Shown: positions 1 through 64,000 of the stretch, in pieces
How the letters are laid out: the number at the start of each line of letters is the position of its first letter
Numbering within the stretch: position 1 is the stretch's first letter
Sequence record: PZ379176.1
Direction: 5' to 3' (one strand)
Length of the DNA: 64,000 nucleotides
Source: a phage
The notes under the pieces: generated by a model
Told to the model about the DNA's origin: nothing
Seen by the model: only the letters and a program-made list of their open reading frames with translations
Database searches by the model: none
Translations under genes and position numbers: made by a program

Positions 1-63
1 TGTTTAGTGAGTTTGATGGTCAGTATAAAATCATCACACTCCCTGCTTGTGCTTGAGGTTATT

Positions 64-228
64 ATGTTCAAGTGGTTTAAACGTTTCTTCCATCTCCATG
101 ATTGGGAGACAATAAAAGAAGTTCGTTTACACATATATAATGAGATTGGTCAAATAGAAGACACAGGTACTCGTTATATACTTCGATGTAAAACATGTGG
201 TCATATCACCAAGCGAGATATGATCTAA
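64..228 (+). CDS. hypothetical small protein with C-terminal CxxC (start trimmed to first ATG of track ORF 7..228)
   Basis: ORF track 7..228; internal ATG at 64; CKTCGH motif near C-terminus. Confidence 0.35.
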   Translation: MFKWFKRFFHLHDWETIKEVRLHIYNEIGQIEDTGTRYILRCKTCGHITKRDMI

Positions 229-236
229 ATAATTCT

Positions 237-312
237 GCGCTCTTAGCTCAATGGATAGAGCAGTAGCCTTCTAAGCTATTGGTTACAGGTTCGAGTCCTG
301 TAGGGCGCACCA
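237..312 (+). tRNA. tRNA-Arg (anticodon UCU)
   Basis: Hand-folded cloverleaf: acceptor GCGCTCT/AGGGCGC (one G-U), D-arm GCTC/GAGC, anticodon stem GTAGC/GCTAT with loop CTTCTAA (anticodon TCT), T-arm ACAGG-TTCGAGT-CCTGT, discriminator A and encoded CCA at 310-312. Confidence 0.9.
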
Positions 313-318
313 CATTTA

Positions 319-432
319 GGGCTAGTATGGGTGCGGCACCAGAGTTAGTGTATCCCTGTTGAGGCAAGTGCTTTTATAACAGTGGGAATTACTTTCTTAG
401 TGAGCTTCTGGTTCGATTCCAGATAGTCCACC
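319..432 (+). ncRNA. tRNA-like element: canonical T-arm (TCTGG-TTCGATT-CCAGA at 407-423) plus acceptor-like 3' strand and CCA, but no canonical cloverleaf can be built; 5' boundary uncertain
   Basis: T-loop TTCGATT with 5-bp stem; GGGCTAG at 319-325 pairs 6/7 with ATAGTCC at 423-429, but the span (about 112 nt) is too long for a standard tRNA. Confidence 0.3.
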
Positions 433-452
433 AAATCTAATAGGAGGTAATT

Positions 453-752
453 ATGAGTTGGGGTGGTGTAATATCCTTAATCTGTATCTTCCTTGTCTGC
501 ATAGCCCTTACAGGCTGCGTACAGAGCCGTCCTGATGGATGGTGTGCAGTAGCAGTGGAAGGTGTTTGTGTTTCTCGCTGGTATAAGGGTGAGAAGATTC
601 CTTCTGGTGAAATTGATATGCGATGGAACGGAGCAACCTGTTCTAATGCTAACCCTTCTATCAACGAAGAGAAGTCTACGCCAGACAATGTTGTGATTGA
701 TACAGCGTTGTGGTGTGGTGGCTCTGTAACAACAACCGGTAAGGAGTGGTGA
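453..752 (+). CDS. predicted secreted lipoprotein (signal peptide with lipobox LTGC), Cys-rich
   Basis: AGGAGG RBS at 441-446, ATG 453; hydrophobic N-terminus followed by L-T-G-C lipobox; six further Cys. Confidence 0.6.
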   Translation: MSWGGVISLICIFLVCIALTGCVQSRPDGWCAVAVEGVCVSRWYKGEKIPSGEIDMRWNGATCSNANPSINEEKSTPDNVVIDTALWCGGSVTTTGKEW

Positions 753-753
753 T

Positions 754-951
754 ATGAATTACACATCCACAAAGGTGTTAATTGATTCAATTAATAGCTC
801 CTCAGAAGCTGTACAGGAGCGTTTAATACAAGATGTTAGCAATGACATTAAGTTCTTTGTTAAGAGCCGCCTGTTAGGTTCTAAGGCTTATTACAGAGCT
901 AAAGCAGAGCTTACAAAGAGGGTGTTTCTTTTACATGGTTTGGTATATTAA
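754..951 (+). CDS. hypothetical protein
   Basis: ORF track; tightly packed after upstream gene. Confidence 0.4.
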   Translation: MNYTSTKVLIDSINSSSEAVQERLIQDVSNDIKFFVKSRLLGSKAYYRAKAELTKRVFLLHGLVY

Positions 952-960
952 GGAACTTAT

Positions 961-1182
961 ATGAAACTAGACTCTAAGCAGTCACTTAAAACCGTTGAGC
1001 TGTCCACGCTGCCAAACGGAAGTATTTTTGGTCATGATAAACACTTCTGGATTAAAACAGACATCATAGACGATGGATATATCACCTGTGTCAATCTTTG
1101 GAACGGTTCAGTGGATGGTTATCGCCCTAGCGCAAAGGTAGTCCCTCAGCCTGATGCTAAGGCTGTAGGTTTAGTTTACTAA
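961..1182 (+). CDS. hypothetical protein, member of small paralog family (see 2576-3574)
   Basis: N-terminal pattern K..TV.LS.LP.G..F shared with the four tandem ORFs at 2576-3574. Confidence 0.5.
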   Translation: MKLDSKQSLKTVELSTLPNGSIFGHDKHFWIKTDIIDDGYITCVNLWNGSVDGYRPSAKVVPQPDAKAVGLVY

Positions 1183-1191
1183 GGAGTTCAT

Positions 1192-1365
1192 ATGAGCTGT
1201 TATGGTGGCGGTGAAGTGTGTGATGACGACGACATGGAATCCAATGGTACATGCCCTGACTGTGGGTGTGAGACATTTGATGGAGTGTCAGTATACCCTG
1301 CCTGTAGTTACTCACCAGTGATCTGTAAAACATGTGGAGATCAACCTTGTGACCAGTCTTGTTAG
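1192..1365 (+). CDS. small Cys-rich (zinc-ribbon-like) protein, 57 aa, not in ORF track
   Basis: AAGGAG RBS then ATG 1192; translation contains CPDCGC and CKTCGDQPCDQSC; stop TAG 1363-1365. Confidence 0.4.
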   Translation: MSCYGGGEVCDDDDMESNGTCPDCGCETFDGVSVYPACSYSPVICKTCGDQPCDQSC

Positions 1366-1366
1366 T

Positions 1367-1591
1367 ATGTTAATAGCCTATCTGATAGGATCAGTAGTAT
1401 CAGGTGTTCTGATTAAGATTATAGATGTTAAAGGTAATCAGTGTTTCAGAGGTTGGGATGGTGAGCCAGACCTCGGAAAGATAGCAGCTATGGTTTTCTT
1501 GTGGCCTATTATTGCTGTACTATTTATAGCACTCGTATCATGGGCTGCTCTTTGGGATTTCATCCTTCCTAACAAAAAGTATGAGGACTAA
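1367..1591 (+). CDS. small membrane protein (two hydrophobic helices)
   Basis: Track ORF 1334..1591 trimmed to ATG 1367; strongly hydrophobic segments. Confidence 0.45.
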   Translation: MLIAYLIGSVVSGVLIKIIDVKGNQCFRGWDGEPDLGKIAAMVFLWPIIAVLFIALVSWAALWDFILPNKKYED

Positions 1592-1722
1592 TGACTGAAG
1601 AATTTTTAAAGTGGTTTGGTGATACCTTCAAAGAGTATCTATTCTCTCCAGAAGACTTTGAAGAACTGAAAACCTACACTTGGTTGGCTTGGAGAGATAG
1701 CCGACGAGAGATGAATAAGTAA
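1591..1722 (+). CDS. hypothetical small protein (43 aa)
   Basis: ATG overlapping upstream stop (TAATG); in-frame to TAA 1720-1722. Confidence 0.3.
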   Translation: MTEEFLKWFGDTFKEYLFSPEDFEELKTYTWLAWRDSRREMNK

Positions 1723-2255
1723 TATCGTGAAGGATTCTTACGAGAGTCCTTTGAGATAGGACTTCAGATCTCCTATCAAACTAACATTCATGTAACTAGC
1801 CCATAAGGGCGTTACCCTTTAATAACCCAGCCCACTAAGGGGGCGGGAGTTTAGTGCTGGATTAGCATAACGCTTATTCCTACAAAGGCAACCGATTGTT
1901 AGGTCTTACATGCAATATTAATTAATAGGATAAGGGAGGATTCGTCCCCTCCCCTATTCATAAACTATTAGGAGAGTACATTAGCTGATTAGCTGTGGAA
2001 GGTAGGCCGATATCTACAGCGTGGCCCAGAGCTAGTGTACTCCCCAATAACTTTAGGGTAAATGTGGAACAACCTTTTAATTACAGGTATAGCTTATGGG
2101 ACTCAGTAATGCAGAGTCTACGGTAAAGCAGTCGCCCGTGGTCGAATGACCGTATGCCCATTGGATGCATTCCTTTGGTGATGGCTAGGGAGTCCGAGCG
2201 TAGGTTCGAATCCTACACCTGTAACCAAATTGAATAATAGCTAATTGGAGGATGT
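1723..2255 (+). ncRNA. 530-bp ORF-free structured region ending in a tRNA-like 3' end (T-arm GTAGG-TTCGAAT-CCTAC, acceptor ACCTGTA, discriminator A, CCA at 2225-2227); candidate unusual or interrupted tRNA, or other structured RNA
   Basis: No ORF of 60 aa or more; perfect 7-nt acceptor complement TACAGGT at 2082-2088; hairpins at 1755-1777 and 1933-1952; no canonical cloverleaf found by hand. Confidence 0.3.
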
Positions 2256-2567
2256 ATGAAAGCACGAAGAACTATATGGACTCCGATGCAGATTGAAAAT
2301 CTTCGGAGACTAATCAAAGAGTACTCGGTTCAAGAAGTTGCTCAGATTATGAATGTAACGGAGAATGCAGTTAACGCAGCTTGTACTAAATTCGGAATAT
2401 CAAGAGCTTCAATCCGAGTTAAATGGTCTGAAGAAGAAGACCAGTTCCTTATCCGTAATGCTGGGTTCATGTCTATTCAGAGAATGGCTGACATGCTCGG
2501 TAGAAGTTATGCTGCTGTACAGAACAGAGCATGTATGCACCTTAACATTAGCCTCAAACTTAAATAG
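2256..2567 (+). CDS. putative DNA-binding regulator with two tandem helix-turn-helix-like repeats
   Basis: GGAGG RBS; repeated segments SVQEVAQIMNVTENAVNAA and MSIQRMADMLGRSYAAVQNRA. Confidence 0.5.
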   Translation: MKARRTIWTPMQIENLRRLIKEYSVQEVAQIMNVTENAVNAACTKFGISRASIRVKWSEEEDQFLIRNAGFMSIQRMADMLGRSYAAVQNRACMHLNISLKLK

Positions 2568-2575
2568 GAATCAAT

Positions 2576-2830
2576 ATGAAAGTTAACGAATTGAACAAAA
2601 CTATCAAGACTGTGAAACTCCACACTCTGAAGAAGGGCGATACCTTCCGGCTGGAAGAGAACGGTCCAATTCATATGGTCTGTACTGCGGCATCTACTAA
2701 TTGGGTAGAAGTTGCACGAGATCGAGTCGTGTGTGTCAGACTGGAAGATGGACACTTAAGTGGCCCCGTTGAGGGCATCTCTGTTATTCCTGTTAAGGTT
2801 GAAGCTAACGTTATTAAGGATTCTAAATGA
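2576..2830 (+). CDS. hypothetical protein, tandem paralog 1 of 4
   Basis: Four consecutive 81-84 aa ORFs with overlapping stop/start codons and a shared N-terminal pattern. Confidence 0.55.
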   Translation: MKVNELNKTIKTVKLHTLKKGDTFRLEENGPIHMVCTAASTNWVEVARDRVVCVRLEDGHLSGPVEGISVIPVKVEANVIKDSK

Positions 2831-3078
2831 AGATTACCCACAAGAAAGAAGAAGTGACCACGATTGATCTCAACTCCCTCCCCAGCGGAGCAGTGTTTAA
2901 ATTCCCTGAGAGTGCTACTCTCTATGTTAAAGGGTCTGTGTCTGAAAGTCCTAATGTAACCGTTAACTCTGATCGAACAATTACTCTTCGTCTATCCGAT
3001 GGTAACGTAACAGCACCTTCTATCTGGTGCCGAGTTGTTCCTGTATCAGCAGAACTTTTGGTGGATAATACGCAATGA
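2827..3078 (+). CDS. hypothetical protein, tandem paralog 2 of 4
   Basis: As above; ATGA stop/start overlap. Confidence 0.55.
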   Translation: MKITHKKEEVTTIDLNSLPSGAVFKFPESATLYVKGSVSESPNVTVNSDRTITLRLSDGNVTAPSIWCRVVPVSAELLVDNTQ

Positions 3079-3320
3079 AAATCATCCCAAAGAAAAAGGA
3101 TAATACGGTACGATTGGAAACAATCATTCCCGGAAACCCTTTCGTGGTTCAGAACGGAAGTGCCTCTCCTCAGTATTACATGAGGGTTGAAAATGCTTCT
3201 GGTAACATCCGTATAGCCAGTGGTTGGGTTCCTGTGGTAAACCTTTCCACAGGTGTGTTATCTGTTAAAGGTCTTGATGATCAGGTAGAAATGATTCGTA
3301 TGTCAGTGGTTCAGGAGTAG
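3075..3320 (+). CDS. hypothetical protein, tandem paralog 3 of 4
   Basis: As above. Confidence 0.55.
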   Translation: MKIIPKKKDNTVRLETIIPGNPFVVQNGSASPQYYMRVENASGNIRIASGWVPVVNLSTGVLSVKGLDDQVEMIRMSVVQE

Positions 3321-3574
3321 TGCATATGAGCATTATTAACATTAAAGTTAAAGACAAAGAGGAAAAAATCCTCCGCGTCAGAGATCTAAATATGTCAGAT
3401 GTGTTCACTCTCCAAGAGTGCCAAAATCAAAAGGTTTATATGATGACAGCTAAAAGCAGGGGTTGTCAACCTGCTGGAGCTGTTAACCTAGGCACTGGAG
3501 AACTACGTGTCATCTCTGGTGATATGGTTGTTGGTGAGAAGTTTATTAAGGCTGAAATCATCTTAACTTCGTAG
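3320..3574 (+). CDS. hypothetical protein, tandem paralog 4 of 4 (more diverged)
   Basis: As above. Confidence 0.5.
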   Translation: MHMSIINIKVKDKEEKILRVRDLNMSDVFTLQECQNQKVYMMTAKSRGCQPAGAVNLGTGELRVISGDMVVGEKFIKAEIILTS

Positions 3575-3806
3575 GGAAAACAAATGAGACGTAAAGCATA
3601 TTCTTATGACGATATGATTAACCAGAAAGGCTTCGGTCAACGACAGCCTGACGGTTCAATTATCTGGTTCGTAAACGGACAGAAAAAGGTAGCTAAATAA
3701 GCCCTCTTCTCTCCTCCTTTTAGTACTATGACGCCTCTCTGTGGGCGGCCCGATTTGCGTAGGGAATTCCCTCTACGCAGCCATAATTTTTTAAGGAATT
3801 TCCCCT

Positions 3807-4040
3807 ATGTCTAAAGTAAGCGCAATCGATGCAATCCGTCAACCGTTTCAGTTCCAATCCAAATCAACCCAAACCTTCAGCGAACCTAAGCAAATTCGCT
3901 TGGGTGGTACAGAGAAGACTGTGTTTGATCTGGCTAAAAACAAGAGCGTTACCGTAGTTGATGGTGGCACTCTGGTTAACGTTTCTCATCGCATCCGCAC
4001 TGGCAAAACTGCCAAAGATCGTGCTAAGAAAGGTGAGTGA
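3807..4040 (+). CDS. hypothetical protein
   Basis: ORF track; preceded by GGGAATTCCC palindrome and T-run. Confidence 0.45.
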   Translation: MSKVSAIDAIRQPFQFQSKSTQTFSEPKQIRLGGTEKTVFDLAKNKSVTVVDGGTLVNVSHRIRTGKTAKDRAKKGE

Positions 4041-4255
4041 TGATAACACTTGTGTCTGTAGTTTACAGATTACACTATCGCCTAGATAAAGGAAAATCTT
4101 ATAAATGCAAGAGTAAGACAGGGAATCTATGCTCTGTAGAGAACAACTCTGGTCAATGGGTGAATGTTCCTTGTTGCTGGTTCAGGAAAGATTTGACTAG
4201 CAAAGAGATTGACGAAATTCTTAGTGATGATTTTGTAAAATCAGGTGATTTTTAG
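4037..4255 (+). CDS. hypothetical Cys-containing protein
   Basis: ORF track; ATGA overlap with upstream gene. Confidence 0.4.
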   Translation: MMITLVSVVYRLHYRLDKGKSYKCKSKTGNLCSVENNSGQWVNVPCCWFRKDLTSKEIDEILSDDFVKSGDF

Positions 4256-4270
4256 TTGTAGTAACGCCTA

Positions 4271-4290
4271 TAGCCTTCTTCGGAGGGCTA
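4271..4290 (+). other. 8-bp GC-rich hairpin with UUCG tetraloop immediately after gene 4037..4255
   Basis: TAGCCTTC-TTCG-GAGGGCTA; no clear T-run after it. Confidence 0.5.
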
Positions 4291-4411
4291 TGTGAGTTAT
4301 TCTGACTCAACTAACCTAATCTTAATATATTTCCCGTATGGGGCCGATGCTAGGGAGAGGAACATTCCTCGAACATCCGTCGGATAGATATTTTAAGAGC
4401 AGGTTATCCAC

Positions 4412-4439
4412 AGATATTGGGTAATATCTTTTTGTATTT
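4412..4439 (+). terminator. rho-independent terminator candidate
   Basis: AGATATT-GGGT-AATATCT hairpin followed by TTTTGTATTT. Confidence 0.5.
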
Positions 4440-4446
4440 AAAGCTT

Positions 4447-4471
4447 GACTCTTTTCGGAGAGTCCTTTTTT
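4447..4471 (+). terminator. rho-independent terminator candidate
   Basis: GACTCT-TTTCGG-AGAGTC hairpin followed by CTTTTTT. Confidence 0.5.
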
Positions 4472-4490
4472 AAATTCAACGAGAGGAAAT

Positions 4491-4643
4491 ATGTCTAAAT
4501 TAGATTTAAAACTGCTAGCAGCAGCGGTAGTGATTTGTGCACTAGCACTGGTAACGCAGAGAACATCTGGATTTATTCAGTGTTTCTTTTCTGGGCAATC
4601 CACTTATCAGTGGGTTATTGACGAGTGTAAACAACAGGAGTAA
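4491..4643 (+). CDS. small hydrophobic protein (50 aa), not in ORF track
   Basis: RBS GAGAGGAAAT then ATG 4491; hydrophobic N-terminus. Confidence 0.35.
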   Translation: MSKLDLKLLAAAVVICALALVTQRTSGFIQCFFSGQSTYQWVIDECKQQE

Positions 4644-4645
4644 GT

Positions 4646-5008
4646 ATGAATACACGTCCCATCAAGGGCAACGTTAATATTGAAACTCTGAACAAGGTTG
4701 CATCAAACCTCGGTGGTATGTCCAACGAAGAGCTTGAGCAAGAACTTGCTTGGATTGCAAATGGTATCAAGGTTGCTAAAGGTAAGATTGCTCGTGAGCA
4801 AAGTAACATGAAAGCTCATAAGTATCTAATCCATCGTGCAAACGTGTTACCGGATCGGGTTGTACATCTTGCCCGTAAAAACTACGCAGAAGCAAAGAAA
4901 GCTCTGGAAGAAGCTGAGTTCCAGAAGCATCAATTTATGAACAACTATCGAAACTTCCGAGATATTCTTTATATTCGTAAGTCGATTGAGTTGATTAAAA
5001 ACCAATAG
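4646..5008 (+). CDS. hypothetical protein
   Basis: ORF track. Confidence 0.5.
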   Translation: MNTRPIKGNVNIETLNKVASNLGGMSNEELEQELAWIANGIKVAKGKIAREQSNMKAHKYLIHRANVLPDRVVHLARKNYAEAKKALEEAEFQKHQFMNNYRNFRDILYIRKSIELIKNQ

Positions 5009-5019
5009 AGGTTGGTATA

Positions 5020-6219
5020 ATGTTTCCAGTAACATTAGAAGATACTGAAGGTAATATTTTAACAGTCAACCCTCCTTGTTATGGGTTCCTTCAGCTTCGC
5101 AACTATAACGGTGGCGTTGATGAAGACGATGAAGAGTATGATGACTACTTCGACCCTAACATGTATGAGGCAACTCATGGATGGAATATGCACGTTCGAG
5201 TGTGGCATGAAGAAGCTAACGTTCGTAGTGCTGATGGGGAAGAGTTCCTGTTAAGCCGAGAGATGGATATGTGTAAAATCAAGCATATCTGGAACTCTGG
5301 AACTCATATGAAGATGTTAGGTTTTAGACGTTGGCGTGATGAAAAGCATGTAGCTGAAGCTTTAAGTTGGTGTTCGTATGAAGATGAAGACACGCCCCCT
5401 AAGAACAACATCGAACGTTGGAACGACAAAAACCCTGAGCATCGAACCACACCTCGTGCTGTACTGGAAGCTATGGAAGCATTTGTGGACAAAGATCGTC
5501 CCTCCTGTTTACGCTGGCACGATAAAGGTTTTATGGGGGTAGCAACTGAGAATATCCCTGCTGATCGTTGTCTGTTCTATTTGATGTTAGACCGAACCTT
5601 CTATTGTGAAGATGAAGAGAGTCAAGTTGAAACCTTCCTCCATAAATGGTTGGTTGAAGGCTGGACAATCCTTCAGGCTTATGTTTACTCACGAATGGTT
5701 AGCACTTACACTAACCTCTTGGGAGAAAAGAAAGCAACTCTGGTTGGTAACGATTGGGATGCTTGTATCTTCCCAGCGTCGCTATTTACAGTCGGCATGG
5801 CTGATAAATACGCTGAAGCATTTCAAGTGCCTTGGCGTCAACAGTCATATAGAGATGGATGCGGTCATTTCCGTGATGAAGACTTTAAGTGGATTCATTA
5901 CGAGAATGATGAAACAGCAGAATTACGAGTTAACAACTCAATGTTCTTGCCAGTGATGCACCCCGATCTAGTAAAAGACGGGTCAGAGACACTTAAAGGT
6001 GATAATCTTTTGGTTAACTTTACCCGTCGCGTGTCTAAAAATGAGAAAACAGCTAACAGGTTAATCTACGGCATTCGTGCCGAGGCTAAAGACCTGTTCA
6101 ACATCTACAACATCATTCAGCGATTTAGTAGTGGAACTCTGGACCAAAGTTCGGAGTATTCAGTGATTCCGTCCTCTGAGTGGGATGGTATTATGAGCGG
6201 ATTATTTTTAGGAAAATAA
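5020..6219 (+). CDS. hypothetical protein (399 aa), first gene of the amidoligase-containing cluster
   Basis: ORF track; no motif recognised; contiguous with downstream ligase genes. Confidence 0.5.
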   Translation: MFPVTLEDTEGNILTVNPPCYGFLQLRNYNGGVDEDDEEYDDYFDPNMYEATHGWNMHVRVWHEEANVRSADGEEFLLSREMDMCKIKHIWNSGTHMKMLGFRRWRDEKHVAEALSWCSYEDEDTPPKNNIERWNDKNPEHRTTPRAVLEAMEAFVDKDRPSCLRWHDKGFMGVATENIPADRCLFYLMLDRTFYCEDEESQVETFLHKWLVEGWTILQAYVYSRMVSTYTNLLGEKKATLVGNDWDACIFPASLFTVGMADKYAEAFQVPWRQQSYRDGCGHFRDEDFKWIHYENDETAELRVNNSMFLPVMHPDLVKDGSETLKGDNLLVNFTRRVSKNEKTANRLIYGIRAEAKDLFNIYNIIQRFSSGTLDQSSEYSVIPSSEWDGIMSGLFLGK

Positions 6220-6229
6220 AAGGTTAGTT

Positions 6230-7201
6230 ATGTCAATCTCCACAACGATCGTACCTCTTAATCTTCAACAGGATTTAGGGGAACAGAAGTTCTTAGGTCG
6301 TGGGTGCTTCGGTATCCACAACTACATGCAAGGTCAAGTCGTATATGATGTTAATGACGAATGTGTAATGGAAGATGGGCGCCATAAACGCTTCAACCGT
6401 GACATTAACTTGCAATTGGAGATGTTGAATTACTGGACCCACTCTTTTCATGGTCATGTTCCATCTGATATTGAAAAGAACTTGATTGAAACAGCAGACA
6501 TTATGAATTCTATGTCTTGCTATCGTGATGTATTTACTATCACTTCAGCGAACAGTGTTGCTGTCAATCTTCGTGAGCATCCAGCAGATCAGATCTTCAC
6601 AGGACTTATGCTCTTCCGTAGTATTCTGGAAGGGCAATATCGTGGAATGGATTTCCTAGCAGAAGGAATTGAAGACAGGGAAGAGTGGCTGAAGCGTAAA
6701 CGCATCGGCATCGCTCTAGTGTTAGCTGGGTTGGGTCGTGACTTCTTCGGTGGGTGGTCTCAACGAGGAAGAGCCAATGGGAGTAGCGAGAGCACCTCTA
6801 TTGTTATTAACAACAATATGTCAGCAGCAGCTTTCCTTCCTTTGGTTGTAGACTCTGATGAATATACGAAGCAAGTATGGGTTCAAAACCCCTTCGGTGT
6901 TGGCGACAATGAGAATGGTTATGTTCGTAACCACAACCAAGATGCCTTACGAAGATTTGCTCGTGCTAAAGATCAAGACCCAGACGAGTATGAAACAATG
7001 TCAGAGTGGTTAAGACTCTGGTCCAACTGTTATGGTCACAAACGTGAAGCAATAGACGACAAGTTGGGAAACATTACGGTACAAAACTTTACATCCCGAC
7101 TGATTCAAAGAACTGGAGCAGATTCCGGTCTTACTCTTGAAGAAGTTGGTAACACAATCTCATCTCTCTTTTCTGAACTAGTGGAGTATTACAATGACTA
7201 A
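6230..7201 (+). CDS. hypothetical protein (323 aa), cluster member
   Basis: ORF track; overlaps next gene by 8 nt. Confidence 0.5.
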   Translation: MSISTTIVPLNLQQDLGEQKFLGRGCFGIHNYMQGQVVYDVNDECVMEDGRHKRFNRDINLQLEMLNYWTHSFHGHVPSDIEKNLIETADIMNSMSCYRDVFTITSANSVAVNLREHPADQIFTGLMLFRSILEGQYRGMDFLAEGIEDREEWLKRKRIGIALVLAGLGRDFFGGWSQRGRANGSSESTSIVINNNMSAAAFLPLVVDSDEYTKQVWVQNPFGVGDNENGYVRNHNQDALRRFARAKDQDPDEYETMSEWLRLWSNCYGHKREAIDDKLGNITVQNFTSRLIQRTGADSGLTLEEVGNTISSLFSELVEYYND

Positions 7202-8000
7202 GCGCAAATTTCTCATCGGCTCTGACCCTGAAATGTTCGTTCGTACTAGTAATGGTATCATCACTTCTGTAGCCGGTTTATTAGGCTGCTCTAAGGACGA
7301 TAAGATCGCTCTGGCTAAGGATGTTCGTCTCCAAGAGGACAACGTACTGGCTGAGTTTGATATTGACCCACAGAGCGGTTTTGAAGCGTTTAACGATAAC
7401 ATGCAACGTGGTATTGATCTCACCAATAATGTCCTGAACAAACTGGACATGGAAACAGCTCCGGGTGTTAGCTCTCACATCTTCACTGAAGAAGAGATGA
7501 AGACCTTTAACGAATCAGCGTTCATCTTCGGGTGCACTCCTGATTTCAACGCCTTCACTGGTCAGAAAAACCCATCCCCGACTTCTCAGAATAAGGGACT
7601 TCGTACTGCCGGTGGTCACGTACATCTTGGCGTAGTTGGTGCTTTGGATATCACTCTGCAAACTCAGATGATGCTGGGTGTGTTGTGTGACTACTTCCTG
7701 TCTCTCCCAGCAGTAATTATGGACAAAGATACTCGCCGTAAAGAACTCTACGGTAAAGCATCTGCAATCCGTTATAAAGACTATGGTATTGAATACCGTT
7801 CTCTGTCTAACTTCTGGATTAGTGATCGTGAAAACCGTAAGTTTGTTTACGATCAGGTTGACAAGGTTGTTCAGCAGTGTGATATGTCCACCCTGATGGC
7901 ATTGCACTCTCGCCTTCCGATTGAGAAGCTTCATGAAATCATTAACGGGAACAACGTTAAAGAAGCTGACCAGCAGATCAAACTCCTTCAGGTAGCATAA
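7194..8000 (+). CDS. putative carboxylate-amine (COOH-NH2) ligase / amidoligase-like protein
   Basis: N-terminal GSDPE and central GGHVHLG, reminiscent of glutamine-synthetase-like amidoligase motifs; assignment by eye only. Confidence 0.4.
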   Translation: MTKRKFLIGSDPEMFVRTSNGIITSVAGLLGCSKDDKIALAKDVRLQEDNVLAEFDIDPQSGFEAFNDNMQRGIDLTNNVLNKLDMETAPGVSSHIFTEEEMKTFNESAFIFGCTPDFNAFTGQKNPSPTSQNKGLRTAGGHVHLGVVGALDITLQTQMMLGVLCDYFLSLPAVIMDKDTRRKELYGKASAIRYKDYGIEYRSLSNFWISDRENRKFVYDQVDKVVQQCDMSTLMALHSRLPIEKLHEIINGNNVKEADQQIKLLQVA

Positions 8001-8009
8001 GAGGTTATC

Positions 8010-8627
8010 GTGAGCTTAGTAGCTGATTTTTCTCATTACTATAATGGTACATGGATTGCTAAACGAGCAGGCAATATCAACCTTCCGTGTTTTGTGATTG
8101 GTGTTGAGCAGAGCGGTAACTTCCGCAGCGATGACTTCTCGCATGAAGCAGAACAGGCTCTGTATTTTGTTGTAGAGCAGTGGTACAAGAACGAGCATGG
8201 GAATCTCCGAAACACTACGATGAATATTCCAGTGTTCGACCCAACCTTGATTCTTGAATCACCTGATGTTGGTTATCTGTTCCATAACGGTAACACTGTA
8301 AGCTGGACTCATATCAACCCTGTTCGTCAGAGAGCGAAGGGTTTGATGGGTAACAAGATTCGAAACGCTCCGGGAATTGGTCGTTCGATCTCTGGTGAAA
8401 TGGTTTACAGTCTGTTCAATCCTGAATTTGATGGATTGGTTACTCGTTATATTTACATCAATCCTACAGATGGTAAAGTGCATTATAAAGGTGCACTGGT
8501 AGGTCAGGTAGATCTGGAAGCACCTCGTGACTCTTATGGTCAACAACCGATGCGACTTCTGGAGCATTTTCATCACATCTCTGAAAACCTTAGCAATTAT
8601 AATATTACGTTGGTGGATTCGTTATGA
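8010..8627 (+). CDS. hypothetical protein (205 aa), cluster member
   Basis: ORF track. Confidence 0.5.
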   Translation: MSLVADFSHYYNGTWIAKRAGNINLPCFVIGVEQSGNFRSDDFSHEAEQALYFVVEQWYKNEHGNLRNTTMNIPVFDPTLILESPDVGYLFHNGNTVSWTHINPVRQRAKGLMGNKIRNAPGIGRSISGEMVYSLFNPEFDGLVTRYIYINPTDGKVHYKGALVGQVDLEAPRDSYGQQPMRLLEHFHHISENLSNYNITLVDSL

Positions 8628-18817: not shown

Positions 18818-19015
18818 ATGAAAAAGTGGATTGTTCGTGTACATGATAACACGACTGGAGAGTTAGTAGCTGTAGATTTTGTTAAGACTCGAGAGCACGC
18901 ACGTAGGGTCAAAAATCAATACAAGTCTACTTTTAGACTTAATAAGGTTACACTAGGAAAAGCTATCGTGAATAGTGAAGGTGCTTTTTGTGTCAACAGT
19001 AAGGTTTATTACTAA
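18818..19015 (+). CDS. hypothetical protein, tandem paralog 1 of 3
   Basis: Three consecutive 65-69 aa ORFs with ATGA overlaps and shared C-terminal K-V-x-Y-Y pattern. Confidence 0.5.
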   Translation: MKKWIVRVHDNTTGELVAVDFVKTREHARRVKNQYKSTFRLNKVTLGKAIVNSEGAFCVNSKVYY

Positions 19016-19224
19016 TGAGACCAATCACTATGAGAAAATTCTGGTTAGCGAAGATTAAGTGGGCATCAGGTGGTATGACTATGACTGCACTCCCTACTCG
19101 TCAACAAGCTCGAGATTTTAAAAAGACTATGCTTACTGGTGACGTGGTTAATAGTATCAGCATCCATAAGGCCAAGGAGTATTCTTCTGGTCGTGTTTAT
19201 ATCAGCGGAAAGGTACATTACTAA
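19015..19224 (+). CDS. hypothetical protein, tandem paralog 2 of 3
   Basis: As above. Confidence 0.5.
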   Translation: MRPITMRKFWLAKIKWASGGMTMTALPTRQQARDFKKTMLTGDVVNSISIHKAKEYSSGRVYISGKVHY

Positions 19225-19433
19225 TGAAAAAGATGTGGGCTATTCATGTTGTTTGGGATCTTGAGCAACACATGAGAAAAGATAACATCAAATTGTTTGA
19301 CACTCGCAAAGAGGCTCGTATTGCTAAGAAACAGTTGAAGACTCTGGGCACAATAGTAAAAAGCGCTGACATACATCGCTGGTATGAAGACCCTAACACT
19401 GGTTCTTTTATGTCTAAAGTAATTTACTACTGA
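19224..19433 (+). CDS. hypothetical protein, tandem paralog 3 of 3
   Basis: As above. Confidence 0.5.
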   Translation: MKKMWAIHVVWDLEQHMRKDNIKLFDTRKEARIAKKQLKTLGTIVKSADIHRWYEDPNTGSFMSKVIYY

Positions 19434-19505
19434 TTGGTAGTAGATATGATAACTCTCAAATGTATATAGAGTACAATAAGAATTTGTATTTTACAGGAGA
19501 GAGTT

Positions 19506-19835
19506 ATGTTAGATTTGAGTAAAGTGGCCCCGCCCACTGAAGAGATTACAAAATCCAAGGTGATGCAACAGTTTTATCATCGTGATATGCTTGGTCGCTT
19601 TATCAAGAATCGTGATGTTGTTGCTTGGTCTATTGGTAATCAGGGATATCTGTTGAAGGTTCTTCAGGTTACAGGTTCAACTGCTAAGCGAGTTAAGGTG
19701 TATGACCCTGAAATGGGGCGTTCTAAGTCAGTAGACCCACAGAACTGCATCGTAATTACCCAGCAGGTAATGGATAATATTGCACGTAACGTTGCTAACT
19801 CAGTTGAACTTGATGGAGAAAACCCAAATGCATAA
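19506..19835 (+). CDS. hypothetical protein
   Basis: ORF track; GGAGAG RBS. Confidence 0.45.
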   Translation: MLDLSKVAPPTEEITKSKVMQQFYHRDMLGRFIKNRDVVAWSIGNQGYLLKVLQVTGSTAKRVKVYDPEMGRSKSVDPQNCIVITQQVMDNIARNVANSVELDGENPNA

Positions 19836-20391
19836 GAATGTTTTTGATTTACCTGAGATTGGTCGTGACAGCTATAGCATGTTAGACCGGTCCGACCTAT
19901 CAATCTCTCGCCTTGAAACAATGCAAGGCATGATTAGTGGAAACAGCCTAGAACACATCCTGAGCTGCTTACAAGCTAACATGGAACTCTTGCATATCAA
20001 AGCTAAAAACTACCACTGGAACGTCTCTGGTGCAGGATTTCAGGGTGTTCATGGTATGTTTGATGAGCTGGAAGATTACGCACGACAGGTAGGAGATCGT
20101 ATTGCTGAACGTATGCGTTACCACTGTGTTAAAGTGGATGCTACAGCAGCTAATTATCTTTCTCATGCTTGGTTCTCAGAGGGGAATGCTGATCTAGACA
20201 TGGACGGTATGCTCTCTGATATGTGCATGACCTTGATGTGTATTATTGAGAAGATGGATGAGTTTGATGGTGATTTAGCCTCCTACCCTGTCGATCAGAG
20301 TATGCTTCAAGAAATTAATGAAGGTCTTGGCAAGTATTGCTACTTCGTCAAGAGCAACATGTCCCATTCAAGTGGTGACGTGTCTTACTAA
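19828..20391 (+). CDS. Dps-like ferritin-superfamily protein
   Basis: Track ORF 19780..20391 trimmed to ATG 19828 (GGAGAA RBS); LQANMELLHIKAKNYHWNVSGAGFQGVHGMFDE and DRIAER match the Dps di-iron region. Confidence 0.55.
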   Translation: MHKNVFDLPEIGRDSYSMLDRSDLSISRLETMQGMISGNSLEHILSCLQANMELLHIKAKNYHWNVSGAGFQGVHGMFDELEDYARQVGDRIAERMRYHCVKVDATAANYLSHAWFSEGNADLDMDGMLSDMCMTLMCIIEKMDEFDGDLASYPVDQSMLQEINEGLGKYCYFVKSNMSHSSGDVSY

Positions 20392-20451
20392 AACCTCCGC
20401 CCTGTCTCCTAACCCGAGGTGGGGCGAACTTATTTATAAGGATATAGATAT

Positions 20452-20631
20452 ATGTTATCAGCAATCGTATGGGGTATTTGGGCTATCTTTATCGGTGGTG
20501 GTATTTATTGGGCTTCTGGTAAGCTTATTGAAGAAACTCCTGATAAGAAAGGTGAGATTCAAACAGCATCAACCATCATGGTTATCGTAGCTGTTGTTAT
20601 CCCATTCCTGCTTCACCTCCTGACTGCATAA
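20452..20631 (+). CDS. small membrane protein (59 aa, two hydrophobic helices), not in ORF track
   Basis: AAGGA RBS then ATG 20452; fills the gap between Dps-like gene and thioredoxin gene. Confidence 0.4.
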   Translation: MLSAIVWGIWAIFIGGGIYWASGKLIEETPDKKGEIQTASTIMVIVAVVIPFLLHLLTA

Positions 20632-20639
20632 GGATTTAC

Positions 20640-20915
20640 ATGTCTAAAGTAATTAAGTTTTATAGTGATCAGTGTGCTCCATGTAAAGCAATGGCTCCTA
20701 CCTTTGAGAAGGTTGTTAAGGAGTTTGATGTAGAAGTGGAAGAGATTAACATCCTTGAAGGTGATGGTCGTGAACAAGCTGTTAAGTATGGTGTACGAAG
20801 CATCCCTGCTTTTGTTGTGCCTGACCGTAACAGTGGTGCACACTACAGCCTCTCCGGTATGCAGACTGAAGCAAACCTGAAAGCATTTTTGGACACAGCC
20901 CTGAGAAATAAGTAA
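20640..20915 (+). CDS. thioredoxin/glutaredoxin-fold protein
   Basis: CAPC active-site motif near N-terminus; AAGGA RBS. Confidence 0.6.
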   Translation: MSKVIKFYSDQCAPCKAMAPTFEKVVKEFDVEVEEINILEGDGREQAVKYGVRSIPAFVVPDRNSGAHYSLSGMQTEANLKAFLDTALRNK

Positions 20916-20930
20916 TAAGGATATTCACGG

Positions 20931-21587
20931 ATGAATGAACAACTACAAGCAACATTAATCGAAGCTATGGGAAGTGATCGTAGCGTAGTAAACGCAGCTC
21001 GAGTTTCCTTTGGCGTAACCCGTGAAGGTGATTTAAATGAACGTGATGAACGTCTCATCAACTTCCTCGCAAGAGAGAAGCATGTTACCCCATTCCGACA
21101 CCCGCAAGTCAGTTTCCGATGCAAAGCACCTATCGCAATTGCAAGACAGTTGGGCAAGCATCAGGTTGGATTCTCGTGGAACGAAATGTCCCGGCGGTAT
21201 AAAGATGGAGCAGTTGAAGTCTTCATCCCTAAAGAGATTTTTGCGAGACCTTCGGACCTCCATGCAGGTTCAGGGATTCAACTCATCGACGGAGAGCGAG
21301 CTGAAGCATTAATGTTAATTAACGATGCATATGAAGCTTCTCTAGCAGCATATGACAAGTTGATTGAGTTTATTGCACCAGAGCAAGCTCGATTTGTTCT
21401 TCCTCAGGGGATGATCACTGAGTGGGTGTGGACCGGTTCTTTGTATGGCTGGTTTGAGTTGTGTCGTCAGCGACTCTCCTCTCACGCTCAATATGAAGTT
21501 CGAGTGTTTGCTAAATCTGTAGACGAAGAGATGTCTAAGATCTACCCAATCTCGTGGGCAGCTCTGAAGAAAACATTGGAGATTTAA
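20931..21587 (+). CDS. thyX: flavin-dependent thymidylate synthase (ThyX-like)
   Basis: N-terminal SDRSVVNAARVSFG and ThyX-motif-like KHQVGFSWNEMSRRY. Confidence 0.7.
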   Translation: MNEQLQATLIEAMGSDRSVVNAARVSFGVTREGDLNERDERLINFLAREKHVTPFRHPQVSFRCKAPIAIARQLGKHQVGFSWNEMSRRYKDGAVEVFIPKEIFARPSDLHAGSGIQLIDGERAEALMLINDAYEASLAAYDKLIEFIAPEQARFVLPQGMITEWVWTGSLYGWFELCRQRLSSHAQYEVRVFAKSVDEEMSKIYPISWAALKKTLEI

Positions 21588-21733
21588 TATTGGAAGAAGA
21601 TGACGACGTGTTCTGTACCAAGTGCGGAATGACAGTGGATGATGCATATGACCCAAGTGTAGAAATTTGTCCATGTTGCGGGGTATGTGAGTATTGCTGT
21701 TCTCATAATCCAGAGGATTAGCAGGAATTTCTG

Positions 21734-21967
21734 ATGAAAATCAAACATATTACAGATATTCAGGAGGCATTTAGGATGCTTCCTCGAAGAGAGAAGGATA
21801 AGATTAAAAAGCTTATTCAAGTTTATGGTCATACATCTAAAGATGATGTAGACTATATGCCTTCTACTTTCGTAGAGTGTGGGATTGCTCGCGGTTTCAC
21901 ATTCGACCATAAAGTATTTCAGCAATTCGTTGACCACTGGAGAAAAGATGGAAAAGAAAGTCTGTAG
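21734..21967 (+). CDS. hypothetical protein
   Basis: ORF track. Confidence 0.4.
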   Translation: MKIKHITDIQEAFRMLPRREKDKIKKLIQVYGHTSKDDVDYMPSTFVECGIARGFTFDHKVFQQFVDHWRKDGKESL

Positions 21968-22133
21968 CTTCTGTAAGAAAGAGAAACCTATCGCCAACTT
22001 CAAACCTAACCCTGTAACCGGTCTGACCCATGTCATGTGCCACTCTTGCAGGATATATCTTGAAACAAAGCACACTATCAATAGGTTGCACTATTATCAC
22101 CCAACAACATTCAAATTTAAGGTTGTGAAATGA
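21948..22133 (+). CDS. small zinc-ribbon-like protein (CxxC...CxxC)
   Basis: Track ORF 21879..22133 trimmed to ATG 21948; CSFC and CHSC pairs. Confidence 0.4.
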   Translation: MEKKVCSFCKKEKPIANFKPNPVTGLTHVMCHSCRIYLETKHTINRLHYYHPTTFKFKVVK

Positions 22134-22453
22134 TTGACAGTAATACATTTAGGACTTCAAATGGAAGTGAAATAAGTCCCGCTGAAGTAATCAATCGGCA
22201 TAGAAGGCAATTGATCATCCATTCCTATTTGTATTACTGGTTGGATGACCCTATCTGGTCTGATGATAAATGGCAACAAGTTGCTAATGATCTAGTGGAG
22301 CTGCAAGCTCTGTATCCAGAACCTACTGGAGTCTTTGACAACGAGTTTAAAGATTGGGATGGTTCTACAGGTATGCATCTCCCACATAACGAAGCTGTTG
22401 CTTGTATGGCGACAGCTGTTTACAGACTTCATAAAGAGGTTAACGTCGCATGA
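22130..22453 (+). CDS. hypothetical protein
   Basis: ORF track. Confidence 0.4.
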   Translation: MIDSNTFRTSNGSEISPAEVINRHRRQLIIHSYLYYWLDDPIWSDDKWQQVANDLVELQALYPEPTGVFDNEFKDWDGSTGMHLPHNEAVACMATAVYRLHKEVNVA

Positions 22454-22650
22454 GCGTAGTTTATGTTCTAGAAAGATACGCTGAAGATCACAACAGTATT
22501 GTTGCCATATTTAAACATGCCCCGGATGTTGAGGACATTTTGAATGTGACTCACTTAACTGATGTTGATAAAATCAAAGACCTCATCAGGAATGACAATG
22601 CCCACATAGGTGACTCTCTGTGGTCTCTTACTGAATGGACATTGTGGTGA
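22450..22650 (+). CDS. hypothetical protein
   Basis: ORF track. Confidence 0.4.
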   Translation: MSVVYVLERYAEDHNSIVAIFKHAPDVEDILNVTHLTDVDKIKDLIRNDNAHIGDSLWSLTEWTLW

Positions 22651-22832
22651 AGTGCTCTAAATGTGAAGGAACAAACCTTCATTTAAGTAACAAGGTTATC
22701 AGAGAGCTTGCTAAAGGCTCTCCAACCAAAGGGAAGAACAAACGATTTACTAACGTCAGGGTTTATACAGCAATCTGTAAAGACTGCTTAACTACTGAGT
22801 GTCATTACGAAGAAATTGGAGAGCGTAAATGA
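22635..22832 (+). CDS. small Cys-rich protein
   Basis: CSKC and CKDC pairs. Confidence 0.4.
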   Translation: MDIVVKCSKCEGTNLHLSNKVIRELAKGSPTKGKNKRFTNVRVYTAICKDCLTTECHYEEIGERK

Positions 22833-23566
22833 GTCGTCGTCAATCACGGAAAGAATCACGGAAAGACCTTCGTCGGGAAGCACTTGTTACTCGTAAAGGT
22901 AAGCGAGAGTATGAAGAGGTGGTTTTAGCAAAGCCTGTAGTCCCTCAGAACCAGTTTCAGTCTGAGCTACTCAATGCTATTAAGACTAAACAAGTTGTGT
23001 TCACAGACGCTCCTGCGGGCTGTGGTAAGACCTTTGTAATCACTTCCACAGTTATTGATGCACTGAAGAGCGGTAAGATTCAGAAGATCATTCTGAGTCG
23101 CCCTTCGGTTGGCATGGGCAACTCTCTTGGGTTACTTCCGGGAGGAATGCGTGAGAAGTTTGAACCATACCTGATGCCTATCATTGATGTTATTACTCAG
23201 CGATATGGTAAGGGATTCTATGAATGCCAAATCGGAAATGGTAACATTGAGTTTGTACCTCTGGAATATCTCCGTGGTCGTTCTTTCAATGATGCTATTG
23301 TTATTGTTGATGAGTTCCAGAACACAACTAAGGATGAAGCCTTCTCCATCATGACTCGATTGGGAGAAACCTCTCAATTGTTCTGTATGGGTGATACAAA
23401 CCAGCATGATATGCGTGGTCGCGAGAGTGGTCTAACTTGGGCTACTAACTTTATTGATGAACACGATCTGTATGAGTTTGCTGAGATTGTAGATGGTGAA
23501 TCAGATGATATTGTTCGTTCTGGTTTCTGTAAGGCGATTGTTAAAGCAATGGAAAAGAAAGCTTAA
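22829..23566 (+). CDS. PhoH-like ATPase
   Basis: Walker A APAGCGKT, Walker B IVIVDEFQN. Confidence 0.7.
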   Translation: MSRRQSRKESRKDLRREALVTRKGKREYEEVVLAKPVVPQNQFQSELLNAIKTKQVVFTDAPAGCGKTFVITSTVIDALKSGKIQKIILSRPSVGMGNSLGLLPGGMREKFEPYLMPIIDVITQRYGKGFYECQIGNGNIEFVPLEYLRGRSFNDAIVIVDEFQNTTKDEAFSIMTRLGETSQLFCMGDTNQHDMRGRESGLTWATNFIDEHDLYEFAEIVDGESDDIVRSGFCKAIVKAMEKKA

Positions 23567-23577
23567 ACAGTAACTTA

Positions 23578-23586
23578 TAATGTATA
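23578..23586 (+). promoter_or_regulatory. TAATGTATA motif about 37 nt upstream of gene 23623; candidate phage-sigma promoter element
   Basis: Exact 9-mer; the same 9-mer recurs upstream of other genes on both strands. Confidence 0.4.
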
Positions 23587-23622
23587 CTCCTTAGTGTACA
23601 CTGATATATTAAGGAGTTCTAA

Positions 23623-23937
23623 ATGGCAGATCATGTAGGAAAGAGAGATTATGCACAAGAAAGACGTACCGCAATTGCCCGTGGTGAAACAGGCGTTGGG
23701 AGCAAGAGCGGAGATGCTCAGCGCCACCGTGCACGTCGCATCGTTGAAAAGCGCGATGGAAAAGCTGCTGTCAGAGGTAAAGACGTTGGACACAAACGAG
23801 CTGTCAAGTCTGGAGGCTCTAATGCGTCAAGCAACTTACGTGTTGAATCAGTCAGCTCAAACCGTTCAAACGGCGGCAAAAGTGGTGATCGAGCTGGAAA
23901 AGCAGCTGGAGCACGCAAAGGAGCTTTAAGCTCATAA
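23623..23937 (+). CDS. small basic Lys/Arg/Gly-rich protein
   Basis: Strong AAGGAG RBS 7 nt upstream of ATG 23623; preferred over overlapping track ORF 23651..23929. Confidence 0.4.
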   Translation: MADHVGKRDYAQERRTAIARGETGVGSKSGDAQRHRARRIVEKRDGKAAVRGKDVGHKRAVKSGGSNASSNLRVESVSSNRSNGGKSGDRAGKAAGARKGALSS

Positions 23938-23947
23938 AGAGGTTATA

Positions 23948-24241
23948 GTGTCAGCAGAAACAAAAAGATGTACAATTCACACTTATTGTAAATTCTGTAA
24001 AGCAGAGGGTGTAAAAAGAGTTGCAACTTTAATGACCAAGTATTCTCCAAGTAGAGGATACAGGGACCACTATAAGCACTACTCTTGTAGTGATCACTCC
24101 TATCTATTAGAAGATACAGACCCGAATAGAACAAGGAGAGAGCATAACATTGACCTGAGAGCTACTCTCAAGGAAATGAAAAATAACTCTCGAAACAACC
24201 ATTACACTGAAGCTGACTATCAAACTTGGCTTCGTCTCTAG
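23948..24241 (+). CDS. hypothetical Cys/His-rich protein
   Basis: ORF track; followed by hairpin and T-run. Confidence 0.4.
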   Translation: MSAETKRCTIHTYCKFCKAEGVKRVATLMTKYSPSRGYRDHYKHYSCSDHSYLLEDTDPNRTRREHNIDLRATLKEMKNNSRNNHYTEADYQTWLRL

Positions 24242-24310
24242 AACAAAGGCTGCCTAATCAGGTGGCCTTTTCTTTTATATAAACCAAATTAAACTTCTTA
24301 GGTAATAAAT

Positions 24311-24565
24311 ATGTCTATTGTAAAAATCGTAAATATCATTGATGTAACTCGTACCGGTAAAACTATCAGTTGGAAATTCACCAATAAGCATAGAGGTTCA
24401 GAGAACATCATTCGTTCTATGATTCAACAAAACCCAAATACAGCTCGCACTAACGTACTCCTTCGAGGAGCTGATGGAAAATTTATCTCTTATAAGAATA
24501 AGAACGTAGAAAAATCTTTCCGTGTTGCAGTAGAAAATCTCATCCCATTCCCTAAAGGAGTTTAA
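24311..24565 (+). CDS. hypothetical protein, tandem paralog 1 of 2
   Basis: Shares GKFISY...PFP(K/R)G C-terminal pattern with next ORF. Confidence 0.5.
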   Translation: MSIVKIVNIIDVTRTGKTISWKFTNKHRGSENIIRSMIQQNPNTARTNVLLRGADGKFISYKNKNVEKSFRVAVENLIPFPKGV

Positions 24566-24566
24566 T

Positions 24567-24851
24567 ATGAATAAGTTAGCTATGGTTCAAATTCGGGACA
24601 CATACCCTAACCGCCCGGAGCAGAAACCGCGTACTTGGTCTTATCTGTTAGCTGAAAGTAAGACTATTGACAAATACGCTGTAGGGATTGATGCTATTCC
24701 AACTAGTATCACATTGCTCCCTCACAAAACAGCCAGAACCCATGTGATGTTACGTGATAGCAAAGGTAAGTTTATCTCTTATCGTGATTCACGAATCAAT
24801 AATGAGATTAAATCTGCTATGGAATTTTTGATGCCATTCCCAAGAGGTTGA
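24567..24851 (+). CDS. hypothetical protein, tandem paralog 2 of 2
   Basis: As above. Confidence 0.5.
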   Translation: MNKLAMVQIRDTYPNRPEQKPRTWSYLLAESKTIDKYAVGIDAIPTSITLLPHKTARTHVMLRDSKGKFISYRDSRINNEIKSAMEFLMPFPRG

Positions 24852-25014
24852 GTGATGAAAGAATACATTTACGTAGGACAGCGCTGGTTCGGCGATGAAT
24901 GGGAAGGCGGATACAGCGTTGTGAAAGCTTTTAAGTCGGAAGAAGATGCCAAGTCATGGGTCTTAAAAGACGATGTTGGCGAGAGAACTTACATTGAAGT
25001 AGAGGTGGAGTAGG

Positions 25015-25437
25015 ATGCCATTACCAGCTAGATATCCAAACCGTTTCTTAGTTCTCAAGTGGGATGATATCGAAATGAATCTCACTGAACATGAACTGGA
25101 TTTGTTCCATGAATTATTATCAGAAATTCGCTCTGGTATTCCTGAACGTCAGTATGTGGTTATCAGTGATAAACACCCTCAAGAGTTTGAAGAGGCTTGG
25201 GGTATGAAGCTGGCTTATATTCAGAGAGCTATTCAAGAAAGAGAAGAAGTTGCCAATCAGAGGGTTGTGGCTCATTTAGTACGAGAGCAACCTCGTGAAG
25301 CTAGGGCTAACCATGCACCACCTCCACCCCCTCCTTGGACAGTTGTCAACGGGACGGTTAGGGCTTATAGTGATGAAGCTACCATGTTGAATGTAGTAGA
25401 AGATAACCAAGCCTTTACAGATTTACTTTACCAATAA
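25015..25437 (+). CDS. hypothetical protein with poly-proline stretch
   Basis: ORF track; PPPPPPW segment. Confidence 0.45.
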   Translation: MPLPARYPNRFLVLKWDDIEMNLTEHELDLFHELLSEIRSGIPERQYVVISDKHPQEFEEAWGMKLAYIQRAIQEREEVANQRVVAHLVREQPREARANHAPPPPPPWTVVNGTVRAYSDEATMLNVVEDNQAFTDLLYQ

Positions 25438-25453
25438 TTTAAAGGAGTATAAA

Positions 25454-26179
25454 GTGAGCAACCCGGACGCTCTTCCATTTTTGACAGAGATGACTGTCGC
25501 TGATATAATCTCTAAGCAAGCAAAGCACGGAGTGAGTTTCAACCGAAGAAATGCTCGGTGGTATGTTCACCTCCTTAAAGAGATTATTGTTAATATTGAC
25601 AGAGAGTTGATTCCTCTCTTACCTAAGATGAGATTAGATGGCTCTACTTACATGAAGCCATTTAAGAAGTCTGGAGCTTTACAGAAGTGGCCTCAAGCCT
25701 ATTGTGATAGGGTTGGGCTGAAAAGAGAAGATATTGGTGGAGCTTTCACCTGCGTCGAATACGTAGACTTTGACCCATCGAAAGATGCACGAGTTAAAGA
25801 AGCTCTTATGGATGAGGGTTTTCTTCCTCCAGAGTTTAACGTATCTAAGAAGCCTTGGAATACTTTCGAAATTAAGAAAGATATGCGAAAGTATGGAACA
25901 TACCAAGCATGGTATACTGCTTGGATGCGAGGTAATGCTAAGCAAAAGCAGACAGCCGAGATGGTTGACGCTGATATTAAGAAGTTCTTAGAAAAGCATT
26001 TCAGGTTTAAAACTAAGAACTATATGAAGGCTTACGTATTTGGTTTGGGATTAAACCCGAATCGCCGTAATCCTGTAACGTTTGATGAGATTAAGAAAGC
26101 ACTAGCCACATCAAACAAGTGGCCTACAGCTCCTACAAACCTCGAGGAGACTCTTGAAGAAGGGTTAGGGGTGAGCTAG
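25454..26179 (+). CDS. family A DNA polymerase, N-terminal part of polymerase domain
   Basis: Position directly upstream of the palm/fingers ORF; frame stays open into the next ORF's overlap zone 26158-26179. Confidence 0.5.
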   Translation: MSNPDALPFLTEMTVADIISKQAKHGVSFNRRNARWYVHLLKEIIVNIDRELIPLLPKMRLDGSTYMKPFKKSGALQKWPQAYCDRVGLKREDIGGAFTCVEYVDFDPSKDARVKEALMDEGFLPPEFNVSKKPWNTFEIKKDMRKYGTYQAWYTAWMRGNAKQKQTAEMVDADIKKFLEKHFRFKTKNYMKAYVFGLGLNPNRRNPVTFDEIKKALATSNKWPTAPTNLEETLEEGLGVS

Positions 26180-26193
26180 GGAGTGTCGGAAGT

Positions 26194-27297
26194 TTGCTTA
26201 AGAGACGCGTTGTAGCGGCTCACAGGCTAGGTCTTATCAGTGGACTCATAGCAAAGGAACGCGAAGATGGTAAACTTTCGGCAGAAGCTAACAGCTGCGC
26301 TACGCCGACTTTTCGATTCAAACATCGTATCGTGGTTAATATTCCCTCCCGTGGTCTGTTTGGTCACGAGTGTCGCAGTTTGTTTGAGTCTGACTATAAC
26401 TCAGACAGTGATCACTCTCGTCCTTTCGTTATTACTAACGTTGTTCCTGATGGTTGTTATATACGAAAAGGTACTAACGTAATTTACGAGAAAGGTAAGC
26501 CGGGGAAGAAAGATAAACCTATAGGTGCTTACAAATATTACATACCCGCTGGTAAAGAAGTATTCTTAGGGTATGATGGTTCTGGACTTGAACTTCGTAT
26601 GCTCGCTCACTACCTCATTAAAGAGTGTAGGGATATGCTTGCTGAGGCAATTGAAGAGAACAACCCAGCTAAGAAAGCTCTGGCAGAACGTGGTTTAGCT
26701 TCTGCTATTATGTATCGTGATATTCTCCTTGAAGGTGATATCCACTCCCACAACCAGAAACTTGCTGGTCTTCCTACTCGTGACAACGCTAAGACGTTTA
26801 TCTACGCATTCAACTATGGTGCTGGTGATGCTAAGCTTGGTTCAATTGTAGGTGGTGGGGCTGACGAAGGTTCAGTGATGCGAGCACGTTTCTTAGCAGA
26901 GAACCCATGTATTGCAATCCTCATTGATCGTATGACAGAGAAAGCTGCTCAAGGATACTTGATTGGAGTTGATGGTCGTAAGATTACAATGAGACGGGAT
27001 GCCACTGGTAAGGTTATGGTTCATAAAGCCCTTAACACACTCCTGCAATGTGCTGGTGCTGTTGTTATGAAATATGCTATGATGTTCCTTAACAAGTGGA
27101 TTGAGAAAGATAAGGTTCGTTGTGCTAAGGTAATTGATATGCACGATGAAGGTCAATTCTCAGTAAACCGTAATGATGTACAGAAACTCAAAGAGCACAC
27201 CGAGCTTTGTGTTAAGAAAGCTGGCGAGTATCTGAATATGGAATGTCCTCTGGCATCTGATTGTCAGATTGGACTTAACTGGATGCATACACACTAA
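26194..27297 (+). CDS. family A DNA polymerase, catalytic part
   Basis: Motif A DGSGLELRMLAHY, motif B RDNAKTFIYAFNYGAG, motif C VIDMHDEGQF. Confidence 0.8.
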   Translation: MLKRRVVAAHRLGLISGLIAKEREDGKLSAEANSCATPTFRFKHRIVVNIPSRGLFGHECRSLFESDYNSDSDHSRPFVITNVVPDGCYIRKGTNVIYEKGKPGKKDKPIGAYKYYIPAGKEVFLGYDGSGLELRMLAHYLIKECRDMLAEAIEENNPAKKALAERGLASAIMYRDILLEGDIHSHNQKLAGLPTRDNAKTFIYAFNYGAGDAKLGSIVGGGADEGSVMRARFLAENPCIAILIDRMTEKAAQGYLIGVDGRKITMRRDATGKVMVHKALNTLLQCAGAVVMKYAMMFLNKWIEKDKVRCAKVIDMHDEGQFSVNRNDVQKLKEHTELCVKKAGEYLNMECPLASDCQIGLNWMHTH

Positions 27298-27361
27298 GGT
27301 GAGTGATGAAAGAAACCAATATCATCTACAGAACATTGAGATGTTTAGCTAAAGAGAGGGG

Positions 27362-27670
27362 ATGGAGGATTTCCTCCTCCAATATTATGAAATAGCTAAG
27401 ACTGGAATTTATCCAAAATGGTTTAGTGAAGATCAAGGATTATGCTTCAACTTTCGCTGTTATAAGAGGTATTACTATTTCACAAAGCATTTAGATATTG
27501 ACGACATGAAGAATATGTTTAATCAAGAAAAGTTTTTTGACCCAACATACCCATTCGGATGTGATCAATATTTTAGAGATAGGGAAAACGGGGCACATCA
27601 TAAGAATCCAAAACGACGTGCTTGGATTAAAGATACACTGAAAACTCTATATAATATTGAGGTTGAGTGA
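27362..27670 (+). CDS. hypothetical protein
   Basis: ORF track. Confidence 0.4.
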   Translation: MEDFLLQYYEIAKTGIYPKWFSEDQGLCFNFRCYKRYYYFTKHLDIDDMKNMFNQEKFFDPTYPFGCDQYFRDRENGAHHKNPKRRAWIKDTLKTLYNIEVE

Positions 27671-27861
27671 TGAGTGTTCGTGGTTATTATGAATCTTGGG
27701 CCGTCTTCAGTGGTGGCTCCACTCTCGTAGCGTTAAATGGTCAACTGTGTATCTTTGAGACAGAGAACTTAGCAATAACCAAAGCAGCAGAGCTAGTTCG
27801 AAAGTTTCCAAACAAGACATTCACAGTTAAAATGATAGAAGTACCTGCATTGGTAGAGTGA
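27667..27861 (+). CDS. hypothetical protein
   Basis: ORF track. Confidence 0.4.
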   Translation: MMSVRGYYESWAVFSGGSTLVALNGQLCIFETENLAITKAAELVRKFPNKTFTVKMIEVPALVE

Positions 27862-28404
27862 ATAAATAAGACGAATGAACTATTCTTATTGATTGGTTCG
27901 TAACAAGGAGATTGAAGTGGAAGAGATGCCATCGGATTGGTGTTATCGTCAGAGCGCCATCTGTAATGAACAAGGTCGTCTTGATGAGGCTGAGTTCTAT
28001 CTAGAGCTAGCCGAACTGTGGAAAGAACGAGAGGAGAAAGAGTGATGGAAGGTATTTACCGTAAACCGCCTCCAAAATATAACATCCTTTATACTGATGC
28101 AACAGGCGAGTTTAGAAGTGTGTTAGTTTACACGGATGAAGAACGAAACCAAATGGTTGCTGCTATTGAAGCCAATGGTGGTACAATCATGCGAATTTAT
28201 AACATAACATAAGGAATATCAATGACTGCTTCTGAATTAAAAGAAACCCTATCCACTGAAGAAGGTAAAGCTTTCTTCTTATCTCAAGTACACTCTATGG
28301 GTAAAGATGCCCTTCGCCAAGCAGTCGTTGAGCTTACTGGTGTAGTGATTGACTTGAGTATTGAAAACGAAACACTTGAAGCTAAAGTGAACAGTTAAAT
28401 AAGA

Positions 28405-28430
28405 AGCTGCCTTCGGGCGGCTTTTCTTGT
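28405..28430 (+). terminator. rho-independent terminator
   Basis: AGCTGCC-TTCG-GGCGGCT hairpin (UUCG loop) followed by TTTCTTGT. Confidence 0.6.
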
Positions 28431-28444
28431 CTAAAGGATTTGAC

Positions 28445-28837
28445 ATGAATATTGGTTTAGATTACGATGACACTTACACCTCAGATAAAAAGCTGTGGCG
28501 CTCTGTGGTGGCATTAATGCAAGAAAAGGGCTACGATGTACGCTTTGTAACTTATCGCTTTGCAGAGCCTAATGGGTACGATAACCACGACATTAAGATT
28601 GATGCAGAGTGTTTGCAGATTCCTATTATCTTTTGTAATGGTGTGCAGAAGGATGAGGTCTGTCGACAGCTAGGTTTCTTCGTCGATATCTGGATTGACG
28701 ACTTCCCTGTTGGAATCCCCAAAAAGGACCACCTAGACGGTATGCTGAAGGGCGTAAGACTTAATGACCTTAGGGCAGCACCTCCTGTAGAAATAGCCGC
28801 TCCTGTGTACTCTGAAGAGCCTTTGGTGATTCGATGA
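28445..28837 (+). CDS. HAD-superfamily phosphatase-like protein (possible 5'-nucleotidase)
   Basis: Track ORF trimmed to ATG 28445; motif I-like GLDYDDT near N-terminus and DIWIDDFP later. Confidence 0.45.
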   Translation: MNIGLDYDDTYTSDKKLWRSVVALMQEKGYDVRFVTYRFAEPNGYDNHDIKIDAECLQIPIIFCNGVQKDEVCRQLGFFVDIWIDDFPVGIPKKDHLDGMLKGVRLNDLRAAPPVEIAAPVYSEEPLVIR

Positions 28838-28997
28838 AGAAATATAGTGTATGGATTAACGAGGAAGAAGAAGGTTTTGATGAAGCTGGAGGGTGGGTGA
28901 ATATCCTAAACACCGACGACATAGAAGAGGCCGAGAAGTGCGCCCTAAACTACAACTCTGGGTATTATGAAAGAAATTGGGAATATGAGGAAGAAGT

Positions 28998-29219
28998 ATG
29001 ATTTGGGTTCACACTTATAGAATTGGGAAGAAAGGGCTTACTACTATTCACACATCTGAAGATAGTGCTAAAGCATCTCAGGCTGTACTGAAAGGAAAGA
29101 TCACACCTTATGTAGTCGCTGAAGAAAAGAAGAATCCTCCAGTTCTGGAATACTTAGGAACAGGTAAACCTTACACAGCACTGGATGTTATTAACAACAA
29201 ACAAGGAGATGTGGCATAA
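28998..29219 (+). CDS. hypothetical protein
   Basis: ORF track. Confidence 0.4.
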   Translation: MIWVHTYRIGKKGLTTIHTSEDSAKASQAVLKGKITPYVVAEEKKNPPVLEYLGTGKPYTALDVINNKQGDVA

Positions 29220-29221
29220 AA

Positions 29222-29437
29222 ATGGAATACATTGATAAATACTCAAGTGAAGATTCAACAAACGCTGAAGTTTTATTTATACTAAAAACAGACTGTCTTG
29301 AACATGGTCAACTTATCAATTTCATTGAGTTAGCAAAACTTAAAGAAGAGATAGATCAACTGTATAGCGATGAGCAGTCTCGTTTGTTATCACTGTCCCT
29401 TCTCGGAGATCTTACCTGTGATGGATGTACTATCTAA
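29222..29437 (+). CDS. hypothetical protein
   Basis: ORF track. Confidence 0.4.
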   Translation: MEYIDKYSSEDSTNAEVLFILKTDCLEHGQLINFIELAKLKEEIDQLYSDEQSRLLSLSLLGDLTCDGCTI

Positions 29438-29597
29438 CTCTGAGAAAAAGAAGATCTCAGTATTTAAAGAACCTGTAGTTTATAAAGACTCTATCAGAGA
29501 TCAATATAATGAGATGTTAAAGAAACAAGCTGATTCTAATCTTCGTTATCAGAGGATAATAGAACAAACTAACTTTAAAGGTTTACTTGAATGGTAA

Positions 29598-30013
29598 CTT
29601 ATATCCTTTACTTTTTAGCTTTCTTAGGAATAATCTTTTTATCTATTATTCTTGAATTTGGTTTAAGTAGGTTAGTTAATTATTTAGGTAATAAGTAATT
29701 AATATTCTTTTAAATAGAGAATCAAAGTCCCTAGGAGTCCCTACAACCTAAATCAAGGATTCCTTAATTCTCTATTTTTATCTCGCAGGTGGCTCCTGCC
29801 CTTCGGTACTTGCAAGGGATTCTGTGAATTGCCCAATATACAAGCCTGCAATAACTTTATCAGCTATACAATATATACATTACTAGTGTGTTATATCTAC
29901 TACCAAAGATACTTATATTATATAGTACTCTTATCGGTATAAGCGTAATGTATACTATACATAACCGCTCAAAGAGAGCAACAATCTTTCAAATTAAATA
30001 AGGAAATTAAAAT
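29598..30013 (+). promoter_or_regulatory. 416-bp AT-rich ORF-poor region upstream of the SSB-like gene with inverted and direct repeats and TAATGTATA motif copies on both strands; candidate promoter hub and/or replication origin
   Basis: AAATAGAGAAT (29712-29722) / ATTCTCTATTT (29767-29777) inverted repeat flanking two GTCCCTA direct repeats; TAATGTATA at 29946-29954 (+) and 29874-29882 (- strand reading). Confidence 0.45.
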
Positions 30014-30760
30014 ATGTCTATGATTCCAACTATCGCAACTGCTTCCCGTAAATCCAACTACGATGTAATCCCTGATGGTGAATACGAAGCACGTATCGTT
30101 CGTGTAGTAGGTTTGGGTGTTCACAATCGTGACCCTTGGATTGACCCGAAGACCAAAGCAGTAACTCCTAAGAATCCGGCTTTCCGTATGGATTTAGCTT
30201 TCGAGCTGATTGGTGTTGATGCTACTGGTAAAGATTCCGATGGTAAGGCATTAGAACCACGTCCAGCTTGCCAGTTCAAGAGCTATGATGTAAACCCACG
30301 AGCTAAGAACTCTGGTATTCTTGATCTTTGCAAAATGATTGACCCAAGTATTCAAGCACTGAAAGGTGATCTGTCTTGGTTCAAGGATGTTCTGTTAGGT
30401 CAGCCTGTTAACATTCTGGTTAACTCTTATACTAACAAATCTGGTGAAGTTAAAAACTCCATCAAGACCATTTCTCCAATCCCAACCAAATATCGTGCAG
30501 CAGTTGGTGAAGCTCGTAGTCCTCTGGTATTCTTCGAACCGTATGCTGAAACCGATGAGAACGTAGCATCCTATCAACTGATGTTCCCGTTCCAGCGCAA
30601 CCTGCTTACTCAAGCTAATGACGCTAAGAACATGCCTCTGGCTGGTCGTGAAATTACTCGTGCTTCTGAAACAGAGCAGAAAGAAGCTACTCCTTCAATC
30701 CCTACGATTGATAAAGAGCCTGCTTCTACTTACGAAGACGACAACGATAGCCCATTCTAA
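30014..30760 (+). CDS. single-stranded DNA-binding protein-like (T7 gp2.5-type), acidic C-terminal tail ending DDNDSPF
   Basis: Strong RBS AAGGAAATTAAAAT-ATG; acidic tail with terminal aromatic residue as in SSBs; followed by strong terminator. Confidence 0.5.
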   Translation: MSMIPTIATASRKSNYDVIPDGEYEARIVRVVGLGVHNRDPWIDPKTKAVTPKNPAFRMDLAFELIGVDATGKDSDGKALEPRPACQFKSYDVNPRAKNSGILDLCKMIDPSIQALKGDLSWFKDVLLGQPVNILVNSYTNKSGEVKNSIKTISPIPTKYRAAVGEARSPLVFFEPYAETDENVASYQLMFPFQRNLLTQANDAKNMPLAGREITRASETEQKEATPSIPTIDKEPASTYEDDNDSPF

Positions 30761-30781
30761 TAACTCTCCTTGTTATAGCTT

Positions 30782-30806
30782 AGCCACCTCCGGGTGGCTT
30801 TTTTCG
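30782..30806 (+). terminator. rho-independent terminator
   Basis: AGCCACC-TCCG-GGTGGCT hairpin followed by TTTTTTCG. Confidence 0.7.
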
Positions 30807-30817
30807 TTGGAGACAAC

Positions 30818-31168
30818 ATGCAAAACACATTAAGTGATAACTTAGGGTTTATCGTTTTCTCAGCTCTTGTATTCTTTGGTGGTATGAAGTTTAACGAATA
30901 TCAAACAGACAGCAGTAATCTGGACAAAGAGAAGCACCAGCAAGAGTTAGAGATTGAAAGAAGTAGAGCAGCTGATGAAGTTGCTCAGAGAGTTCTTACC
31001 GGTTTATCTAACTGGAAGAAGAACACGGAAACCGTTTATAAAGAGATGCATTATGAGAAAACTAAACCAGTTTTTTATAATGTCTGCGCTAGTGATGAGT
31101 ATGTCAGCTTGTTCAACGAGCGACAACAGCAGGCAATCAATGCCCTTACCAACAAACCTAAAAGCTGA
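30818..31168 (+). CDS. i-spanin-like protein (N-terminal transmembrane helix plus charged coiled-coil region)
   Basis: Track ORF 30794..31168 trimmed to ATG 30818; hydrophobic LGFIVFSALVFFGGM; a lipoprotein ORF is embedded in another frame over its 3' half. Confidence 0.45.
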   Translation: MQNTLSDNLGFIVFSALVFFGGMKFNEYQTDSSNLDKEKHQQELEIERSRAADEVAQRVLTGLSNWKKNTETVYKEMHYEKTKPVFYNVCASDEYVSLFNERQQQAINALTNKPKS

Positions 31169-31312
31169 ATGTAGGGTTGACCTGCCTCTTTTAGAAAGTG
31201 CTCAAGGAAAAGCATTAGCCACTACGTTGGAGTGGTATCAGGACCAGTACACAGAATGTGCTGCCAATCACAATGGATTGTTAGAAGCTCTGAAAGAGCG
31301 TGGAATAGAATA

Positions 31313-31313
<1 letters not shown>
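31053..31313 (+). CDS. o-spanin-like lipoprotein overlapping the 3' end of the preceding gene out of frame
   Basis: ATG 31053 inside track ORF 30954..31313; signal peptide ending MSAC (lipobox-like); Rz/Rz1-type overlap architecture. Confidence 0.45.
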
Positions 31314-32799
<1,486 letters not shown>

Positions 32800-32809
<10 letters not shown>

Positions 32810-33336
32810 ATAAGTTTAACCTTATGGAAGAAGAGATTGCTGATCTGTGTCACAAATTAAGAGATAAGACCAGAACGATTTCTATGTTACGTGCAGTTAT
32901 TGATAGCTATCGTAAATCTGTTGAAGAAATCTCTTCGTGTTCTGCTGATACAGAAATTCGGTATGCAATGAAAAGGTTGATAGTAAAGCCGCCAGTAGGT
33001 GAAGAGTATCCAATTTATTCCTCTGTTCCTGTAGTCAGTTTTAAGCCTACAACTGAACAAACCAGCAAAAGAAGTCCAGCTTTAGACACTATGGTTGGGG
33101 GTGCACACTATAACCCTGAATCTAAAATCATTCAGCCTGTTGAGTTTTACCATGCAAACCCTCAGTTGAACTTCCAACAAACCAATATGATCAAATACGC
33201 TTATCGACACAAAGATAAGAATAAGGTTCAGGATTTGTTGAAGGTTGTTCACTACGCCCTTCTTGAGTGTGGGTTTGAATACCCTGAAGAGTATGATAAC
33301 TTCCGCAATGAAATCCGTAAGCTGTTAGGAGAATAA
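32800..33336 (+). CDS. hypothetical protein
   Basis: ORF track. Confidence 0.45.
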
Positions 33337-33337
33337 T

Positions 33338-34156
33338 ATGGAAGACGTTAAGCTCCCTGAGGTAGCTATAGTGGATGCTGACGTTCTTCGATATGAAGTG
33401 GGTGCTCTTACTCAGGAGCATCCCTTTCTTGACACAGGACGTGTTCCAGTTGATTATAATTTCATGATTGAACGACTTCAGTACAAGATTGATACAATTA
33501 TAGCTCGCTCAGGATGTAGTAAGGTTGTGTTCTACTTCAGCGAAGGTGGTAATTTCCGTTTCGATGTTGCTAAGCAGCAAGATTACAAAGCAAATAGACC
33601 TCCCGGAGAAAGACCTTTTCACTGGCAAAACGTTGGTGATTATATTAAAGGTAAGTATGAATACATAGATGTATTTGGGAGAGAGGCTGATGATGCACTA
33701 GCTGAAAGGCAACGTAGAGATAAGAATACTATCATCTGTACTAGAGACAAGGATTTGTTGATAACTCCCGGATGGCATTATCGTTGGGCTTGTGGAGAAA
33801 GACAGAAAGAGGTTCCTCCTCACTACGTATCTGATTTAGTTTCATGGCAAAATTTCTTCTATCAGATGCTGGTTGGAGATGGTACAGATAATATCCCCGG
33901 ATGTGGAGAACGTAAAGAAGTTATGTGGGGTGGTAAGCTCCAGCTTCGACGTCAAGGAATAGGGAAGAAAGCAGCAGCTAAACTATTGGCTGGTGTTACA
34001 GATAAGTGGACCATGTATCATATAGTACGAATGGAATATTATAAGAAGTTCGATACTGAAGATGAAGAGAAGATGCTTGAGAATGCTCGGCTGCTCTTTG
34101 TTGGTCAGACTCCGGAAGACCTGTTCGACTGGACATGGTTAGATAAATCTTGGTAA
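33338..34156 (+). CDS. 5'-3' exonuclease / flap endonuclease (T7 gp6 / Pol I 5'-nuclease family)
   Basis: KANR, READD, TRDKD, GDGTDNIPG and GIGKKAAAKLL segments. Confidence 0.7.
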   Translation: MEDVKLPEVAIVDADVLRYEVGALTQEHPFLDTGRVPVDYNFMIERLQYKIDTIIARSGCSKVVFYFSEGGNFRFDVAKQQDYKANRPPGERPFHWQNVGDYIKGKYEYIDVFGREADDALAERQRRDKNTIICTRDKDLLITPGWHYRWACGERQKEVPPHYVSDLVSWQNFFYQMLVGDGTDNIPGCGERKEVMWGGKLQLRRQGIGKKAAAKLLAGVTDKWTMYHIVRMEYYKKFDTEDEEKMLENARLLFVGQTPEDLFDWTWLDKSW

Positions 34157-34335
34157 TAAGGATATTATAATGGGTAAATTTGATTATCGTTCATATGATG
34201 AAAACTCCTCCAACCGTGAATCTCGTAAAGACCAAAAGATTAAACATCAACTGTTTGATCAGAGAACTGGTCGTATTCCTCGTGAGGGTAAGGTGAGTCA
34301 TCGTGTAAACAAACGAGTTTGGGAAGAAGCTGATT

Positions 34336-34737
34336 ATGGCGAAGTCTGAGAAGACTCGCTGTAGTGGAATGTGGACTGAAGCTCGTTACAACTCTTTCAT
34401 CAAGTCAGGGATTCGTTCTCTGACTAGAAAGTGGAAGCCTATGTTCGATGCACTAGCAGACGCCAAGACAGAGCAGAAGATTAATCCAAAGACAGGAAGA
34501 CTGGCAATGCACTTTAAGTGTGCCATGTGTGGTTCTGACCACCCTGTAAAGGATATGGCTATTGACCACATAGAGCCTATAGTTCCCTTAGATCATGAAG
34601 CAACTTGGGATGAAATCATCTCTCGTGCTCTGTGTGAGAAAGAAGGTTTTCAGGTTCTGTGTAAAGACCCTTGTCATAAGATTAAAACAAAAGAAGAGAA
34701 TGATGCAAGAAAACAATTCAAAAAAGGAAATGAGTGA
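34336..34737 (+). CDS. HNH-motif endonuclease
   Basis: CAMCGS...AIDHIEP...LCKDPCHKIK His-Me finger-like pattern. Confidence 0.5.
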   Translation: MAKSEKTRCSGMWTEARYNSFIKSGIRSLTRKWKPMFDALADAKTEQKINPKTGRLAMHFKCAMCGSDHPVKDMAIDHIEPIVPLDHEATWDEIISRALCEKEGFQVLCKDPCHKIKTKEENDARKQFKKGNE

Positions 34738-34957
34738 TGATCAAAAATCTACGCAACAAGTGCTTCGCTTTCGCTATCGCAATTGGAGAGGCGAGGTTGC
34801 TGACCGGTCCGTTATTCCACTCCGAACCTCCGTTGCTAGCTCCCGTTTTCATAACGGTGGCAAACCTTGTTGGATTATGACAGCAATTGATGTAGAGAAA
34901 GATGAGATTCGAGAGTTCAAACTCTCTGACATTATTCAGTATTACGATTTAATCTAG
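34730..34957 (+). CDS. hypothetical protein (start trimmed to ATG 34730)
   Basis: Track ORF 34595..34957; AAAAAGGAAATGAG context. Confidence 0.35.
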   Translation: MSDDQKSTQQVLRFRYRNWRGEVADRSVIPLRTSVASSRFHNGGKPCWIMTAIDVEKDEIREFKLSDIIQYYDLI

Positions 34958-35282
34958 GAACTGACATGATCACACAATCAGATAAAAATAAACTCTTCGA
35001 CTTAATCCACGACCTATTAGAAGCTCAGAGCTTTATCGACAATGCCGATACTTGGGAGATGGAAGCAGCTGGAAAAGCTTTTGATGAAAGTGAAGAGAAA
35101 CTTACTAATTTTATAAACACAATCTAGGGGGGTTATATGAATGAAGAAGTTGTTATTCTTGGAAGTAAATCAGATTGGTTCTACGGAGGCATCTCAGGGT
35201 GCTTTGAAGATGAACGTCCAGACCTCTGAAGAAAATTGGGATGTATGACGAATTTGATGGTTTTTAAAACTTAGAAACAAAC

Positions 35283-35316
35283 AAAGCCCCTTCCTTTCGG
35301 TTGGGGCTTTTCTTTT
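35283..35316. terminator. bidirectional rho-independent terminator between the convergent + and - transcription blocks
   Basis: AGCCCC...GGGGCT stem with T-rich tracts on both sides (TTTTCTTTT on +, TTTGTTTGTTT on -). Confidence 0.6.
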
Positions 35317-35317
35317 A

Positions 35318-38300
35318 TCACTCCTTAGGTCGAACTCTTACACGGAGTCTCGATTGACGCTTACTGCGTTCAAGCTTCTCTGACAATGAGCCACGTTTAA
35401 TCTTCGGCTTCCCTTCGTCATTAAACTTCTCCAAGAACTGCAAGTACTCAGTACGATTCGTTGTCTTGTAAGAAGGAATCTTAATATCAGGGTTCTCTTC
35501 AATTACACGTCTCATCTTCGCTACATCATCCCTACCAAGCAACTTACTCTTAGCCTGTTCAGCTGTAGAACCAAAGATCTTCTCCAGTGCTCTGGATTTG
35601 TTACCACCTGCGGAAGAAGCACCAAGTTTAGCAATGGCAGAGTAATCATCAGCACTAAACCAAGCTACCGGATTATCACCATACTTCTTCTTGTTTTCAG
35701 CAGCAGTCTGCAATGCACGTACAAAGCGACGGTTGTTACCAGCCTTATCTGCACCATGAACCCTGTCTAAAACTTCAGCCACACTAGCCAACTCATCCAA
35801 GCTCTTCCCACTCAAGAAAGCTTTCTCTACTTTATCAGCAAAAACCTCTTCCTGTTGTTTAATGCTTTCCAAGATATCAGAATTTGCTTGAGATCTTTCA
35901 TCATCAGGCAGAGCAGAACGAATCTTCTCCATCTCCAACTCTTCCTCTTGCAGTTTCTTAATATCAGAGTCAACCTTCTGAGCCTCCTCAATAGCCTTCC
36001 TAGTATCCGCATCCAAGTTATCAAGTTTACCTTCAGTATCTCCAGTAACCTTAACAATCTCTTTCTCGATAGGAGTCATTGATTCGTACTTCTTAGCGAA
36101 CTTCTCAACATCAGCCTCAATACGAGAGCGAGCATTCTGATGTTCAGTTGGAGTCATAGGCTTCTCGAGAAGTGCATAACGGTTATCCATATAGGAACCA
36201 GCAAACGCTTCAGCATCCTCTCTAGATATGCCCTTATCTTCCATAGTACGCATCAGGCGGCGATGAATATCATCACGTTGACGTTGTACTGCCATAAGAT
36301 CATTCTCACGCTCTTGGGCCGCTTTAAGCTCTTCACTGCGCTTAACTCTCTTGTCCACATCAAACTTGCGGTTCATCTCTTCCGCTTGCTCATACATCTT
36401 GTTCCACTTAGCCTGACGAGCATCTTCCTCTGCATCAGTTAAACGACGCTGACGATCAAGGTAGTCTGACTCGGCGTTATGGATACGTTCAATGTAACTA
36501 CGGAACTTCTCTGGAGGAACTGGAGAGTTCTTATCGTGGTGAGCAGCCAACTGTTTCAGTGTACGAGATTCCTGAGCCTCACGAACAGGTTTAGGTAAAC
36601 CTTCCATCATCTTCTCAATCTCACTCTTCTGAGCTGCAATAGCCTCTAGAGTTTTACGTTCATTCTCAACAGCAGCTTTAGCATCCGAACGAGCCTGAGC
36701 CTTTTTCCTGAGTGTAGCAAGACGTTCTTCACGAGCCTGTAAATGCTTAGCAGCAGCTTCGTACTGAGAGTTCTTGTTAGCTTTGTTGAAGGCATTCACT
36801 TCTCTGTTATAGGTGTTAATAAACCCATCCCAAATATCCTTCATCTGACCAACTTCCAAAGCCTCTTCCCTACCAGCCTTCTCTGAAGATTTAAACTTTC
36901 CATCTACAAAGTCATTCATCAATTTACGCATAGCGTCTTTCTGAGCAGGACGTAAAGGTTCTGCATCAATCAAAGTATCAATCTCAGACTGAAGCTCTTT
37001 CTTCTGGTCAACCAGCTTAGGAGCATTCTTGTTATCGAAAGCTTTATTCTCTTCTAGAGCTTGTTGGTACAGTCTATCAAACTCATCTTCACGCTGCTTC
37101 TGATACAACCTTTCAGCACGACGTTTCAGACTATCCAAGTTAGTTACGTTCCCACCTAAACCTTTCTCTTCAGCACGTAATGCCTTAGTAGCAATGTCTT
37201 CTGGCAGACCACGTTCTTTAACCCATTCAGCAAAGTTAGTTCGTACAGTGTTGTTCTTAGCAGTAGCAATACCTTGCTGAGAAGCCAGCTGGTTACGAGC
37301 CATTTCTTCATGACGTTCAGTGTTGATAGCATTATCTTCCTGACGAATACGACGCATCAGTTCCTTAGGATCACCTTTATAGGCCAAGAAGTTTTCAGCA
37401 GTAGCTTTAGCTTTAGCAGCCTTAGAGTACAGAGAACGAGCAAAACGTTCTGCACGATCTTTAGTAGCCTGACGAGCAGCACTAGACATAGCAGCTAAAC
37501 GTTCTACACCACTTGCCGGTTTAACGTCCTGTACAGCTTCCTTAGGAGCTTTAGGAGCACGAGCAGGTAATGGCTCAGCTTTGACTGTTGGTTCCTCTAC
37601 GGTTGGTTCTGGAGCCTGTGCGGCCTCTTCTTGAGCACGTTGCTGTTCCATTGCACGACGCTCCTCTAGAGGGTTACGAGCAGGGAGAGGTTCAGCCTGT
37701 GGAGTTTGTTCGACCGGAGCTTCTTGAGCAGCCAATGCCTCTTCTTCAGCGCGACGCTGTTCAGCCTGACGGATAGCGCGTCTTTGCGCAACTAAATCAC
37801 GAGCTGTAAGAGGAGTTTCTTGAGGAGCAGAAGAAGGAAGATTTTCTTCCGTCACAGTACTAGAAGAAGGCTCCCGAACCGGTTCGGTTTCCACGTCATT
37901 TTGCGTCTTAAATTTAATGTCATCAACAACTGGTTCTTCTTCCATTTTAGCACGAGCTTCATCAGCAGTAGATTTAGCACGAGCAACTTCCAAATCACCA
38001 CGAGCAAGAGAGCGGATAGCTTCGCTGTTAGATTCTTGTTGCTTAACACGTTGAGAGCGAGCACGCTGAGAAGAGAAGCGATTCAGAGCATACTTAGCAG
38101 CACCAAGAGTGTTCATTACCAGACTAGGTGAAGAAGCCTCACGGAATCCATCATCAGTCAGGGAAGTCCAACCACGGTCTTGATTGCTCATGAACTTAGC
38201 TGTATTGTTCAGAGTGTAAGCATCTTGAATAGGATTAAAACCTTCAGGCATACCTTTCAGTTTCTTCAACCCACCAATAGCTTTCTTCATCTCTGGAGAA

Positions 38301-39739
38301 ACATTATCAGCCATCTTCTGTAGTTCAGCAGCTTTCTCTACAAAGTTGTTAAAGTCTTCACCATCACGAGCTTTGAATCGATTTGCTTCATTATAGAAAG
38401 TCTTGTAAGCATCAATGAAGTCACGGTCGGCTTGTGTACGATTCTTAATATCAATCGGACTACCAGTAAAATCACCAGAAGCTCGGAGAGAGGTTAATTC
38501 ACGGTCTAGATTATCTAGAACATCTGTAAGAGCTTTCGTGTTGTCTTTGGTGTAGTCAGCCATTGCATCCTTCATAGCAACAGCCTGCTTCTGGTTGTGC
38601 TCGTTATCAGCGAATGCTTTACCACGAGTCTTAGCAGGAGAAGCTAAAGGGTTGAGGCCCGGAATGTTGGAATGTTCTTTCTGAACGGAAGCAGCTTTCT
38701 CAGCACGAGCTTGGTCAGTATTAAGAATACGCTGAGCGGCAGGAGAATCTACAGCAACAGCATCTGTAATACGGAATCCATTCTCATCCAGAAGGTTCAG
38801 AGCAGAAGCAGCGTTAGCAGTTTCAGCTTTAGAGTAAGCTTCTTTCAATTCATCAATATTCTTAGCACTACGAATCAGTTCATCATCAGCAGCAATATCG
38901 GTCTTCGCATACTCTGGAGTGTTCTTGAAGACAGCAGAATCCGGACGGCTAATCAAACCATGAACCCCACCAACTGCACCACCGAATGCAGCACCCATAG
39001 CACCTTCTTCGATAGCACCCTCTAATACATTAGCAAAGGTTGTATCATCTCCATGCTTGTTCTGAGCTTCAGCAGCACCTACAAGAGCACCACCTTTAGC
39101 ACCAGCCACTGCGTTAGTAGCAACGTTCTGACCAATACGTCCAAGTGTGGACTCAGCTGTACCAACAGCGCCCGGAAGGATTCTCTGAGCCGCATAGTTA
39201 GCACCACCAACCAAGGCTGCATCTAGAATAGATTTATCTTCCCCCTCTTCAGGGGTTTGGTCTGCATATGCACGACCTGTCTCACGACCTGCGATGATAG
39301 CAGCAGCAGCCAATGGGTTAGCAACAGTCATACCAATATCACCAGCAACGCCAGCATACTGACCTACAGTTTTACCAATCCCATCCTCAATCTTATCCAT
39401 ACGTTCTTTCAGAAGATTCTGAGAGTTCTCTTGGATACGCTTACCATAACTAGTTTGTGCTCCAGCTAGATTCTCACCAATCTCAACTAAACCACCAATA
39501 CCTTTAGCAGCACTAGCTGCAATATTTGCACCACCAGATTGAAGAGCATTTGACACACCTTGAGCAAACTCACCTATAGCACCACGTTCTTCTTGTTGTG
39601 GTTGTGCTACTGGCTGTTCCTCAGGAATAGAGCCACCTGCTGCCTTATATTGTTCTCTCATTTGAGCTTGTTGCTCCGGAGAGGCATTCAGATACGCAGG
39701 AGCTTTGGAAGCTTCTTCCCACGGTTTAATGTTAGCCAT
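35318..39739 (-). CDS. large internal virion / ejection-type protein (1473 aa), coiled-coil rich
   Basis: Track ORF 35318..39784 trimmed to ATG 39739 (AAGGAG RBS); long charged heptad-like central region; last gene of the structural block. Confidence 0.55.
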   Translation of the reverse strand: MANIKPWEEASKAPAYLNASPEQQAQMREQYKAAGGSIPEEQPVAQPQQEERGAIGEFAQGVSNALQSGGANIAASAAKGIGGLVEIGENLAGAQTSYGKRIQENSQNLLKERMDKIEDGIGKTVGQYAGVAGDIGMTVANPLAAAAIIAGRETGRAYADQTPEEGEDKSILDAALVGGANYAAQRILPGAVGTAESTLGRIGQNVATNAVAGAKGGALVGAAEAQNKHGDDTTFANVLEGAIEEGAMGAAFGGAVGGVHGLISRPDSAVFKNTPEYAKTDIAADDELIRSAKNIDELKEAYSKAETANAASALNLLDENGFRITDAVAVDSPAAQRILNTDQARAEKAASVQKEHSNIPGLNPLASPAKTRGKAFADNEHNQKQAVAMKDAMADYTKDNTKALTDVLDNLDRELTSLRASGDFTGSPIDIKNRTQADRDFIDAYKTFYNEANRFKARDGEDFNNFVEKAAELQKMADNVSPEMKKAIGGLKKLKGMPEGFNPIQDAYTLNNTAKFMSNQDRGWTSLTDDGFREASSPSLVMNTLGAAKYALNRFSSQRARSQRVKQQESNSEAIRSLARGDLEVARAKSTADEARAKMEEEPVVDDIKFKTQNDVETEPVREPSSSTVTEENLPSSAPQETPLTARDLVAQRRAIRQAEQRRAEEEALAAQEAPVEQTPQAEPLPARNPLEERRAMEQQRAQEEAAQAPEPTVEEPTVKAEPLPARAPKAPKEAVQDVKPASGVERLAAMSSAARQATKDRAERFARSLYSKAAKAKATAENFLAYKGDPKELMRRIRQEDNAINTERHEEMARNQLASQQGIATAKNNTVRTNFAEWVKERGLPEDIATKALRAEEKGLGGNVTNLDSLKRRAERLYQKQREDEFDRLYQQALEENKAFDNKNAPKLVDQKKELQSEIDTLIDAEPLRPAQKDAMRKLMNDFVDGKFKSSEKAGREEALEVGQMKDIWDGFINTYNREVNAFNKANKNSQYEAAAKHLQAREERLATLRKKAQARSDAKAAVENERKTLEAIAAQKSEIEKMMEGLPKPVREAQESRTLKQLAAHHDKNSPVPPEKFRSYIERIHNAESDYLDRQRRLTDAEEDARQAKWNKMYEQAEEMNRKFDVDKRVKRSEELKAAQERENDLMAVQRQRDDIHRRLMRTMEDKGISREDAEAFAGSYMDNRYALLEKPMTPTEHQNARSRIEADVEKFAKKYESMTPIEKEIVKVTGDTEGKLDNLDADTRKAIEEAQKVDSDIKKLQEEELEMEKIRSALPDDERSQANSDILESIKQQEEVFADKVEKAFLSGKSLDELASVAEVLDRVHGADKAGNNRRFVRALQTAAENKKKYGDNPVAWFSADDYSAIAKLGASSAGGNKSRALEKIFGSTAEQAKSKLLGRDDVAKMRRVIEENPDIKIPSYKTTNRTEYLQFLEKFNDEGKPKIKRGSLSEKLERSKRQSRLRVRVRPKE

Positions 39740-39777
39740 AACGTCTCCTTTTATAAATAAAAATGTCCTACCCCCTA

Positions 39778-39786
39778 TATACATTA
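39778..39786 (-). promoter_or_regulatory. TAATGTATA motif (read on - strand) about 40 nt upstream of the 1473-aa gene
   Basis: Plus-strand TATACATTA at 39778-39786. Confidence 0.4.
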
Positions 39787-39806
39787 TAGAAGGCAGGACT
39801 TAGGTC

Positions 39807-41462
39807 TTATTGAGTGAACCAGCTCGTATCTTCAACAGCTGATAGAGCACCATTAAGCTTAGGATTGGTTGCTGCACCACCAACCGCTTCTTCTGCTTGT
39901 TCAGAGAAAACACCTAGAGGGTCATAGAAACCACCAGAAGGGATTGCACGGTTGACCAATGCAGTAGCTCTCTTCTTATCCATACCAGAACCAATGTAAG
40001 CTTCAATCGTAGCTCTCTTAGCATCAGCAACACCTTTCATTGCAGAGGTATGACCAACGTTAGCTTGCTTACGAGCATAAGCAAGAGCAGAATCAGTAGG
40101 ACGCCATCCAGACTTCAGTGCAAACTTGTTGCCAACACGAACGAAGATTGACGGGTCTTCTGCAAAGTGCCCCAAGTCTTCTTCGGTAAGAGAACGAGTA
40201 GCACCGATTTCAGCCCTTGCGGAGTTCATGATAGCTTGCATGTAAGCAGAACGAGCTGTCTGATAGTCTTTATCCTTAACAGCCTTATCAGCCAAATCCA
40301 AGTCTTTATTAGACTGGTTAAACAGGCCACCTTTCTCTGCCCACTGCTTAGCAACCGTACCTTCAGCTGTATTCTGAGCAAGACGAACTTCTTTCGGGTT
40401 AAAGTTAAAACTCTGAGCAGCTTGTTCAGCACGTTCAGCCTTGACTTGATCACGATACCCAATCAACTCTTTCTGACGTTCAAAGTTCATATTAGCCCTT
40501 TCTTCAGCAGCACGACGAGTTTCCTCAGCACGCTCACGCATAGTCTGCTCTTGAATCTGTTGACGTCTATCCCATTCAGCATTTTGTCGTTCTTCACGAG
40601 CAGCATACAGCGCTTCTTTCTGAGCAGGGTCTACAGCTCTCATCTTCAGTAGAGACGGGTCTCCGTTAGCAATAGCAGCTGCAATCGAGTCTTGAGAGAA
40701 GCCTTGTTCAATCAGAGCATCACGGTTAGCTTCCAGTTGCTTCTTAGTCTCATCTTGATTAGCCATTCCCTGACCAATCTGGAAAGCTTCAATAGGAGAC
40801 TTACCTGACATAATGGAAAGACCTACACCCATCAAACCTGTGTAGAAACTGGAGTTTTGGTAGAATGGTTCTTTCTGTAGTTTGTTCCAAGCTTCCGAAG
40901 GGTCTTTAGCTTTCGCAACTTGCAAGATATCGTTGTTAACACGTTCCTGATCTTTAGCACGAGTAGCAGCAGCCATTCCATCACCAGTGTCTTGTCCTTG
41001 AGCAAGAGTATTAATCACACCCTGTGCCTGTTCCACCTGAGAAGGAGTAAACTCCATAGGACCAGCTTCTAGTGGTTTAGGAGGAGGTGTTACCGGAAGA
41101 GGGCCACTAGGCATAAGCCCAGCATCCTGTAAACCTTGATCAGTGGATAGGTTAGGATTAGCTGATACAGGGGCCGGTGCTCCAATATCAATACCCTGAA
41201 GACTGGTAGGAGTTCCTTGATTCTGCTGTTCCATAAGACGTTGCTGGAATCCCGGATTAACCATAGCATTCTGATCTTCCTCTGCCTGAGAGACAAGACC
41301 CGCAAGAGATGAAGGTACAGCAGGACGTTGATACATAGAAATATCTGCTGTCTGAGTAGGTCTAGCCATATAAGGAGAGGCCGAAGCCGCTCCCGGATTA
41401 ACACCATAGAAAGTATTTCTCGGGTCACGACTTCTGACCTGAGCGTAAGTTGTCTGTTGCAT
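39807..41462 (-). CDS. virion protein (551 aa), probable internal/ejection protein
   Basis: ORF track; position in structural block. Confidence 0.5.
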   Translation of the reverse strand: MQQTTYAQVRSRDPRNTFYGVNPGAASASPYMARPTQTADISMYQRPAVPSSLAGLVSQAEEDQNAMVNPGFQQRLMEQQNQGTPTSLQGIDIGAPAPVSANPNLSTDQGLQDAGLMPSGPLPVTPPPKPLEAGPMEFTPSQVEQAQGVINTLAQGQDTGDGMAAATRAKDQERVNNDILQVAKAKDPSEAWNKLQKEPFYQNSSFYTGLMGVGLSIMSGKSPIEAFQIGQGMANQDETKKQLEANRDALIEQGFSQDSIAAAIANGDPSLLKMRAVDPAQKEALYAAREERQNAEWDRRQQIQEQTMRERAEETRRAAEERANMNFERQKELIGYRDQVKAERAEQAAQSFNFNPKEVRLAQNTAEGTVAKQWAEKGGLFNQSNKDLDLADKAVKDKDYQTARSAYMQAIMNSARAEIGATRSLTEEDLGHFAEDPSIFVRVGNKFALKSGWRPTDSALAYARKQANVGHTSAMKGVADAKRATIEAYIGSGMDKKRATALVNRAIPSGGFYDPLGVFSEQAEEAVGGAATNPKLNGALSAVEDTSWFTQ

Positions 41463-41475
41463 ATTTATCTCCTAA

Positions 41476-42444
41476 TTAAGTACTAGCCAACCCACCGATT
41501 ACACCCCCAGCTAATGCACCCCAAGGTCCAAAGGAAGAGCCACCTGCTGCACCACTCATAGCTCCACCAAGGAAACCACCTTTGCCACCAGATGTTTTAG
41601 TAGTTGTAGTTTGTCCGAGAGCACCGTTAAGTACACCTGCTGCACCGAGTTGGTTATTGATATCTTGCCATCCCCAATTAGCTGCGTTCTGAGCATTCTG
41701 GTAGGCATTATCATATTCATTCTGTTGTTGCTGTTGTTGCTGCAACCCTGCATTCCATTGATTCATTATTTGCTGTTGAGACAAATTAGCACCCTGCTGA
41801 CCTAGGTTAGAAAGGTTAGAACCAATATTAGAAAGACCAGAGAGAGCAGCTGCCTGATTCTGTCTATTACCAGAGAGGATGCTTTCAGCTTGGCTGATAG
41901 CCGAGTTATATGCACTATTGGTAATATCTGTTGCTTGCCCTTGCATCTGATTCAGAGCATCACCTTGGGCAAAAGATTTAGCCATACGAGCACCTGAACC
42001 CTGCTGACCAGCATACTGTTGAGCTAACTGAGGAAGAGCATTACGTGCCAAGTTCTGTTGAACCTGTTCATTATTAGCTGTAATGGCTGCTTGCACAGCG
42101 TCATCATCATACAGTTGACCAGCGAGAGCACCAATCTGTTCTCCAGTAATCCCACCTTGTCCAGAGAGGCTCTGATAGCCTTTATAGGCATTATCCAGAT
42201 ACCCTAACCCTTGACCTGCTGCATCCATGTATTGCTGTGAGAGAGTGCCCAAAGCGCCAGATTGTGCTAGGTTATTAAGTGCCTCTGTCTGATTGTTATT
42301 AAACCCTACATTGTCACGATAGACATAATCCCCTGAACTAGTATTACCAATCTGTTGGTTAAGCTGGTCAATATACTGTTGAATGTATTCAGGGCGAATC
42401 ATTTGGGAAGTAGTTTTACTACCCCCGCCTCCGAAAAGTCCCAT
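41476..42444 (-). CDS. Gln/Asn/Gly-rich virion protein
   Basis: ORF track; low-complexity Q/N/G-rich composition. Confidence 0.5.
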   Translation of the reverse strand: MGLFGGGGSKTTSQMIRPEYIQQYIDQLNQQIGNTSSGDYVYRDNVGFNNNQTEALNNLAQSGALGTLSQQYMDAAGQGLGYLDNAYKGYQSLSGQGGITGEQIGALAGQLYDDDAVQAAITANNEQVQQNLARNALPQLAQQYAGQQGSGARMAKSFAQGDALNQMQGQATDITNSAYNSAISQAESILSGNRQNQAAALSGLSNIGSNLSNLGQQGANLSQQQIMNQWNAGLQQQQQQQNEYDNAYQNAQNAANWGWQDINNQLGAAGVLNGALGQTTTTKTSGGKGGFLGGAMSGAAGGSSFGPWGALAGGVIGGLAST

Positions 42445-42456
42445 ATCAAATCTCCT

Positions 42457-43509
42457 TTAGTTTGCTCCAAATGCCCCTAAGACACCACCTAAGATATTAC
42501 TACCTGCTGTGGATAACCAGTTAGACTGACCTCTCTGTTGAGAAAGATTAGAACCACCAATCATAGGACCAGCCATTCCAGATTGCCCACCTGAGTTGTT
42601 ATAGGAACTCCAAGCATTCTGAGTCTGTTGATTAGGAGAGAAAGCACCCATACGACCTGCAATACCTAATCCAGTGATACCAGCACCTAGGAGCTGTTGT
42701 CCAGTATTAACCCCCGGAGCAGCATTCTTAATCGTGTACCCAGCCATTGGGCTTACACTATTTAATACATTAAGTTGGTTGTTAAGCTGATTCCACCCAT
42801 ACTGTTGAGAGCCAATAGCGTTCTGCCAATTAATATCAGCTTGAGCTTGGGCTTGTTGCTGTTGTAGATTACCAGCCATGAGTTGATTCTGGATAGCTTG
42901 TTGAGTTGCCTGAACACCTTGAGCACCAAGATTGAGATTCTGTCCAGCCAATCCTGACTGAGCACCAAGTAAGCCCCTCTGGAAGTTTTGGTCTTGTTGA
43001 AGAGCACTGATTCCCATATTCTTGCCACTGATAGTACGAGCTAAGTTTGTATTAGCACTGTTCAGAGCAGCACCTTGAGCAGCAGCTCTACGGAGAGAGC
43101 CTGAATCAGAACCATTTCCGAGGGATACATTGGAAGCTGCCTTACTAGTCGCTTGAGCAAGAGCTGAGTTATTCAATCCTTTACTAAAGTTATTAACACC
43201 ATCAGCAGTTAGACCACCACCATTGACAATATTCTGATACTGCTGTGCAAGAGAATTTAATTGGTCCAACCCTTGCTGTGTACGAGGCGTGTACATATCA
43301 GCCAATTGCTTCTGAGTAGTAGAAGCTGCTAAGTTGTTCAGAGCACCCTGTTGGTTGCCATTAAACCCAGCCAGTTGTTGGGAGATGAATCCCGGATCGT
43401 TGTTCTGCATATTCTGAGCATTAGCAACAATCTGCTTCAGCAGGGCATCAACCTGAGAGGAAGGGGCCACTGTGGTTTTGCTAGAAGCTGATTTTCCAAA
43501 TAAAGACAT
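42457..43509 (-). CDS. Gln/Asn-rich virion protein (similar composition to neighbour)
   Basis: ORF track. Confidence 0.5.
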   Translation of the reverse strand: MSLFGKSASSKTTVAPSSQVDALLKQIVANAQNMQNNDPGFISQQLAGFNGNQQGALNNLAASTTQKQLADMYTPRTQQGLDQLNSLAQQYQNIVNGGGLTADGVNNFSKGLNNSALAQATSKAASNVSLGNGSDSGSLRRAAAQGAALNSANTNLARTISGKNMGISALQQDQNFQRGLLGAQSGLAGQNLNLGAQGVQATQQAIQNQLMAGNLQQQQAQAQADINWQNAIGSQQYGWNQLNNQLNVLNSVSPMAGYTIKNAAPGVNTGQQLLGAGITGLGIAGRMGAFSPNQQTQNAWSSYNNSGGQSGMAGPMIGGSNLSQQRGQSNWLSTAGSNILGGVLGAFGAN

Positions 43510-43528
43510 AAGTCCTCCTTAAAGATTA

Positions 43529-44311
43529 TTACTTTACACCAATGCTAGCCAAACGTCTGAGCACTGCTTGTGTTTGTGGACTGTACTGAGAACCTGCTGC
43601 ATGTGGTGCACTTGCCCTCTGAACTGTTTGAGAAGTCGGAGGTTTACCAGCAAGCATAGCAGCTACACCTAATACTGCATTACCAAAGTTCTGTTGAGGC
43701 TTCTGATCTTCCCCTTCCTGCACTTCATCAGAGTAAAACTCTACTGGATTTCCTCCTAAAGCACCTGTCTTAGAAGCAGTAATGTCTGCCTGAGTTGGAG
43801 CTTGTGCGGCTTTCTCTCTATCTAACAAGTCAGGACTAAACTGATTGACTGGTTGAACAGCTTGCAAAGCTCCAACAGGGTTAGCAATCTGAGAAGCTGC
43901 ATCACCATAGAAAGGAAGAAAGTGTTTATTGTTCATGGAGTCAAGAGCTTGTGGAGTAAATCCCTTTTTACCAGCGAACATTTGCTTAGCACCACCGATA
44001 CCTTCTGAGTAACCAACCATTGCTTTCTTAACATCACCATTAAAAGCCTTTAAGTTATCTCGAATATAACGAGCACCCATATCAATATTCTTTGCTGGGT
44101 CAAGTCTGTCTTCTAGTTTGTAGCCGTAGTCTTTAGCCAACCCTTTACTGATCTGCATTAAACCTACAGGACCAGTTCCAGAAGCCACTGTAGGACGACC
44201 ACTAGACTCCCTTTGGATTACAGCATGAATCAAAGCAGCAGGAATCCCATACTTCTTTGAAGCCTGTTGAACCATTGGGTCTAGTTCTTCAATACCCATC
44301 TTAATTGCCAT
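43529..44311 (-). CDS. lytic transglycosylase (SLT domain), probably virion-associated
   Basis: QRESSGRPTVASGTGPVGLMQI contains the SLT catalytic Glu-Ser and GLMQ motifs. Confidence 0.7.
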   Translation of the reverse strand: MAIKMGIEELDPMVQQASKKYGIPAALIHAVIQRESSGRPTVASGTGPVGLMQISKGLAKDYGYKLEDRLDPAKNIDMGARYIRDNLKAFNGDVKKAMVGYSEGIGGAKQMFAGKKGFTPQALDSMNNKHFLPFYGDAASQIANPVGALQAVQPVNQFSPDLLDREKAAQAPTQADITASKTGALGGNPVEFYSDEVQEGEDQKPQQNFGNAVLGVAAMLAGKPPTSQTVQRASAPHAAGSQYSPQTQAVLRRLASIGVK

Positions 44312-44323
44312 AATATCTCCTTG

Positions 44324-45355
44324 TTATAGTCCAGCAAAAACCTTAGCTGCATTTATTACAGGAACTGATAAATTAACTACAGTATCAGCTCCTAGGTCGT
44401 AATTTTGATCCCACTGAAACAGATATCTTCCATAGCCAGTTCCTATGCTAGAGCCACTCATTGTGTGAGATCTCATTTGCTGATATCTCCACCCACTACC
44501 TCGACCTTTTATTGCACCTATTCCAGAAGTAAGAGGTATCATAGGATATGCCATACCAGTGTTGCCCCCTCCCGAACCAATAAAATTGTCTACAGTGAAA
44601 GGTGTTCTATTAGTAGAGAAGACACATTGAGTTGTCCCAGGAGAATATATGTTTAACCCACCATTATGCTCAGGAACACCAGCTCCGTTACAGAACACAG
44701 CGACTCTAACAAAGACAGAACCACCTTCGTTAGTGTTACCATTGACATAAGGCCTATTCTGATAGACTCGAATAACCCTATCATCAGATGTGTAAGATAA
44801 ACCGATCCCTCCATCAGACCAATTAGCAAACACAACAGCATTGGTCATATTGAACCCACCAATATTTGGTATCTGAAGGGAGTTGTTTATGGTCCCCTGC
44901 CAAGCCCAAATACATTGACCAACAACCCCACTATCAGAGATTGAGAAATAATCTGCTGTATTTGAGAAAGTGATTCCATAGTTTCTGTCAGCTCTAGGCC
45001 ATATTTGGTATACGTTGAACCCACAGTCAAATAGTGGGTTACTACCGGGATTCTGGTTCAGAGTCACCCTAAAAGATGAGTTATTTTCTACATAGATGTT
45101 ATTTACACAATAAACATCAGGGACTAAGTTAGGAGGGACTTCCCATTGCCAGCATAGAGAACCAGTAGGAACAATAACTATCTGACCGCTACCATCCCAT
45201 CCACTAATAGGGAAAGATCTCCCTGCTCCGTTAAAGTTAAAACTCCCTCTTATACTATTTTTGAACTGAGGGAAAGTGCTTCCACTGTCTATAAAAAGAG
45301 GGGCTGGTGTAGCTGGTCCCGGCCCTACTGGTTGTGTCCAAATTCCATATGCCAT
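44324..45355 (-). CDS. virion structural protein (343 aa)
   Basis: ORF track; Gly/Asn/Ser-rich. Confidence 0.45.
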   Translation of the reverse strand: MAYGIWTQPVGPGPATPAPLFIDSGSTFPQFKNSIRGSFNFNGAGRSFPISGWDGSGQIVIVPTGSLCWQWEVPPNLVPDVYCVNNIYVENNSSFRVTLNQNPGSNPLFDCGFNVYQIWPRADRNYGITFSNTADYFSISDSGVVGQCIWAWQGTINNSLQIPNIGGFNMTNAVVFANWSDGGIGLSYTSDDRVIRVYQNRPYVNGNTNEGGSVFVRVAVFCNGAGVPEHNGGLNIYSPGTTQCVFSTNRTPFTVDNFIGSGGGNTGMAYPMIPLTSGIGAIKGRGSGWRYQQMRSHTMSGSSIGTGYGRYLFQWDQNYDLGADTVVNLSVPVINAAKVFAGL

Positions 45356-45356
45356 A

Positions 45357-46391
45357 TCACCAACTCCCTATCCTAATTCTCAGAGCACCACTTCCATCGT
45401 AGAAGTCTATCCTGTTTCCATTCATCCACAACTGTGCCCCACCTGTACCACCCATAACAAAATCACCACCAACAGTAAGTCTCCAGTTAGAACCCCACAT
45501 AGAACCAGCAGTAATCTTATCCGCTGATAAGTTCTGAATCTGAGCATTGGAGATAGATACGTTATCAATCTGTGCCCATTGGATTCTAGCGTTAGCAATC
45601 TGGGCTGTTGTGATGTTGACGTTCTTTATGTCAGCGAATTCCATCCTAGCTCTACCACCCTCAAACACAAAAGGTGTGTTACCAGAGTTGCCATCACCAA
45701 CAATAAACTTGTTAGCTGTTACTTGGAATTGACTGTTTGTTCCGTTGTTAGTTAACTTGACCCCAGCATATCTTCCGTTTACTGTAGAGTTAACTCCCCA
45801 TGTAGCTTCATACTCAGAAAGCTTCATATACTGAGAGAGGCTTCCGTTAATATTTTGAATCTCTGTCTGAACTAAAGCAATCTCTTGACCTTGGTCGTTG
45901 ACAATACCTTCTACCGTTTGAATCTTAGTTGTGTTACCCTCAATACTTGTTTTAAAGCCAGATACAGTGCTTTCTAATTTTACAGGAGGTTGAACAGAAT
46001 TATCCCAAATATCTTCAGTGGAGAGATTCCCCATCTGTGTTTGGATATCGGCAATAGCTGTCTCTATCTCTGTAGTAATTCTATTCTCAAGCTCATCAAA
46101 TTGTAAGTTCATCGCATGAAGAGCTTTGATACGAACATCAATCTCATCGTGAATCTCATCAATAGCTTGGAACATTTGGTTAGTAGCTGTGCTGACTTTC
46201 TGTAGCTCGTCATATACGGCTACGTTATATGTTTCTGTGTCCTGTACATTATTGAGAAACCCAACGTTGTACGGGAGTGTGGTGTTATTACGACCAGTGT
46301 TCTTACGAAAACCACCTGCACCCATAAGTTCCTCCAAAACAATAAAAGGGGCACGAAGCCCCTTGTTGTTATCTCCGTCCGCCAACAGCAA
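45357..46391 (-). CDS. tail fiber-like protein
   Basis: Gly-rich C-terminal region typical of fiber tips. Confidence 0.45.
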   Translation of the reverse strand: MLLADGDNNKGLRAPFIVLEELMGAGGFRKNTGRNNTTLPYNVGFLNNVQDTETYNVAVYDELQKVSTATNQMFQAIDEIHDEIDVRIKALHAMNLQFDELENRITTEIETAIADIQTQMGNLSTEDIWDNSVQPPVKLESTVSGFKTSIEGNTTKIQTVEGIVNDQGQEIALVQTEIQNINGSLSQYMKLSEYEATWGVNSTVNGRYAGVKLTNNGTNSQFQVTANKFIVGDGNSGNTPFVFEGGRARMEFADIKNVNITTAQIANARIQWAQIDNVSISNAQIQNLSADKITAGSMWGSNWRLTVGGDFVMGGTGGAQLWMNGNRIDFYDGSGALRIRIGSW

Positions 46392-49188
46392 ACTCTATCG
46401 TTAACCCATTGATAGCAGCATTACTGTTAACATCATTATCTATAACATTATAGAAAAGGTATGGATGGTTCAGTCTCACTGAGACATGCCTGTCAACACC
46501 AATCGTATAAGTCTTAGACGTGTGTGGGTGTCCATATTCATTTGAGAATTGACTACCTCCAGCTTCAAAGGTATAAGTACCTGAGCCAGTTGTCTGAGGA
46601 CGGAATCTGTTAATATGCTTCTGATTCCACTCATTCGTCACATTATCAAAATCTATACCAGTCCTCTCCAATCTCATCTCCAGAGGTTTCTCTATAACAG
46701 TATCATTTAGCCTGTCATAGAAATAATCAAGAGCCCCTACATCCACTTGATAGAATCCCCTCAAGAACGAGCCTACTATCGTAACCCTCTGCCTAAAGTT
46801 TGTTGCATCCTTTCTCCAAACAAGTTCTTTGATAGATGGGTCATCCCAAGTGATCTCTTGGAAGTCAGACCAGATTGGACCTCTCTCTAAAACAGGAGGG
46901 TCAACCAGACCGATACACTGAGCATAAGGGATAGTACGGAAAGACCAAGTATCAAACTCATAATTCCATACAGCAGCTTTAGTACAAGCGAAGCTTTCTT
47001 TCGGCTCTCCCGGACCTACATAGAGAACCCAAACTTCTTTCTTATCCTGATGCAAGTGTACTCGAGTTGCTAGAGGGTTAACCAGACACACCTCGTTAAT
47101 CAGCATGTTCTTGACACGGTTAGATGCAATTGACTTCTTGGTTGCACCATTGTGTAAGATTACATCGTTCTGAGTAACTACGAAGTGACTGCCTTCTACT
47201 TCAACCACACACTCAGGAGCAAGGATACCAGAGTCGTTAAAGAGCTTCTTGAACATTAGAGGTTGGTACGTGTTATTAGTCGGAGAACCAATATACGTTT
47301 CAAACTCTGTATAAACAAACAAGTAATCTTTAAGAGGTAGGATATCAATCAAGCTGCCGTTAGAGTCAGCTAAATCAATGTAACCAGCATATCCGTTCTC
47401 TAGAGCCTGAGTCTGCCCTACAATGTTAGAAGCCAAGTCCGAAGACACAACTCTATCATAGGCAAAGTCATCCCACAGTGTAGGAGCTTTGTTCTCGTTG
47501 GCAAAGTTAGACCAACGAAGACGAAGTGGATAGTTAGTGGTAACACCAGAAGCATTAGCCTCTCTCATATTCAGAGCAAAAAGACGGTTGTTAAAAGATC
47601 TCACTCTTTCACATTTCCAGTTAAACTTCTTGACTGAAGGGTTTCCATCATTATCAACAACTGTTTGCTCACCCCATCCCGGAAGGTCTACAAAGTATTC
47701 TGATTCGAATTCTTTTACCTGAGGAGTTTCATAGTGAGTTGTAGCAACTGCACAGTTAGAGATAACAGCGTGATACCAAGGGTAGTCATCAAAAGCATCG
47801 TAATCCTTCTGAGTCATTTGGCTGACAGTACATGTTACAGTAATCTCCCCTTTACGAAGAGCAACCAGTTTGATAGATTTACCAGTAACTGAAGTTGTAG
47901 AAACATAACCAGTCTTATCAACAGACCACTGATAAGAATAATCACCTTCTGGGGAAGCTGTAGCTGTAATAACTATTTCCTCACCAACATCAAGAGAAGC
48001 GCTGACAACATCTAAGGTTACGGATGACAAAGGAGTTGCGAACAAAGAAGCTCTTGCAAAACCCTCAATATCATTTACGTTAGAATAGTCGTAAAAGCTG
48101 TTACCTTCGTACATACCAGATGTGTCAATACCAGACATAGGCTCAGCAAAATAAACCGTCTCTTCACTTTCAGAAGGAGTTACTACTTCTTCCTCTTGTG
48201 ATTCAATTGGTTCTGATGCAGGTGCAGCAAATGCCATAGCACTTGTTCTCATCGCCCTTCCAGCTAAATCTACTCGTACAGTACAGACAGCAACCCTATT
48301 ACCTTCTTCAGTGGTAGCTGTAATCTCAGTAAACCCAGCGAGTAGAGCGTTGACCGTCCCTTGTGTACTGGTCCCTGATACTGTTGCAATATTTGGATTA
48401 GAAGAGGTCCAAGTAATGTTTTGATTAGGGGCGTTAGCGGGAGAAAGGGTAGCAGTTAAGATGTATTGAGAACCTCTACTAACTATCACATCTGACTGAC
48501 TTAAAGTGATACTGTCAATCTGAGGAATGGAAACAACCTCACAAGAAGCAGTCTTCGTTCCATTATCAGCAGTGATTGTTACATTGCCCTCACCATTAGC
48601 AGTAATAACAGCAGTTAGGGAATTAGCGTTAGGGGTTACGGATACAATAGAAGCATTATTGCTGGACCAAGTTACAGGGGTTTTACCAGTAACAGCTGTA
48701 AGAGTGGTAGTCCCTCCTTTACGGATAGTAACAGCATCTTGACTCAAGAAGATGCCTGAATCGCCATCTATAATGTTAACAGCAATCTGAGCCACTACAG
48801 AATCATCAGCAGTAGATATGGTTACTACAAGATTACCCTCTCTCTCAAAAGATGTTAGAGTAGCAAGTTTAGAATCACTAGGGTCTACTGTAACACTCCC
48901 ATAGGTTGAATTACTAACCTCCCAAACAAGATCGGTATTGTTAGCATCAGCAGGAAGAAGAGAAACTTCTAGATTCTTAGTCTGATTGAAGTTCATTGAG
49001 ATAGTTGATTCTTTAGGAACGATTTGAGAAACGACTGGATAAATCTTAATTGAGGCAGAAGCCTTTTTAGTGACTGTAGCAACCTTACGGCTAATATCAG
49101 TCAAGCTTTCATCTGTCAGTTTATATAACTTCTTATCTGTACCTACAATAAGAAAGCTATTACCTGCGCTATAATAATCGAAAGGCAT
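46369..49188 (-). CDS. large tail protein (939 aa) with Ig-like (Big_2-type) repeats
   Basis: Repeated T/S/V-rich beta-sandwich-like segments. Confidence 0.5.
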   Translation of the reverse strand: MPFDYYSAGNSFLIVGTDKKLYKLTDESLTDISRKVATVTKKASASIKIYPVVSQIVPKESTISMNFNQTKNLEVSLLPADANNTDLVWEVSNSTYGSVTVDPSDSKLATLTSFEREGNLVVTISTADDSVVAQIAVNIIDGDSGIFLSQDAVTIRKGGTTTLTAVTGKTPVTWSSNNASIVSVTPNANSLTAVITANGEGNVTITADNGTKTASCEVVSIPQIDSITLSQSDVIVSRGSQYILTATLSPANAPNQNITWTSSNPNIATVSGTSTQGTVNALLAGFTEITATTEEGNRVAVCTVRVDLAGRAMRTSAMAFAAPASEPIESQEEEVVTPSESEETVYFAEPMSGIDTSGMYEGNSFYDYSNVNDIEGFARASLFATPLSSVTLDVVSASLDVGEEIVITATASPEGDYSYQWSVDKTGYVSTTSVTGKSIKLVALRKGEITVTCTVSQMTQKDYDAFDDYPWYHAVISNCAVATTHYETPQVKEFESEYFVDLPGWGEQTVVDNDGNPSVKKFNWKCERVRSFNNRLFALNMREANASGVTTNYPLRLRWSNFANENKAPTLWDDFAYDRVVSSDLASNIVGQTQALENGYAGYIDLADSNGSLIDILPLKDYLFVYTEFETYIGSPTNNTYQPLMFKKLFNDSGILAPECVVEVEGSHFVVTQNDVILHNGATKKSIASNRVKNMLINEVCLVNPLATRVHLHQDKKEVWVLYVGPGEPKESFACTKAAVWNYEFDTWSFRTIPYAQCIGLVDPPVLERGPIWSDFQEITWDDPSIKELVWRKDATNFRQRVTIVGSFLRGFYQVDVGALDYFYDRLNDTVIEKPLEMRLERTGIDFDNVTNEWNQKHINRFRPQTTGSGTYTFEAGGSQFSNEYGHPHTSKTYTIGVDRHVSVRLNHPYLFYNVIDNDVNSNAAINGLTIEFAVGGRR

Positions 49189-49394
49189 AGAAACGAAAGA
49201 CAGAGGGGTTAAATCCTTATCTTCATCTACATAAGAAAGAGGGGCATTGCCCCCGTCTTAAATACTCTCTGCTCAACAAATCGAGCATTTATAGCATTAG
49301 TGAAAGCATTAGGAGCTAAGTCTGTCGGAGCCTGATCAGCGATAACGCCTACAGCACCTAACGACTTTATTGGATACAGCGCCATAATTCCTCC

Positions 49395-50198
49395 TTAGCT
49401 AATACGTCTCCAAATGTGAGCCGCTCTGAATGGTGGCAAAGTATTAATAGGTTGACGAGAGATATCATCACGACCAAGACTTACACTACCAGAGATTGTA
49501 TGAGTGTGAGTATCATTATCAGTTCTCTGACTATATCCACCACCCGGACTATACCAGTTTGGCGAGCTGTTATGACCACTAGCATCTCCACGACCAAATA
49601 CCATATTGTGACTGTGAGTATTACTGGATAGAGAGAAGCTGGAGCCATTAACTGTCATCAAAGGTACGTTCTCAGTTCGAATAGTATTGAAGACACGACC
49701 ACCAGTACCACCTGCTTGGAACTCAACTCTCTGAGCATTAGGAACAGAGCCATCGGGGTTTACTACACCAGTACCCATAATGACACCAGTCACTTTAGCC
49801 CAAGAACCAAATCCTAAGGAGATAGAATCACCGGGGTTAATGTCTTCTTCAGTGATATAGTAAGAACCAATTCGATAGAGCTTATTCTCCATCCAGTTCT
49901 TCATGAACGCTTCCATCTGACCTTTAGTAACAACATCCTTGTCACCAGTCCCCGGAGTGACGTTCTTAATCATTAGACCACCAACATCCATTGCATCGCC
50001 AGTAAACTTAAGCTTCTCTGACATAATCTTAAAGGTGTCAGAATCTATATCAACTGGCTCTGTAACATTGGGGAATGTGTTCTGTAGTGTTTGTTTAATG
50101 AGGCGGATTTGAGCCGCCCCTTCGTAGATGTAATCTCTATCTCTAGGATAGAGTGGGTTTAAATCGGTAATAACTACCGCATTAGTTTCGATAGCCAA
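49395..50198 (-). CDS. tail fiber / receptor-binding-like protein with His-x-His motifs
   Basis: THSHNM and THTHTISG His-rich segments; Gly-rich. Confidence 0.45.
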   Translation of the reverse strand: MAIETNAVVITDLNPLYPRDRDYIYEGAAQIRLIKQTLQNTFPNVTEPVDIDSDTFKIMSEKLKFTGDAMDVGGLMIKNVTPGTGDKDVVTKGQMEAFMKNWMENKLYRIGSYYITEEDINPGDSISLGFGSWAKVTGVIMGTGVVNPDGSVPNAQRVEFQAGGTGGRVFNTIRTENVPLMTVNGSSFSLSSNTHSHNMVFGRGDASGHNSSPNWYSPGGGYSQRTDNDTHTHTISGSVSLGRDDISRQPINTLPPFRAAHIWRRIS

Positions 50199-50210
50199 AC
50201 GGCACCTCCA

Positions 50211-50702
50211 TTAATATTTACCTTCGGTATAAAGATTAGCTTCTGCAACTCTTCTGTTATGAAGACCCTGACTTCTCTGCTTCTCTCCCTTGACCGTTAT
50301 TTTATCCCAACGAAGAAATTCGGAATAAACATCCCCCTTAACATCTCCATTGATTACTTTCCTTAACTTAGATGTGCTCAAAGCACCACTGCCAACGTTG
50401 AAGTTGAAAGAAGTGAGTGCATCAAACTCATGAACTAGCAAAGGAACCTTTATGTTCTTCTGAGTAGCACGAACAGAGTCTTGTGTGTCTCTATCTAGCA
50501 GAGCTAGACAATCCTCTATAGAATACGTTAATCCTTGTCTAACCGGATAACCATTCATATCACGCGTAGCCCCTACACATATAGTCCAGATACCTGCGGA
50601 ATCTTTATAAGCCTTGGTTCTCATACCCTCATGCTTCATGATGAATTCCATTCCAGCTGGGCTTAAGTTTAGTTGTACAGGTGGCAATGCGGCGTTATCC
50701 AT
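50211..50702 (-). CDS. endolysin (T4-lysozyme-like muramidase)
   Basis: N-terminal HEGMRTKAYKDSAGIWTICVG pattern (catalytic Glu, then D and T). Confidence 0.7.
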   Translation of the reverse strand: MDNAALPPVQLNLSPAGMEFIMKHEGMRTKAYKDSAGIWTICVGATRDMNGYPVRQGLTYSIEDCLALLDRDTQDSVRATQKNIKVPLLVHEFDALTSFNFNVGSGALSTSKLRKVINGDVKGDVYSEFLRWDKITVKGEKQRSQGLHNRRVAEANLYTEGKY

Positions 50703-50731
50703 TTCTAACCTCCTTTTGTGGTCCCTTTAAA

Positions 50732-50950
50732 TTAAGGTAGTATCTTTCTCAGAGCGTTAGATTCAGCATCAGGACAAATAACAACTAGATTATTTTGAAT
50801 GGTTCGCTGCTTACATTGAGAACTAAGTTTCTCTACTGGAGCAGGTGCTGTAACTAATGGATGAACTGCGCTTACAGGGATTGCAGTAGATACCACGACT
50901 CCTGCACCTAAACAAACTAAACCATATACAGCTTGTTTCATCATTTTCAT
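50732..50950 (-). CDS. small protein with N-terminal signal/transmembrane segment upstream of endolysin; candidate holin or lysis accessory protein
   Basis: MKMMKQ then hydrophobic AVYGLVCLGAGVVVSTAI. Confidence 0.4.
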   Translation of the reverse strand: MKMMKQAVYGLVCLGAGVVVSTAIPVSAVHPLVTAPAPVEKLSSQCKQRTIQNNLVVICPDAESNALRKILP

Positions 50951-51017
50951 TTGAGTGTCTCCTATAAATTAACCTCTTGGGATATATTAGTTTCATTACC
51001 TATTCACTAGTTTAACT

Positions 51018-51038
51018 TCTAAAAGCCCCCGAAGGGGC
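51018..51038 (-). terminator. terminator-like hairpin with UUCG loop on - strand
   Basis: Minus strand GCCCC-TTCG-GGGGC followed by CTTTTAG. Confidence 0.4.
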
Positions 51039-51044
51039 AATCCT

Positions 51045-52064
51045 TTACTTAGCAGCCAGTTGAGCTTCTAACTCTTCTACACGCTTCAGCAAATTCTGAA
51101 CAACCTGCATAGTGTCAAGTAGCATAGGAGTTGTGTCTAACTCTTTCTGCTCTTTCATAGAATCGCCGTTTCCAGTTCCGGGATACTTACGAGTCTTGAC
51201 ATACAGAGGTTCTACCGTCTCTGCCTGCTGTGCAATGATACCACGACGAGATCGATTCTTCTCATCATCGTTGTAAACAAAGGATTTGAACTTCAGTCCT
51301 TTTATTACTTCAATAGCTCTTTCTGCATCAATATCAACAATGTTATGTTTCAGGTTTTCATCCGAGACGCCACTCTTTGTAGGACCACCAGAACCGCCAC
51401 CACTGTTACGAAGCTGTCTCAAAGTAACTGCATCGTAATCTCCAACTGCATCAGGAACAGTTACAGGTTGAGAGAAAGTCACCTTCTGAGTAAGCTGTTT
51501 GATATCAGAGTTAATCCCTGTACGAGTAACCCCAACAGTACGTCCCTTAGAATCTTTGACATAAGAACCAATTGCAGCGAAAGGCAAATCCTCAATCTCT
51601 GGACGATACCGTTTAGAATAAACTGGATACTTAGTTTCTACTCCAGAGTCGTTCTGGTCTACTACTTGAAGACGACCAGCAGAGTGAATCTCTACCCCCT
51701 GAACGGAAGAAGCATAGCTACCAATCTTGATTGAGTTATCAGGAGTAACCTTCATCATATCCACAGACTCTACACCATTAGCCCCAGCAGAACGGAAAGG
51801 GATGTTATTATCTACAAAAGGGTCTGCTTTGAATAAAGCACCCTCCATGATAGGCTGTATTGAATCTAAAACATAATCCTTAGATGCACCTTCTGTTTTA
51901 GTCTGATATGTAGCAGCCGCATCGGTTTTCTGTAAATACTTATCAGTCAGGTTCACAGCTCCTGCCTGACCATCTACTGTAGAAACACCAACAACTGCCG
52001 CATCTCTAGTCACAACTACGTGAGGCATCATTATGCCAGATTTGGGCATTAATTCTCTAGACAT
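51045..52064 (-). CDS. tail fiber/spike protein with C-terminal intramolecular-chaperone (S74-like) domain
   Basis: C-terminal NDDEKNRSRRGIIAQQ...LLKRVEELEAQLAAK pattern. Confidence 0.5.
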   Translation of the reverse strand: MSRELMPKSGIMMPHVVVTRDAAVVGVSTVDGQAGAVNLTDKYLQKTDAAATYQTKTEGASKDYVLDSIQPIMEGALFKADPFVDNNIPFRSAGANGVESVDMMKVTPDNSIKIGSYASSVQGVEIHSAGRLQVVDQNDSGVETKYPVYSKRYRPEIEDLPFAAIGSYVKDSKGRTVGVTRTGINSDIKQLTQKVTFSQPVTVPDAVGDYDAVTLRQLRNSGGGSGGPTKSGVSDENLKHNIVDIDAERAIEVIKGLKFKSFVYNDDEKNRSRRGIIAQQAETVEPLYVKTRKYPGTGNGDSMKEQKELDTTPMLLDTMQVVQNLLKRVEELEAQLAAK

Positions 52065-52104
52065 TTATTTCTCCTTAAAGCTCCCCGAAGGGAGCGTATA
52101 TTAT

Positions 52105-54846
52105 TTACTTAACTGGCATCTCTACACGAACTGAGATAAAAGCATCACTTGGAATATCAATAGGATCTCCATCAGAAAAACCTTCTATCTCATTTCTAGC
52201 AAAAACTGGAGAGGTCGGGTGAGTTCTGTGATAGGTTTTAACTAAAATAGAACCATCCTCTTTAACCTTATAATCTAACCAAATTCTAGGCTGCTTGTTG
52301 CGGTCTACAGGGATTTCAAACCCACCATCCACCCCACCCCAACTAGCGTCTACGTTTAAACCAAGGCAACCAGTAATCAAATATTCACCAATACCTTGCC
52401 GAATGACACTAACCCCCTCAGACTCATCATTCGTTTCATATCGACCGTCAGAGTAAACTTTAACTATCGGAGATGCCGCTTTGATGAATCCATTTACATC
52501 AACAGTGGTATTTTTGTCTGTGAGACACTGAACATATTTTGTTGTCCCATCTGCAACTTTTATCGCGTAAATTACACGACCATACCCTGAGGCCGCACCA
52601 CCAACCCCTGCGTATGACACAGCGTGAGCAATCCAGAAGTTAGTATCCTCTGGCTGCATATACCAATAGCAGTTAAACATGTCTACAGTAAACATGCCAT
52701 TCCCGGCGACGTGCTGGACTCGAGCACCAGTACCACCTGTACCTGTATTTGCTGGAGTGTTGCTCAATGCTCCAATATTTCTCAGAGCACCATCAGCATC
52801 TGTTGCCCCGGTTCCCCCTCTTCCAACTGACAAAGCTACATCACCAGCTAATCCAGATATGGTACGGTAACACCCCCATCCGTTATTATCGACAAACATG
52901 TAAGTTTCTTTATTCGGAGAAAAGATTTTAGTCTCCACAGAACTTTGTTCTACTCTGTCTACTCCTAAATTAGACTTAGCACCCGCAGCAGTGCTAGCAC
53001 CTGTACCGCCATTTGCCACTGGAATATTATCTAGTGTAGAAACAGAACCAAGTCCTAAATTAGATCTGGCGTCACTGGCATTCTTCGCCCCTGTACCGCC
53101 ATTTGCCACTGGAATATTATCTAGTGTAGAAACAGAACCAAGTCCTAAATTAGATCTGGCGTCACTGGCATTCTTCGCCCCTGTACCGCCATTTGCCACT
53201 GGAATATTATCTAGTGTAGAAACAGAACCAAGTCCTAAATTAGATCTGGCGTCACTGGCATTCTTCGCCCCTGTACCGCCATTTGCCACTGGAATATTAT
53301 CTAGTGTAGAAACAGAACCAAGTCCTAAATTAGATCTGGCGTCACTGGCATTCTTCGCCCCTGTTCCACCCTGAGTAACAGACAGTGCTGTCGTAAGTCC
53401 AGTCATAGATGTTATATCAGAGTTTGCACCAGCAGCAGCAGCACCTAATATAGACCTGGAGATATTGACGTTACCTGTAGTTTCATCAGGAGCTTGGTTG
53501 TTTACAGTGACTACATAAGGAACCTGAGACTGAACCCCACCTTTGTAATTAGCATCTTTACTAGAATCAGGGGAGCGAATAGCCTCACCACCTGTCCAAT
53601 CTGGAAGACGTATATTAATGAAGTTAGTGGCATCCGCATCAGTTACACCATCAGTGAGTTTACCCCAAGAGAAATACTGACGAGCACCAGCTTGCCACTC
53701 TGTTTCAGAGACCACAGGAAGCTGACCACTGACTAGAGATGGGCCTAAGTCTAGAGCAGACTCTTTTGACACCAAACGACCATCGGCAGGAAGAACCCCC
53801 GGATATGAGATATTCTTCGTTGGGTCGTAAGGAAACATTACCATCTCGCCAAGATACAGAGATGGGTTTCCTGTTGGAATGGTAATGTCAATGTTACCAC
53901 TAGAGTCTGGAGAACGGGAGTTAACGGTAAGGATTCTACCTTCAGTTTTAACAGGAGTTAGTGTTTTGTTAGCAGCAACCGTATAGAATTCATACTTAGT
54001 AGCTTCCCAAACTAAGACCTGCTCTCCAACTTGACGGTACTGAGCATCAGCATCAGCTTCTGCTTTTGATTGGTATGTCTTGGTAGTTTTGTCAAACTTG
54101 TCATTAATCTCTTGACGGCTGTATTGAGCAACGTTCAGAACATTCCCTAAACCTACTGTCTCTTTGTTAAACGTTAGAGCAACCTCTCCATCAAGAGCTG
54201 GACCCCCATTAACAGAAACAGAACGAACAACAGATGGGATTAAGTTAGCAATGTTCTCTAGAGTGGTTTTGTGGACAGTATTGTCATCTTTGTCAACATA
54301 GAAACCTAAGTCACCTAACTCTGGAACACCGGTAGGTGCTGTATCTAAATCCTTAACAGAACCATCCTTTCCGGGATCACCTTCTGGAATACCTAAAGAG
54401 ATTACACCAGTGGTCGGATTAAAAGAACCAGTAGCCGGAGTTCCCGGAGGAAGTGTAGTTACGTCAACGGACATTCCTAACAGAATATCAAGCTGATTCT
54501 GAACTTCAATAAGTTTCTGATTAATGAGAGCAACAGCATTGTTAGCATCAGAGACTGCTGCGTTAGTTTGAGCAATCAAGCTCATCAGACGAGCATCTTG
54601 ATCTATAAAATCCTGCTTAAGATCTTCGATATCCTGCTTCATCAGAATACCTTGTTGATACAGACGTTCTACTTCAGCAATCAAATCATCAATCGTACCA
54701 AACTTAGACTCCGCTAGCAGTGCCCAATATTTGGAGTCAGCTGCGTATTCTGCTGCTTGCTTATAAGCTCCGATAGAGCCTTCAGTAGCACCAAACTGCC
54801 CAACGTTATTCACTGCATCAGGTGCTTGGTTATTATAAACGATCAT
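52105..54846 (-). CDS. long tail fiber protein (913 aa) with four identical 30-aa tandem repeats
   Basis: Repeated GGTGAKNASDARSNLGLGSVSTLDNIPVAN units; N-terminal coiled-coil. Confidence 0.6.
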   Translation of the reverse strand: MIVYNNQAPDAVNNVGQFGATEGSIGAYKQAAEYAADSKYWALLAESKFGTIDDLIAEVERLYQQGILMKQDIEDLKQDFIDQDARLMSLIAQTNAAVSDANNAVALINQKLIEVQNQLDILLGMSVDVTTLPPGTPATGSFNPTTGVISLGIPEGDPGKDGSVKDLDTAPTGVPELGDLGFYVDKDDNTVHKTTLENIANLIPSVVRSVSVNGGPALDGEVALTFNKETVGLGNVLNVAQYSRQEINDKFDKTTKTYQSKAEADADAQYRQVGEQVLVWEATKYEFYTVAANKTLTPVKTEGRILTVNSRSPDSSGNIDITIPTGNPSLYLGEMVMFPYDPTKNISYPGVLPADGRLVSKESALDLGPSLVSGQLPVVSETEWQAGARQYFSWGKLTDGVTDADATNFINIRLPDWTGGEAIRSPDSSKDANYKGGVQSQVPYVVTVNNQAPDETTGNVNISRSILGAAAAGANSDITSMTGLTTALSVTQGGTGAKNASDARSNLGLGSVSTLDNIPVANGGTGAKNASDARSNLGLGSVSTLDNIPVANGGTGAKNASDARSNLGLGSVSTLDNIPVANGGTGAKNASDARSNLGLGSVSTLDNIPVANGGTGASTAAGAKSNLGVDRVEQSSVETKIFSPNKETYMFVDNNGWGCYRTISGLAGDVALSVGRGGTGATDADGALRNIGALSNTPANTGTGGTGARVQHVAGNGMFTVDMFNCYWYMQPEDTNFWIAHAVSYAGVGGAASGYGRVIYAIKVADGTTKYVQCLTDKNTTVDVNGFIKAASPIVKVYSDGRYETNDESEGVSVIRQGIGEYLITGCLGLNVDASWGGVDGGFEIPVDRNKQPRIWLDYKVKEDGSILVKTYHRTHPTSPVFARNEIEGFSDGDPIDIPSDAFISVRVEMPVK
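53001..53360. repeat. 4 perfect tandem copies of a 90-bp unit inside the tail fiber gene
   Basis: Unit starting ctgtaccgcc and ending ttcttcgccc repeated at 53001, 53091, 53181, 53271; degenerate copies flank. Confidence 0.95.
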
Positions 54847-54855
54847 ATTATCTCC

Positions 54856-55632
54856 TTATACACGAGAAGTACGAATACCATAAATATCAGGCAGGCTGCT
54901 CTGAAGTCGAGTCATGTTATTCGGAATTGCGATAGGTGAACCTGAGTACTCTTGTTTCTTATTCTGCTCTACCATTTCATCAAGGATAGCTTTTCCTAAT
55001 GCTGACCATTTCTGAACACCATTATCATCTTGAACAAACAAGCAAGCATGACGTAGTGTGAAGTACAGAAGAAGTTCTGGTGCGATAGTAAGAATAGCAC
55101 TAGTGTCTGTATCTTCGTGGAATTCCGGTGGATCTGCATAATAACTGAGAATCACTGAGTTTTCTGCTGGAATCAAAGGGCTTCCATCATCAGGATAAAC
55201 AGGAGTATCTGCTTCAATACTAGGGTAGAAAATGAAACGACTCCCGAAACGAGCAAAGTTAACAGGTTGGTTATTCCAGTGAGATGGATTAACTGTTCCA
55301 TGCTGTCTACGATAGCTAATCTCTTCAGGAGATGTTACTTGGAAGATTGCACCATCTTTGGCTCTCATCATCCATTGAGCTTCTAAGTAATCAGGAGGAA
55401 TATAAGCCACTCCATCTTTGATATCTAAATACACTTCTTTTTCCAGAGGAGGGATTCGTAAGTTACGATAAATCTCTTTCTCTGCAAAGTTAATAAAGTT
55501 TGGAATTTGATTAACAAATTCATCATCGTCCCTATCTGCCCAGAGGGCCACGGCCTTCTTTAGCCACCCATAGGTATTGATGGGGTATTGAACTTCAGGC
55601 AACATAGGATACCTCCTTCCAGTTTGTGCCAT
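54856..55632 (-). CDS. virion structural protein (possible head-tail adaptor)
   Basis: ORF track; position between capsid module and fibers. Confidence 0.4.
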   Translation of the reverse strand: MAQTGRRYPMLPEVQYPINTYGWLKKAVALWADRDDDEFVNQIPNFINFAEKEIYRNLRIPPLEKEVYLDIKDGVAYIPPDYLEAQWMMRAKDGAIFQVTSPEEISYRRQHGTVNPSHWNNQPVNFARFGSRFIFYPSIEADTPVYPDDGSPLIPAENSVILSYYADPPEFHEDTDTSAILTIAPELLLYFTLRHACLFVQDDNGVQKWSALGKAILDEMVEQNKKQEYSGSPIAIPNNMTRLQSSLPDIYGIRTSRV

Positions 55633-56107
55633 TGATTATTAGGCTTATTGTGCTTGAAGAGACTCCAAACTTCCTAGCTAAAGCTCTAGCTCCGAACTGT
55701 CTGTCCCTCGGTTTATAGTTCTCTAAACAGAAAAGAACTTGTTCTTTAGTAAGTTTGGAATTAGGATTATCCTCAAGATTTCTTGGTGTTGAGAGTTTTG
55801 TTTCATAAGCATGTACACAGTTTTCTTGTTGAGTACACCACTCTAGATTCTCAATCCTGTTATCATCTTTTATTCCATTCTTATGGTTGACATAATCCTT
55901 CCCTTCTACCTTAGGAAGAAAAAGTTCAGCTATGACCCTATGCTCTAAATATGATTTCTTTTTAAAAGTCACTTTACGATAACCTCTGTCGCCAATACAC
56001 CCGGCACGTTGTCCTTTCTGCTTATTAAAGATGTTACTCATAGACCAGAAAAGATGCCCTGTATTTGGATCATAGGTAAAAGCTTCTCTGAAATCAGGCA
56101 TTGCCAT
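55595..56107 (-). CDS. HNH homing endonuclease (freestanding, inside structural module)
   Basis: YVNHKNGIKDDNRIENLEWCTQQEN HNH segment; C-terminal helix-turn-helix-like region. Confidence 0.65.
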   Translation of the reverse strand: MAMPDFREAFTYDPNTGHLFWSMSNIFNKQKGQRAGCIGDRGYRKVTFKKKSYLEHRVIAELFLPKVEGKDYVNHKNGIKDDNRIENLEWCTQQENCVHAYETKLSTPRNLEDNPNSKLTKEQVLFCLENYKPRDRQFGARALARKFGVSSSTISLIINGTNWKEVSYVA

Positions 56108-56141
56108 AGTGTGTCCTCCTAGTTATGTATAGACAAAGAGA

Positions 56142-56150
56142 ATACATTAC
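56142..56150 (-). promoter_or_regulatory. TAATGTATT (8/9 match to TAATGTATA) on - strand about 36 nt upstream of the HNH gene
   Basis: Plus-strand AATACATTA at 56142-56150. Confidence 0.3.
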
Positions 56151-56175
56151 ATTTCTCCTTATAAGGGTCTTAAAC

Positions 56176-56200
56176 GAGAAAACCCCGCCCGAAGGCAGGG
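56176..56200 (-). terminator. rho-independent terminator after the capsid/Ig-like genes
   Basis: Minus strand CCCTGCC-TTCG-GGCGGGG followed by TTTTCTCGTTT. Confidence 0.55.
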
Positions 56201-56209
56201 TAAGGGTTA

Positions 56210-57235
56210 TTACGGCTTAGGTGTTACATTGGTTAAATTGAAAGTAGAAGTAACAGAGGTTTTAATTTTGTGAGTAGCTTTAATAGTTACAGCACCACTG
56301 GCTGTGTCAGCCAAGGTCAGTAACCCAGAAGTATTCACTGTACCAGCTTCTGTCGGAGTGACTACAAAGTTGTAATCAGATGCCGCAGAGTTAGTTACTG
56401 TAAACATATCAGCAAACGCGAGTGTATCACCGCCCACTTTGTCCGCAACGGTAGCTTTAGCCACGATGGTTGGAAGAGGGGTTACGCCATTAATATTAGC
56501 AGTTGCAGTAACAGAGGTTACCGTCTTGTGAGTAGCTTTAACAGTTACGTTACCGCTAGCCGTACCAGCTAAAGTGAGCTGACCAGCAGCATTCACTGTA
56601 CCAGCAGCAGATGGAGTTACTACAAAATTATAGTCACTAGCAGCTGAGCGTTGAACAGTAAACATATCTGTAAAAGCGACACTGTCTCCACCAGATTTTC
56701 CAGTAATAGCAGCTTTAGCTACAATAGTTGGAGGCTGAGGGTTGACAACAATATTAATCACTTTAGTGACAGAAGGTTTAGTAGAGGATTTAACTGTAAG
56801 AGTAGTGCTACCTGCTGCAACAGCAGTTACACGACCAGCAGCTGTTACCGTAGCCTTAGTCTGATCTGCAATTTCCCAGGTAACACCTTGAGGTGCACCA
56901 GCAGGAGATACAGAAGCAGTCAGGTTGGTAGCATCTGGAACAGTTATGGTGAGAGTATCACCAGTTAGACCACCACCAGTTACAGCAATGGAAGCTGGGT
57001 CAGGGATTGGAGCTTTAATTTCCGAGATAACGGCAGTGCCTGATACACCTTTAAGAGTAGCAGTCACTGTAATATCAGCGGTTTGAGGCGAACCCGGAGC
57101 AGTGAACAGCCCAGAAACAGAAATAGCCCCACCACCGGCTACTGACCAATCGAAGCCTGTAGTAGATGTGGAGCCATCGCTTAGTTCTGCTTCAGCTGTA
57201 AACTGTTGGGTAGCCCCGGTCAGCAGACTTGCCAC
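56210..57235 (-). CDS. Ig-like (Big_2-type) domain protein, candidate capsid decoration or fiber protein
   Basis: Repeated T/A/V/S-rich segments. Confidence 0.45.
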   Translation of the reverse strand: MASLLTGATQQFTAEAELSDGSTSTTGFDWSVAGGGAISVSGLFTAPGSPQTADITVTATLKGVSGTAVISEIKAPIPDPASIAVTGGGLTGDTLTITVPDATNLTASVSPAGAPQGVTWEIADQTKATVTAAGRVTAVAAGSTTLTVKSSTKPSVTKVINIVVNPQPPTIVAKAAITGKSGGDSVAFTDMFTVQRSAASDYNFVVTPSAAGTVNAAGQLTLAGTASGNVTVKATHKTVTSVTATANINGVTPLPTIVAKATVADKVGGDTLAFADMFTVTNSAASDYNFVVTPTEAGTVNTSGLLTLADTASGAVTIKATHKIKTSVTSTFNLTNVTPKP

Positions 57236-57267
57236 TGACGCAGGACTAACAGTTACGCTGTCAACTG

Positions 57268-58326
57268 TTACGCCCCCGCCTTTCCCGCAGCGGTGAACAG
57301 TACACCAGAAGCATACGGGTTGCGGTGACGCAGACCAACTTCCATTTCAATCATCCACTTCTCGTAAGAACCATCTTTTGCTAGTTCAGTACGTTTCGGA
57401 GCACGCAGAACCATCTGAGTCCAGTCAGCGCTACGGAAGAAGTAAACTGCATCGGTAGGCATCCAACGGTTAACGATGATTTTGTAGCTCTGGCCCAGCG
57501 GGTCAGTGATGCTATTAACTTCGTAGATGAACTGCTTGGTGTTCTCAAAGATACGCTTACGTGAACCCTGAGTATTTTCTTGCAGACCAGCGAAGATCTT
57601 AGCATGAGCCGGGTTAATCATGATGATATCTGCTTCAGAACCAGCGGTATACAGTTGCAGAGTCATATCAAAGATATCAGCTTCGTCGAAACCAATGTTA
57701 GTGGTCGGGTTAGAAGCATTCTGTGCAACTTTAACAGTCACTGCACCAGTATCCGGGTCAGCAGGACCATTCTTGGTCTTGTCAACAACGCCACCAGCCA
57801 GACCACCGTGAGCACACAGGAACTGGAATGCACCAGTCTTACGAGCTGCATGGGTGTCATTCAGACCAACAACAGCAGGATCAGTTGCAGAGTTAGTCAG
57901 ATACTGGTCAGCCAGAACGTCGGTACGAGCCTGACCGGACAGAAGGATTTTCTCGAGGTCACGCTTGATCTCTTTACCTTTCTTCTCCAGCTGATACATC
58001 AGTTCACGACCACGACCGTAGTTAGCGGTGGTGTTAGCAGTATCAGAAACACGAACAACCTTACGCAGAATCTGAGTAACGTTAGATTTGATAACAGTCG
58101 GTTTCATTTCACCGTCTTCAGCACGAGAGCCTTCGACGTGTGCGTTATTACCGTCAACGCTTGCCAGTGCATCGGTCTGCCAGCTAAAGATAGTCTGGTT
58201 GATAGACTCTTTACCGGTCATAGATACGAACGGGGTATCCTGAGGGGACAGAACAGAAATCCAGTTAGCAAAAGAAAGTTTTTTACCATTCTGGTCATAC
58301 GATACAAATAAAGTTGGATTAGCCAT
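57268..58326 (-). CDS. major capsid protein
   Basis: 352-aa ORF immediately downstream of acidic scaffold gene and portal. Confidence 0.65.
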   Translation of the reverse strand: MANPTLFVSYDQNGKKLSFANWISVLSPQDTPFVSMTGKESINQTIFSWQTDALASVDGNNAHVEGSRAEDGEMKPTVIKSNVTQILRKVVRVSDTANTTANYGRGRELMYQLEKKGKEIKRDLEKILLSGQARTDVLADQYLTNSATDPAVVGLNDTHAARKTGAFQFLCAHGGLAGGVVDKTKNGPADPDTGAVTVKVAQNASNPTTNIGFDEADIFDMTLQLYTAGSEADIIMINPAHAKIFAGLQENTQGSRKRIFENTKQFIYEVNSITDPLGQSYKIIVNRWMPTDAVYFFRSADWTQMVLRAPKRTELAKDGSYEKWMIEMEVGLRHRNPYASGVLFTAAGKAGA

Positions 58327-58366
58327 GTTATGTTAGCTCCTATACTATTAATAATTAATTTGTCGA

Positions 58367-59443
58367 TTAATCTACGAGGAATTTGAATGCGTCTTCGTGA
58401 CTAACGCGACCCTCTGCGAATGCCTTGGCAACCTTAGCGTTGTCGGGCTTATTGGAAGTGCGAGACTTTGCAGCATCAGACTTCACAACCTTGCGTGGAG
58501 CACCGGGACGTTTAATCTTAGCCATCACCTGTTGCTTACCTTTATCAAATTGGTATGCTTTATGGAGAGCTAGGAAAATAGACGGACGGTTTTCCTTCAA
58601 TACTTCTTCTTCAGTAGCACCTAAGTCAATTGCGTATTGCATTAAGTTTTGATATAAGTTTTCATCCCAATTTGGAATCTCGCGTTTCAGAATATTAACA
58701 CATTCAATACTCTTGGCTTGGAAAGCTTCCTGCTCTTTAGCTGCTGCTTCCTGCTTAATACGGACCTGAGCCTGTTCAAGCTGTTGACGGCGAGCTGTGT
58801 ACTTCTCTAGGAAACGTTTGTTTTCAACATATGCTTGAGGATCTTCTACTGCAAGCTTGTCCCAATCAAAACCGTTATAATCTTCAATTACTCGGTCTGC
58901 TTCTAAAGACGCTAGTTCTAATACATCCTTCAAACCTACTACACGTTCCTCGAATGCTTCCATATGACGCTGAAGAGTTGATTCTCGTTCTGTCATATCA
59001 GCACCAGTAAGATAGCCATTAGAAAGTTCTTCAATAGTCATCTCACGTCCATCAGGAAGGGTGATAACGGTTTCGTAGTCTACATCAAAGACTTCACCTT
59101 CACCGTCAGCAGAATCATCTTCATACTCTGCATCGCTTGAATCTTCTTCCTCTTGTTCTTCTGCTTCAGAGGATTCGTCTTCATCTTCTTCGACTTCGCC
59201 TTCCTCTTCACGATCTTCCCAACCATCTTCATCTTCGAACTTAAGCTCATCGCTTTCACCGAGAAGGTCGGTATCAAAGTCGAAATCGTCACCGTCTTTT
59301 TCCGGGAACTCATCGTCAATGTCCACTTCTGGTTCTTGTTCAGATTCTAATCGACCGAGTTCTTCTTTGAAAGAACCTTTCAGGTCATCCAGTTGGAGGA
59401 AAGATTTAAAATCGTTCGGGTCAATATAATTATCTTGTGGCAT
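58367..59443 (-). CDS. scaffolding protein (highly acidic, coiled-coil)
   Basis: Long E/D-rich stretch; between portal and capsid. Confidence 0.6.
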   Translation of the reverse strand: MPQDNYIDPNDFKSFLQLDDLKGSFKEELGRLESEQEPEVDIDDEFPEKDGDDFDFDTDLLGESDELKFEDEDGWEDREEEGEVEEDEDESSEAEEQEEEDSSDAEYEDDSADGEGEVFDVDYETVITLPDGREMTIEELSNGYLTGADMTERESTLQRHMEAFEERVVGLKDVLELASLEADRVIEDYNGFDWDKLAVEDPQAYVENKRFLEKYTARRQQLEQAQVRIKQEAAAKEQEAFQAKSIECVNILKREIPNWDENLYQNLMQYAIDLGATEEEVLKENRPSIFLALHKAYQFDKGKQQVMAKIKRPGAPRKVVKSDAAKSRTSNKPDNAKVAKAFAEGRVSHEDAFKFLVD

Positions 59444-59679
59444 TATGAAACATCTCCTGCACTATTGATAGCAGCTTTTATGACCTCTTTTAAGCTACCA
59501 ACCATTTTATACTTTTGATAACAATCTTCGCGTTTCTTATTCTCATGAGGTTCTGTTTGAACTATCTCTGTCATGAGTCTTTCTTTCAATGCCTCTAATG
59601 CTGCGTCAAGACTGCCGTTAAGGTTGAGAGCCGCCAAAGCGGCGGCGTGCTCTTTATTAAATTGATGTCTAATGTTCAT
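59443..59679 (-). CDS. hypothetical small protein
   Basis: ORF track. Confidence 0.35.
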   Translation of the reverse strand: MNIRHQFNKEHAAALAALNLNGSLDAALEALKERLMTEIVQTEPHENKKREDCYQKYKMVGSLKEVIKAAINSAGDVS

Positions 59680-59688
59680 TCGACGTCC

Positions 59689-61932
59689 TTAGTTTTTACT
59701 TCCAAGACGTTTGCCTGGAATCCGTGAATCTTTGAGAGAAGCTTGTTGCTCTTTCTTAGTTACATTAGCTTCTTTCTTTTGGAGTTCCAAAGTTTTATCC
59801 TGAACACGAGCTTGCTGAACAATCTTCTCTTGGTCTACCTGATGAGACATAACCATCTGCAATTCTTTCAGTACAGATTCATACTGACGGACCTGCTGTT
59901 GCATAAGAGCTAACTTGTGCTTAGCTTGTTCCAGAGTAGCATTGTTATCTTCTTTACGGTTTTCCAGAGTCATTGCATCTGCTGCATTTTCTTGCTTGAA
60001 TTGCAACTCTTCCTGACGTAGACTTAATTCATCCGCAGCTTTCTGCTGTTCGAATGTAGTACGTTCACGTTGGTCGAATGCATCAGCAATCATCTTCTGA
60101 GAAGAAGCCTGTACGTTCTCAACCTGTGCTTTAGTCATCTCGAGCTGGAGGATTTCCATCGGAGAAGGTTCTGGAGGCTGATACTGTTCCAGAGGCAGAA
60201 GATATTTATGAGTATCTTTAATACCCATCAACTCAAAGATCTGTGCAGTCATGTAACGGTCTTGCTCCAAACCAAAGAGAGGTGCTAACTGTGCATCTGC
60301 TGCAATCAGCTGTTTCAAGCTAATCAGTTTCTGTGCACGTTCTGCTTTCTCGTTAGGAGAGATAGCTACAACAACTTGAAGATTGTGACGAGCTGGTAAT
60401 TGTTTTGGATTTACCTGAATCATACCACGAGGGGTTTGTACCTCGATAGGAACTTCACCATTTTCTCTGATAAGGTTGTAAATACCACGCATCAATTCAA
60501 CCATACCATTGTGAGCAATGTTACGACATACCATACGGAGACGGTTCTGTGCAGCATTCATCATCAAGCCTACGGTTGCATAAGCGTTATCATTCTTAAA
60601 CACATCAGGGTTGATACCCATGCCTAGTTTGGTTACACCTGTACGTGTCTCTTTAAGCTCCTCAGACATGCCTAGGAGGCCGTCAATACCTTGAGGTAGG
60701 TTATGGTATGGGAACAGGTCAATAGCGTCCTGACGTTCCATTTCAACCACTCCACCGGGACGGTTATCAAGCAGAGAGCGACGGTCGTATGCACCAACAA
60801 GAGCCTTGTATCGACCATAGTTAGCATTGTTGACGTTATCAATATAACCACGAACTAACGCGGTACGTAAATCTTGAATATCTTTCGTAATGTCATAGAC
60901 CGATTGACCATAGAAGGAACCCGGAATCGGATACGGGCAGAAGGTTACAAACGGAATGTGAGTTACTTCTTCAGTGTGAAGGATATGCTCACCAGCTTGA
61001 ATAACCTGATAGAGTTTAGACTCTTTATTCTTATCTAGAACACCAGTACGAATATAGTGCTCATAAACCCAAACCATAGAAGCGATATCTTCGGTATCTG
61101 TACCAATATCAGCATCAATATCCTGACGCCAGTCAGTACGAGACCAAGCAACTGTAGATTGAGTGGTATCCATTGTATCTGTCCAGTCGTTAAATGCTTC
61201 AATCTCATCTTTAGGGAATCCCATAGCAACCAGATCTTCTTTAGAACGACGTACACGATGACAGAAGTATTGTGCATCTGCAAAAGAGGTAGCATGTTCG
61301 TCAACAAAGATTTGCTCTGAAGGAACATATTCAACTTTCACACGTTTAACGGTTTGTTCGTAAGTAACTTTAACATCTACTGTACCATCTTCATTTTCTT
61401 CAGTGAAGATTTCCAGATTCTTGAGTCCACCAGCTTCTAATCCCTGAACATATGCAGCCAATGCTTCCGGTGGTACACCTTCAGCTTCTTCAGTTTGAGT
61501 AGAAGTTTGTTCATCCCAATAATACTTGATAAAAGAGTTACGAGTAACCAGACATTCTTGTGCAGCAGAAGAGATAATATTGTATCCCGGATTATCACGC
61601 AGAAGAATTTGGTTAACTAATTTAGTTGCTACGTCAGCAGCATCAGAATCCTGTTGGTTGTCAGCTACGAAAGTAACTGCTTCATCACCAGAACAGAATA
61701 CGTTAATAATATCTTGCAATGTACCGTTAACAGATTCCCAAACAGTACGATCTACCCAACTAGAGCTGCCAGCAGTTACTGGTGCAGGTAAGTTACCATA
61801 GAAATATTCCCAAGCTTCACGAGCATAGCCCTTAACAGCCATGTCCACGTAGCCTTGAGCATAATTAAAACGACGTTGAAGGTCAACACGTAACTCGTCC
61901 AACACCTCTTCACTATATTTTTGCTTAGCCAT
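59689..61932 (-). CDS. portal protein
   Basis: 747-aa ORF directly downstream of terminase large subunit. Confidence 0.7.
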   Translation of the reverse strand: MAKQKYSEEVLDELRVDLQRRFNYAQGYVDMAVKGYAREAWEYFYGNLPAPVTAGSSSWVDRTVWESVNGTLQDIINVFCSGDEAVTFVADNQQDSDAADVATKLVNQILLRDNPGYNIISSAAQECLVTRNSFIKYYWDEQTSTQTEEAEGVPPEALAAYVQGLEAGGLKNLEIFTEENEDGTVDVKVTYEQTVKRVKVEYVPSEQIFVDEHATSFADAQYFCHRVRRSKEDLVAMGFPKDEIEAFNDWTDTMDTTQSTVAWSRTDWRQDIDADIGTDTEDIASMVWVYEHYIRTGVLDKNKESKLYQVIQAGEHILHTEEVTHIPFVTFCPYPIPGSFYGQSVYDITKDIQDLRTALVRGYIDNVNNANYGRYKALVGAYDRRSLLDNRPGGVVEMERQDAIDLFPYHNLPQGIDGLLGMSEELKETRTGVTKLGMGINPDVFKNDNAYATVGLMMNAAQNRLRMVCRNIAHNGMVELMRGIYNLIRENGEVPIEVQTPRGMIQVNPKQLPARHNLQVVVAISPNEKAERAQKLISLKQLIAADAQLAPLFGLEQDRYMTAQIFELMGIKDTHKYLLPLEQYQPPEPSPMEILQLEMTKAQVENVQASSQKMIADAFDQRERTTFEQQKAADELSLRQEELQFKQENAADAMTLENRKEDNNATLEQAKHKLALMQQQVRQYESVLKELQMVMSHQVDQEKIVQQARVQDKTLELQKKEANVTKKEQQASLKDSRIPGKRLGSKN

Positions 61933-61957
61933 CGATTCTCTCCCTCGGTTGATAGCT

Positions 61958-61988
61958 TAAATAAAAGAAGGGAGGACAAACCTCCCCC
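61958..61988 (-). terminator. terminator/attenuator hairpin between terminase and portal genes
   Basis: Minus strand GGGAGG-TTTGT-CCTCCC followed by TTCTTTTATTT. Confidence 0.5.
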
Positions 61989-61993
61989 TTACT

Positions 61994-63535
61994 TTAGTAA
62001 CTCTGATTCCATCTGCTTACGTTTGCCTCATACAGAGAAGCACTTCCGTAGCTAACGTCATGTTTAGAGCGACCACGATGTGTAACAGAGCACGCTGAAT
62101 AGCGCATTGCATCCATTAAGTCATCATGTTCTTTAATAATCTTACCAACCTTACGGTGATATCTAGCTTTCTCTTCGAATAGCTTAGCGTTAGCAGCTGT
62201 GTTAAAGATTTTAAAGCGTCCACTCATCATTCTTTCTCGGATATCTGTGATTCCGGGTTCTACAAAGAAGTTCTTTTTACCATCCATTCCAATTTTGTTG
62301 TAGAAGGTCTCACTCTGTACGTTAACTCCTGCATTCTTATAGAATTGAGCAACAGATGAACCACTACCTTTCTCAGTATTGTCCGCATCATGCGGTAGGA
62401 TGACAGGAATCCACTGACCACGACCATTAATAGCTGGAGCATGATACACTGGAGTAAAGCCACCTTCTTTATATGAGTCGTAAACATAGATAGTATCCGT
62501 GTTTGCGTCGTAAGCTGTCCAAACAGCAGCAGTTGGGTGATCAATACCAATATCAATTGCACAGACACGTTTCCACGTATCAGGAATTTCGAATGGTTCA
62601 CATTTAATTGTGTCATCCGATACATCATAAATCAAACCACTTCCTAACAATGGCATACCTTTTGAACGCATCTCTAACTGCCACGCTGGAATACCTTCAG
62701 TCATATCTTTTATATCTTGGTCAGTGATGTGTCCACCTAGGTCTGCATGAGCATCCCACCAAGAAGCATTCTGGAAATATAGAGAACCTGTGCTCTCATC
62801 CCCTTCACCTTTCATAAATTTATCTACCAGTTCAGTTAAACCGTTCTCTGGTGTAGCTGTAATTGTAACTAGACCTTTAGTTGTGAGTGTACGTGTGACG
62901 CACTGTGCGAATATAGCCATAGACTCGTATGGATCTTCTTCGTCTAACCAAATGTAGTCAACTGTTGCACCCATTAATGTGTGTTCACCCTGTTGGGTTG
63001 AACGGAATTCTAATGTACTTAAACCGTCAAACTCTCCTCTCTCATTTTGATGTTTGATTTGTACGATTTGAAGTTTGTTACCATCTCGTTCTATCGTATC
63101 AATGACGATAGCATCACGAGGAATGACACCTGTCCCTAATAAATTTGTATCCTTTCCGATAGGTGTACCAAACAATTCCTTTTGCAATACTTTCCTTGTG
63201 GAATCCCCTGTAATACCAACTGCCCATGCTAAGATAGGTCTTTTAAATTTATATCCTGTCCACCAAGTTGGGTAGCGACCTGTGACATGACAAGCAAACT
63301 CGTATGCCTCGCTATAAGATTTACCAACACGGTTCGCTGCACACAAAAATCTAAAGCGATGCTTCAATCCTGCTGCATAAAATTTCTTTTGGAAGTCATA
63401 CGCCTTGAAAGACAAAATCCTATTATACTTCCTCCATTGGTCACGCTCTTTCAACATATTCAATAGTGCTTTCTTTTCGTCTACACTAAGATTGTTACCA
63501 GTTAGAGCTTCGTAAATTTGCTTATCTAATGACAT
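61994..63535 (-). CDS. terminase large subunit
   Basis: Walker A CAANRVGKS near N-terminus; GGAGGAAG RBS. Confidence 0.85.
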   Translation of the reverse strand: MSLDKQIYEALTGNNLSVDEKKALLNMLKERDQWRKYNRILSFKAYDFQKKFYAAGLKHRFRFLCAANRVGKSYSEAYEFACHVTGRYPTWWTGYKFKRPILAWAVGITGDSTRKVLQKELFGTPIGKDTNLLGTGVIPRDAIVIDTIERDGNKLQIVQIKHQNERGEFDGLSTLEFRSTQQGEHTLMGATVDYIWLDEEDPYESMAIFAQCVTRTLTTKGLVTITATPENGLTELVDKFMKGEGDESTGSLYFQNASWWDAHADLGGHITDQDIKDMTEGIPAWQLEMRSKGMPLLGSGLIYDVSDDTIKCEPFEIPDTWKRVCAIDIGIDHPTAAVWTAYDANTDTIYVYDSYKEGGFTPVYHAPAINGRGQWIPVILPHDADNTEKGSGSSVAQFYKNAGVNVQSETFYNKIGMDGKKNFFVEPGITDIRERMMSGRFKIFNTAANAKLFEEKARYHRKVGKIIKEHDDLMDAMRYSACSVTHRGRSKHDVSYGSASLYEANVSRWNQSY

Positions 63536-63671
63536 ACTTCCTCCAGTTTAAAAATAGAAAAGGGAAAGTCCCTTCGTCAAAGAACCTCCCCTTCTTTCCT
63601 TTAATTAACTCTTGAATAAATGAAATCTCCTCTATCACTTCTAAGGTTTGTTAGTTTAACGAGAGGATTCC

Positions 63672-64000
63672 TTAAACCTGCTCATCTTGACTATTCGTTT
63701 CATTTTCTTCAGAGTCATCTTCTTCTGGAGGCATAACGTCGATACCAAGTGCTCCAGTCAAGAAGTCCTTGATTTGTGCATTCAATGATTCTTCGTTAAT
63801 TACATTCTCTTCCTCAATCTTAACTTCAACAGAGGCCGCCTTAGGATATACCAGATCTGCAACTTTTGATGCAGCCTTGAATCTAAGATCAGGTGGAATA
63901 TTAGGATCTTCGTAAATTTGAATTAACACTTCATCAGGAGACAAATGACTTGCAGCAACACGGTCCAACATTAATTGTGTCAGTTTACCTCTACTACCTC
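63672..64000 (-). CDS. acidic small protein upstream of terminase large subunit, possibly terminase small subunit; N-terminus may lie beyond window edge
   Basis: Track ORF 63672..63971; acidic C-terminus. Confidence 0.35.
   Translation of the reverse strand, partial: GSRGKLTQLMLDRVAASHLSPDEVLIQIYEDPNIPPDLRFKAASKVADLVYPKAASVEVKIEEENVINEESLNAQIKDFLTGALGIDVMPPEEDDSEENETNSQDEQV

What the first reader, a model, noticed from the sequence alone, without database searches (positions are those of the whole stretch)
29598..30013. AT-rich 416-bp non-coding region with nested inverted and direct repeats, upstream of the SSB-like gene
This is the largest ORF-free AT-rich stretch in the window. It contains an 11-bp inverted repeat (29712-29722 / 29767-29777) enclosing two GTCCCTA direct repeats, a CCCTT...AAGGG hairpin (around 29800-29819) and TAATGTATA copies in both orientations. 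This architecture fits a replication origin and/or a divergent regulatory region.
Basis: seen in the sequence. Interest (0 to 1): 0.5.

Follow-up and report, generated by a model that had tools for sequence, protein, structure and literature searches.

The report
Divergent phage promoters and candidate RNA
This AT-rich spacer in a phiEco32-like coliphage holds the known phage-sigma promoter of gene 40, and also a second, strongly conserved and apparently unreported promoter facing the opposite way that should make a roughly 160-base non-coding RNA; nothing here shows it is a replication origin.

Summary
The window is a phiEco32-like Kuravirus (98-99.9% identical to known phages). However, 29591-29698 is the annotated 35-codon gene 41, so the non-coding stretch is about 315 bp (29699-30013). 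It is the AT-richest locus in the window but not the largest ORF-free gap.

TAATGTATA is the published recognition element of the phage sigma factor gp36. The + copy (29946-29954) is the experimentally defined middle promoter P40. The - copy (29874-29882) is not among the six published promoters. It carries the same 14-nt -35 box (TTGGTAGTAGATAT), at the same spacing, as promoter P68, whose -37G and -34A contacts were shown by cryo-EM. This pair is kept at fixed spacing across a variable spacer in 28 relatives.

The leftward promoter should start at 29867 and give a roughly 160-nt RNA with no ORF. That RNA has a 5' stem-loop with compensatory changes. It covers a 100-bp block (29706-29805) that is 96-97% conserved, against about 75% at gp40 third codon positions.

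"Divergent regulatory region" is supported. "Origin" remains untested, and GC skew gives it no support.

The parts
29591..29698 (+). Gene 41 homologue: a 35-aa hydrophobic peptide ORF (MVTYILYFLAFLGIIFLSIILEFGLSRLVNYLGNK). Its start overlaps the stop of the upstream gene (ATGGTAA). It is dispensable: an intact 108-nt ORF is found in 13 of 28 relatives and it is cleanly absent in several others.
   Evidence: (phrog_24970, 8e-24)
29712..29777 (.). As + strand RNA it has an 11-bp outer stem plus an 8-bp inner stem AGGAGUCC/GGAUUCCU. As - strand RNA it has a 16-bp outer stem with 2-3 G.U pairs. It encloses the two AGTCCCTA repeats (29726-29743) and the palindrome AAGGA-T-TCCTT.
   Evidence: (pairwise identity 0.97)
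29775..29781 (+). T-run TTTTTAT immediately after the hairpin, on the + strand only. Together with the hairpin it is the probable intrinsic terminator of the upstream (gene 58-41) operon. It is unchanged in all relatives examined except L015 (phage 101114BS3), which has one T fewer.
   Evidence: no equivalent U-run on the - strand
29785..29799 (.). GCAGG-TGGCT-CCTGC hairpin. The stem is invariant and the loop varies (G/T). It lies beyond the + strand terminator but inside the predicted leftward RNA.
29806..29848 (-). Variable middle domain of the predicted leftward RNA. It comes in two unrelated alleles among relatives. The short allele, as here, includes the CCCTT..AAGGG hairpin at 29799-29818. 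The long allele is 69 nt and has a CTCTCA..TGAGAG hairpin.
   Evidence: (identity 0.725)
29852..29866 (-). 5'-terminal stem-loop of the predicted leftward RNA (+2 to +16; UAGCU-GAUAA-AGUUA). It shows compensatory base changes among relatives. Its G.U pair would be an A.C mismatch on the + strand.
   Evidence: (97.8% paired; 2 of 5 pairs covary; 0/500 shuffles reach the covariation score)
29706..29867 (-). Predicted non-coding leftward transcript of about 160 nt. The TSS is inferred at 29867. The 3' end is inferred at or after the long hairpin.
   Evidence: (no conserved ORF); inference
29874..29882 (-). TAATGTATA: the -10-type gp36 element of the leftward promoter. The -11G is at 29878.
   Evidence: 27 of 28 relatives keep AATGTA
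29893..29906 (-). TTGGTAGTAGATAT: the -35 box of the leftward promoter. It is identical, at identical spacing, to the -35 region of promoter P68 (window 19434-19447). GGTA occupies -37 to -34.
   Evidence: (joint pattern: 2 hits against 0.005 expected); PMC12276001
29946..29954 (+). TAATGTATA: the -10-type element of the known gp36-dependent middle promoter P40. The TSS is inferred at 29961.
   Evidence: SU10 table lists aagcgtaatgtatactatacataaccgctcaaagagagcaa
29961..30013 (+). 53-nt leader of gene 40, with a conserved GCUC-AAAGA-GAGC stem-loop (29967-29979) and a Shine-Dalgarno sequence AAGGA (30000-30004).
30014..30760 (+). Gene 40 homologue (248 aa), the 'SSB-like' gene. Its function is unverified here.

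Best explanation
The region is the regulatory spacer between the gene 58-41 middle operon and gene 40 of a phiEco32-like Kuravirus. Reading left to right it contains:
1. An optional 35-codon ORF, gene 41.
2. A strongly conserved long hairpin followed by a T-run on the + strand. This most likely terminates rightward transcription from the upstream operon.
3. A transcription unit that points leftward, against all neighbouring genes.
4. The known gp36-dependent promoter P40, with a 53-nt leader for gene 40.

The leftward unit is driven by a promoter made of TTGGTAGTAGATAT, 10 nt of spacer, then TAATGTATA. This is the same -35 and -10 arrangement as the structurally characterised middle promoter P68. 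It should therefore be used by host RNA polymerase carrying the phage sigma factor gp36 (helped by gp79) in the middle of infection.

The predicted product starts at 29867. It begins with a short protective stem-loop and carries a variable middle domain. It ends with the invariant GCAGG hairpin, an A-rich linker and the long hairpin. That makes about 160 nt here and about 190 nt in relatives with the long allele. It has no ORF.

What is shown:
- the sequence elements themselves;
- their identity to published promoter elements;
- their conservation pattern;
- covariation in the 5' stem.

What is inferred:
- that the leftward promoter fires;
- where the RNA ends;
- what the RNA does.

My preferred function is a small regulatory or antisense RNA gene that shares a hairpin with the upstream operon's terminator, comparable to lambda oop. 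It would be complementary to any read-through transcript entering gene 40 from upstream, and it would insulate P40.
For: Identity of the phage and of P40:
- The region is 98-99.9% identical to phiEco32 and its relatives.
- tAATGTAtA is the gp36 element. Promoters upstream of genes 6, 13, 26, 40, 58 and 68 were determined experimentally (PMC4331800; PMC8948821).
- The P40 sequence listed for phage SU10 matches window 29941-29981 exactly.

Leftward promoter:
- It has an exact -10 element.
- Its 14-nt -35 box is identical to that of P68 and in the same register.
- GGTAGTA-N13-17-AATGTA occurs only at P68 and here, against 0.005 expected.
- Cryo-EM and mutagenesis show that gp36 contacts -37G and -34A of P68. 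These bases are the G and the A of GGTA in both promoters.
- In 28 relatives both boxes and the 15-nt distance are kept while the spacer diverges. Identity is 0.93-0.96 for the -35 box and 0.44 for the spacer.

RNA:
- No ORF is conserved, and close relatives differ by 1-nt indels.
- In the 5' stem-loop 97.8% of cells are paired. It shows UA->GC and CG->AU/UA compensatory changes, and 0 of 500 shuffles reach the observed covariation score.
- The G.U pairs (8 of 18 distinct sequences in the 5' stem; 2-3 in the long stem) are A.C mismatches on the other strand.
- The consensus fold is -39.0 kcal/mol on the - strand against -29.3 on the + strand.
- Block 29706-29805 is 0.96-0.97 identical, against 0.75 at gp40 codon position 3 and 0.95 at position 2. 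This conservation extends past the + strand T-run, where a terminator alone would not explain it.

Genome context:
- Other gp36 promoters in this compact genome (P58, P68, P26) abut the preceding gene with no spacer. The extra roughly 250 bp here therefore needs its own explanation.
Against: - There is no expression data. The six published promoters do not include this one, and the primary paper (Pavlova 2012) could not be read to see whether the leftward direction was ever probed.
- The long hairpin lacks a U-run on the - strand (UAUUUAAAAG), so the 3' end of the RNA is uncertain and it may run antisense into genes 41/42.
- Module A is almost invariant, so its stems cannot be tested by covariation.
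- Single substitutions in the inner part of the hairpin point both ways. Those in Bas88 (L021) and L027 fit the + strand fold; those in XT32 (L016) and L030 fit the - strand fold.
- One metagenomic relative (L026) has -11G->A in the leftward promoter.
- There is no Rfam match, and no outstanding trans target among phage translation-start regions.
Confidence: 0.6

Rival explanations
1. Transcription-primed replication origin of the T7 primary-origin or T4 oriF/ori34 type. The leftward gp36 promoter would make an untranslated RNA that invades the AT-rich DNA just downstream (29629-29728) and primes or activates leading-strand synthesis.
For: - A phage-specific, middle-class promoter points away from any gene.
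- The lowest-GC 100 bp of the whole window lie 140-240 nt downstream of its predicted start.
- The locus sits inside the middle gene block that carries the DNA polymerase, the exonuclease and an SSB-like gene.
- The strong conservation could equally reflect protein-binding DNA.
Against: - GC skew shows no inflection or local minimum at 29.8 kb. The only turn is a maximum at about 35 kb, where gene orientation flips.
- There are only two 8-bp direct repeats, not an iteron array.
- The AT-rich segment is largely gene 41, which is deleted in many relatives, leaving only about 45 bp.
- A leftward leading strand would run head-on into early and middle transcription.
- G.U asymmetry and covariation point to selection on an RNA structure rather than on duplex DNA.
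- No origin is reported for this phage group in the searched literature.
Confidence: 0.17
2. The leftward promoter-like sequence is silent or incidental. The conserved block would then act only on rightward transcripts or as DNA: as the terminator of the upstream operon, as an RNase III-type processing hairpin like those between T7 genes, or as a binding site for a phage or host protein that controls P40.
For: - A canonical T-run is present only on the + strand and is unchanged in all relatives examined but one, which has one T fewer.
- The hairpin always lies 10-40 nt after the last upstream stop codon, whichever gene that is.
- The two-stem hairpin with an internal loop resembles T7 RNase III sites (own knowledge).
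- One relative carries a -11G->A change in the leftward element.
- The Bas88 (L021) substitution preserves the + strand inner stem.
Against: - It does not explain the exact P68-type -35 box kept at fixed spacing across a divergent spacer in 28 genomes.
- It does not explain the covarying stem-loop placed exactly at +2 to +16 of the leftward start.
- It does not explain the conservation of 29784-29805 downstream of the terminator.
- In relatives with a 130-bp insertion, the -35 box stays with the leftward -10 element and moves away from P40. It is therefore not an upstream element of P40.
Confidence: 0.2
3. A type I toxin-antitoxin-like pair. Gene 41 would encode a small hydrophobic toxin-like peptide, and the convergent leftward RNA would be its antisense regulator, sharing a bidirectional terminator as in Enterococcus par RNA I/RNA II or Bacillus txpA/RatA.
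For: - A 35-aa hydrophobic peptide gene converges on a small non-coding RNA, with a shared hairpin and a pair of direct repeats.
- In L002/L026 a different 25-aa hydrophobic ORF occupies the same place and ends inside the hairpin.
Against: - Gene 41 is missing from many relatives that keep the hairpin, the conserved block and the leftward promoter unchanged.
- Gene 41 is translationally coupled within an operon and has no promoter of its own.
- In the window the RNA does not overlap the ORF unless it reads through the hairpin.
Confidence: 0.03

Closest known systems
phiEco32 gp36-dependent middle promoters P40 and P68 (Pavlova et al. 2012, as cited in PMC4331800 and PMC8948821; cryo-EM of P68 in PMC12276001)
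   Same: The + strand copy is P40 itself: the region is 98% identical to phiEco32 and matches the P40 sequence listed for phage SU10 exactly. The leftward copy shares the exact -10 element. It also shares the 14-nt -35 box of P68 in the same register (-37G, -34A) and a short 5' stem-loop in the transcript.
   Different: The leftward promoter is not one of the six published promoters. It faces against the neighbouring genes and has no ORF downstream.
Bacteriophage lambda oop RNA (own knowledge)
   Same: Both are short untranslated transcripts with their own promoter. Both run opposite to the surrounding operon, lie next to replication genes and end in a hairpin near the 3' end of the upstream gene. 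oop was also once proposed as a replication primer.
   Different: There is no sequence similarity. The RNA here is larger (160-190 nt against 77 nt). Its promoter is read by a phage sigma factor rather than by sigma-70 alone. Overlap with the upstream ORF is absent in this window, and the - strand lacks a clear U-tail.
T7 primary origin (promoters phi1.1A/1.1B plus an AT-rich region) and T4 oriF/ori(34) (middle promoter plus a DNA unwinding element) (own knowledge)
   Same: A phage-specific promoter fires into AT-rich DNA, within or next to the replication gene block.
   Different: No replication data exist for this locus. Here 160 nt of highly conserved, structured sequence separate the promoter from the AT-rich DNA. 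Much of that AT-rich DNA is a dispensable ORF. Skew gives no support.
Enterococcus faecalis pAD1 par locus (RNA I/Fst and RNA II) and Bacillus type I toxin-antitoxin pairs (own knowledge)
   Same: Transcription of a small hydrophobic-peptide gene and of a small RNA converges on a shared hairpin, with a pair of direct repeats.
   Different: The peptide gene is frequently absent while the RNA unit is retained. The peptide gene is part of a long operon.

Membership tests
gp36 (phiEco32 sigma) dependent promoter | Single consensus element tAATGTAtA centred near -11.5 | tested here: met
   There are exact matches at 29946-29954 (+) and 29874-29882 (-). The consensus is taken from PMC8948821, PMC4331800 and PMC12276001.
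gp36 (phiEco32 sigma) dependent promoter | -35 region contacted by the gp36 C-terminal domain (-37G, -34A in P68) | tested here: met
   The leftward promoter has GGTA at -37 to -34, within a 14-nt box identical to that of P68. P40 has AGTA there, so -34A is present and -37 is an A.
gp36 (phiEco32 sigma) dependent promoter | Lies upstream of, and in the same orientation as, a middle or late gene | tested here: not met
   This is met for P40 (gene 40 starts at 30014). It is not met for the leftward promoter: no conserved ORF lies downstream on the - strand. This is a property of the six known examples, not a mechanistic requirement.
gp36 (phiEco32 sigma) dependent promoter | Transcription start 6-8 nt downstream of the element, shown by primer extension or by in vitro transcription with the gp36 holoenzyme | not testable with these tools
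   This is reported for P40 in phiEco32, cited second-hand. No data exist for the leftward promoter, and the primary paper is not held.
Intrinsic (Rho-independent) terminator | Stable stem-loop immediately followed by a U-run | tested here: inconclusive
   On the + strand the hairpin is -18.2 kcal/mol and is followed by UUUUUAU. The stem is AU-rich with a 38-nt interior, so the consensus scan reports no terminator. On the - strand the hairpin is -23.5 kcal/mol, but only UAUUUAAAAG follows it.
Iteron-type replication origin | An array of three or more direct repeats of about 17-22 bp, usually next to an AT-rich region | tested here: not met
   There are only two 8-nt repeats (AGTCCCTA) 10 bp apart. 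No further copies occur in the window.
Transcription-primed phage origin (T7/T4 type) | A phage-specific promoter followed by an AT-rich unwinding region | tested here: met
   This is met at the level of sequence only. The predicted promoter is at 29874-29906 (-). The lowest-GC 100 bp of the window, 29629-29728, lie downstream of it.
Transcription-primed phage origin (T7/T4 type) | Replication actually starts there (marker frequency, RNA-DNA junctions); a compositional skew turn is a weak proxy | tested here: not met
   Only the proxy could be tested. Cumulative GC skew has no minimum at 29.8 kb and its single turn is a maximum near 35 kb. The direct test is not possible with these tools.
Known RNA families (Rfam 15) and tRNA/tmRNA | A covariance-model match at or above the gathering score | tested here: not met
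   The only match in the window is a tRNA at 237-309. In 29560-30060 the best E-values are 2.7-6.1, far below the gathering scores.
Type I toxin-antitoxin locus | The small hydrophobic peptide gene and its antisense RNA occur together | tested here: not met
   The RNA unit is present in all 28 relatives. An intact gene 41 is present in only 13 and is cleanly deleted in at least 8.

The most novel reading that the evidence does not exclude
Kuraviruses carry a previously unrecognised RNA gene. It would be a seventh gp36/gp79-dependent promoter, the only one facing against the gene flow, producing an abundant middle-phase structured RNA of 160-190 nt. The invariant 3' 100 nt of this RNA would act in trans. 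It could be a primer or activator of replication at the adjacent AT-rich DNA, which would locate the so far unknown origin of this phage group. Alternatively it could be a protein-binding or base-pairing regulator of host takeover.
Probability: 0.3. Interest if true: 0.65.

Novelty: new member of a known kind. Interest (0 to 1): 0.45.

Why it matters
phiEco32 is the model for sigma replacement by a phage: gp36 together with the sigma-displacing co-activator gp79. Its promoter set has been taken to be six promoters, all driving protein genes.

A seventh promoter that is conserved in every relative examined and drives a non-coding RNA would add an RNA player to that programme. It would also be a second natural example of the full -35/-10 architecture seen in the P68 cryo-EM structure. 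It would explain why this compact genome keeps 250 bp of non-coding DNA more conserved than its proteins.

If the RNA turned out to prime replication, it would locate the unknown origin of Kuravirus phages, which are being developed for therapy. If it is only a terminator next to a silent motif, the region is ordinary.

Tried and rejected
- **Rfam.** Searches at gathering score and at permissive E-values found nothing relevant.
- **ARAGORN.** There is no tRNA or tmRNA in the region.
- **ORF scan at 20 aa.** No ORF is conserved in 29699-30013. ORFs annotated there in a few GenBank records (4E8, 101114BS3) are not conserved.
- **Self-BLAST of the spacer against the window.** The conserved block is single-copy. 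The only meaningful repeat is the P68 -35 box. A 21/24 match to 23210-23232 falls in the hypervariable patch and was dismissed as chance.
- **Trans-target screen.** The RNA was tested against 188 phage translation-start regions with RNAduplex. The best non-self energy (-40.1 kcal/mol) is no better than for shuffled RNAs (mean -42.3).
- **Scans of public collections for more divergent copies.** A metagenome scan gave only six close relatives. An IMG/VR scan gave the five relatives already held. Phages with gp40 at 67-69% identity (L007-L009) have an unrelated 140-bp upstream region.
- **Primary papers.** Pavlova 2012 and Savalia 2008 are not held. Literature searches for an origin, sRNA or antisense RNA in phiEco32, or for a Kuravirus transcriptome, found nothing.
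- **gp40 as an SSB.** There is no Pfam or PDB sequence match, and the single-sequence AlphaFold model is unusable (pLDDT 36). No fold search was run.
- **Type I toxin-antitoxin reading.** Rejected because gene 41 is often absent while the RNA unit is retained.

Full report
**What the window is.** The 801 bases around the finding are 98-99.9% identical to phiEco32-like podophages (Kuravirus, Gordonclarkvirinae), including phiEco32 itself (NC_010324 36386-37186, opposite orientation). In phiEco32 coordinates the finding lies between phi32_41 and phi32_40. It sits inside the middle-gene block that also holds the DNA polymerase (gene 53), the sigma factor gp36 (gene 36) and an exonuclease (gene 33).

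**Checking the observation.**
- The 11-bp inverted repeat extends to 14 nt with one mismatch (29712-29725 / 29764-29777).
- The GTCCCTA repeats are 8-nt AGTCCCTA copies 10 bp apart.
- The locus is the AT-richest in the window. 29629-29728 has 18% GC, the lowest 100-bp value in 64 kb.

Two statements need correcting.
- 29591-29698 is a 35-codon ORF for a hydrophobic peptide. It is annotated as phi32_41 and matches phrog_24970 at E=8e-24. The truly non-coding stretch is therefore 29699-30013, about 315 bp.
- The stretch is not the largest ORF-free gap: 1592-2255 is 664 bp.

By chance alone an 11-bp inverted repeat appears in 6% of shuffles of this region. The repeat is convincing only because of what follows.

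**The TAATGTATA copies are phage promoters.**
- tAATGTAtA is the single consensus element of promoters read by E. coli RNA polymerase carrying the phiEco32 sigma factor gp36.
- Six such promoters were mapped experimentally, upstream of genes 6, 13, 26, 40, 58 and 68. Starts lie 6-8 nt downstream of the element (PMC4331800; PMC8948821).
- The P40 sequence listed for the close relative SU10 (aagcgtaatgtatactatacataaccgctcaaagagagcaa) is identical to window 29941-29981.
- The + copy at 29946-29954 is therefore the known middle promoter P40. Using the numbering of the cryo-EM paper (-12T, -11G), its start is about 29961, which gives gene 40 a 53-nt leader.

**The - strand copy is a second, unreported promoter.**
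- The window has four exact TAATGTATA matches against 0.7 expected. Three are P58, P40 and P26. The fourth, at 29874-29882 on the - strand, faces away from gene 40.
- Its upstream sequence is TTGGTAGTAGATAT, then 10 nt, then TAATGTATA. The only other place in the window with this 14-mer is the -35 region of P68 (19434-19447), at the same distance from its AAATGTATA.
- The joint pattern GGTAGTA-N13-17-AATGTA occurs exactly twice, against 0.005 expected.
- P68 is the promoter in the 2025 cryo-EM structure of the gp36-gp79 open complex. There the gp36 C-terminal domain reads -37G and -34A, and mutating them abolishes transcription. In my register these are the G and the A of GGTA in both promoters.
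- The SU10 promoter table, the 7-11 paper and the 2015 bioinformatic paper list no promoter in this orientation and no terminator here.

**Comparative evidence.**
- I collected 27 related copies in addition to the window. Five came from IMG/VR, sixteen were chosen down the identity ranking of the 99 phage records that match, and six came from metagenomes.
- All keep TGGTAGTA(G/T)AT, exactly 15 nt, then TAATGTATA. One metagenomic copy has -11G->A.
- The spacer between the boxes is almost randomised. Pairwise identity is 0.44 for the spacer, 0.93-0.96 for the -35 box and 0.60 for the DNA between the two promoters. That pattern is the footprint of a working promoter.
- In relatives with a 130-bp insertion between the two promoters, the box stays with the leftward -10 element and moves away from P40. 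It therefore does not belong to P40.

**What the leftward promoter would transcribe.** From a start at 29867 the - strand has no conserved ORF. Close relatives differ by 1-nt indels and by a wholesale allele swap.

The first 16 nt form a 5-bp stem-loop. Among 18 distinct sequences:
- 97.8% of cells are paired;
- two of the five pairs show compensatory double changes (UA->GC; CG->AU and UA);
- a third pair alternates G-C and G.U;
- no shuffle out of 500 reaches the covariation score, and slid controls collapse.

The G.U state would be an A.C mismatch on the + strand. The other gp36 transcripts (P68, P58, P40) also begin with a short stem-loop.

The rest of the predicted RNA is laid out as follows.
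- Then a nearly invariant 100 nt (29706-29805): the GCAGG-loop-CCTGC hairpin, an A-rich linker and the long hairpin.

This block is 0.96-0.97 identical across relatives. The first 200 codons of gp40 score 0.75 at third positions and 0.95 at second positions. It is under stronger constraint than the proteins around it.

Consensus folding favours the - strand in every sub-domain, at -39.0 against -29.3 kcal/mol overall. The long stem reaches 16 bp only as - strand RNA, through two to three G.U pairs.

**The inverted repeat itself.** On the + strand the hairpin is followed directly by TTTTTAT, which is unchanged in all relatives but one (L015, phage 101114BS3, has one T fewer). It always sits 10-40 nt after the last upstream stop codon, whether that gene is gene 41, a phosphatase gene or a different small ORF. 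This fits an intrinsic terminator for the upstream operon.

It is atypical, being AU-rich with a 38-nt interior, and the consensus scan misses it. On the - strand no U-run follows. Where the leftward RNA ends is therefore unknown: it may stop inefficiently, be processed, or continue antisense into genes 41/42.

The few substitutions inside the hairpin are split in which strand's fold they favour. I cannot assign the hairpin to one strand, and dual use would help explain its invariance.

A terminator alone does not explain the conservation of 29784-29805, which lies beyond the T-run. The other gp36 promoters in this genome abut the preceding gene with no spacer. This suggests that the extra 250 bp are there because they encode something.

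**Origin hypothesis.**
- For: the arrangement of a phage-specific promoter firing into the AT-richest DNA of the window resembles the T7 primary origin and T4 oriF/ori34 (own knowledge).
- Against: there are two short repeats rather than an iteron array.
- Against: cumulative GC skew has no minimum here and turns only at about 35 kb, where gene orientation flips.
- Against: the AT-rich segment is mostly the dispensable gene 41.
- Against: the asymmetry and covariation signals point to RNA rather than duplex DNA.
- Against: the searched literature reports no origin for this group.

It remains possible at about 0.17 but is not supported.

**Other checks.**
- There are no Rfam or tRNA matches.
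- The conserved block is single-copy in the window.
- No phage translation-start region stands out as a trans target.
- A type I toxin-antitoxin reading (small hydrophobic peptide gene plus convergent RNA) fails because the peptide gene is often absent while the RNA unit is retained.
- The 'SSB-like' label for gene 40 could not be verified. There is no Pfam or PDB sequence match and the single-sequence model is unusable. One GenBank record calls the protein an ssDNA-binding protein, and its acidic tail ending in PF is SSB-like (own knowledge).

**Verdict.** The finding is a real and compound regulatory region. Part of it is already known (P40). Part appears to be new: a conserved, P68-type gp36 promoter facing leftward, and the conserved non-coding RNA it should produce. 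Together these make a new member of known kinds, namely a gp36 promoter and a phage small or antisense RNA. The origin reading is not supported. The decisive experiments are simple: strand-specific RNA mapping, in vitro transcription with the gp36 holoenzyme, and marker-frequency sequencing. A public RNA-seq data set from Kuravirus-infected cells already exists but was mapped only to the host (PMC12803456).

Noticed in passing
window 1592-2255 and 9728-10145: These two gaps free of ORFs of at least 60 aa (664 bp and 418 bp) are both longer than the 416-bp gap at the finding. Their content was not examined.
   Followed up: no
window 237-312: A tRNA-Arg (anticodon TCT) gene. It is the only Rfam or ARAGORN hit in the window.
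   Followed up: no
window 19434-19466: Promoter P68 (TTGGTAGTAGATAT-N10-AAATGTATA) lies directly after the stop of the preceding ORF. P58 (23578) and P26 (39778, - strand) are squeezed in the same way. All gp36-type transcripts in the window begin with a short stem-loop.
   Followed up: partly
L024:870-1164 (also L002, L026-L030): Some relatives carry an insertion of about 130 bp between the two divergent promoters. It holds a 47-aa ORF whose ATG overlaps the leftward -35 box (in L002 a stop codon cuts the ORF short). It is followed by a CTACC-TTCC-GGTAG hairpin, and no promoter for it is evident.
   Followed up: partly
L002:1980-2063 and L026: In these relatives gene 41 is truncated. A different 25-aa hydrophobic ORF (MSIYKKFLVFVSICLVLDIIIIYSFK) precedes the conserved hairpin, with its stop codon inside the left arm of the hairpin.
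   Followed up: no
window 29948-29962: The P40 -10 element sits in a palindrome, ATGTATA-C-TATACAT. This puts a one-mismatch copy, TTATGTATA, on the - strand at 29956-29964, overlapping the P40 start. It could be an operator, or just AT-rich symmetry.
   Followed up: no
L026:8906-8976: One metagenomic relative has TAATATATA in place of TAATGTATA (-11G->A) in the leftward promoter. It is the only exception among the 28 copies examined (the window and 27 relatives).
   Followed up: no
L007-L009:2330-2500: More distant relatives (gp40 67-69% identical) have an unrelated 140-bp region upstream of the gp40 homologue. It is conserved among the three and contains TAGCTT repeats and an AAGCATAT / ATATGCT inverted repeat. 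It is presumably the promoter region for a different sigma specificity.
   Followed up: no
window 30014-30760: gp40 has no Pfam or PDB sequence match, and its GC skew is opposite to that of its neighbours (-0.02 against about +0.17). Its C-terminus, EDDNDSPF, resembles the acidic tails of SSB proteins.
   Followed up: partly

What the first reader, a model, noticed from the sequence alone, without database searches (positions are those of the whole stretch)
30818..31313. Spanin-like overlapping gene pair located in the early block, far from the endolysin
A type-II membrane protein with periplasmic coiled coil (30818-31168) has a lipoprotein gene (31053-31313) embedded out of frame in its 3' half, the classic Rz/Rz1 arrangement. 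It lies on the + strand about 19 kb from the endolysin and holin-like genes (50211-50950, - strand). The lysis cassette would therefore be split across both transcription blocks, or this pair has a non-lysis role.
Basis: partly seen in the sequence, partly recalled or inferred. Interest (0 to 1): 0.45.

Follow-up and report, generated by a model that had tools for sequence, protein, structure and literature searches.

The report
Known phiEco32-type overlapping spanin gene pair
This is the already catalogued two-gene "spanin" pair of phiEco32-like coliphages, predicted to break the bacterial outer membrane in the last step of lysis; its position far from the holin and endolysin genes is conserved in these phages and has precedents, so it is not a new system.

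Summary
The window is a phiEco32-like Kuravirus, 99.9% identical to Shigella phage ShigP1 over 4 kb. Both ORFs exist at the stated coordinates. 30818-31168 encodes a 116-aa protein with one N-terminal hydrophobic segment. 31053-31313, in the +1 frame, encodes an 86-aa lipoprotein precursor (signal peptide, lipobox MSA|C, Ser at +2).

They correspond to phiEco32 gp39 and a 5'-extended gp38. Kongari et al. 2018 list this pair as an overlapped two-component spanin with the same 116-nt overlap.

Three details of the finding need correcting:
- The pair is overlapped, not embedded; the o-spanin runs 145 nt past the i-spanin stop.
- A coiled coil is not supported.
- The pair lies in the middle-gene cluster, behind the gp36-dependent P40 promoter motif and a conserved terminator, not in an early block.

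Both frames are under purifying selection. The pair, with its lipobox, persists down to about 30% identity in Felix O1-like, Erwinia and Sashavirus phages. In Sashavirus it closes a holin-endolysin-holin-spanin cassette. Phage SU7 has split the overlap with a homing-endonuclease insertion yet kept a lipoprotein signal.

The lysis genes are therefore split between the middle and late blocks. Dispersed lysis genes are already known from T4. No non-lysis role is needed. Function has not been tested experimentally for this family.

The parts
29946..29954 (+). P40-type promoter element TAATGTATA, recognised by the phage sigma factor gp36 (middle class). It is the nearest upstream promoter motif of the operon that holds the spanin pair.
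   Evidence: Exact match to the published gp36 promoter consensus, 60 nt upstream of the gene-40 homologue's ATG. PMC8948821 text and supplement list P40 = TAATGTATA, conserved in the phiEco32 subgroup. Activity in this phage is inferred, not tested.
30014..30760 (+). Homologue of phiEco32 gene 40 (248 aa, unknown function). It is the first gene after P40 and lies directly upstream of the spanin pair.
   Evidence: PHROG 6599, E 3.3e-118. Position matches phi32_40 in NC_010324.
30782..30805 (+). Intrinsic-terminator-like hairpin (AGCCACC-TCCG-GGTGGCT) followed by T6, between gene 40 and the i-spanin gene. Transcripts must read through it to reach the spanin genes.
   Evidence: Terminator scan. 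Hairpin, T-run and the following GGAG are conserved in all 8 other Kuravirus-like loci examined. An attenuating role is inferred.
30809..30812 (+). Shine-Dalgarno GGAG of the i-spanin gene.
   Evidence: Read from the sequence; conserved in relatives.
30818..31168 (+). i-spanin gene (116 aa), orthologue of phiEco32 gp39. N-terminal membrane anchor at residues 9-23 (nt 30842-30886), a predicted helical periplasmic domain, and one Cys (C90) invariant across the family.
   Evidence: ORF; hydrophobicity; PHROG 1152 'Rz-like spanin' E 2.7e-37; 99% identical to phiEco32 gp39; Kongari 2018 i-spanin family JH2; invariant columns in alignment A3.
31042..31045 (+). Shine-Dalgarno-like AGAG, 7 nt upstream of the o-spanin ATG, inside the i-spanin gene.
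   Evidence: Read from the sequence. Kongari 2018 Table S1/S5 mark the same element for phage NJ01.
31053..31313 (+). o-spanin gene (86 aa precursor, 67 aa mature), a 5'-extended version of phiEco32 gp38. Signal peptide at residues 1-19 (nt 31053-31109), lipidated Cys20 (31110-31112), Ser at +2, and periplasmic Cys40 and Cys69.
   Evidence: ORF and lipobox. PHROG 2425 E 3.5e-27 and a weak hit to PHROG 456 'Rz-like spanin' at 1.3e-3. Kongari 2018 lists the phiEco32 o-spanin as 86 aa at 35272-35533. Start, signal peptide and Cys are conserved in relatives down to about 30% identity.
31053..31168 (+). 116-nt dual-coding overlap (i-spanin frame 0, o-spanin frame +1).
   Evidence: Fraction of variable sites at the three positions is 0.22/0.16/0.34 in the overlap. 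Third positions vary at 0.58 in the i-only part and 0.79 in the o-only part. Fisher tests give p = 0.029 and 2e-7.
31313..31753 (+). Downstream macro-domain gene (phiEco32 gp37 homologue). Its ATG overlaps the o-spanin stop codon (TAATG). It is context, not part of the spanin.
   Evidence: Pfam Macro E 8.2e-11; sequence.
50211..50702 (-). Endolysin (GH24-type phage lysozyme, phiEco32 gp17 homologue) in the late, structural block. It is the functional partner of the spanin in lysis.
   Evidence: Pfam Phage_lysozyme E 3.7e-32; PHROG 7 E 3.8e-46; phiEco32 annotation.
50732..50950 (-). 72-aa protein annotated as holin (phiEco32 gp16 homologue), immediately upstream of the endolysin.
   Evidence: PHROG 11161 'holin' E 2.3e-48; annotation. 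It has one N-terminal hydrophobic segment followed by VSA|V. A 2026 Kuravirus paper found only a signal peptide and no transmembrane domain in the homologue, so holin function is unverified.

Best explanation
The two ORFs are the two-component spanin of a phiEco32-like Kuravirus (orthologues of phiEco32 gp39 and full-length gp38), in the overlapped gene architecture.

Proposed mechanism:
1. The pair is transcribed with the middle genes. RNA polymerase carrying the phage sigma factor gp36 starts at the P40 element (29946-29954), transcribes gene 40, and must read through a conserved intrinsic terminator (30782-30805) to reach the spanin genes. This would keep their dose low.
2. Ribosomes start independently at 30818 (GGAG) and, in the +1 frame, at 31053 (AGAG).
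3. The 116-aa product is anchored in the inner membrane by residues 9-23, with a mostly helical periplasmic domain.
4. The 86-aa product is exported, lipidated on Cys20, cleaved by signal peptidase II, and sorted to the outer membrane because residue +2 is Ser.
5. The two C-terminal regions bind each other across the periplasm. Invariant Cys90 (i-spanin) and Cys69 (o-spanin) are the likely sites of the disulfide links typical of spanins.
6. The complexes stay inert while caged by peptidoglycan. When the late-expressed holin and endolysin (50211-50950, - strand) degrade the wall, the complexes are freed and disrupt the outer membrane, most likely by fusing it with the inner membrane.

Shown here: the ORFs, the signals, dual-frame purifying selection, homology and synteny. 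Inferred: transcription pattern, topology, lipidation, complex formation and lytic function.
For: - Identity: the window is 99.9% identical to ShigP1 and 97.8% to phiEco32 over 29500-33500. The i-spanin and o-spanin proteins are nearly identical to the phiEco32 ones.
- Literature: Kongari et al. 2018 place phiEco32 in i-spanin family JH2 (with Felix O1) and o-spanin family NJ01. Their Table S4 lists it as 'ovl', 35417-35768 / 35272-35533, overlap 116.
- Family assignment: PHROG 1152 'Rz-like spanin', E 2.7e-37.
- Signals: one hydrophobic N-terminal segment in the i-spanin; signal peptide, lipobox and Cys with Ser at +2 in the o-spanin; periplasmic Cys count 1 + 2.
- Selection: third-position variability is 0.58 in the i-only part and 0.79 in the o-only part, against 0.15 and 0.11 at second positions. 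All three positions are damped in the overlap. Fisher p = 0.029 and 2e-7.
- Depth of conservation: the overlapped pair, with start codon, signal peptide and lipobox Cys, is kept in an IMG/VR relative at about 48% (i-spanin) and 55% (o-spanin) identity and in Sashavirus, Felixounavirus and Kolesnikvirus at about 25-36%. tblastn finds the i-spanin in 435 and the o-spanin in 254 phage records.
- Guilt by association: in Sashavirus Sergei the homologues (i-spanin 34%, E 1e-10; o-spanin 34%, pairwise E 9e-16) are the last two genes of a holin/antiholin-endolysin-holin-i-spanin-o-spanin cassette.
- Natural experiment: in SU7 an HNH-AP2 homing endonuclease sits in the former overlap. The i-spanin keeps FNERQQQA through synonymous recoding. 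The o-spanin has a different signal peptide that rejoins homology exactly at the Ala-Cys lipobox codons.
- No competitor: it is the only credible lipobox ORF in the window.
- Transcription context: exact TAATGTATA upstream of gene 40, published as the gp36-dependent promoter P40; conserved terminator.
Against: - No experiment on this spanin family was found. All assignments, including Kongari 2018, are bioinformatic for phiEco32.
- There is no Pfam or NCBIfam hit for either protein and no solved relative.
- Topology is not clear from the positive-inside rule. The N-terminal tail MQNTLSDN has no basic residue and net charge -1, and a Lys follows the hydrophobic segment. Kongari's table flags the same for NJ01.
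- The hydrophobic core is only about 15 residues long.
- The lipobox has Met at -3 (MSAC), which is less common than Leu.
- The pair is not linked to the holin and endolysin and sits in a different temporal class.
- The temporal class of genes 38/39 is taken from the cluster description and promoter map in PMC8948821. I could not read the primary macroarray paper (Pavlova 2012).
Confidence: 0.88

Rival explanations
1. The pair is a membrane protein plus lipoprotein with a non-lysis role during the middle phase, for example superinfection exclusion, receptor masking or envelope remodelling. Outer-membrane disruption would then be done by something else, or not need a dedicated protein.
For: The pair lies in the middle-gene cluster, about 19 kb from the holin and endolysin and on the other strand. 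In Felix O1-like and Erwinia phages the homologues also sit among early or nucleotide-metabolism genes (PseT, rII) rather than in a lysis cassette. No experimental lysis phenotype is published for this family. Early-expressed phage lipoproteins that block receptors do exist (T5 Llp; my own knowledge).
Against: The homologous pair closes a canonical lysis cassette in Sashavirus. All structural hallmarks of two-component spanins are present. There is no other spanin candidate in the 64 kb. Spanins unlinked from the holin and endolysin, and shown by complementation to be functional, exist in T4 (Kongari 2018). A spanin is expected to be harmless before the endolysin acts, so early synthesis is not a conflict.
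Confidence: 0.06
2. The downstream gene starts at the internal ATG used in the public records (window 31140; 57 aa beginning MPLPTNL...). It would then give a small soluble protein without signal peptide or lipid, so there is no o-spanin and the upstream extension is a chance open frame.
For: RefSeq phiEco32 (phi32_38), ShigP1 ('o-spanin') and Bas89 annotate the 57-aa form; EP335 annotates an even shorter ORF.
Against: The ATG at 31053, the basic n-region, the hydrophobic core and the lipobox Cys are conserved in every relative examined, down to about 30% identity. Of 254 tblastn matches, all cover at least 80% of the 86-aa query, and most of the listed ones start at residue 1. In SU7 the signal peptide was replaced by a different one that still ends in LMA|C. 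Variability is reduced at all three positions in the overlap. Kongari 2018 re-annotated it as 86 aa and reported 64 o-spanins annotated with wrong starts in public records.
Confidence: 0.03
3. The overlap is a chance alternative-frame ORF with no biological meaning.
For: Alternative-frame ORFs of 30-120 aa are common in the mechanical ORF list.
Against: 145 nt of the ORF lie outside the i-spanin gene, in sequence that would otherwise be non-coding. There, third positions vary at 0.79 and second positions at 0.11. The ORF is conserved across several phage genera.
Confidence: 0.01

Closest known systems
phiEco32 gp39 / gp38 (Kongari et al. 2018: i-spanin family 'JH2', o-spanin family 'NJ01'; PHROG 1152 and PHROG 2425)
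   Same: Orthologues. The proteins are nearly identical, with the same lengths (116 and 86 aa), the same 116-nt overlap and the same neighbours: gene 40 upstream, macro-domain gene 37 and sigma gene 36 downstream.
   Different: Nothing of substance, only a few amino-acid substitutions. The public records annotate gp38 with a truncated start that removes the signal peptide.
Phage P2 LysB / LysC (prototype of the overlapped spanin architecture)
   Same: Overlapped arrangement: the o-spanin gene starts inside the i-spanin gene in the +1 frame and extends past its stop. Presumed same function.
   Different: No significant sequence similarity for the window's proteins. Pfam LysC (PF23793) is hit only weakly and below threshold by 2 of 8 family members (E 0.0032) and not by the window's protein. 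P2 LysB/LysC lie in a lysis cassette (my own knowledge).
Lambda Rz / Rz1
   Same: Same predicted division of labour: an inner-membrane protein plus an outer-membrane lipoprotein, periplasmic cysteines, and an o-spanin encoded in the +1 frame.
   Different: Lambda's Rz1 is fully embedded within Rz; here the genes only overlap. No sequence homology was detected. The lambda Rz periplasmic domain has predicted coiled coils and Rz1 is proline-rich and unstructured. Here no coiled coil is predicted, and the o-spanin has 3 Pro in 67 residues and about 46% predicted helix. The lambda genes follow S and R directly in one late transcript.
T4 PseT.3 / PseT.2
   Same: Spanin genes unlinked from the holin (t) and endolysin (e) (Kongari 2018, Fig. 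8 legend). The o-spanin has predicted secondary structure and two periplasmic Cys. The Felix O1-type homologues of the window's pair sit next to a PseT gene, as in T4.
   Different: T4 has the separated architecture (no overlap). The T4 i-spanin has no periplasmic Cys. The two are placed in different sequence families by Kongari 2018.
Sashavirus (9NA-like) Sergei gp65 / gp66
   Same: Detectable homologues of both proteins (34% identity each) with the same overlapped layout and lipobox.
   Different: They are located at the end of a contiguous holin/antiholin-endolysin-holin-spanin cassette, whereas the Kuravirus pair is 19 kb from its endolysin.

Membership tests
Two-component spanin (functional class; criteria of Summer 2007 / Kongari 2018) | i-spanin: small protein with a single N-terminal transmembrane segment | tested here: met
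   One hydrophobic segment, LGFIVFSALVFFGGM (residues 9-23), Kyte-Doolittle 2.23 over 15 residues; none elsewhere. It is rather short at about 15 residues.
Two-component spanin (functional class; criteria of Summer 2007 / Kongari 2018) | i-spanin topology N-in / C-out (type II), with the bulk of the protein in the periplasm | tested here: inconclusive
   Charge distribution does not decide it: the N-tail has net charge -1 and no Lys or Arg, and a Lys follows the segment directly. [quoted passage not shown] Indirect support comes from the invariant Cys90 in the C-terminal domain. No dedicated topology predictor was available.
Two-component spanin (functional class; criteria of Summer 2007 / Kongari 2018) | o-spanin: signal peptidase II signal with lipobox Cys, and a residue other than Asp at +2 (outer-membrane sorting) | tested here: met
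   MRKLNQFFIMSALVMSMSA|CST: lipobox MSAC, Ser at +2. Cys20 is invariant in 8 family members spanning several phage groups. Actual lipidation is not testable here.
Two-component spanin (functional class; criteria of Summer 2007 / Kongari 2018) | The two genes are adjacent in an embedded, overlapped or separated arrangement | tested here: met
   Overlapped: +1 frame, 116-nt overlap, o-spanin extends 145 nt beyond the i-spanin stop.
Two-component spanin (functional class; criteria of Summer 2007 / Kongari 2018) | At least one periplasmic cysteine in the complex, for intermolecular disulfides | tested here: met
   i-spanin C90. Mature o-spanin C40 and C69. C90 and C69 are invariant across the family. 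Disulfide formation itself is not testable here.
Two-component spanin (functional class; criteria of Summer 2007 / Kongari 2018) | Required for outer-membrane disruption; complements a lambda Rz/Rz1 defect | not testable with these tools
   No experimental report for this family was found in the papers searched.
   o-spanin stop at 31313, i-spanin stop at 31168. Kongari Table S4 classes phiEco32 as 'ovl'.
Lambda Rz / Rz1 sequence families (Pfam) | Significant match to the Pfam Rz or Rz1 models | tested here: not met
   No Pfam family at E <= 0.1 except sub-threshold DUF3290 and DUF7333 for the i-spanin, and none for the o-spanin. NCBIfam gives none.
P2 LysC family (Pfam PF23793) | Match above the gathering score | tested here: not met
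   The window's o-spanin has no hit. Two of 8 family members hit at best E 0.0032 and 17.8 bits, against a cut-off of 27. Distant relatedness is possible but unproven.
Kongari 2018 i-spanin family JH2 / o-spanin family NJ01; PHROG 1152 / PHROG 2425 | Sequence membership | tested here: met
   Near-identity to the listed member phiEco32. PHROG 1152 E 2.7e-37, PHROG 2425 E 3.5e-27.
Unimolecular spanin (T1 gp11 type) | A single protein with an N-terminal lipobox and a C-terminal transmembrane segment | tested here: not met
   The lipoprotein has no hydrophobic segment after the lipobox (maximum Kyte-Doolittle 0.36 over 17 residues). No other lipobox ORF in the window qualifies.
Canonical contiguous lysis cassette (holin-endolysin-spanin) | Spanin genes adjacent to the holin and endolysin and co-transcribed late | tested here: not met
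   About 19 kb apart, on opposite strands and in different promoter classes. This is not a defining feature of spanins; T4 is the precedent.

The most novel reading that the evidence does not exclude
The pair sits in the middle-gene cluster, behind a strictly conserved terminator, and its Felix O1-type homologues also sit among early genes. The spanin complex might therefore be assembled long before lysis and have a second, pre-lysis job, such as tethering the envelope or excluding superinfecting phage. A related possibility is that lysis timing in Kuraviruses depends on an unconventional holin-free route: the annotated 'holin' looks like a secreted protein.
Probability: 0.05. Interest if true: 0.5.

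Novelty: already known. Interest (0 to 1): 0.1.

Why it matters
It matters little for discovery. The pair is a catalogued spanin of a well-studied phage group, and unlinked spanin genes are known from T4.

The practical value is for annotation:
- Most public Kuravirus records give the o-spanin a truncated start that removes its signal peptide, or call it hypothetical.
- PHROG 2425, the family it matches, carries no function label, so automated pipelines keep missing it.

The family also offers a clean natural example of overlap resolution, the homing-endonuclease insertion in SU7. It would be an easy, untested candidate for lambda-complementation assays of a spanin type that has no predicted coiled coil.

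Tried and rejected
- Pfam and NCBIfam scans of both proteins gave nothing significant.
- A profile search of the i-spanin alignment against PDB sequences returned only chance-level FtsB hits, E 0.24 or weaker.
- Single-sequence AlphaFold2 of the i-spanin gave pLDDT 56 and pTM 0.29. It is usable only as a hint of helical content, so I ran no fold search and make no coiled-coil claim.
- I tried to read the primary phiEco32 papers (Savalia 2008, Pavlova 2012). They are not held. Temporal class therefore rests on later papers that summarise them.
- A regex scan of every start codon on both strands, looking for a second spanin or a unimolecular spanin near the endolysin, found no credible candidate.
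- I considered and rejected the annotated short start at 31140, a chance ORF, and a non-lysis role; see the rival explanations.
- I deliberately did not spend the large protein-database searches or the metagenome and genome scans. The phage collection and IMG/VR already gave enough relatives, and the verdict would not change.
- IMG/VR yielded only 6 loci, one of them informative (L011; about 48% i-spanin identity).
Full report
**What the window is.** Region 29500-33500 is 99.9% identical to Shigella phage ShigP1 and 97.8% identical to Escherichia phage phiEco32 (Gordonclarkvirinae, Kuravirus). Ninety-nine phage records match it. The + strand from about 1 to 35 kb carries the early and middle genes. 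The - strand from about 35.3 to 63.5 kb carries the structural late genes. This is the published phiEco32 layout (PMC8948821).

**Observation check.** Both ORFs are present at exactly the stated coordinates.
- 30818-31168 encodes 116 aa. It has one hydrophobic segment (residues 9-23, LGFIVFSALVFFGGM) and a GGAG Shine-Dalgarno at 30809-30812.
- 31053-31313 lies in the +1 frame and encodes 86 aa, beginning MRKLNQFFIMSALVMSMSA|CST. That is a basic n-region, a hydrophobic core, lipobox MSAC with Cys20 (TGT at 31110-31112), and Ser at +2. Under the established +2 sorting rule, a non-Asp residue there directs the lipoprotein to the outer membrane. AGAG lies 7 nt upstream of the ATG.
- The endolysin (50211-50702; Pfam Phage_lysozyme E 3.7e-32) and the gene annotated as holin (50732-50950; PHROG 11161) are on the - strand about 19 kb away, between tail-fibre genes.

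Three descriptive details are wrong or unsupported.
1. The lipoprotein gene is not embedded. It ends 145 nt after the i-spanin stop, so the architecture is overlapped (116-nt overlap).
2. A coiled coil is not supported. Pepcoil found none in the phiEco32 orthologue, and Jpred gave 61% helix and 11% strand (Kongari 2018, Tables S2 and S3). My single-sequence AlphaFold model is helical but of low confidence (pLDDT 56).
3. The gene block is the middle class, not early (see 'Expression context').

**More than chance.** A scan of every possible start on both strands found four regex matches for a lipoprotein signal. Only 31053-31313 is credible. The other three lie antisense to, or out of frame inside, longer ORFs.

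I aligned the region from eight Kuravirus-like genomes and counted variable sites by codon position.

| Region | Position 1 | Position 2 | Position 3 |
|---|---|---|---|
| i-spanin only (i frame) | 0.29 | 0.15 | 0.58 |
| o-spanin only (o frame) | 0.43 | 0.11 | 0.79 |
| overlap (i1/o3, i2/o1, i3/o2) | 0.22 | 0.16 | 0.34 |

The single-frame parts show the usual coding pattern, with third positions free. In the overlap all three positions are damped, as expected for dual coding. Fisher tests for the drop at third positions give p = 0.029 (i frame) and 2e-7 (o frame).

**Identity.** The proteins are orthologues of phiEco32 gp39 and a 5'-extended gp38.
- The i-spanin matches PHROG 1152 'Rz-like spanin' at E 2.7e-37.
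- The o-spanin matches PHROG 2425 (no function label) at E 3.5e-27, and weakly PHROG 456 'Rz-like spanin'.
- Kongari et al. 2018 (PMC6139136) already list phiEco32 in i-spanin family 'JH2', with Felix O1-type phages, and in o-spanin family 'NJ01'. Their Table S4 gives 'ovl', i-spanin 35417-35768, o-spanin 35272-35533, overlap 116. These are the same lengths and the same overlap as here.
- Later Kuravirus genome papers also annotate the pair.

The finding is therefore already known.

**Depth of conservation and function by association.** tblastn finds the i-spanin in 435 phage records and the o-spanin in 254. Every o-spanin match covers at least 80% of the 86-aa query.
- The overlapped pair is kept, with start codon, signal peptide and lipobox Cys, in five more distant groups. 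One is an IMG/VR relative at about 48% i-spanin and 55% o-spanin identity (L011). The others are Sashavirus Sergei, a Felix O1-like phage and Erwinia phage Tian, at roughly 25-36%.
- Invariant residues are Cys20, Gly52, Cys69, Asn74 and Leu76 in the o-spanin. In the i-spanin they include Glu80, Phe86, Asn88, Cys90, Tyr95, Asn100 and Glu101. These all fall in the C-terminal regions, which is where spanin subunits are known to contact each other in lambda (established knowledge).
- In Sergei the homologues are the last two genes of a contiguous holin/antiholin-endolysin-holin-i-spanin-o-spanin cassette. This is the best available indirect evidence for a lysis role.
- In Felix O1-like phages the pair lies next to PseT and rII. 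That resembles T4, where the experimentally validated spanins PseT.3/PseT.2 are also unlinked from the holin and endolysin.

**A natural experiment.** In phage SU7 an HNH_3 + AP2 homing-endonuclease ORF sits where the overlap used to be.
- The i-spanin copy keeps ...FNERQQQA through almost entirely synonymous recoding and gains a new tail.
- The old o-frame there now runs into a stop codon after MKRLSQFFTMCVLVMSM.
- Downstream, the o-spanin has a different signal peptide (MLTKKKQKSCLVIFLASSLMA|C), partly encoded by the 3' end of the endonuclease gene.
- Homology to the other phages resumes exactly at the Ala-Cys lipobox codons.

So when the overlap was broken, both products were preserved and a lipoprotein signal was retained or rebuilt. 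That is strong evidence that the long, lipidated form is the functional one. Two further phages, E20-1 and PAS59, match the o-spanin only from residue 13. E20-1 has a 'homing endonuclease' annotated at the spot.

**Expression context.**
- An exact TAATGTATA lies at 29946-29954 (+), 60 nt before the gene-40 homologue. Published work identifies this as P40, one of six experimentally mapped promoters used by the phage sigma factor gp36. P40 is conserved across the phiEco32 subgroup. The cluster it lies in is the middle class.
- Between gene 40 and the i-spanin is a hairpin followed by a T6 terminator (30782-30805). It is conserved, together with the following GGAG, in all Kuravirus-like loci examined. 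There is no room for a promoter between it and the ATG.
- I infer that spanin mRNA arises by terminator readthrough from P40 or from upstream promoters, giving a modest dose from mid-infection on.
- The holin and endolysin genes (phiEco32 genes 16 and 17) lie in the late, structural block. The late class is also transcribed by the gp36 holoenzyme.

This poses no mechanistic problem. In the accepted model, spanin complexes are caged by peptidoglycan and act only after the endolysin has degraded it (established from lambda).

**Caveats.**
- No member of this sequence family has been tested experimentally, as far as the searched literature shows.
- There is no Pfam or NCBIfam family and no solved structure.
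- The i-spanin's N-in/C-out topology is not predicted by charge.
- The window lacks roughly 12 kb of the roughly 76-kb genome. The absence of another spanin candidate is therefore shown only for the 64 kb seen.

**Verdict.** This is a real feature, correctly recognised as a spanin pair, but ordinary and already catalogued. The corrections are overlapped rather than embedded, middle rather than early, and no evidence for a coiled coil. The only useful by-products are an annotation fix (o-spanin start at 31053, not 31140) and the SU7 overlap-resolution example.

Noticed in passing
window 31053 vs 31140 (also L001:4641-4814, L002:4641-4814, L014:1823-1996, L015:1871-1996): Public records give this gene a truncated start. 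phiEco32 RefSeq, ShigP1 (there even labelled 'o-spanin') and Bas89 use a 57-aa form beginning MPLPTNL. EP335 has an even shorter ORF. All of these remove the signal peptide and the lipidated Cys. The PHROG family it matches (2425) has no function label, so automated annotation keeps missing it.
   Followed up: yes
L012 (phage SU7, MZ342906) 1492-2529; probably also E20-1 (OP293233) and PAS59 (OQ921332): An HNH_3 + AP2 homing-endonuclease gene sits in the former i-/o-spanin overlap and converts it to a separated architecture. The short overlap segment is present twice. The left copy is synonymously recoded for the i-frame and has a stop in the old o-frame. The o-spanin has a new signal peptide that rejoins homology exactly at the lipobox Ala-Cys.
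   Followed up: partly
window 30782-30805: An intrinsic-terminator-like hairpin plus T6 lies directly in front of the i-spanin ribosome-binding site. It is strictly conserved in the Kuravirus-like relatives examined. It implies that spanin expression depends on terminator readthrough.
   Followed up: partly
window 31725-31754 (+): A strong sigma-70-like promoter match (TGGACA-18-TATAAT, 11 of 12) lies just upstream of the phage sigma-factor gene (31773-32420). PMC8948821 appears to mention a promoter in front of gene 36 (truncated passage), which would fit.
   Followed up: partly
window 29865-29964: The 315-bp intergenic region before gene 40 holds the P40 motif on the + strand (29946-29954). 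It also holds an exact TAATGTATA on the - strand (29874-29882) and two one-mismatch copies on the - strand (29865-29873, 29956-29964). A - strand copy would fire antisense into the upstream genes. Window-wide, one-mismatch matches are no more frequent than chance (17 found, 18.4 expected).
   Followed up: no
window 50732-50950 (-): The 72-aa 'holin' has a single N-terminal hydrophobic stretch followed by VSA|V. This looks like a cleavable signal peptide or a signal anchor rather than a typical holin. A 2026 paper on Kuravirus ZCEC16 reports only a signal peptide and no transmembrane domain for the homologue. The true holin of these phages may be unidentified.
   Followed up: partly
window 31311-31315: The o-spanin stop and the start of the macro-domain gene overlap (TAATG). 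This suggests translational coupling of the macro-domain gene to the o-spanin.
   Followed up: no
window 39737-39786 (-): The mechanical ORF call for the 1488-aa gp26 homologue starts at an ATG that lies inside a TAATGTATA promoter motif (39786-39778), the counterpart of the published late promoter P26. The real start is probably the in-frame ATG at 39739-39737, preceded by AAGGAG.
   Followed up: partly
L011 (IMGVR_UViG_3300013023_000001, 88-kb contig) 2564-3002: A divergent Kuravirus-like contig (i-spanin about 48% identical) has two extra small ORFs between the gene-40 homologue and the i-spanin. One ends in a long serine-rich tail (SSTSSDSWSSSCDSSSSSSSSSSCD).
   Followed up: no

What the first reader, a model, noticed from the sequence alone, without database searches (positions are those of the whole stretch)
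53001..53360. Four perfectly identical 90-bp tandem repeats encoding a 30-aa module inside the long tail fiber gene
Nucleotide-perfect copies imply very recent expansion or ongoing slippage/recombination. Copy number would change fiber shaft length in 30-aa steps and could modulate host range. Alternatively the copy number may be an assembly collapse or expansion artefact.
Basis: seen in the sequence. Interest (0 to 1): 0.55.

Follow-up and report, generated by a model that had tools for sequence, protein, structure and literature searches.

The report
Recently amplified tail-fibre shaft module
A 90-base stretch encoding one 30-amino-acid building block of a coliphage's long tail fibre has very recently gone from one copy to four identical in-frame copies; this is a clean but fairly ordinary example of how phages resize their fibres.

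Summary
Window 53000-53364 is a 365-nt perfectly periodic tract (4 x 90 + 5 nt), in frame in the minus-strand ORF 52105-54846. It encodes GGTGAKNASDARSNLGLGSVSTLDNIPVAN four times. The window is a Kuravirus (phiEco32/SU10-like E. coli podophage). The gene is the homologue of SU10 gp12, the proximal subunit of the long tail fibre, not the receptor-binding subunit.

The 30-aa unit is the family's normal shaft module. Relatives carry 0-3 such spacings, and their adjacent copies are only about 50-77% identical in DNA. A metagenomic kuravirus allele (L022) that is 96-98% identical around the site has exactly one copy with the same flanks. The array is therefore a derived 1-to-4 amplification. Its internal junction is a hybrid joined at a 5-nt microhomology (ACAGG) inside the GGTG-coding motif.

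Independent perfect 90-nt arrays occur at the same place in other kuraviruses: XT32 5.8 copies, XT73 3.8, TH34 2.6. Copy number differs between near-identical isolates. XT18 (out-of-frame partial unit) and TH34 also show that these arrays get misassembled, so "four" needs long-read or PCR confirmation; at least two copies must be real.

Any effect on host range is untested. This is a new member of a known kind. The adjacent distal fibre gene lacks both receptor-binding domains.

The parts
52105..54846 (-). Proximal long-tail-fibre gene (913 aa), homologue of SU10 gp12
   Evidence: ORF list and translation. PDB 7Z47_D SU10 'putative tail fiber' matches aa 1-546 and 777-913, E=0. phrog_10305 tail fiber. 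The role of gp12 is taken from PMC9509320.
53371..54846 (-). Conserved N-terminal part (aa 1-492): adaptor-binding end, coiled coil and proximal shaft. It ends in ..GANSDITSMTGLTTALSVTQ, which resembles the tail of a 40-aa-type GGTG module
   Evidence: Gene nt 1-1080 are 96-99% identical to SGF2. AF2 predicts helices at aa 22-123. 40-aa modules are seen in other fibres.
53000..53364 (-). Perfect 365-nt periodic tract = 4 x 90 nt + 5-nt ACAGG microhomology (plus-strand unit phases 53000-53089, 53090-53179, 53180-53269, 53270-53359, plus 53360-53364)
   Evidence: TRF; script.
53011..53370 (-). The four 30-aa modules in protein phase (aa 493-612): 53281-53370, 53191-53280, 53101-53190, 53011-53100
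   Evidence: A predicted short helix recurs every 30 residues at DARSNLG (low confidence).
52819..53010 (-). 64-aa long-type GGTG module (aa 613-676, GGTGASTAAGAKSNLGVDRVEQ..WGCY..). Its first 11 nt supplied the 3' partner of the duplication junction
   Evidence: It is 94% identical in protein to the corresponding module of P0016.
52738..52818 (-). Terminal 27-aa GGTG module (aa 677-703). High similarity to L022 ends within about 40 nt downstream of its GGTG motif
52114..52512 (-). C-terminal domain PF25670 Phage_tail_C_2 (aa 779-911), confidently predicted and beta-rich
   Evidence: Pfam E=8e-60; AF2 block-mean pLDDT mostly about 80-94 from aa 790.
54856..55632 (-). Adaptor protein gene (SU10_adaptor), the docking site of the long tail fibre
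   Evidence: Pfam PF24175 E=4.5e-29; PMC9509320.
51045..52064 (-). Distal long-tail-fibre gene (SU10 gp13 homologue), only 339 aa: the N-terminal anchor (aa 1-228) joined directly to the S74 intramolecular chaperone. Both receptor-binding domains are absent
   Evidence: BLASTP against SU10 gp13: aa 1-235 match 1-235 (92%) and aa 229-339 match 613-723 (88%). Junction sequence. Pfam Peptidase_S74.

Best explanation
This is a genuine, very recent in-frame tandem amplification of one native 30-aa shaft module of the kuravirus proximal long-tail-fibre protein (SU10 gp12 homologue).

The ancestral allele had one copy, followed by a 64-aa long-type module. A first duplication arose by replication slippage or illegitimate recombination between the GGTG-coding motifs of these two neighbouring modules. 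The exact microhomology was ACAGG, within an imperfect ~14-nt match. Once two 90-nt copies existed, ordinary homologous slippage or unequal crossing-over could add or remove whole units, reaching the four copies reported.

The unit is 30 codons, so every copy-number variant stays in frame. The array therefore acts as a length dial and not as an on/off switch. Each unit adds 30 residues per chain to the trimeric shaft. That shaft lies between the conserved N-terminal half and the C-terminal domain, which I infer carries the distal subunit.

Shown here: the repeat, its reading frame, the single-copy allele, the hybrid junction, and recurrence with copy-number differences in other kuraviruses. 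Inferred: the slippage/recombination route, the physical lengthening, and any phenotype.
For: (1) Perfect 365-nt tract, in frame.

(2) The module is the family's building block. Across 15 kuravirus fibres and 120 homologue clusters, shafts are mixtures of 30-aa and 60-68-aa GGTG modules in varying number and order. Gene lengths differ by multiples of about 90 nt.

(3) A pre-duplication allele exists. L022 (Logan SRR32069470; protein P0016) has one copy flanked by the same sequences (..gttactcag|GGTGGAACAGG... and ...GTGGCAAAT|ggcggtacaggtgct). It is 96-98% identical over the surrounding ~630 nt. The unit differs at only 3 internal nt. Bas92 likewise has a single orthologous module that is 91% identical.

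(4) The internal junction GGCGGTACAGG|GGCGAAG is a hybrid. Its left part matches the start of the downstream 64-aa module and its right part matches the start of the first module. They share ACAGG, which is the 5 extra nt of the tract. An assembler cannot create this junction from a single-copy template.

(5) There are zero differences among the copies, against 2-4% divergence from L022 in the flanks. Adjacent modules in relatives are 49-77% identical. The amplification therefore post-dates the split from the closest known allele.

(6) The event recurs. XT32 and XT73 carry 5.8 and 3.8 perfect copies of a different unit, and their genes otherwise differ by 4 SNPs. TH34 has 2.6 copies of a third unit. 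P0130, a fibre protein from elsewhere, has two identical consecutive 30-aa modules.

(7) Precedents exist for in-frame fibre duplications with variable copy number: EfV12-phi1 (PMC6365445) and T4 gp37 (Tetart 1996, listed in the references of PMC3157838).
Against: No reads are available, so the copy number cannot be verified. No near-identical genome exists in any searched collection, so there is no population-level comparison for this lineage. The structure of the module is unknown: only the first 90 residues of gp12 were resolved in SU10, and the AF2 monomer is of low confidence here. The length added per module is therefore not measured. No phenotype is known. At 913 aa the fibre is within the family's natural length range of 730-956 aa, so four copies may have no visible effect.
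Confidence: 0.8

Rival explanations
1. The duplication is real, but the number four is an assembly product. Short reads cannot span 365 nt of perfect 90-nt periodicity, so the assembler traversed the cycle an arbitrary number of times. The true modal copy number is something else (at least 2), or the population is mixed.
For: XT18 differs from XT32 by 1 SNP but carries a 31-nt partial unit that breaks the reading frame, giving a gene span of 3067 nt split into two CDS. The unverified TH34 record begins and ends inside this gene, and its ends overlap by about 530 nt that contain the array. BASEL relatives were assembled from 151-nt Illumina reads. An assembler looping through a cycle always yields whole, in-frame units, so in-frame integrity is no argument against miscounting.
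Against: Nothing in the window itself looks broken. The tract is exact, its flanks match L022, and the ORF is intact. The sequencing technology is unknown; with long reads, 365 nt is trivial to span.
Confidence: 0.3
2. The array is old, and the copies are kept identical by continual gene conversion (concerted evolution), not by recent amplification.
For: In XT32 and TH34 the perfect tract extends 73 and 53 nt into the neighbouring, otherwise different modules. That could reflect conversion tracts.
Against: The closest allele has one copy. Adjacent modules in 15 relatives have diverged to 49-77% nt identity without homogenisation. Only 1 of 120 homologue clusters shows identical neighbouring modules.
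Confidence: 0.05
3. The repeat acts at the DNA or RNA level (repeated binding sites, a structured element, or a gene on the other strand), and the protein repeat is incidental.
For: A 127-aa ORF exists on the plus strand at 52991-53374.
Against: The unit encodes, in the fibre's frame, the conserved GGTGA..AR.NLGLG module shared by the whole family. The single-stranded fold of the unit is no better than shuffles, z = 0.27. The plus-strand ORF lies almost entirely within the array.
Confidence: 0.02

Closest known systems
SU10 gp12 / kuravirus long-tail-fibre proximal protein (PDB 7Z47; PMC9509320)
   Same: Homologous over aa 1-546 and 777-913. Same gene position after the adaptor gene, and the same C-terminal PF25670 domain.
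   Different: SU10 gp12 (786 aa) has one 30-aa module followed by a terminal module. The window protein has four identical ones plus a 64-aa module. The C-terminal half is mosaic.
T4 gp37 host-range duplications (Tetart et al. 1996 J Mol Biol 258:726; listed in the references of PMC3157838). The details of that study given here rest on my own knowledge
   Same: In-frame tandem duplication of a small fibre domain, generated by exchange between short conserved motifs that flank the domain.
   Different: In T4 the duplicated domain lies in the adhesin tip and host-range expansion was shown experimentally. Here it lies in the proximal shaft and no phenotype is known.
Enterococcus phage EfV12-phi1 tail-fibre tandem duplications (PMC6365445)
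   Same: In-frame tandem copies in a long-tail-fibre gene, identical in sequence. Copy number was variable within populations and had to be resolved by long reads and PCR.
   Different: The unit is 1.8 kb versus 90 nt. It arose under observed coevolution with capsule mutants. It is not a pre-existing short periodic module.
In-frame VNTR-type repeats in bacterial surface proteins (my own knowledge, not tested here)
   Same: The unit is a multiple of three, the copies are identical, and slippage or recombination changes the length of an exposed fibrous protein without loss of frame.
   Different: Viral structural fibre. The copy-number dynamics have not been measured.

Membership tests
Kuravirus long-tail-fibre proximal protein (SU10 gp12 family) | Sequence homology to SU10 gp12, including the adaptor-binding N-terminus | tested here: met
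   phmmer against PDB: 7Z47_D E=0, aa 1-546 and 777-913; phrog_10305.
Kuravirus long-tail-fibre proximal protein (SU10 gp12 family) | Gene lies immediately downstream of the SU10-type adaptor gene and upstream of the distal fibre gene, holin and endolysin | tested here: met
   Adaptor at 54856-55632, distal fibre at 51045-52064, lysozyme at 50211-50702. The order matches SU10 and YF01.
Kuravirus long-tail-fibre proximal protein (SU10 gp12 family) | C-terminal Phage_tail_C_2 domain | tested here: met
   PF25670 E=8e-60, aa 779-911.
Kuravirus long-tail-fibre proximal protein (SU10 gp12 family) | Forms a homotrimer attached to the adaptor and carries the distal trimer | not testable with these tools
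   Only monomer prediction is available. Assembly is known for SU10 only.
Recent in-frame tandem amplification of a fibre segment (T4 gp37 / EfV12-phi1 type) | Identical tandem copies whose unit is a multiple of 3 nt, inside a fibre ORF | tested here: met
   90 nt = 30 codons, 100% identity.
Recent in-frame tandem amplification of a fibre segment (T4 gp37 / EfV12-phi1 type) | A lower-copy (ancestral) allele exists in close relatives | tested here: met
   L022 is single copy with 96-98% identical flanks. Bas92 has a single orthologous module.
Recent in-frame tandem amplification of a fibre segment (T4 gp37 / EfV12-phi1 type) | Junction formed between short conserved motifs or microhomology | tested here: met
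   Hybrid junction at ACAGG within the GGTG-coding motif.
Recent in-frame tandem amplification of a fibre segment (T4 gp37 / EfV12-phi1 type) | Copy number varies within a population or between near-identical isolates | tested here: inconclusive
   Met for the XT lineage (5.8 vs 3.8 copies, 4 SNPs apart). For this window's lineage, no near-identical genome or reads are available.
Recent in-frame tandem amplification of a fibre segment (T4 gp37 / EfV12-phi1 type) | Changes adsorption or host range | not testable with these tools
   Needs isogenic copy-number variants and plating or adsorption assays.
Phase-variable contingency locus (frameshifting repeat, on/off switch) | Unit length is not a multiple of three, so copy change shifts the frame | tested here: not met
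   The unit is 90 nt, so all integral variants stay in frame.
Diversity-generating retroelement target (template/variable repeat pair) | Two repeat copies that differ at adenine-templated positions | tested here: not met
   The copies are tandem and 100% identical. I did not search for a reverse transcriptase.

The most novel reading that the evidence does not exclude
The GGTG-module zone of kuravirus long tail fibres may be a recurrently used, hypermutable in-frame length dial. Perfect arrays have arisen independently in at least three lineages, and copy number differs between sibling isolates. In this genome the extension of the proximal shaft by 90 residues per chain would be functionally coupled to the neighbouring distal subunit having lost both receptor-binding domains. 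That would be an adaptive rebuild of the fibre in which reach or recognition shifts to the proximal subunit's C-terminal domain or to the short fibres.
Probability: 0.15. Interest if true: 0.6.

Novelty: new member of a known kind. Interest (0 to 1): 0.35.

Why it matters
The finding gives a base-pair-resolved example of how a phage fibre grows. There is a single-copy allele, a hybrid junction at a 5-nt microhomology inside a conserved motif, and then perfect 90-nt units. It also shows that the same event recurs in related phages.

There are two practical consequences. First, tail-fibre lengths and ORF integrity in short-read kuravirus assemblies are unreliable at this spot (XT18, TH34), which matters for phages proposed for therapy. 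Second, the GGTG modules mark natural joints for engineering fibre length or swapping distal parts.

Biologically, the finding offers a simple testable system, with 1-6 modules, for asking whether shaft length affects how a phage gets through O-antigen or capsule layers.

Tried and rejected
- **Exact-unit scans.** IMG/VR, the JGI metagenomes and the GTDB genomes gave no hits. No same-lineage copy-number variants could be retrieved.
- **Protein searches.** I searched with the whole fibre and with the repeat region alone. Nothing full-length exceeds 81% identity, and the repeat-only query mainly pulled in prophage fibres with 40-aa modules.
- **The search for related loci in IMG/VR.** No systematic survey was possible that way.
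- **AF2 monomer of the 913-aa protein.** Mean pLDDT was 56.6 and the repeat zone mostly scored 35-72, so it cannot be used to measure rise per module. Foldseek against PDB found nothing with E <= 0.001.
- **Solved structures.** PDB relatives 8HQZ (DT57C LtfA) and 8VBX (PhiM1 gp47) share the GGTG motif region. For DT57C only the N-terminal part of LtfA was built; the PhiM1 paper does not describe this region.
- **Pfam.** No curated family covers the GGTG module; the Tudor_1_RapA and UnbV_ASPIC hits are weak and spurious.
- **Hairpin-driven slippage.** The single-stranded fold of the unit is no better than shuffles.
- **Corrected error.** I first took LAMP, EK010 and similar phages to have a comparable short distal fibre. 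The 96% coverage there actually comes from two pieces in two neighbouring genes.
- **XT phages.** A literature search for the XT phages' sequencing method found nothing relevant.
Full report
**1. The observation**

Tandem Repeats Finder reports one outstanding array in the window: 53000-53364, period 90, 4.1 copies, 100% matches, score 730. Every other array scores 55 or less. A script looking for the longest run with g[i]=g[i+90] gives the same tract: 365 nt = 4 x 90 + 5.

The tract lies in the minus-strand ORF 52105-54846 (913 aa). It is in frame and encodes GGTGAKNASDARSNLGLGSVSTLDNIPVAN four times, at aa 493-612. In protein phase the first module differs by two synonymous bases in its first two codons, because the perfect tract starts 6 nt inside the module.

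**2. Which gene and which phage**

Over 40000-64000 the window is 93-95% identical to kuraviruses: ShigP1, SU10, phiEco32 and many others. These are prolate E. coli podophages of the Gordonclarkvirinae.

The ORF follows the SU10-type adaptor gene (PF24175) and ends in PF25670 Phage_tail_C_2. It matches the SU10 'putative tail fiber' chain of PDB 7Z47 over aa 1-546 and 777-913. In SU10 this protein, gp12, is the proximal subunit of the long tail fibre. It docks on the adaptor and carries the distal subunit gp13. Only its first 90 residues were resolved, and the whole fibre is about 700 A long with an elbow (PMC9509320).

The BASEL study assigns receptor binding to the distal, T-shaped, dual-RBD protein. 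It describes the proximal protein as the connector (PMC11990801). The repeat therefore sits in the shaft of the connector subunit and not in a receptor-binding domain.

**3. The unit is the family's own building block**

I fetched the orthologous gene from 15 kuraviruses and segmented the proteins at GG[TS]G. All carry modules that start GGTGA..(A)R.NLG. There are short modules of 30 aa (..NLGLGSVSTLDNVPIA[NS]) and long ones of 60-68 aa with an inserted ..SP..WG.. segment. The number and order differ between phages:

- SU10 and KM01 each have one 30-aa module ahead of the terminal GGTG modules.
- Bas92 has 30-64-30-30.
- Bas94 has 64-30-30-30.

Gene lengths differ by multiples of about 90 nt: 2277, 2361, 2559, 2649 and 2742. 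The same holds in 120 homologue clusters from the 5.8-billion-protein collection, where the largest number of 30-aa spacings elsewhere is three and the window has four. Related 30-, 40- and 60-68-aa GGTG modules also build prophage fibres of Citrobacter and Mixta.

In relatives, adjacent 30-aa modules are only 49-77% identical in DNA. They are old copies.

**4. The array is derived and recent**

The best match to the unit is P0016, which is 29/30 identical in protein, and its following 64-aa module is 94% identical. Its DNA is Logan SRR32069470, locus L022. After collapsing the window's array to one copy, L022 is 96-98% identical to the window over most of the ~630 nt around the site. It contains exactly one unit with the same flanks.

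The unit differs from that single copy at three internal positions, and all four window copies share the window's state. Bas92 likewise has a single orthologous module, 91% identical. There are no differences among the copies, against 2-4% divergence from L022 in the flanks. The amplification is therefore younger than the split from the closest known allele.

**5. How it arose**

The internal junction reads GTGGCAAATGGCGGTACAGG|GGCGAAGAAT. Its left part is the sequence that precedes the downstream 64-aa module (..AATGGCGGTACAGGtgct). Its right part is the start of the first module (ggtggaACAGGGGCGAAG). The two share ACAGG, which accounts for the five extra bases of the 365-nt tract.

This is the signature of a duplication formed by slippage or illegitimate recombination between the GGTG-coding motifs of two neighbouring modules. 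Homologous expansion follows once 90-nt repeats exist; that second step is inferred. An assembler cannot create such a hybrid junction from a single-copy template, so at least two copies are real. No hairpin potential was found (z = 0.27).

The same zone is also where the gene's mosaic segments change over:

- Gene nt 1-1080 are 96-99% SGF2-like.
- From about nt 1200 through the module zone it is 96-98% L022-like.
- The C-terminal part is 76-89% Bas92/NJ01-like.

High similarity to L022 ends within about 40 nt of the next GGTG motif. This fits the older idea that conserved fibre motifs serve as recombination joints (Tetart 1996 and 1998, as cited in PMC3157838).

**6. Recurrence, and the assembly caveat**

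Perfect 90-nt arrays of different sequence occur at the equivalent place in other kuraviruses.

- XT32 has 5.8 copies and XT73 has 3.8. Their fibre genes otherwise differ by 4 SNPs and one 180-nt gap.
- TH34 has 2.6 copies of a third unit.
- P0130, a fibre protein from elsewhere, has two identical consecutive modules.
- Among the 120 homologue clusters only the TH34 protein shows identical neighbours, so the state is rare and presumably short-lived.

The public records also show what goes wrong at these arrays. XT18 is 1 SNP from XT32 but carries a 31-nt partial unit that splits the ORF. The unverified TH34 record begins and ends inside this gene, with ends that overlap by about 530 nt and contain the array. 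Copy-number differences between isolates may therefore be real, artefactual, or both.

For the window, no reads and no near-identical genome exist in the collections I could search. The number four is unverified.

**7. What it does**

Each unit adds 30 residues per chain to a trimeric shaft. The unit is 30 codons, so all variants are in frame and the array changes length, not expression.

The AF2 monomer is of low confidence in this zone. It does place a short helix at DARSNLG every 30 residues, and it predicts a confident beta-rich C-terminal domain. Fold search gave nothing.

At 913 aa the protein is within the family's range of 730-956 aa, so the shaft evidently tolerates different module numbers. 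Whether three extra modules change adsorption or host range is unknown.

The closest experimental precedents are duplications in T4 gp37 and the variable 1.8-kb in-frame duplications that Enterococcus phage EfV12-phi1 evolved against capsule mutants (PMC6365445). The kuravirus papers I read do not mention these modules or arrays.

**8. Side finding**

The next gene, 51045-52064, is the gp13 homologue but has only 339 aa. SU10 gp13 residues 1-235 are joined directly to residues 613-723, the S74 intramolecular chaperone. The roughly 384 residues that hold both receptor-binding domains are missing, and there is short microhomology at the junction.

No phage record has an equivalent (the apparent LAMP-type hits are artefacts). 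One metagenomic protein, P0143, is also 339 aa. It has the same N-terminal 227 residues fused to a different S74 chaperone, and it follows a PF25670-type fibre gene. The architecture has therefore arisen at least twice.

Whether the lengthened proximal shaft and the RBD-less distal subunit are functionally linked is open. I rate that at about 0.15.

**9. Verdict**

It is a new member of a known kind, namely recent in-frame tandem amplification in a phage fibre gene. Interest is 0.35. The value lies in the clean junction anatomy, the recurrence across kuraviruses, the warning about assemblies, and a simple experimental handle on fibre length.

Noticed in passing
window 51045-52064 (- strand): The distal long-tail-fibre gene (SU10 gp13 homologue) is only 339 aa. 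The N-terminal anchor (aa 1-228) is joined directly to the S74 intramolecular chaperone, and the roughly 384 aa carrying both receptor-binding domains are absent. The junction shows short microhomology. No equivalent exists in 50,697 phage records. An independent 339-aa analogue with a different chaperone exists in a metagenome (P0143, L027).
   Followed up: partly
L018 (XT18, OR757434) 3001-3374; L016 (XT32) 2949-3471; L017 (XT73) 3001-3343: Three sibling kuraviruses carry the same perfect 90-nt unit in 5.8 copies, 3.8 copies and an aberrant form. XT18 has a 31-nt partial unit that frameshifts the fibre gene into two CDS. This is probably a misassembly in the public record.
   Followed up: yes
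L019/L020 (TH34, MT446407, record ends): The unverified record starts and ends inside the fibre gene. Its two ends overlap by about 530 nt and contain a 2.6-copy perfect array. A frameshift just downstream of the array in the record-start copy truncates the called protein to 585 aa.
   Followed up: partly
window 55595-56107 (- strand): An HNH_3 endonuclease gene (170 aa) lies between the Ig-like decoration gene and the adaptor gene and overlaps the adaptor ORF by 38 nt. It is annotated at this position in Bas86 and XT18, and XT32 has an unannotated 513-nt CDS there. It is absent at this position in SU10, phiEco32, Bas92 and XT73. It looks like a mobile homing endonuclease about 2 kb from the array. 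I did not test any link to local recombination.
   Followed up: no
window 52105-54846: The fibre gene is a three-part mosaic. Gene nt 1-1080 are 96-99% SGF2-like. From about nt 1200 through the module zone it is 96-98% L022-like. The C-terminal part is 76-89% Bas92/NJ01-like. The changeovers lie in or next to the module zone.
   Followed up: partly
proteins P0121-P0140: The GGTGA..AR.NL module comes in 30-, 40- and 60-68-aa versions. It builds the shafts of prophage tail fibres in Citrobacter koseri and Mixta calida (gp53-like C-termini), of DT57C LtfA and of PhiM1 gp47. No Pfam family matched it here. P0130 has two 100% identical consecutive 30-aa modules.
   Followed up: partly
window 52991-53374 (+ strand): This 127-aa ORF on the opposite strand lies almost entirely within the array. 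I read it as a by-product of a stop-free periodic sequence, not as a gene.
   Followed up: yes
L016 (XT32) 1118-4333; L017 (XT73) 1170-4205: XT-type kuraviruses have a single 1011-1071-aa fibre gene between the adaptor and holin genes, instead of the usual proximal plus distal pair. The GGTG array starts at aa 278 instead of aa 492.
   Followed up: no

What the first reader, a model, noticed from the sequence alone, without database searches (positions are those of the whole stretch)
55595..56107. Freestanding HNH homing endonuclease between structural genes, with its own promoter-like motif
An HNH endonuclease gene overlaps the start region of the downstream structural gene and is preceded by a near-consensus TAATGTATT motif and followed by structural genes. 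A second HNH-motif protein lies at 34336-34737. Such elements are mobile and mark recombination hotspots; their presence may differ between otherwise syntenic relatives.
Basis: partly seen in the sequence, partly recalled or inferred. Interest (0 to 1): 0.4.

Follow-up and report, generated by a model that had tools for sequence, protein, structure and literature searches.

The report
Mobile HNH nuclease gene in phage
A phiEco32/SU10-like E. coli phage carries an optional, probably selfish HNH nuclease gene inserted into the first codons of a virion adaptor gene; it borrows that gene's promoter and start, which is an ordinary arrangement already annotated in sister phages.

Summary
Positions 55595-56107 (minus strand) encode an intact 170-aa HNH_3 nuclease whose predicted fold matches only I-HmuI in the PDB. 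The window is a Kuravirus-like E. coli podophage.

The gene is a 499-nt insertion present in 12 of about 100 related phage records, always at the same site. It is absent from the two closest relatives whose site I inspected (ShigP1, Bas90).

Two parts of the interpretation need correcting:
- **Promoter.** The TAATGTATT motif is the resident late promoter of the adaptor operon. It is conserved at the same place in HNH-less phages and is described for SU10.
- **Position.** The element is not intergenic. It sits after codon 5 of the adaptor gene and takes over its promoter, Shine-Dalgarno sequence, ATG and "MAMPD". Its own last codons carry a replacement Shine-Dalgarno sequence and ATG for the adaptor.

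All alleles are intact and under purifying selection. The window's allele is a recombinant of two known alleles, and recombination breakpoints fall at the element's borders.

The second HNH (34336-34737) is a conserved core gene, not a mobile one.

Verdict: a new allele of a known, already annotated kind of free-standing homing endonuclease. Cleavage activity and homing are untested.

The parts
55595..56107 (-). HNH endonuclease ORF, 170 aa (I-HmuI-like: N-terminal beta region, HNH beta-beta-alpha core, C-terminal helical/HTH region).
   Evidence: AF2 model pLDDT 89.4. The only significant PDB fold match is 1U3E I-HmuI, E 3.4e-6 over 167 columns.
55594..56092 (-). The 499-nt insertion relative to HNH-less relatives. 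The empty site reads ATGGCAATGCCNGAN|GTTCAATA.
   Evidence: Alignment A1. Junction comparison of 11 filled and 9 empty sites.
56093..56107 (-). Captured adaptor start ATGGCAATGCCTGAT (MAMPD), now the first 5 codons of the HNH ORF.
   Evidence: It is identical in position and sequence to the adaptor start of phiEco32, SU10, ShigP1 and TH42. The MAMP start is kept even in adaptors only 51-54% identical, from HNH-less phages.
56141..56149 (-). TAATGTATT, the resident phage-sigma (phiEco32 gp36-type) late promoter motif of the adaptor/tail-fibre operon, now driving the HNH as first cistron.
   Evidence: PMC4281155: motif tAATGTAt; one late promoter lies between SU10 CDS10 and CDS11.
56115..56120 (-). 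AGGAGG Shine-Dalgarno sequence, 7 nt before the ATG. It was ancestrally the adaptor's and is now the HNH's.
   Evidence: Sequence. Conserved in empty sites.
56182..56201 (-). Intrinsic terminator hairpin plus T-run after the Ig-like gene, upstream of the promoter.
   Evidence: Annotated as a terminator at the same place in SU10.
55811..55945 (-). HNH catalytic core, residues 55-99 (EHR...NHKNGIKDDNRIENLEW...EN..H).
   Evidence: H75, N83, N87, W90 and N96 are invariant in 102 homologues. Aligned to I-HmuI residues 37-99.
55634..55747 (-). C-terminal three-helix (HTH-like) DNA-binding region, residues 121-158.
   Evidence: Helices 121-130, 140-147 and 151-158 in the model. Weak fold hits to HTH domains, and a full-length match to I-HmuI.
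55612..55616 (-). Replacement Shine-Dalgarno sequence (GGAGG) for the adaptor gene, embedded in HNH codons K164-V166.
   Evidence: Sequence. W163 and K164 are invariant across 13 alleles down to 69% identity.
54856..55605 (-). Adaptor gene (SU10_adaptor), re-started at ATG 55605 (MLPEVQYP...). It overlaps the HNH stop by 11 nt.
   Evidence: Pfam PF24175, 4.5e-29. The same start is annotated in IME267, XT18 and MLP3.
56093..56101 (-). 5' copy of the junction direct repeat (ATGCCTGAT).
55594..55602 (-). 3' copy of the junction direct repeat (TTGCCTGAA here; ATGCCTGAT in Bas86, 1-6af, L020 and L021; ATGCCCGAT in L022).
34336..34737 (+). Second HNH-motif ORF named in the finding. It is a conserved core gene next to the 5'-3' exonuclease and is not part of the mobile element.
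   Evidence: PHROG 3106 at 5.9e-40; Pfam HNH only at E 0.025. Found in 98 related records at the same place, at 78-99% nucleotide identity.

Best explanation
The ORF is a free-standing, I-HmuI-like HNH homing endonuclease gene resident in a Kuravirus-type (phiEco32/SU10-like) phage.

**Shown**
- It is a derived 499-nt insertion placed after codon 5 of the virion adaptor gene.
- It has no promoter of its own. It is positioned to be read from the resident late promoter (TAATGTATT, recognised by the phage sigma factor), and it uses the adaptor's original Shine-Dalgarno sequence, ATG and first five codons.
- Its last codons (W-K-E-V-S-Y-V-A) carry a new GGAGG and ATG, so the essential adaptor is still made (MLPEVQYP instead of MAMPEVQYP).
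- Its presence is patchy among relatives. Alleles are intact and under purifying selection, and they recombine with each other.

**Inferred**
- During co-infection with an HNH-less relative, the monomeric enzyme binds a long asymmetric site in or near the conserved 5' end of the adaptor gene.
- It nicks or cuts that site. I-HmuI is a strand-specific nickase (my own background knowledge).
- Repair from the HNH-carrying genome then copies the cassette, with variable flanks, into the cut genome. This is intronless homing, also called marker exclusion.
- Embedding the adaptor's ribosome-binding site in the HNH ORF makes imprecise deletion lethal. The 8-9-nt direct repeat at both junctions would still allow a precise loss.
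For: **Domain and fold**
- Pfam HNH_3 and PHROG 59.
- AF2 model at pLDDT 89.4. Its only significant PDB fold match is I-HmuI 1U3E, over the full length. Sequence match to 1U3E has E 2e-4.
- Catalytic H75 and N96 are invariant in 102 homologues.

**Insertion anatomy**
- A1 and the junction tables.
- The empty state is ancestral: adaptors of HNH-less phages that are only 51-54% identical still start MAMP.

**Resident promoter**
- The motif is conserved in empty sites. The SU10 late promoter lies between CDS10 and CDS11 (PMC4281155).

**Patchy distribution**
- 12 records carry the HNH, against 100 records with an adaptor at least 60% identical.
- ShigP1 and Bas90, the best whole-region matches (about 95%), have empty sites.

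**Near-isogenic pairs with and without the gene**
- Bas86(+) and Bas87(-): adaptor 99.9%, upstream region 100%.
- IME267(+) and SU10(-): adaptor 99.9%.

**Site specificity**
- Alleles down to 69% amino-acid identity on metagenomic contigs all sit just upstream of the adaptor gene, overlapping its start.

**Selection**
- All 11 alleles are intact at 170 aa. dN/dS is 0.04-0.15.

**Recombination at the borders**
- The PAS59 HNH is 99.6% identical to IME267, but its adaptor is only 77% identical. The two sequences diverge from the 3' junction onward.
- The window's HNH matches 1-6af/FH3 at about 94-100% over roughly the first 280 nt. It matches IME267 at 98-100% from about nt 225 to the end.
- The upstream flank is of TH42 type up to the 5' junction.

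**Precedent**
- T4 free-standing endonucleases are promoter-less cassettes that use upstream promoters and embed downstream genes' expression signals (PMC2988022).
- I-HmuI-like HNH genes in Skunavirus phages cluster by insertion site and show marker exclusion (PMC12724721).
Against: - No cleavage, nicking or homing data exist for this enzyme or any allele. The target site is unknown.
- No co-conversion signature was found in adaptor SNPs among carriers of type-1 adaptors.
- HNH divergence partly tracks adaptor-type divergence (Bas86 HNH 70% with adaptor 77%; 1-6af HNH 85% with adaptor 84%). That is also compatible with long vertical residence plus occasional precise loss through the junction repeats.
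- The large Kuravirus-type block in IME267 runs from the Ig gene through the tail fibre. It may be an ordinary module swap rather than an HNH-driven one.
- The I-HmuI metal ligand D74 is N74 here, although N is the norm in this subfamily.
- The fold match has TM only 0.45.
Confidence: 0.7

Rival explanations
1. The gene is a domesticated accessory nuclease. It is kept because it benefits the phage, for example by degrading or excluding competitor or host DNA, stimulating recombination, or regulating the adaptor operon by binding the junction. It no longer spreads by homing.
For: - Strong purifying selection over the whole ORF.
- Deeply diverged alleles (down to 69% amino-acid identity) persist at the same site.
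- Late-operon expression context.
- The 3' junction keeps 8-9 nt plus the right half of the ancestral site, so a binding site could persist.
Against: - Absent from about 88% of close relatives, including near-isogenic ones, so it is dispensable.
- Its architecture is that of site-specific homing enzymes.
- Competitor exclusion and homing are not mutually exclusive.
Confidence: 0.15
2. The gene is an inactive relic of an old insertion. It is retained only because its 3' end now supplies the ribosome-binding site and start codon of the essential adaptor gene.
For: - The adaptor's Shine-Dalgarno sequence and ATG lie inside the ORF, and W163 and K164 are invariant.
- N replaces the I-HmuI metal ligand D74.
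Against: - dN/dS is 0.04-0.15 across the ORF, not only at the 3' end.
- All 11 phage alleles and 12 metagenomic cluster representatives are full length.
- Catalytic H75 and N96 are invariant.
- N74 is the family norm.
Confidence: 0.08
3. The gene is a packaging-associated HNH protein (HK97 gp74-like) that assists the terminase.
For: It lies in the late, structural gene block. HNH proteins are known components of some packaging machines (cited in PMC9965538).
Against: - It is not adjacent to terminase genes.
- It is absent from most relatives, which package normally.
- It belongs to a different HNH subfamily (HNH_3 with an I-HmuI-like DNA-binding architecture).
Confidence: 0.02

Closest known systems
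I-HmuI (Bacillus phage SPO1 DNA-polymerase intron endonuclease; PDB 1U3E)
   Same: - Same size: 170 aa here, 174 aa for I-HmuI.
- Same overall architecture in the model: N-terminal beta region, HNH beta-beta-alpha core, helical linker and C-terminal HTH.
- It is the only significant PDB fold match and the best PDB sequence match.
- H75, N83, N87 and N96 align position for position.
   Different: - I-HmuI is encoded inside a group I intron. This gene is free-standing, and Rfam finds no intron.
- Only about 21% identity, with TM 0.45.
- D74 in I-HmuI is N74 here.
- Nicking activity and target are unknown here.
T4-type free-standing homing endonucleases (seg and mob genes; 'intronless homing')
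   Same: - It is a promoter-less cassette that joins an existing polycistronic message.
- It overlaps its neighbour.
- It carries expression signals of the downstream essential gene inside its own ORF, which favours retention (PMC2988022).
- It is polymorphic in presence among related phages.
   Different: - The embedded signal here is the downstream gene's ribosome-binding site and start codon rather than a promoter.
- The cassette sits inside the first codons of the target ORF rather than in an intergenic spacer.
- The resident promoter depends on a phage-encoded sigma factor.
- Mobility has been shown for several T4 seg and mob genes but not here.
Aeromonas phage Aeh1 mobE, which splits nrdA ('genes in pieces')
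   Same: A free-standing HNH gene is inserted within a coding sequence without an intron or intein, and the host gene's function is kept through separate translation. The example is mentioned in PMC2988022; the details are from my own knowledge.
   Different: In Aeh1 the split yields two functional polypeptides. Here only a 5-codon stub is transferred to the HNH, and the adaptor loses one residue (MAMPE to MLPE).
I-HmuI-like HNH endonucleases of lactococcal Skunavirus phages
   Same: They are variable in number and position, cluster by insertion site, lie among structural genes, and show marker exclusion (PMC12724721).
   Different: Different phage group and host. No experimental data exist for the Gordonclarkvirinae element.
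Orthologous annotated genes: IME267 gp011 (YP_010673183), MLP3 UEN68515 'HNH homing endonuclease', XT18 WPK41846, Bas86_0007
   Same: Same site, same length (513 nt) and 69-93% nucleotide identity.
   Different: The window's allele is a recombinant: its 5' half is 1-6af/FH3-like and its 3' half is IME267-like. It sits on a TH42-type upstream flank, and the best protein match in the phage collection is 96% (tblastn 95.9%; the best cluster representative in the wider protein collection is also 96%).

Membership tests
HNH (beta-beta-alpha-Me) nucleases, Pfam HNH_3 | Profile match above the curated threshold. | tested here: met
   PF13392, 49 bits against a cutoff of 24.8, E 4.5e-13.
HNH (beta-beta-alpha-Me) nucleases, Pfam HNH_3 | Catalytic His and metal-binding Asn conserved within a beta-beta-alpha core. 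| tested here: met
   H75, N87 and N96 are invariant in 102 homologues. The model has strands 72-75 and 88-91 and helix 93-102.
I-HmuI-like homing endonucleases | Full-length architecture: N-terminal beta DNA-binding region, HNH core and C-terminal HTH. | tested here: met
   Foldseek against 1U3E: E 3.4e-6, probability 1.00, 167 aligned columns, but TM 0.45.
I-HmuI-like homing endonucleases | Encoded within a self-splicing group I intron. | tested here: not met
   No Rfam intron match at E <= 1. The ORF fills 498 of the 499 inserted nucleotides, leaving no room for a ribozyme core.
I-HmuI-like homing endonucleases | Site-specific single-strand nicking near the insertion site. | not testable with these tools
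   Needs a biochemical assay.
Free-standing homing endonuclease genes (intronless homing) | Endonuclease ORF outside any intron or intein, at a fixed site, present or absent among close relatives. | tested here: met
   12 of about 100 records, all at one site. Near-isogenic pairs with and without the gene.
Free-standing homing endonuclease genes (intronless homing) | The enzyme cleaves the endonuclease-lacking allele, and the gene is over-inherited in mixed infection. | not testable with these tools
   Needs cleavage assays and phage crosses.
Free-standing homing endonuclease genes (intronless homing) | Co-conversion of flanking markers, or recombination junctions at the element. | tested here: inconclusive
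   Breakpoints fall at the 3' border (PAS59 against IME267) and at the 5' border (window). No carrier-specific SNP tract was found in the adaptor.
phiEco32 gp36-type (phage sigma) middle/late promoters | tAATGTATA-type motif at a position orthologous to a described promoter. | tested here: met
   TAATGTATT at 56141-56149, enriched 7 against 1.5 expected. Same position as the SU10 late promoter between CDS10 and CDS11.
phiEco32 gp36-type (phage sigma) middle/late promoters | Transcription start 6-8 nt downstream of the motif, dependent on the phage sigma factor. | not testable with these tools
   Needs 5'-end mapping.
Packaging-associated HNH proteins (HK97 gp74-like) | Adjacent to terminase genes and conserved in all relatives. 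| tested here: not met
   The gene lies between the Ig-like and adaptor genes and is absent from about 88% of relatives.

The most novel reading that the evidence does not exclude
The element may be more than a passenger. It captured the adaptor's promoter, Shine-Dalgarno sequence and start codon, and it encodes the replacement ribosome-binding site in invariant W-K-E codons. This makes the endonuclease the obligatory first cistron of the late adaptor/tail-fibre operon. The protein might also bind the 3' junction, which retains much of the ancestral site, and so tune adaptor expression, much as I-TevI represses its own promoter. That would make it a homing endonuclease that is both 'addictive' and regulatory within a virion-assembly operon.
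Probability: 0.1. Interest if true: 0.5.

Novelty: new member of a known kind. Interest (0 to 1): 0.25.

Why it matters
- **Annotation and phylogeny.** The element marks a presence/absence polymorphism and a local recombination junction. These should be masked or modelled when comparing Kuravirus and Suseptimavirus genomes.
- **Gene calling.** The true adaptor start is 55605, not the longest-ORF start at 55632. The TAATGTATT promoter belongs to the operon, not to the HNH.
- **Biology.** It is a tidy, experimentally tractable example of a homing endonuclease gene inserted into the first codons of an essential virion gene without an intron. Natural near-isogenic phages with and without it (Bas86 and Bas87) are available in a public collection for crosses.
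- **Scope.** It does not open a new class of system.

Tried and rejected
- **Group I intron or intein context.** Rfam at E <= 1 found nothing relevant, and the ORF fills the insert.
- **RNA hairpins hiding either ribosome-binding site, as in T4 endonuclease genes.** Folding of both translation-initiation regions gave z-scores of +1.4 and +0.1, so there is no signal.
- **Sigma-70 promoter for the HNH.** The scan found none upstream, and counts matched the shuffles.
- **Paralogues in the window.** phmmer of the HNH against all ORFs of at least 50 aa found only itself.
- **Co-conversion tract in adaptor SNPs shared by carriers.** None was seen.
- **HNH-driven import of the Kuravirus-type block in IME267.** The block runs from the Ig gene through the tail fibre, so it looks like an ordinary module swap.
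- **IMG/VR scan with the adaptor protein.** It returned only 8 loci, none with the HNH. It served only to show that the MAMP start is ancestral.
- **Packaging-HNH reading.** Rejected on position and distribution.
Full report
**What the window is.** The 4.4-kb region around the finding matches E. coli and Shigella phages of the subfamily Gordonclarkvirinae (phiEco32, SU10, IME267 and others) at 81-96%. A 24-kb stretch is 95-96% identical to ShigP1, Bas91 and Bas90. On the minus strand the gene order is as follows:
- scaffold protein
- major capsid protein (57268-58326, SU10_MCP)
- Ig-like protein (56210-57235)
- HNH (55595-56107)
- adaptor (54856-55605, SU10_adaptor)
- tail fibre (52105-54846)

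**Observation check.** The ORF lies exactly at the stated coordinates on the minus strand and is 170 aa long. It matches Pfam HNH_3 at 49 bits (cutoff 24.8) and PHROG 59 at 5e-39. TAATGTATT lies at 56141-56149 (minus), 33 nt upstream of the ATG, followed by AGGAGG at 56115-56120. The motif TAATGTATW occurs 7 times in the window against 1.5 expected, and no shuffle reaches 7. The ORF overlaps the adaptor gene. All elements of the observation are real.

**Anatomy of the insertion.** I aligned the window and IME267 (both HNH+) with phiEco32 and SU10 (both HNH-). I then compared 11 filled and 9 empty sites.
- The empty allele reads ...TAATGTAT(A/T)-N20-AGGAGG-N7-ATGGCAATGCCNGAN|GTTCAATACCCC..., which is the adaptor start MAMP(D/E)VQYP.
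- In filled alleles the same promoter motif, Shine-Dalgarno sequence, ATG and first five codons are followed by the HNH reading frame (MAMPDFREAF...).
- The insert is 499 nt (56092-55594).
- It ends ...AACTGGAAGGAGGTATCCTATGTTGCCTGAA, directly followed by GTTCAATACCCC.
- So the last HNH codons (W-K-E-V-S-Y-V-A-stop) contain a GGAGG (55612-55616) and an ATG (55605), which restart the adaptor as MLPEVQYP. The overlap with the HNH stop is 11 nt.
- An 8-9-nt direct repeat of the target brackets the insert: ATGCCTGAT at 56093-56101 and TTGCCTGAA at 55594-55602. In other alleles (Bas86, 1-6af, L020-L022) the 3' copy is ATGCC(T/C)GA(T/C) and the adaptor starts MMPDVQY.
- W163 and K164, which encode the Shine-Dalgarno sequence, are invariant across 13 alleles down to 69% identity.
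- Adaptors only 51-54% identical, from larger HNH-less phages in IMG/VR, still begin MAMP. The empty site is therefore ancestral, and the first codons of the HNH were captured from the adaptor gene.

**The promoter is not the HNH's own.** The motif, its spacing and the Shine-Dalgarno sequence are conserved in every HNH-less relative examined. The SU10 genome paper states that phiEco32 middle and late promoters recognised by the phage sigma factor gp36 share tAATGTATAtA, 6-8 nt upstream of the start point. It also states that one of three SU10 late promoters lies between CDS10 (Ig-like) and CDS11 (adaptor), with a terminator in the same spacer (PMC4281155). The terminator is present in the window at 56182-56201 and is annotated in SU10. 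The HNH is thus a promoter-less cassette that became the first cistron of the late adaptor/tail-fibre operon. No sigma-70-like promoter lies upstream. No hairpin masks either ribosome-binding site.

**Distribution.**
- blastn and tblastn of the HNH find it at 90% or more amino-acid identity in 11 phage records: XT18, XT32, IME267 (two records), MLP3, TH06, TH38, PAS59, 1-6af, 1-6bf and FH3.
- One deeply diverged allele occurs in Bas86 (70% nucleotide identity).
- An adaptor at least 60% identical occurs in 100 records, so occupancy is about 12%.
- Every carrier inspected has the gene at the same site.
- ShigP1 and Bas90, among the closest relatives of the window, have empty sites.
- In the wider protein collection there is a tight clade of 12 cluster representatives (69-96% identity, 168-177 aa), then a gap to 50% or below.
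- The three diverged members I traced to contigs all sit immediately upstream of an SU10_adaptor gene, overlapping its start.

**Evolutionary signals (unless noted).**
- Near-isogenic flanks occur with and without the gene. Bas86(+) and Bas87(-) have adaptors 99.9% identical and upstream regions 100% identical. IME267(+) and SU10(-) have adaptors 99.9% identical.
- The PAS59 HNH is 99.6% identical to that of IME267, but its adaptor is only 77% identical (it is Bas87-type, 96.9%). The two genomes are 99-100% identical through the HNH and diverge from the 3' junction onward.
- The window's own HNH is a mosaic. It is about 94-100% identical to 1-6af/FH3 over roughly the first 280 nt. From about nt 225 to the end it is 98-100% identical to IME267.
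- The window's upstream flank is TH42/TH43-type right up to the 5' junction, while its capsid gene is ShigP1-type and its adaptor is Bas90/phiEco32-type.
- All 11 alleles are intact. dN/dS is 0.04-0.15.
- The first roughly 240 nt of the adaptor gene are a conserved island (83-95% identity between adaptor types that are otherwise 55-80% identical). This is the kind of target homing endonucleases favour.
- Against a simple homing history, carriers share no distinctive SNP tract in the adaptor. HNH divergence partly tracks adaptor-type divergence. The junction repeats would allow precise loss. The Kuravirus-type block in IME267 extends from the Ig gene through the tail fibre and may be an ordinary module swap.

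**The protein.**
- An AlphaFold2 model built on 102 homologues has mean pLDDT 89.4.
- Its only significant PDB match is I-HmuI (1U3E): E 3.4e-6, 167 aligned columns, TM 0.45. This agrees with the sequence hit (E 2e-4, residues 41-99).
- The model shows N-terminal beta strands, the HNH beta-beta-alpha core (72-102) and three C-terminal helices (121-158).
- H75, N83, N87, W90 and N96 are invariant in the family. Position 74 (Asp in I-HmuI) is Asn in at least 90% of homologues, so Asn is the norm for this subfamily rather than a defect.
- Many of the more distant relatives carry NUMOD4.
- No intron signature is present, and the window holds no paralogue.

**Mechanism.** The shown part is the insertion architecture and the expression logic described above. 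The inferred part is as follows. The gene is expressed late from the phage-sigma promoter. The monomeric enzyme binds a long asymmetric site in or near the conserved 5' end of HNH-less adaptor alleles during co-infection and nicks or cuts it. Recombinational repair from the carrier genome then copies the cassette. Co-conversion tracts vary, which leaves breakpoints at the element's edges. This matches what is established for T4 free-standing endonucleases. According to the Edgell/Gibb/Belfort review, these are promoter-less cassettes that harness upstream promoters. They overlap their neighbours and embed downstream genes' expression signals, which favours their retention (PMC2988022). I-HmuI-like HNH genes of Skunavirus phages also cluster by insertion site and show marker exclusion (PMC12724721). 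I put about 0.7 on active homing or marker exclusion. The rivals are a domesticated accessory nuclease (0.15), an inactive relic kept for the embedded ribosome-binding site (0.08) and a packaging HNH (0.02).

**The second HNH.** The ORF at 34336-34737 (+) matches PHROG 3106 at 5.9e-40, but Pfam HNH only at E 0.025. It follows the 5'-3' exonuclease gene. The region is present in 98 related records at the same place, with identity falling in step with genome distance (99% down to 78%). It is a core gene, and some records annotate it as a small terminase subunit (discussed in PMC9965538). It is not a mobile element comparable to the first HNH.

**Novelty.** The orthologous gene is already annotated as 'HNH endonuclease' or 'HNH homing endonuclease' in IME267, MLP3, XT18 and Bas86. 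The literature notes in passing that Gordonclarkvirinae loci are syntenic 'besides homing endonuclease insertions' (PMC11990801) and that YF01 has four HNH domains (PMC9965538). I found no description of the start-codon capture, the embedded ribosome-binding site or the allele mosaicism. These are variations on well-known themes. The verdict is a new (recombinant) member of a known kind, of low to moderate interest.

Noticed in passing
window 53000-53364 (tail fibre gene 52105-54846, minus strand): There is a perfect 90-nt tandem repeat, 4.1 copies at 100% identity. It encodes the 30-aa unit GGTGAKNASDARSNLGLGSVSTLDNIPVAN. Such perfect copies suggest very recent expansion, or copy-number variation, in the receptor-binding fibre.
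   Followed up: partly
window 56210-57235 (minus strand): The Ig-like decoration gene is 341 aa, with a GTG start in the ORF list, against 170 aa in phiEco32. It has an internal duplicated module of about 85 aa. It is a mosaic: 57350-56500 is 95-100% TH43/Bas88-like, while 56500-56150 has no match above about 83% among the loci compared. The length of this gene varies widely among relatives, from 399 to 1581 nt.
   Followed up: partly
window 23578(+), 29874(-), 29946(+), 39024(-), 39778(-), 42764(-): Six further TAATGTAT(A/T) motifs occur, presumably the other phage-sigma middle and late promoters. They include a divergent pair 72 nt apart at 29874 and 29946. I did not check their gene contexts.
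   Followed up: no
window 55605 versus 55632: The longest ORF for the adaptor starts at 55632 (258 aa, MAQTGRRYPM...). The conserved, Shine-Dalgarno-preceded start is 55605 (249 aa). Automatic gene callers could over-extend the adaptor into the HNH.
   Followed up: yes
L021 2522-2773 and L022 2349-2921 (metagenomic relatives): Extra small ORFs (83 aa and 190 aa, no Pfam hit) lie between the Ig-like gene and the HNH in two diverged relatives. The spacer upstream of the adaptor operon therefore accepts other insertions too.
   Followed up: no
Bas89 (PQ850613.1, about 41.4 kb) and phage 4E8 (OQ689734.1, about 42.1 kb): Other Gordonclarkvirinae carry a different HNH endonuclease at another locus. 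It shares only a 51-nt HNH-core match with this one, so several independent endonuclease insertions exist in the group.
   Followed up: no
IME267 locus L001 (NC_070983.1): IME267 is classified as a Suseptimavirus. Its backbone is Bas87-like up to the end of the capsid gene. From the Ig gene through the tail fibre it carries a Kuravirus-type (SU10/ShigP1-like, 97-100%) block, which is a structural-module swap across genera.
   Followed up: partly
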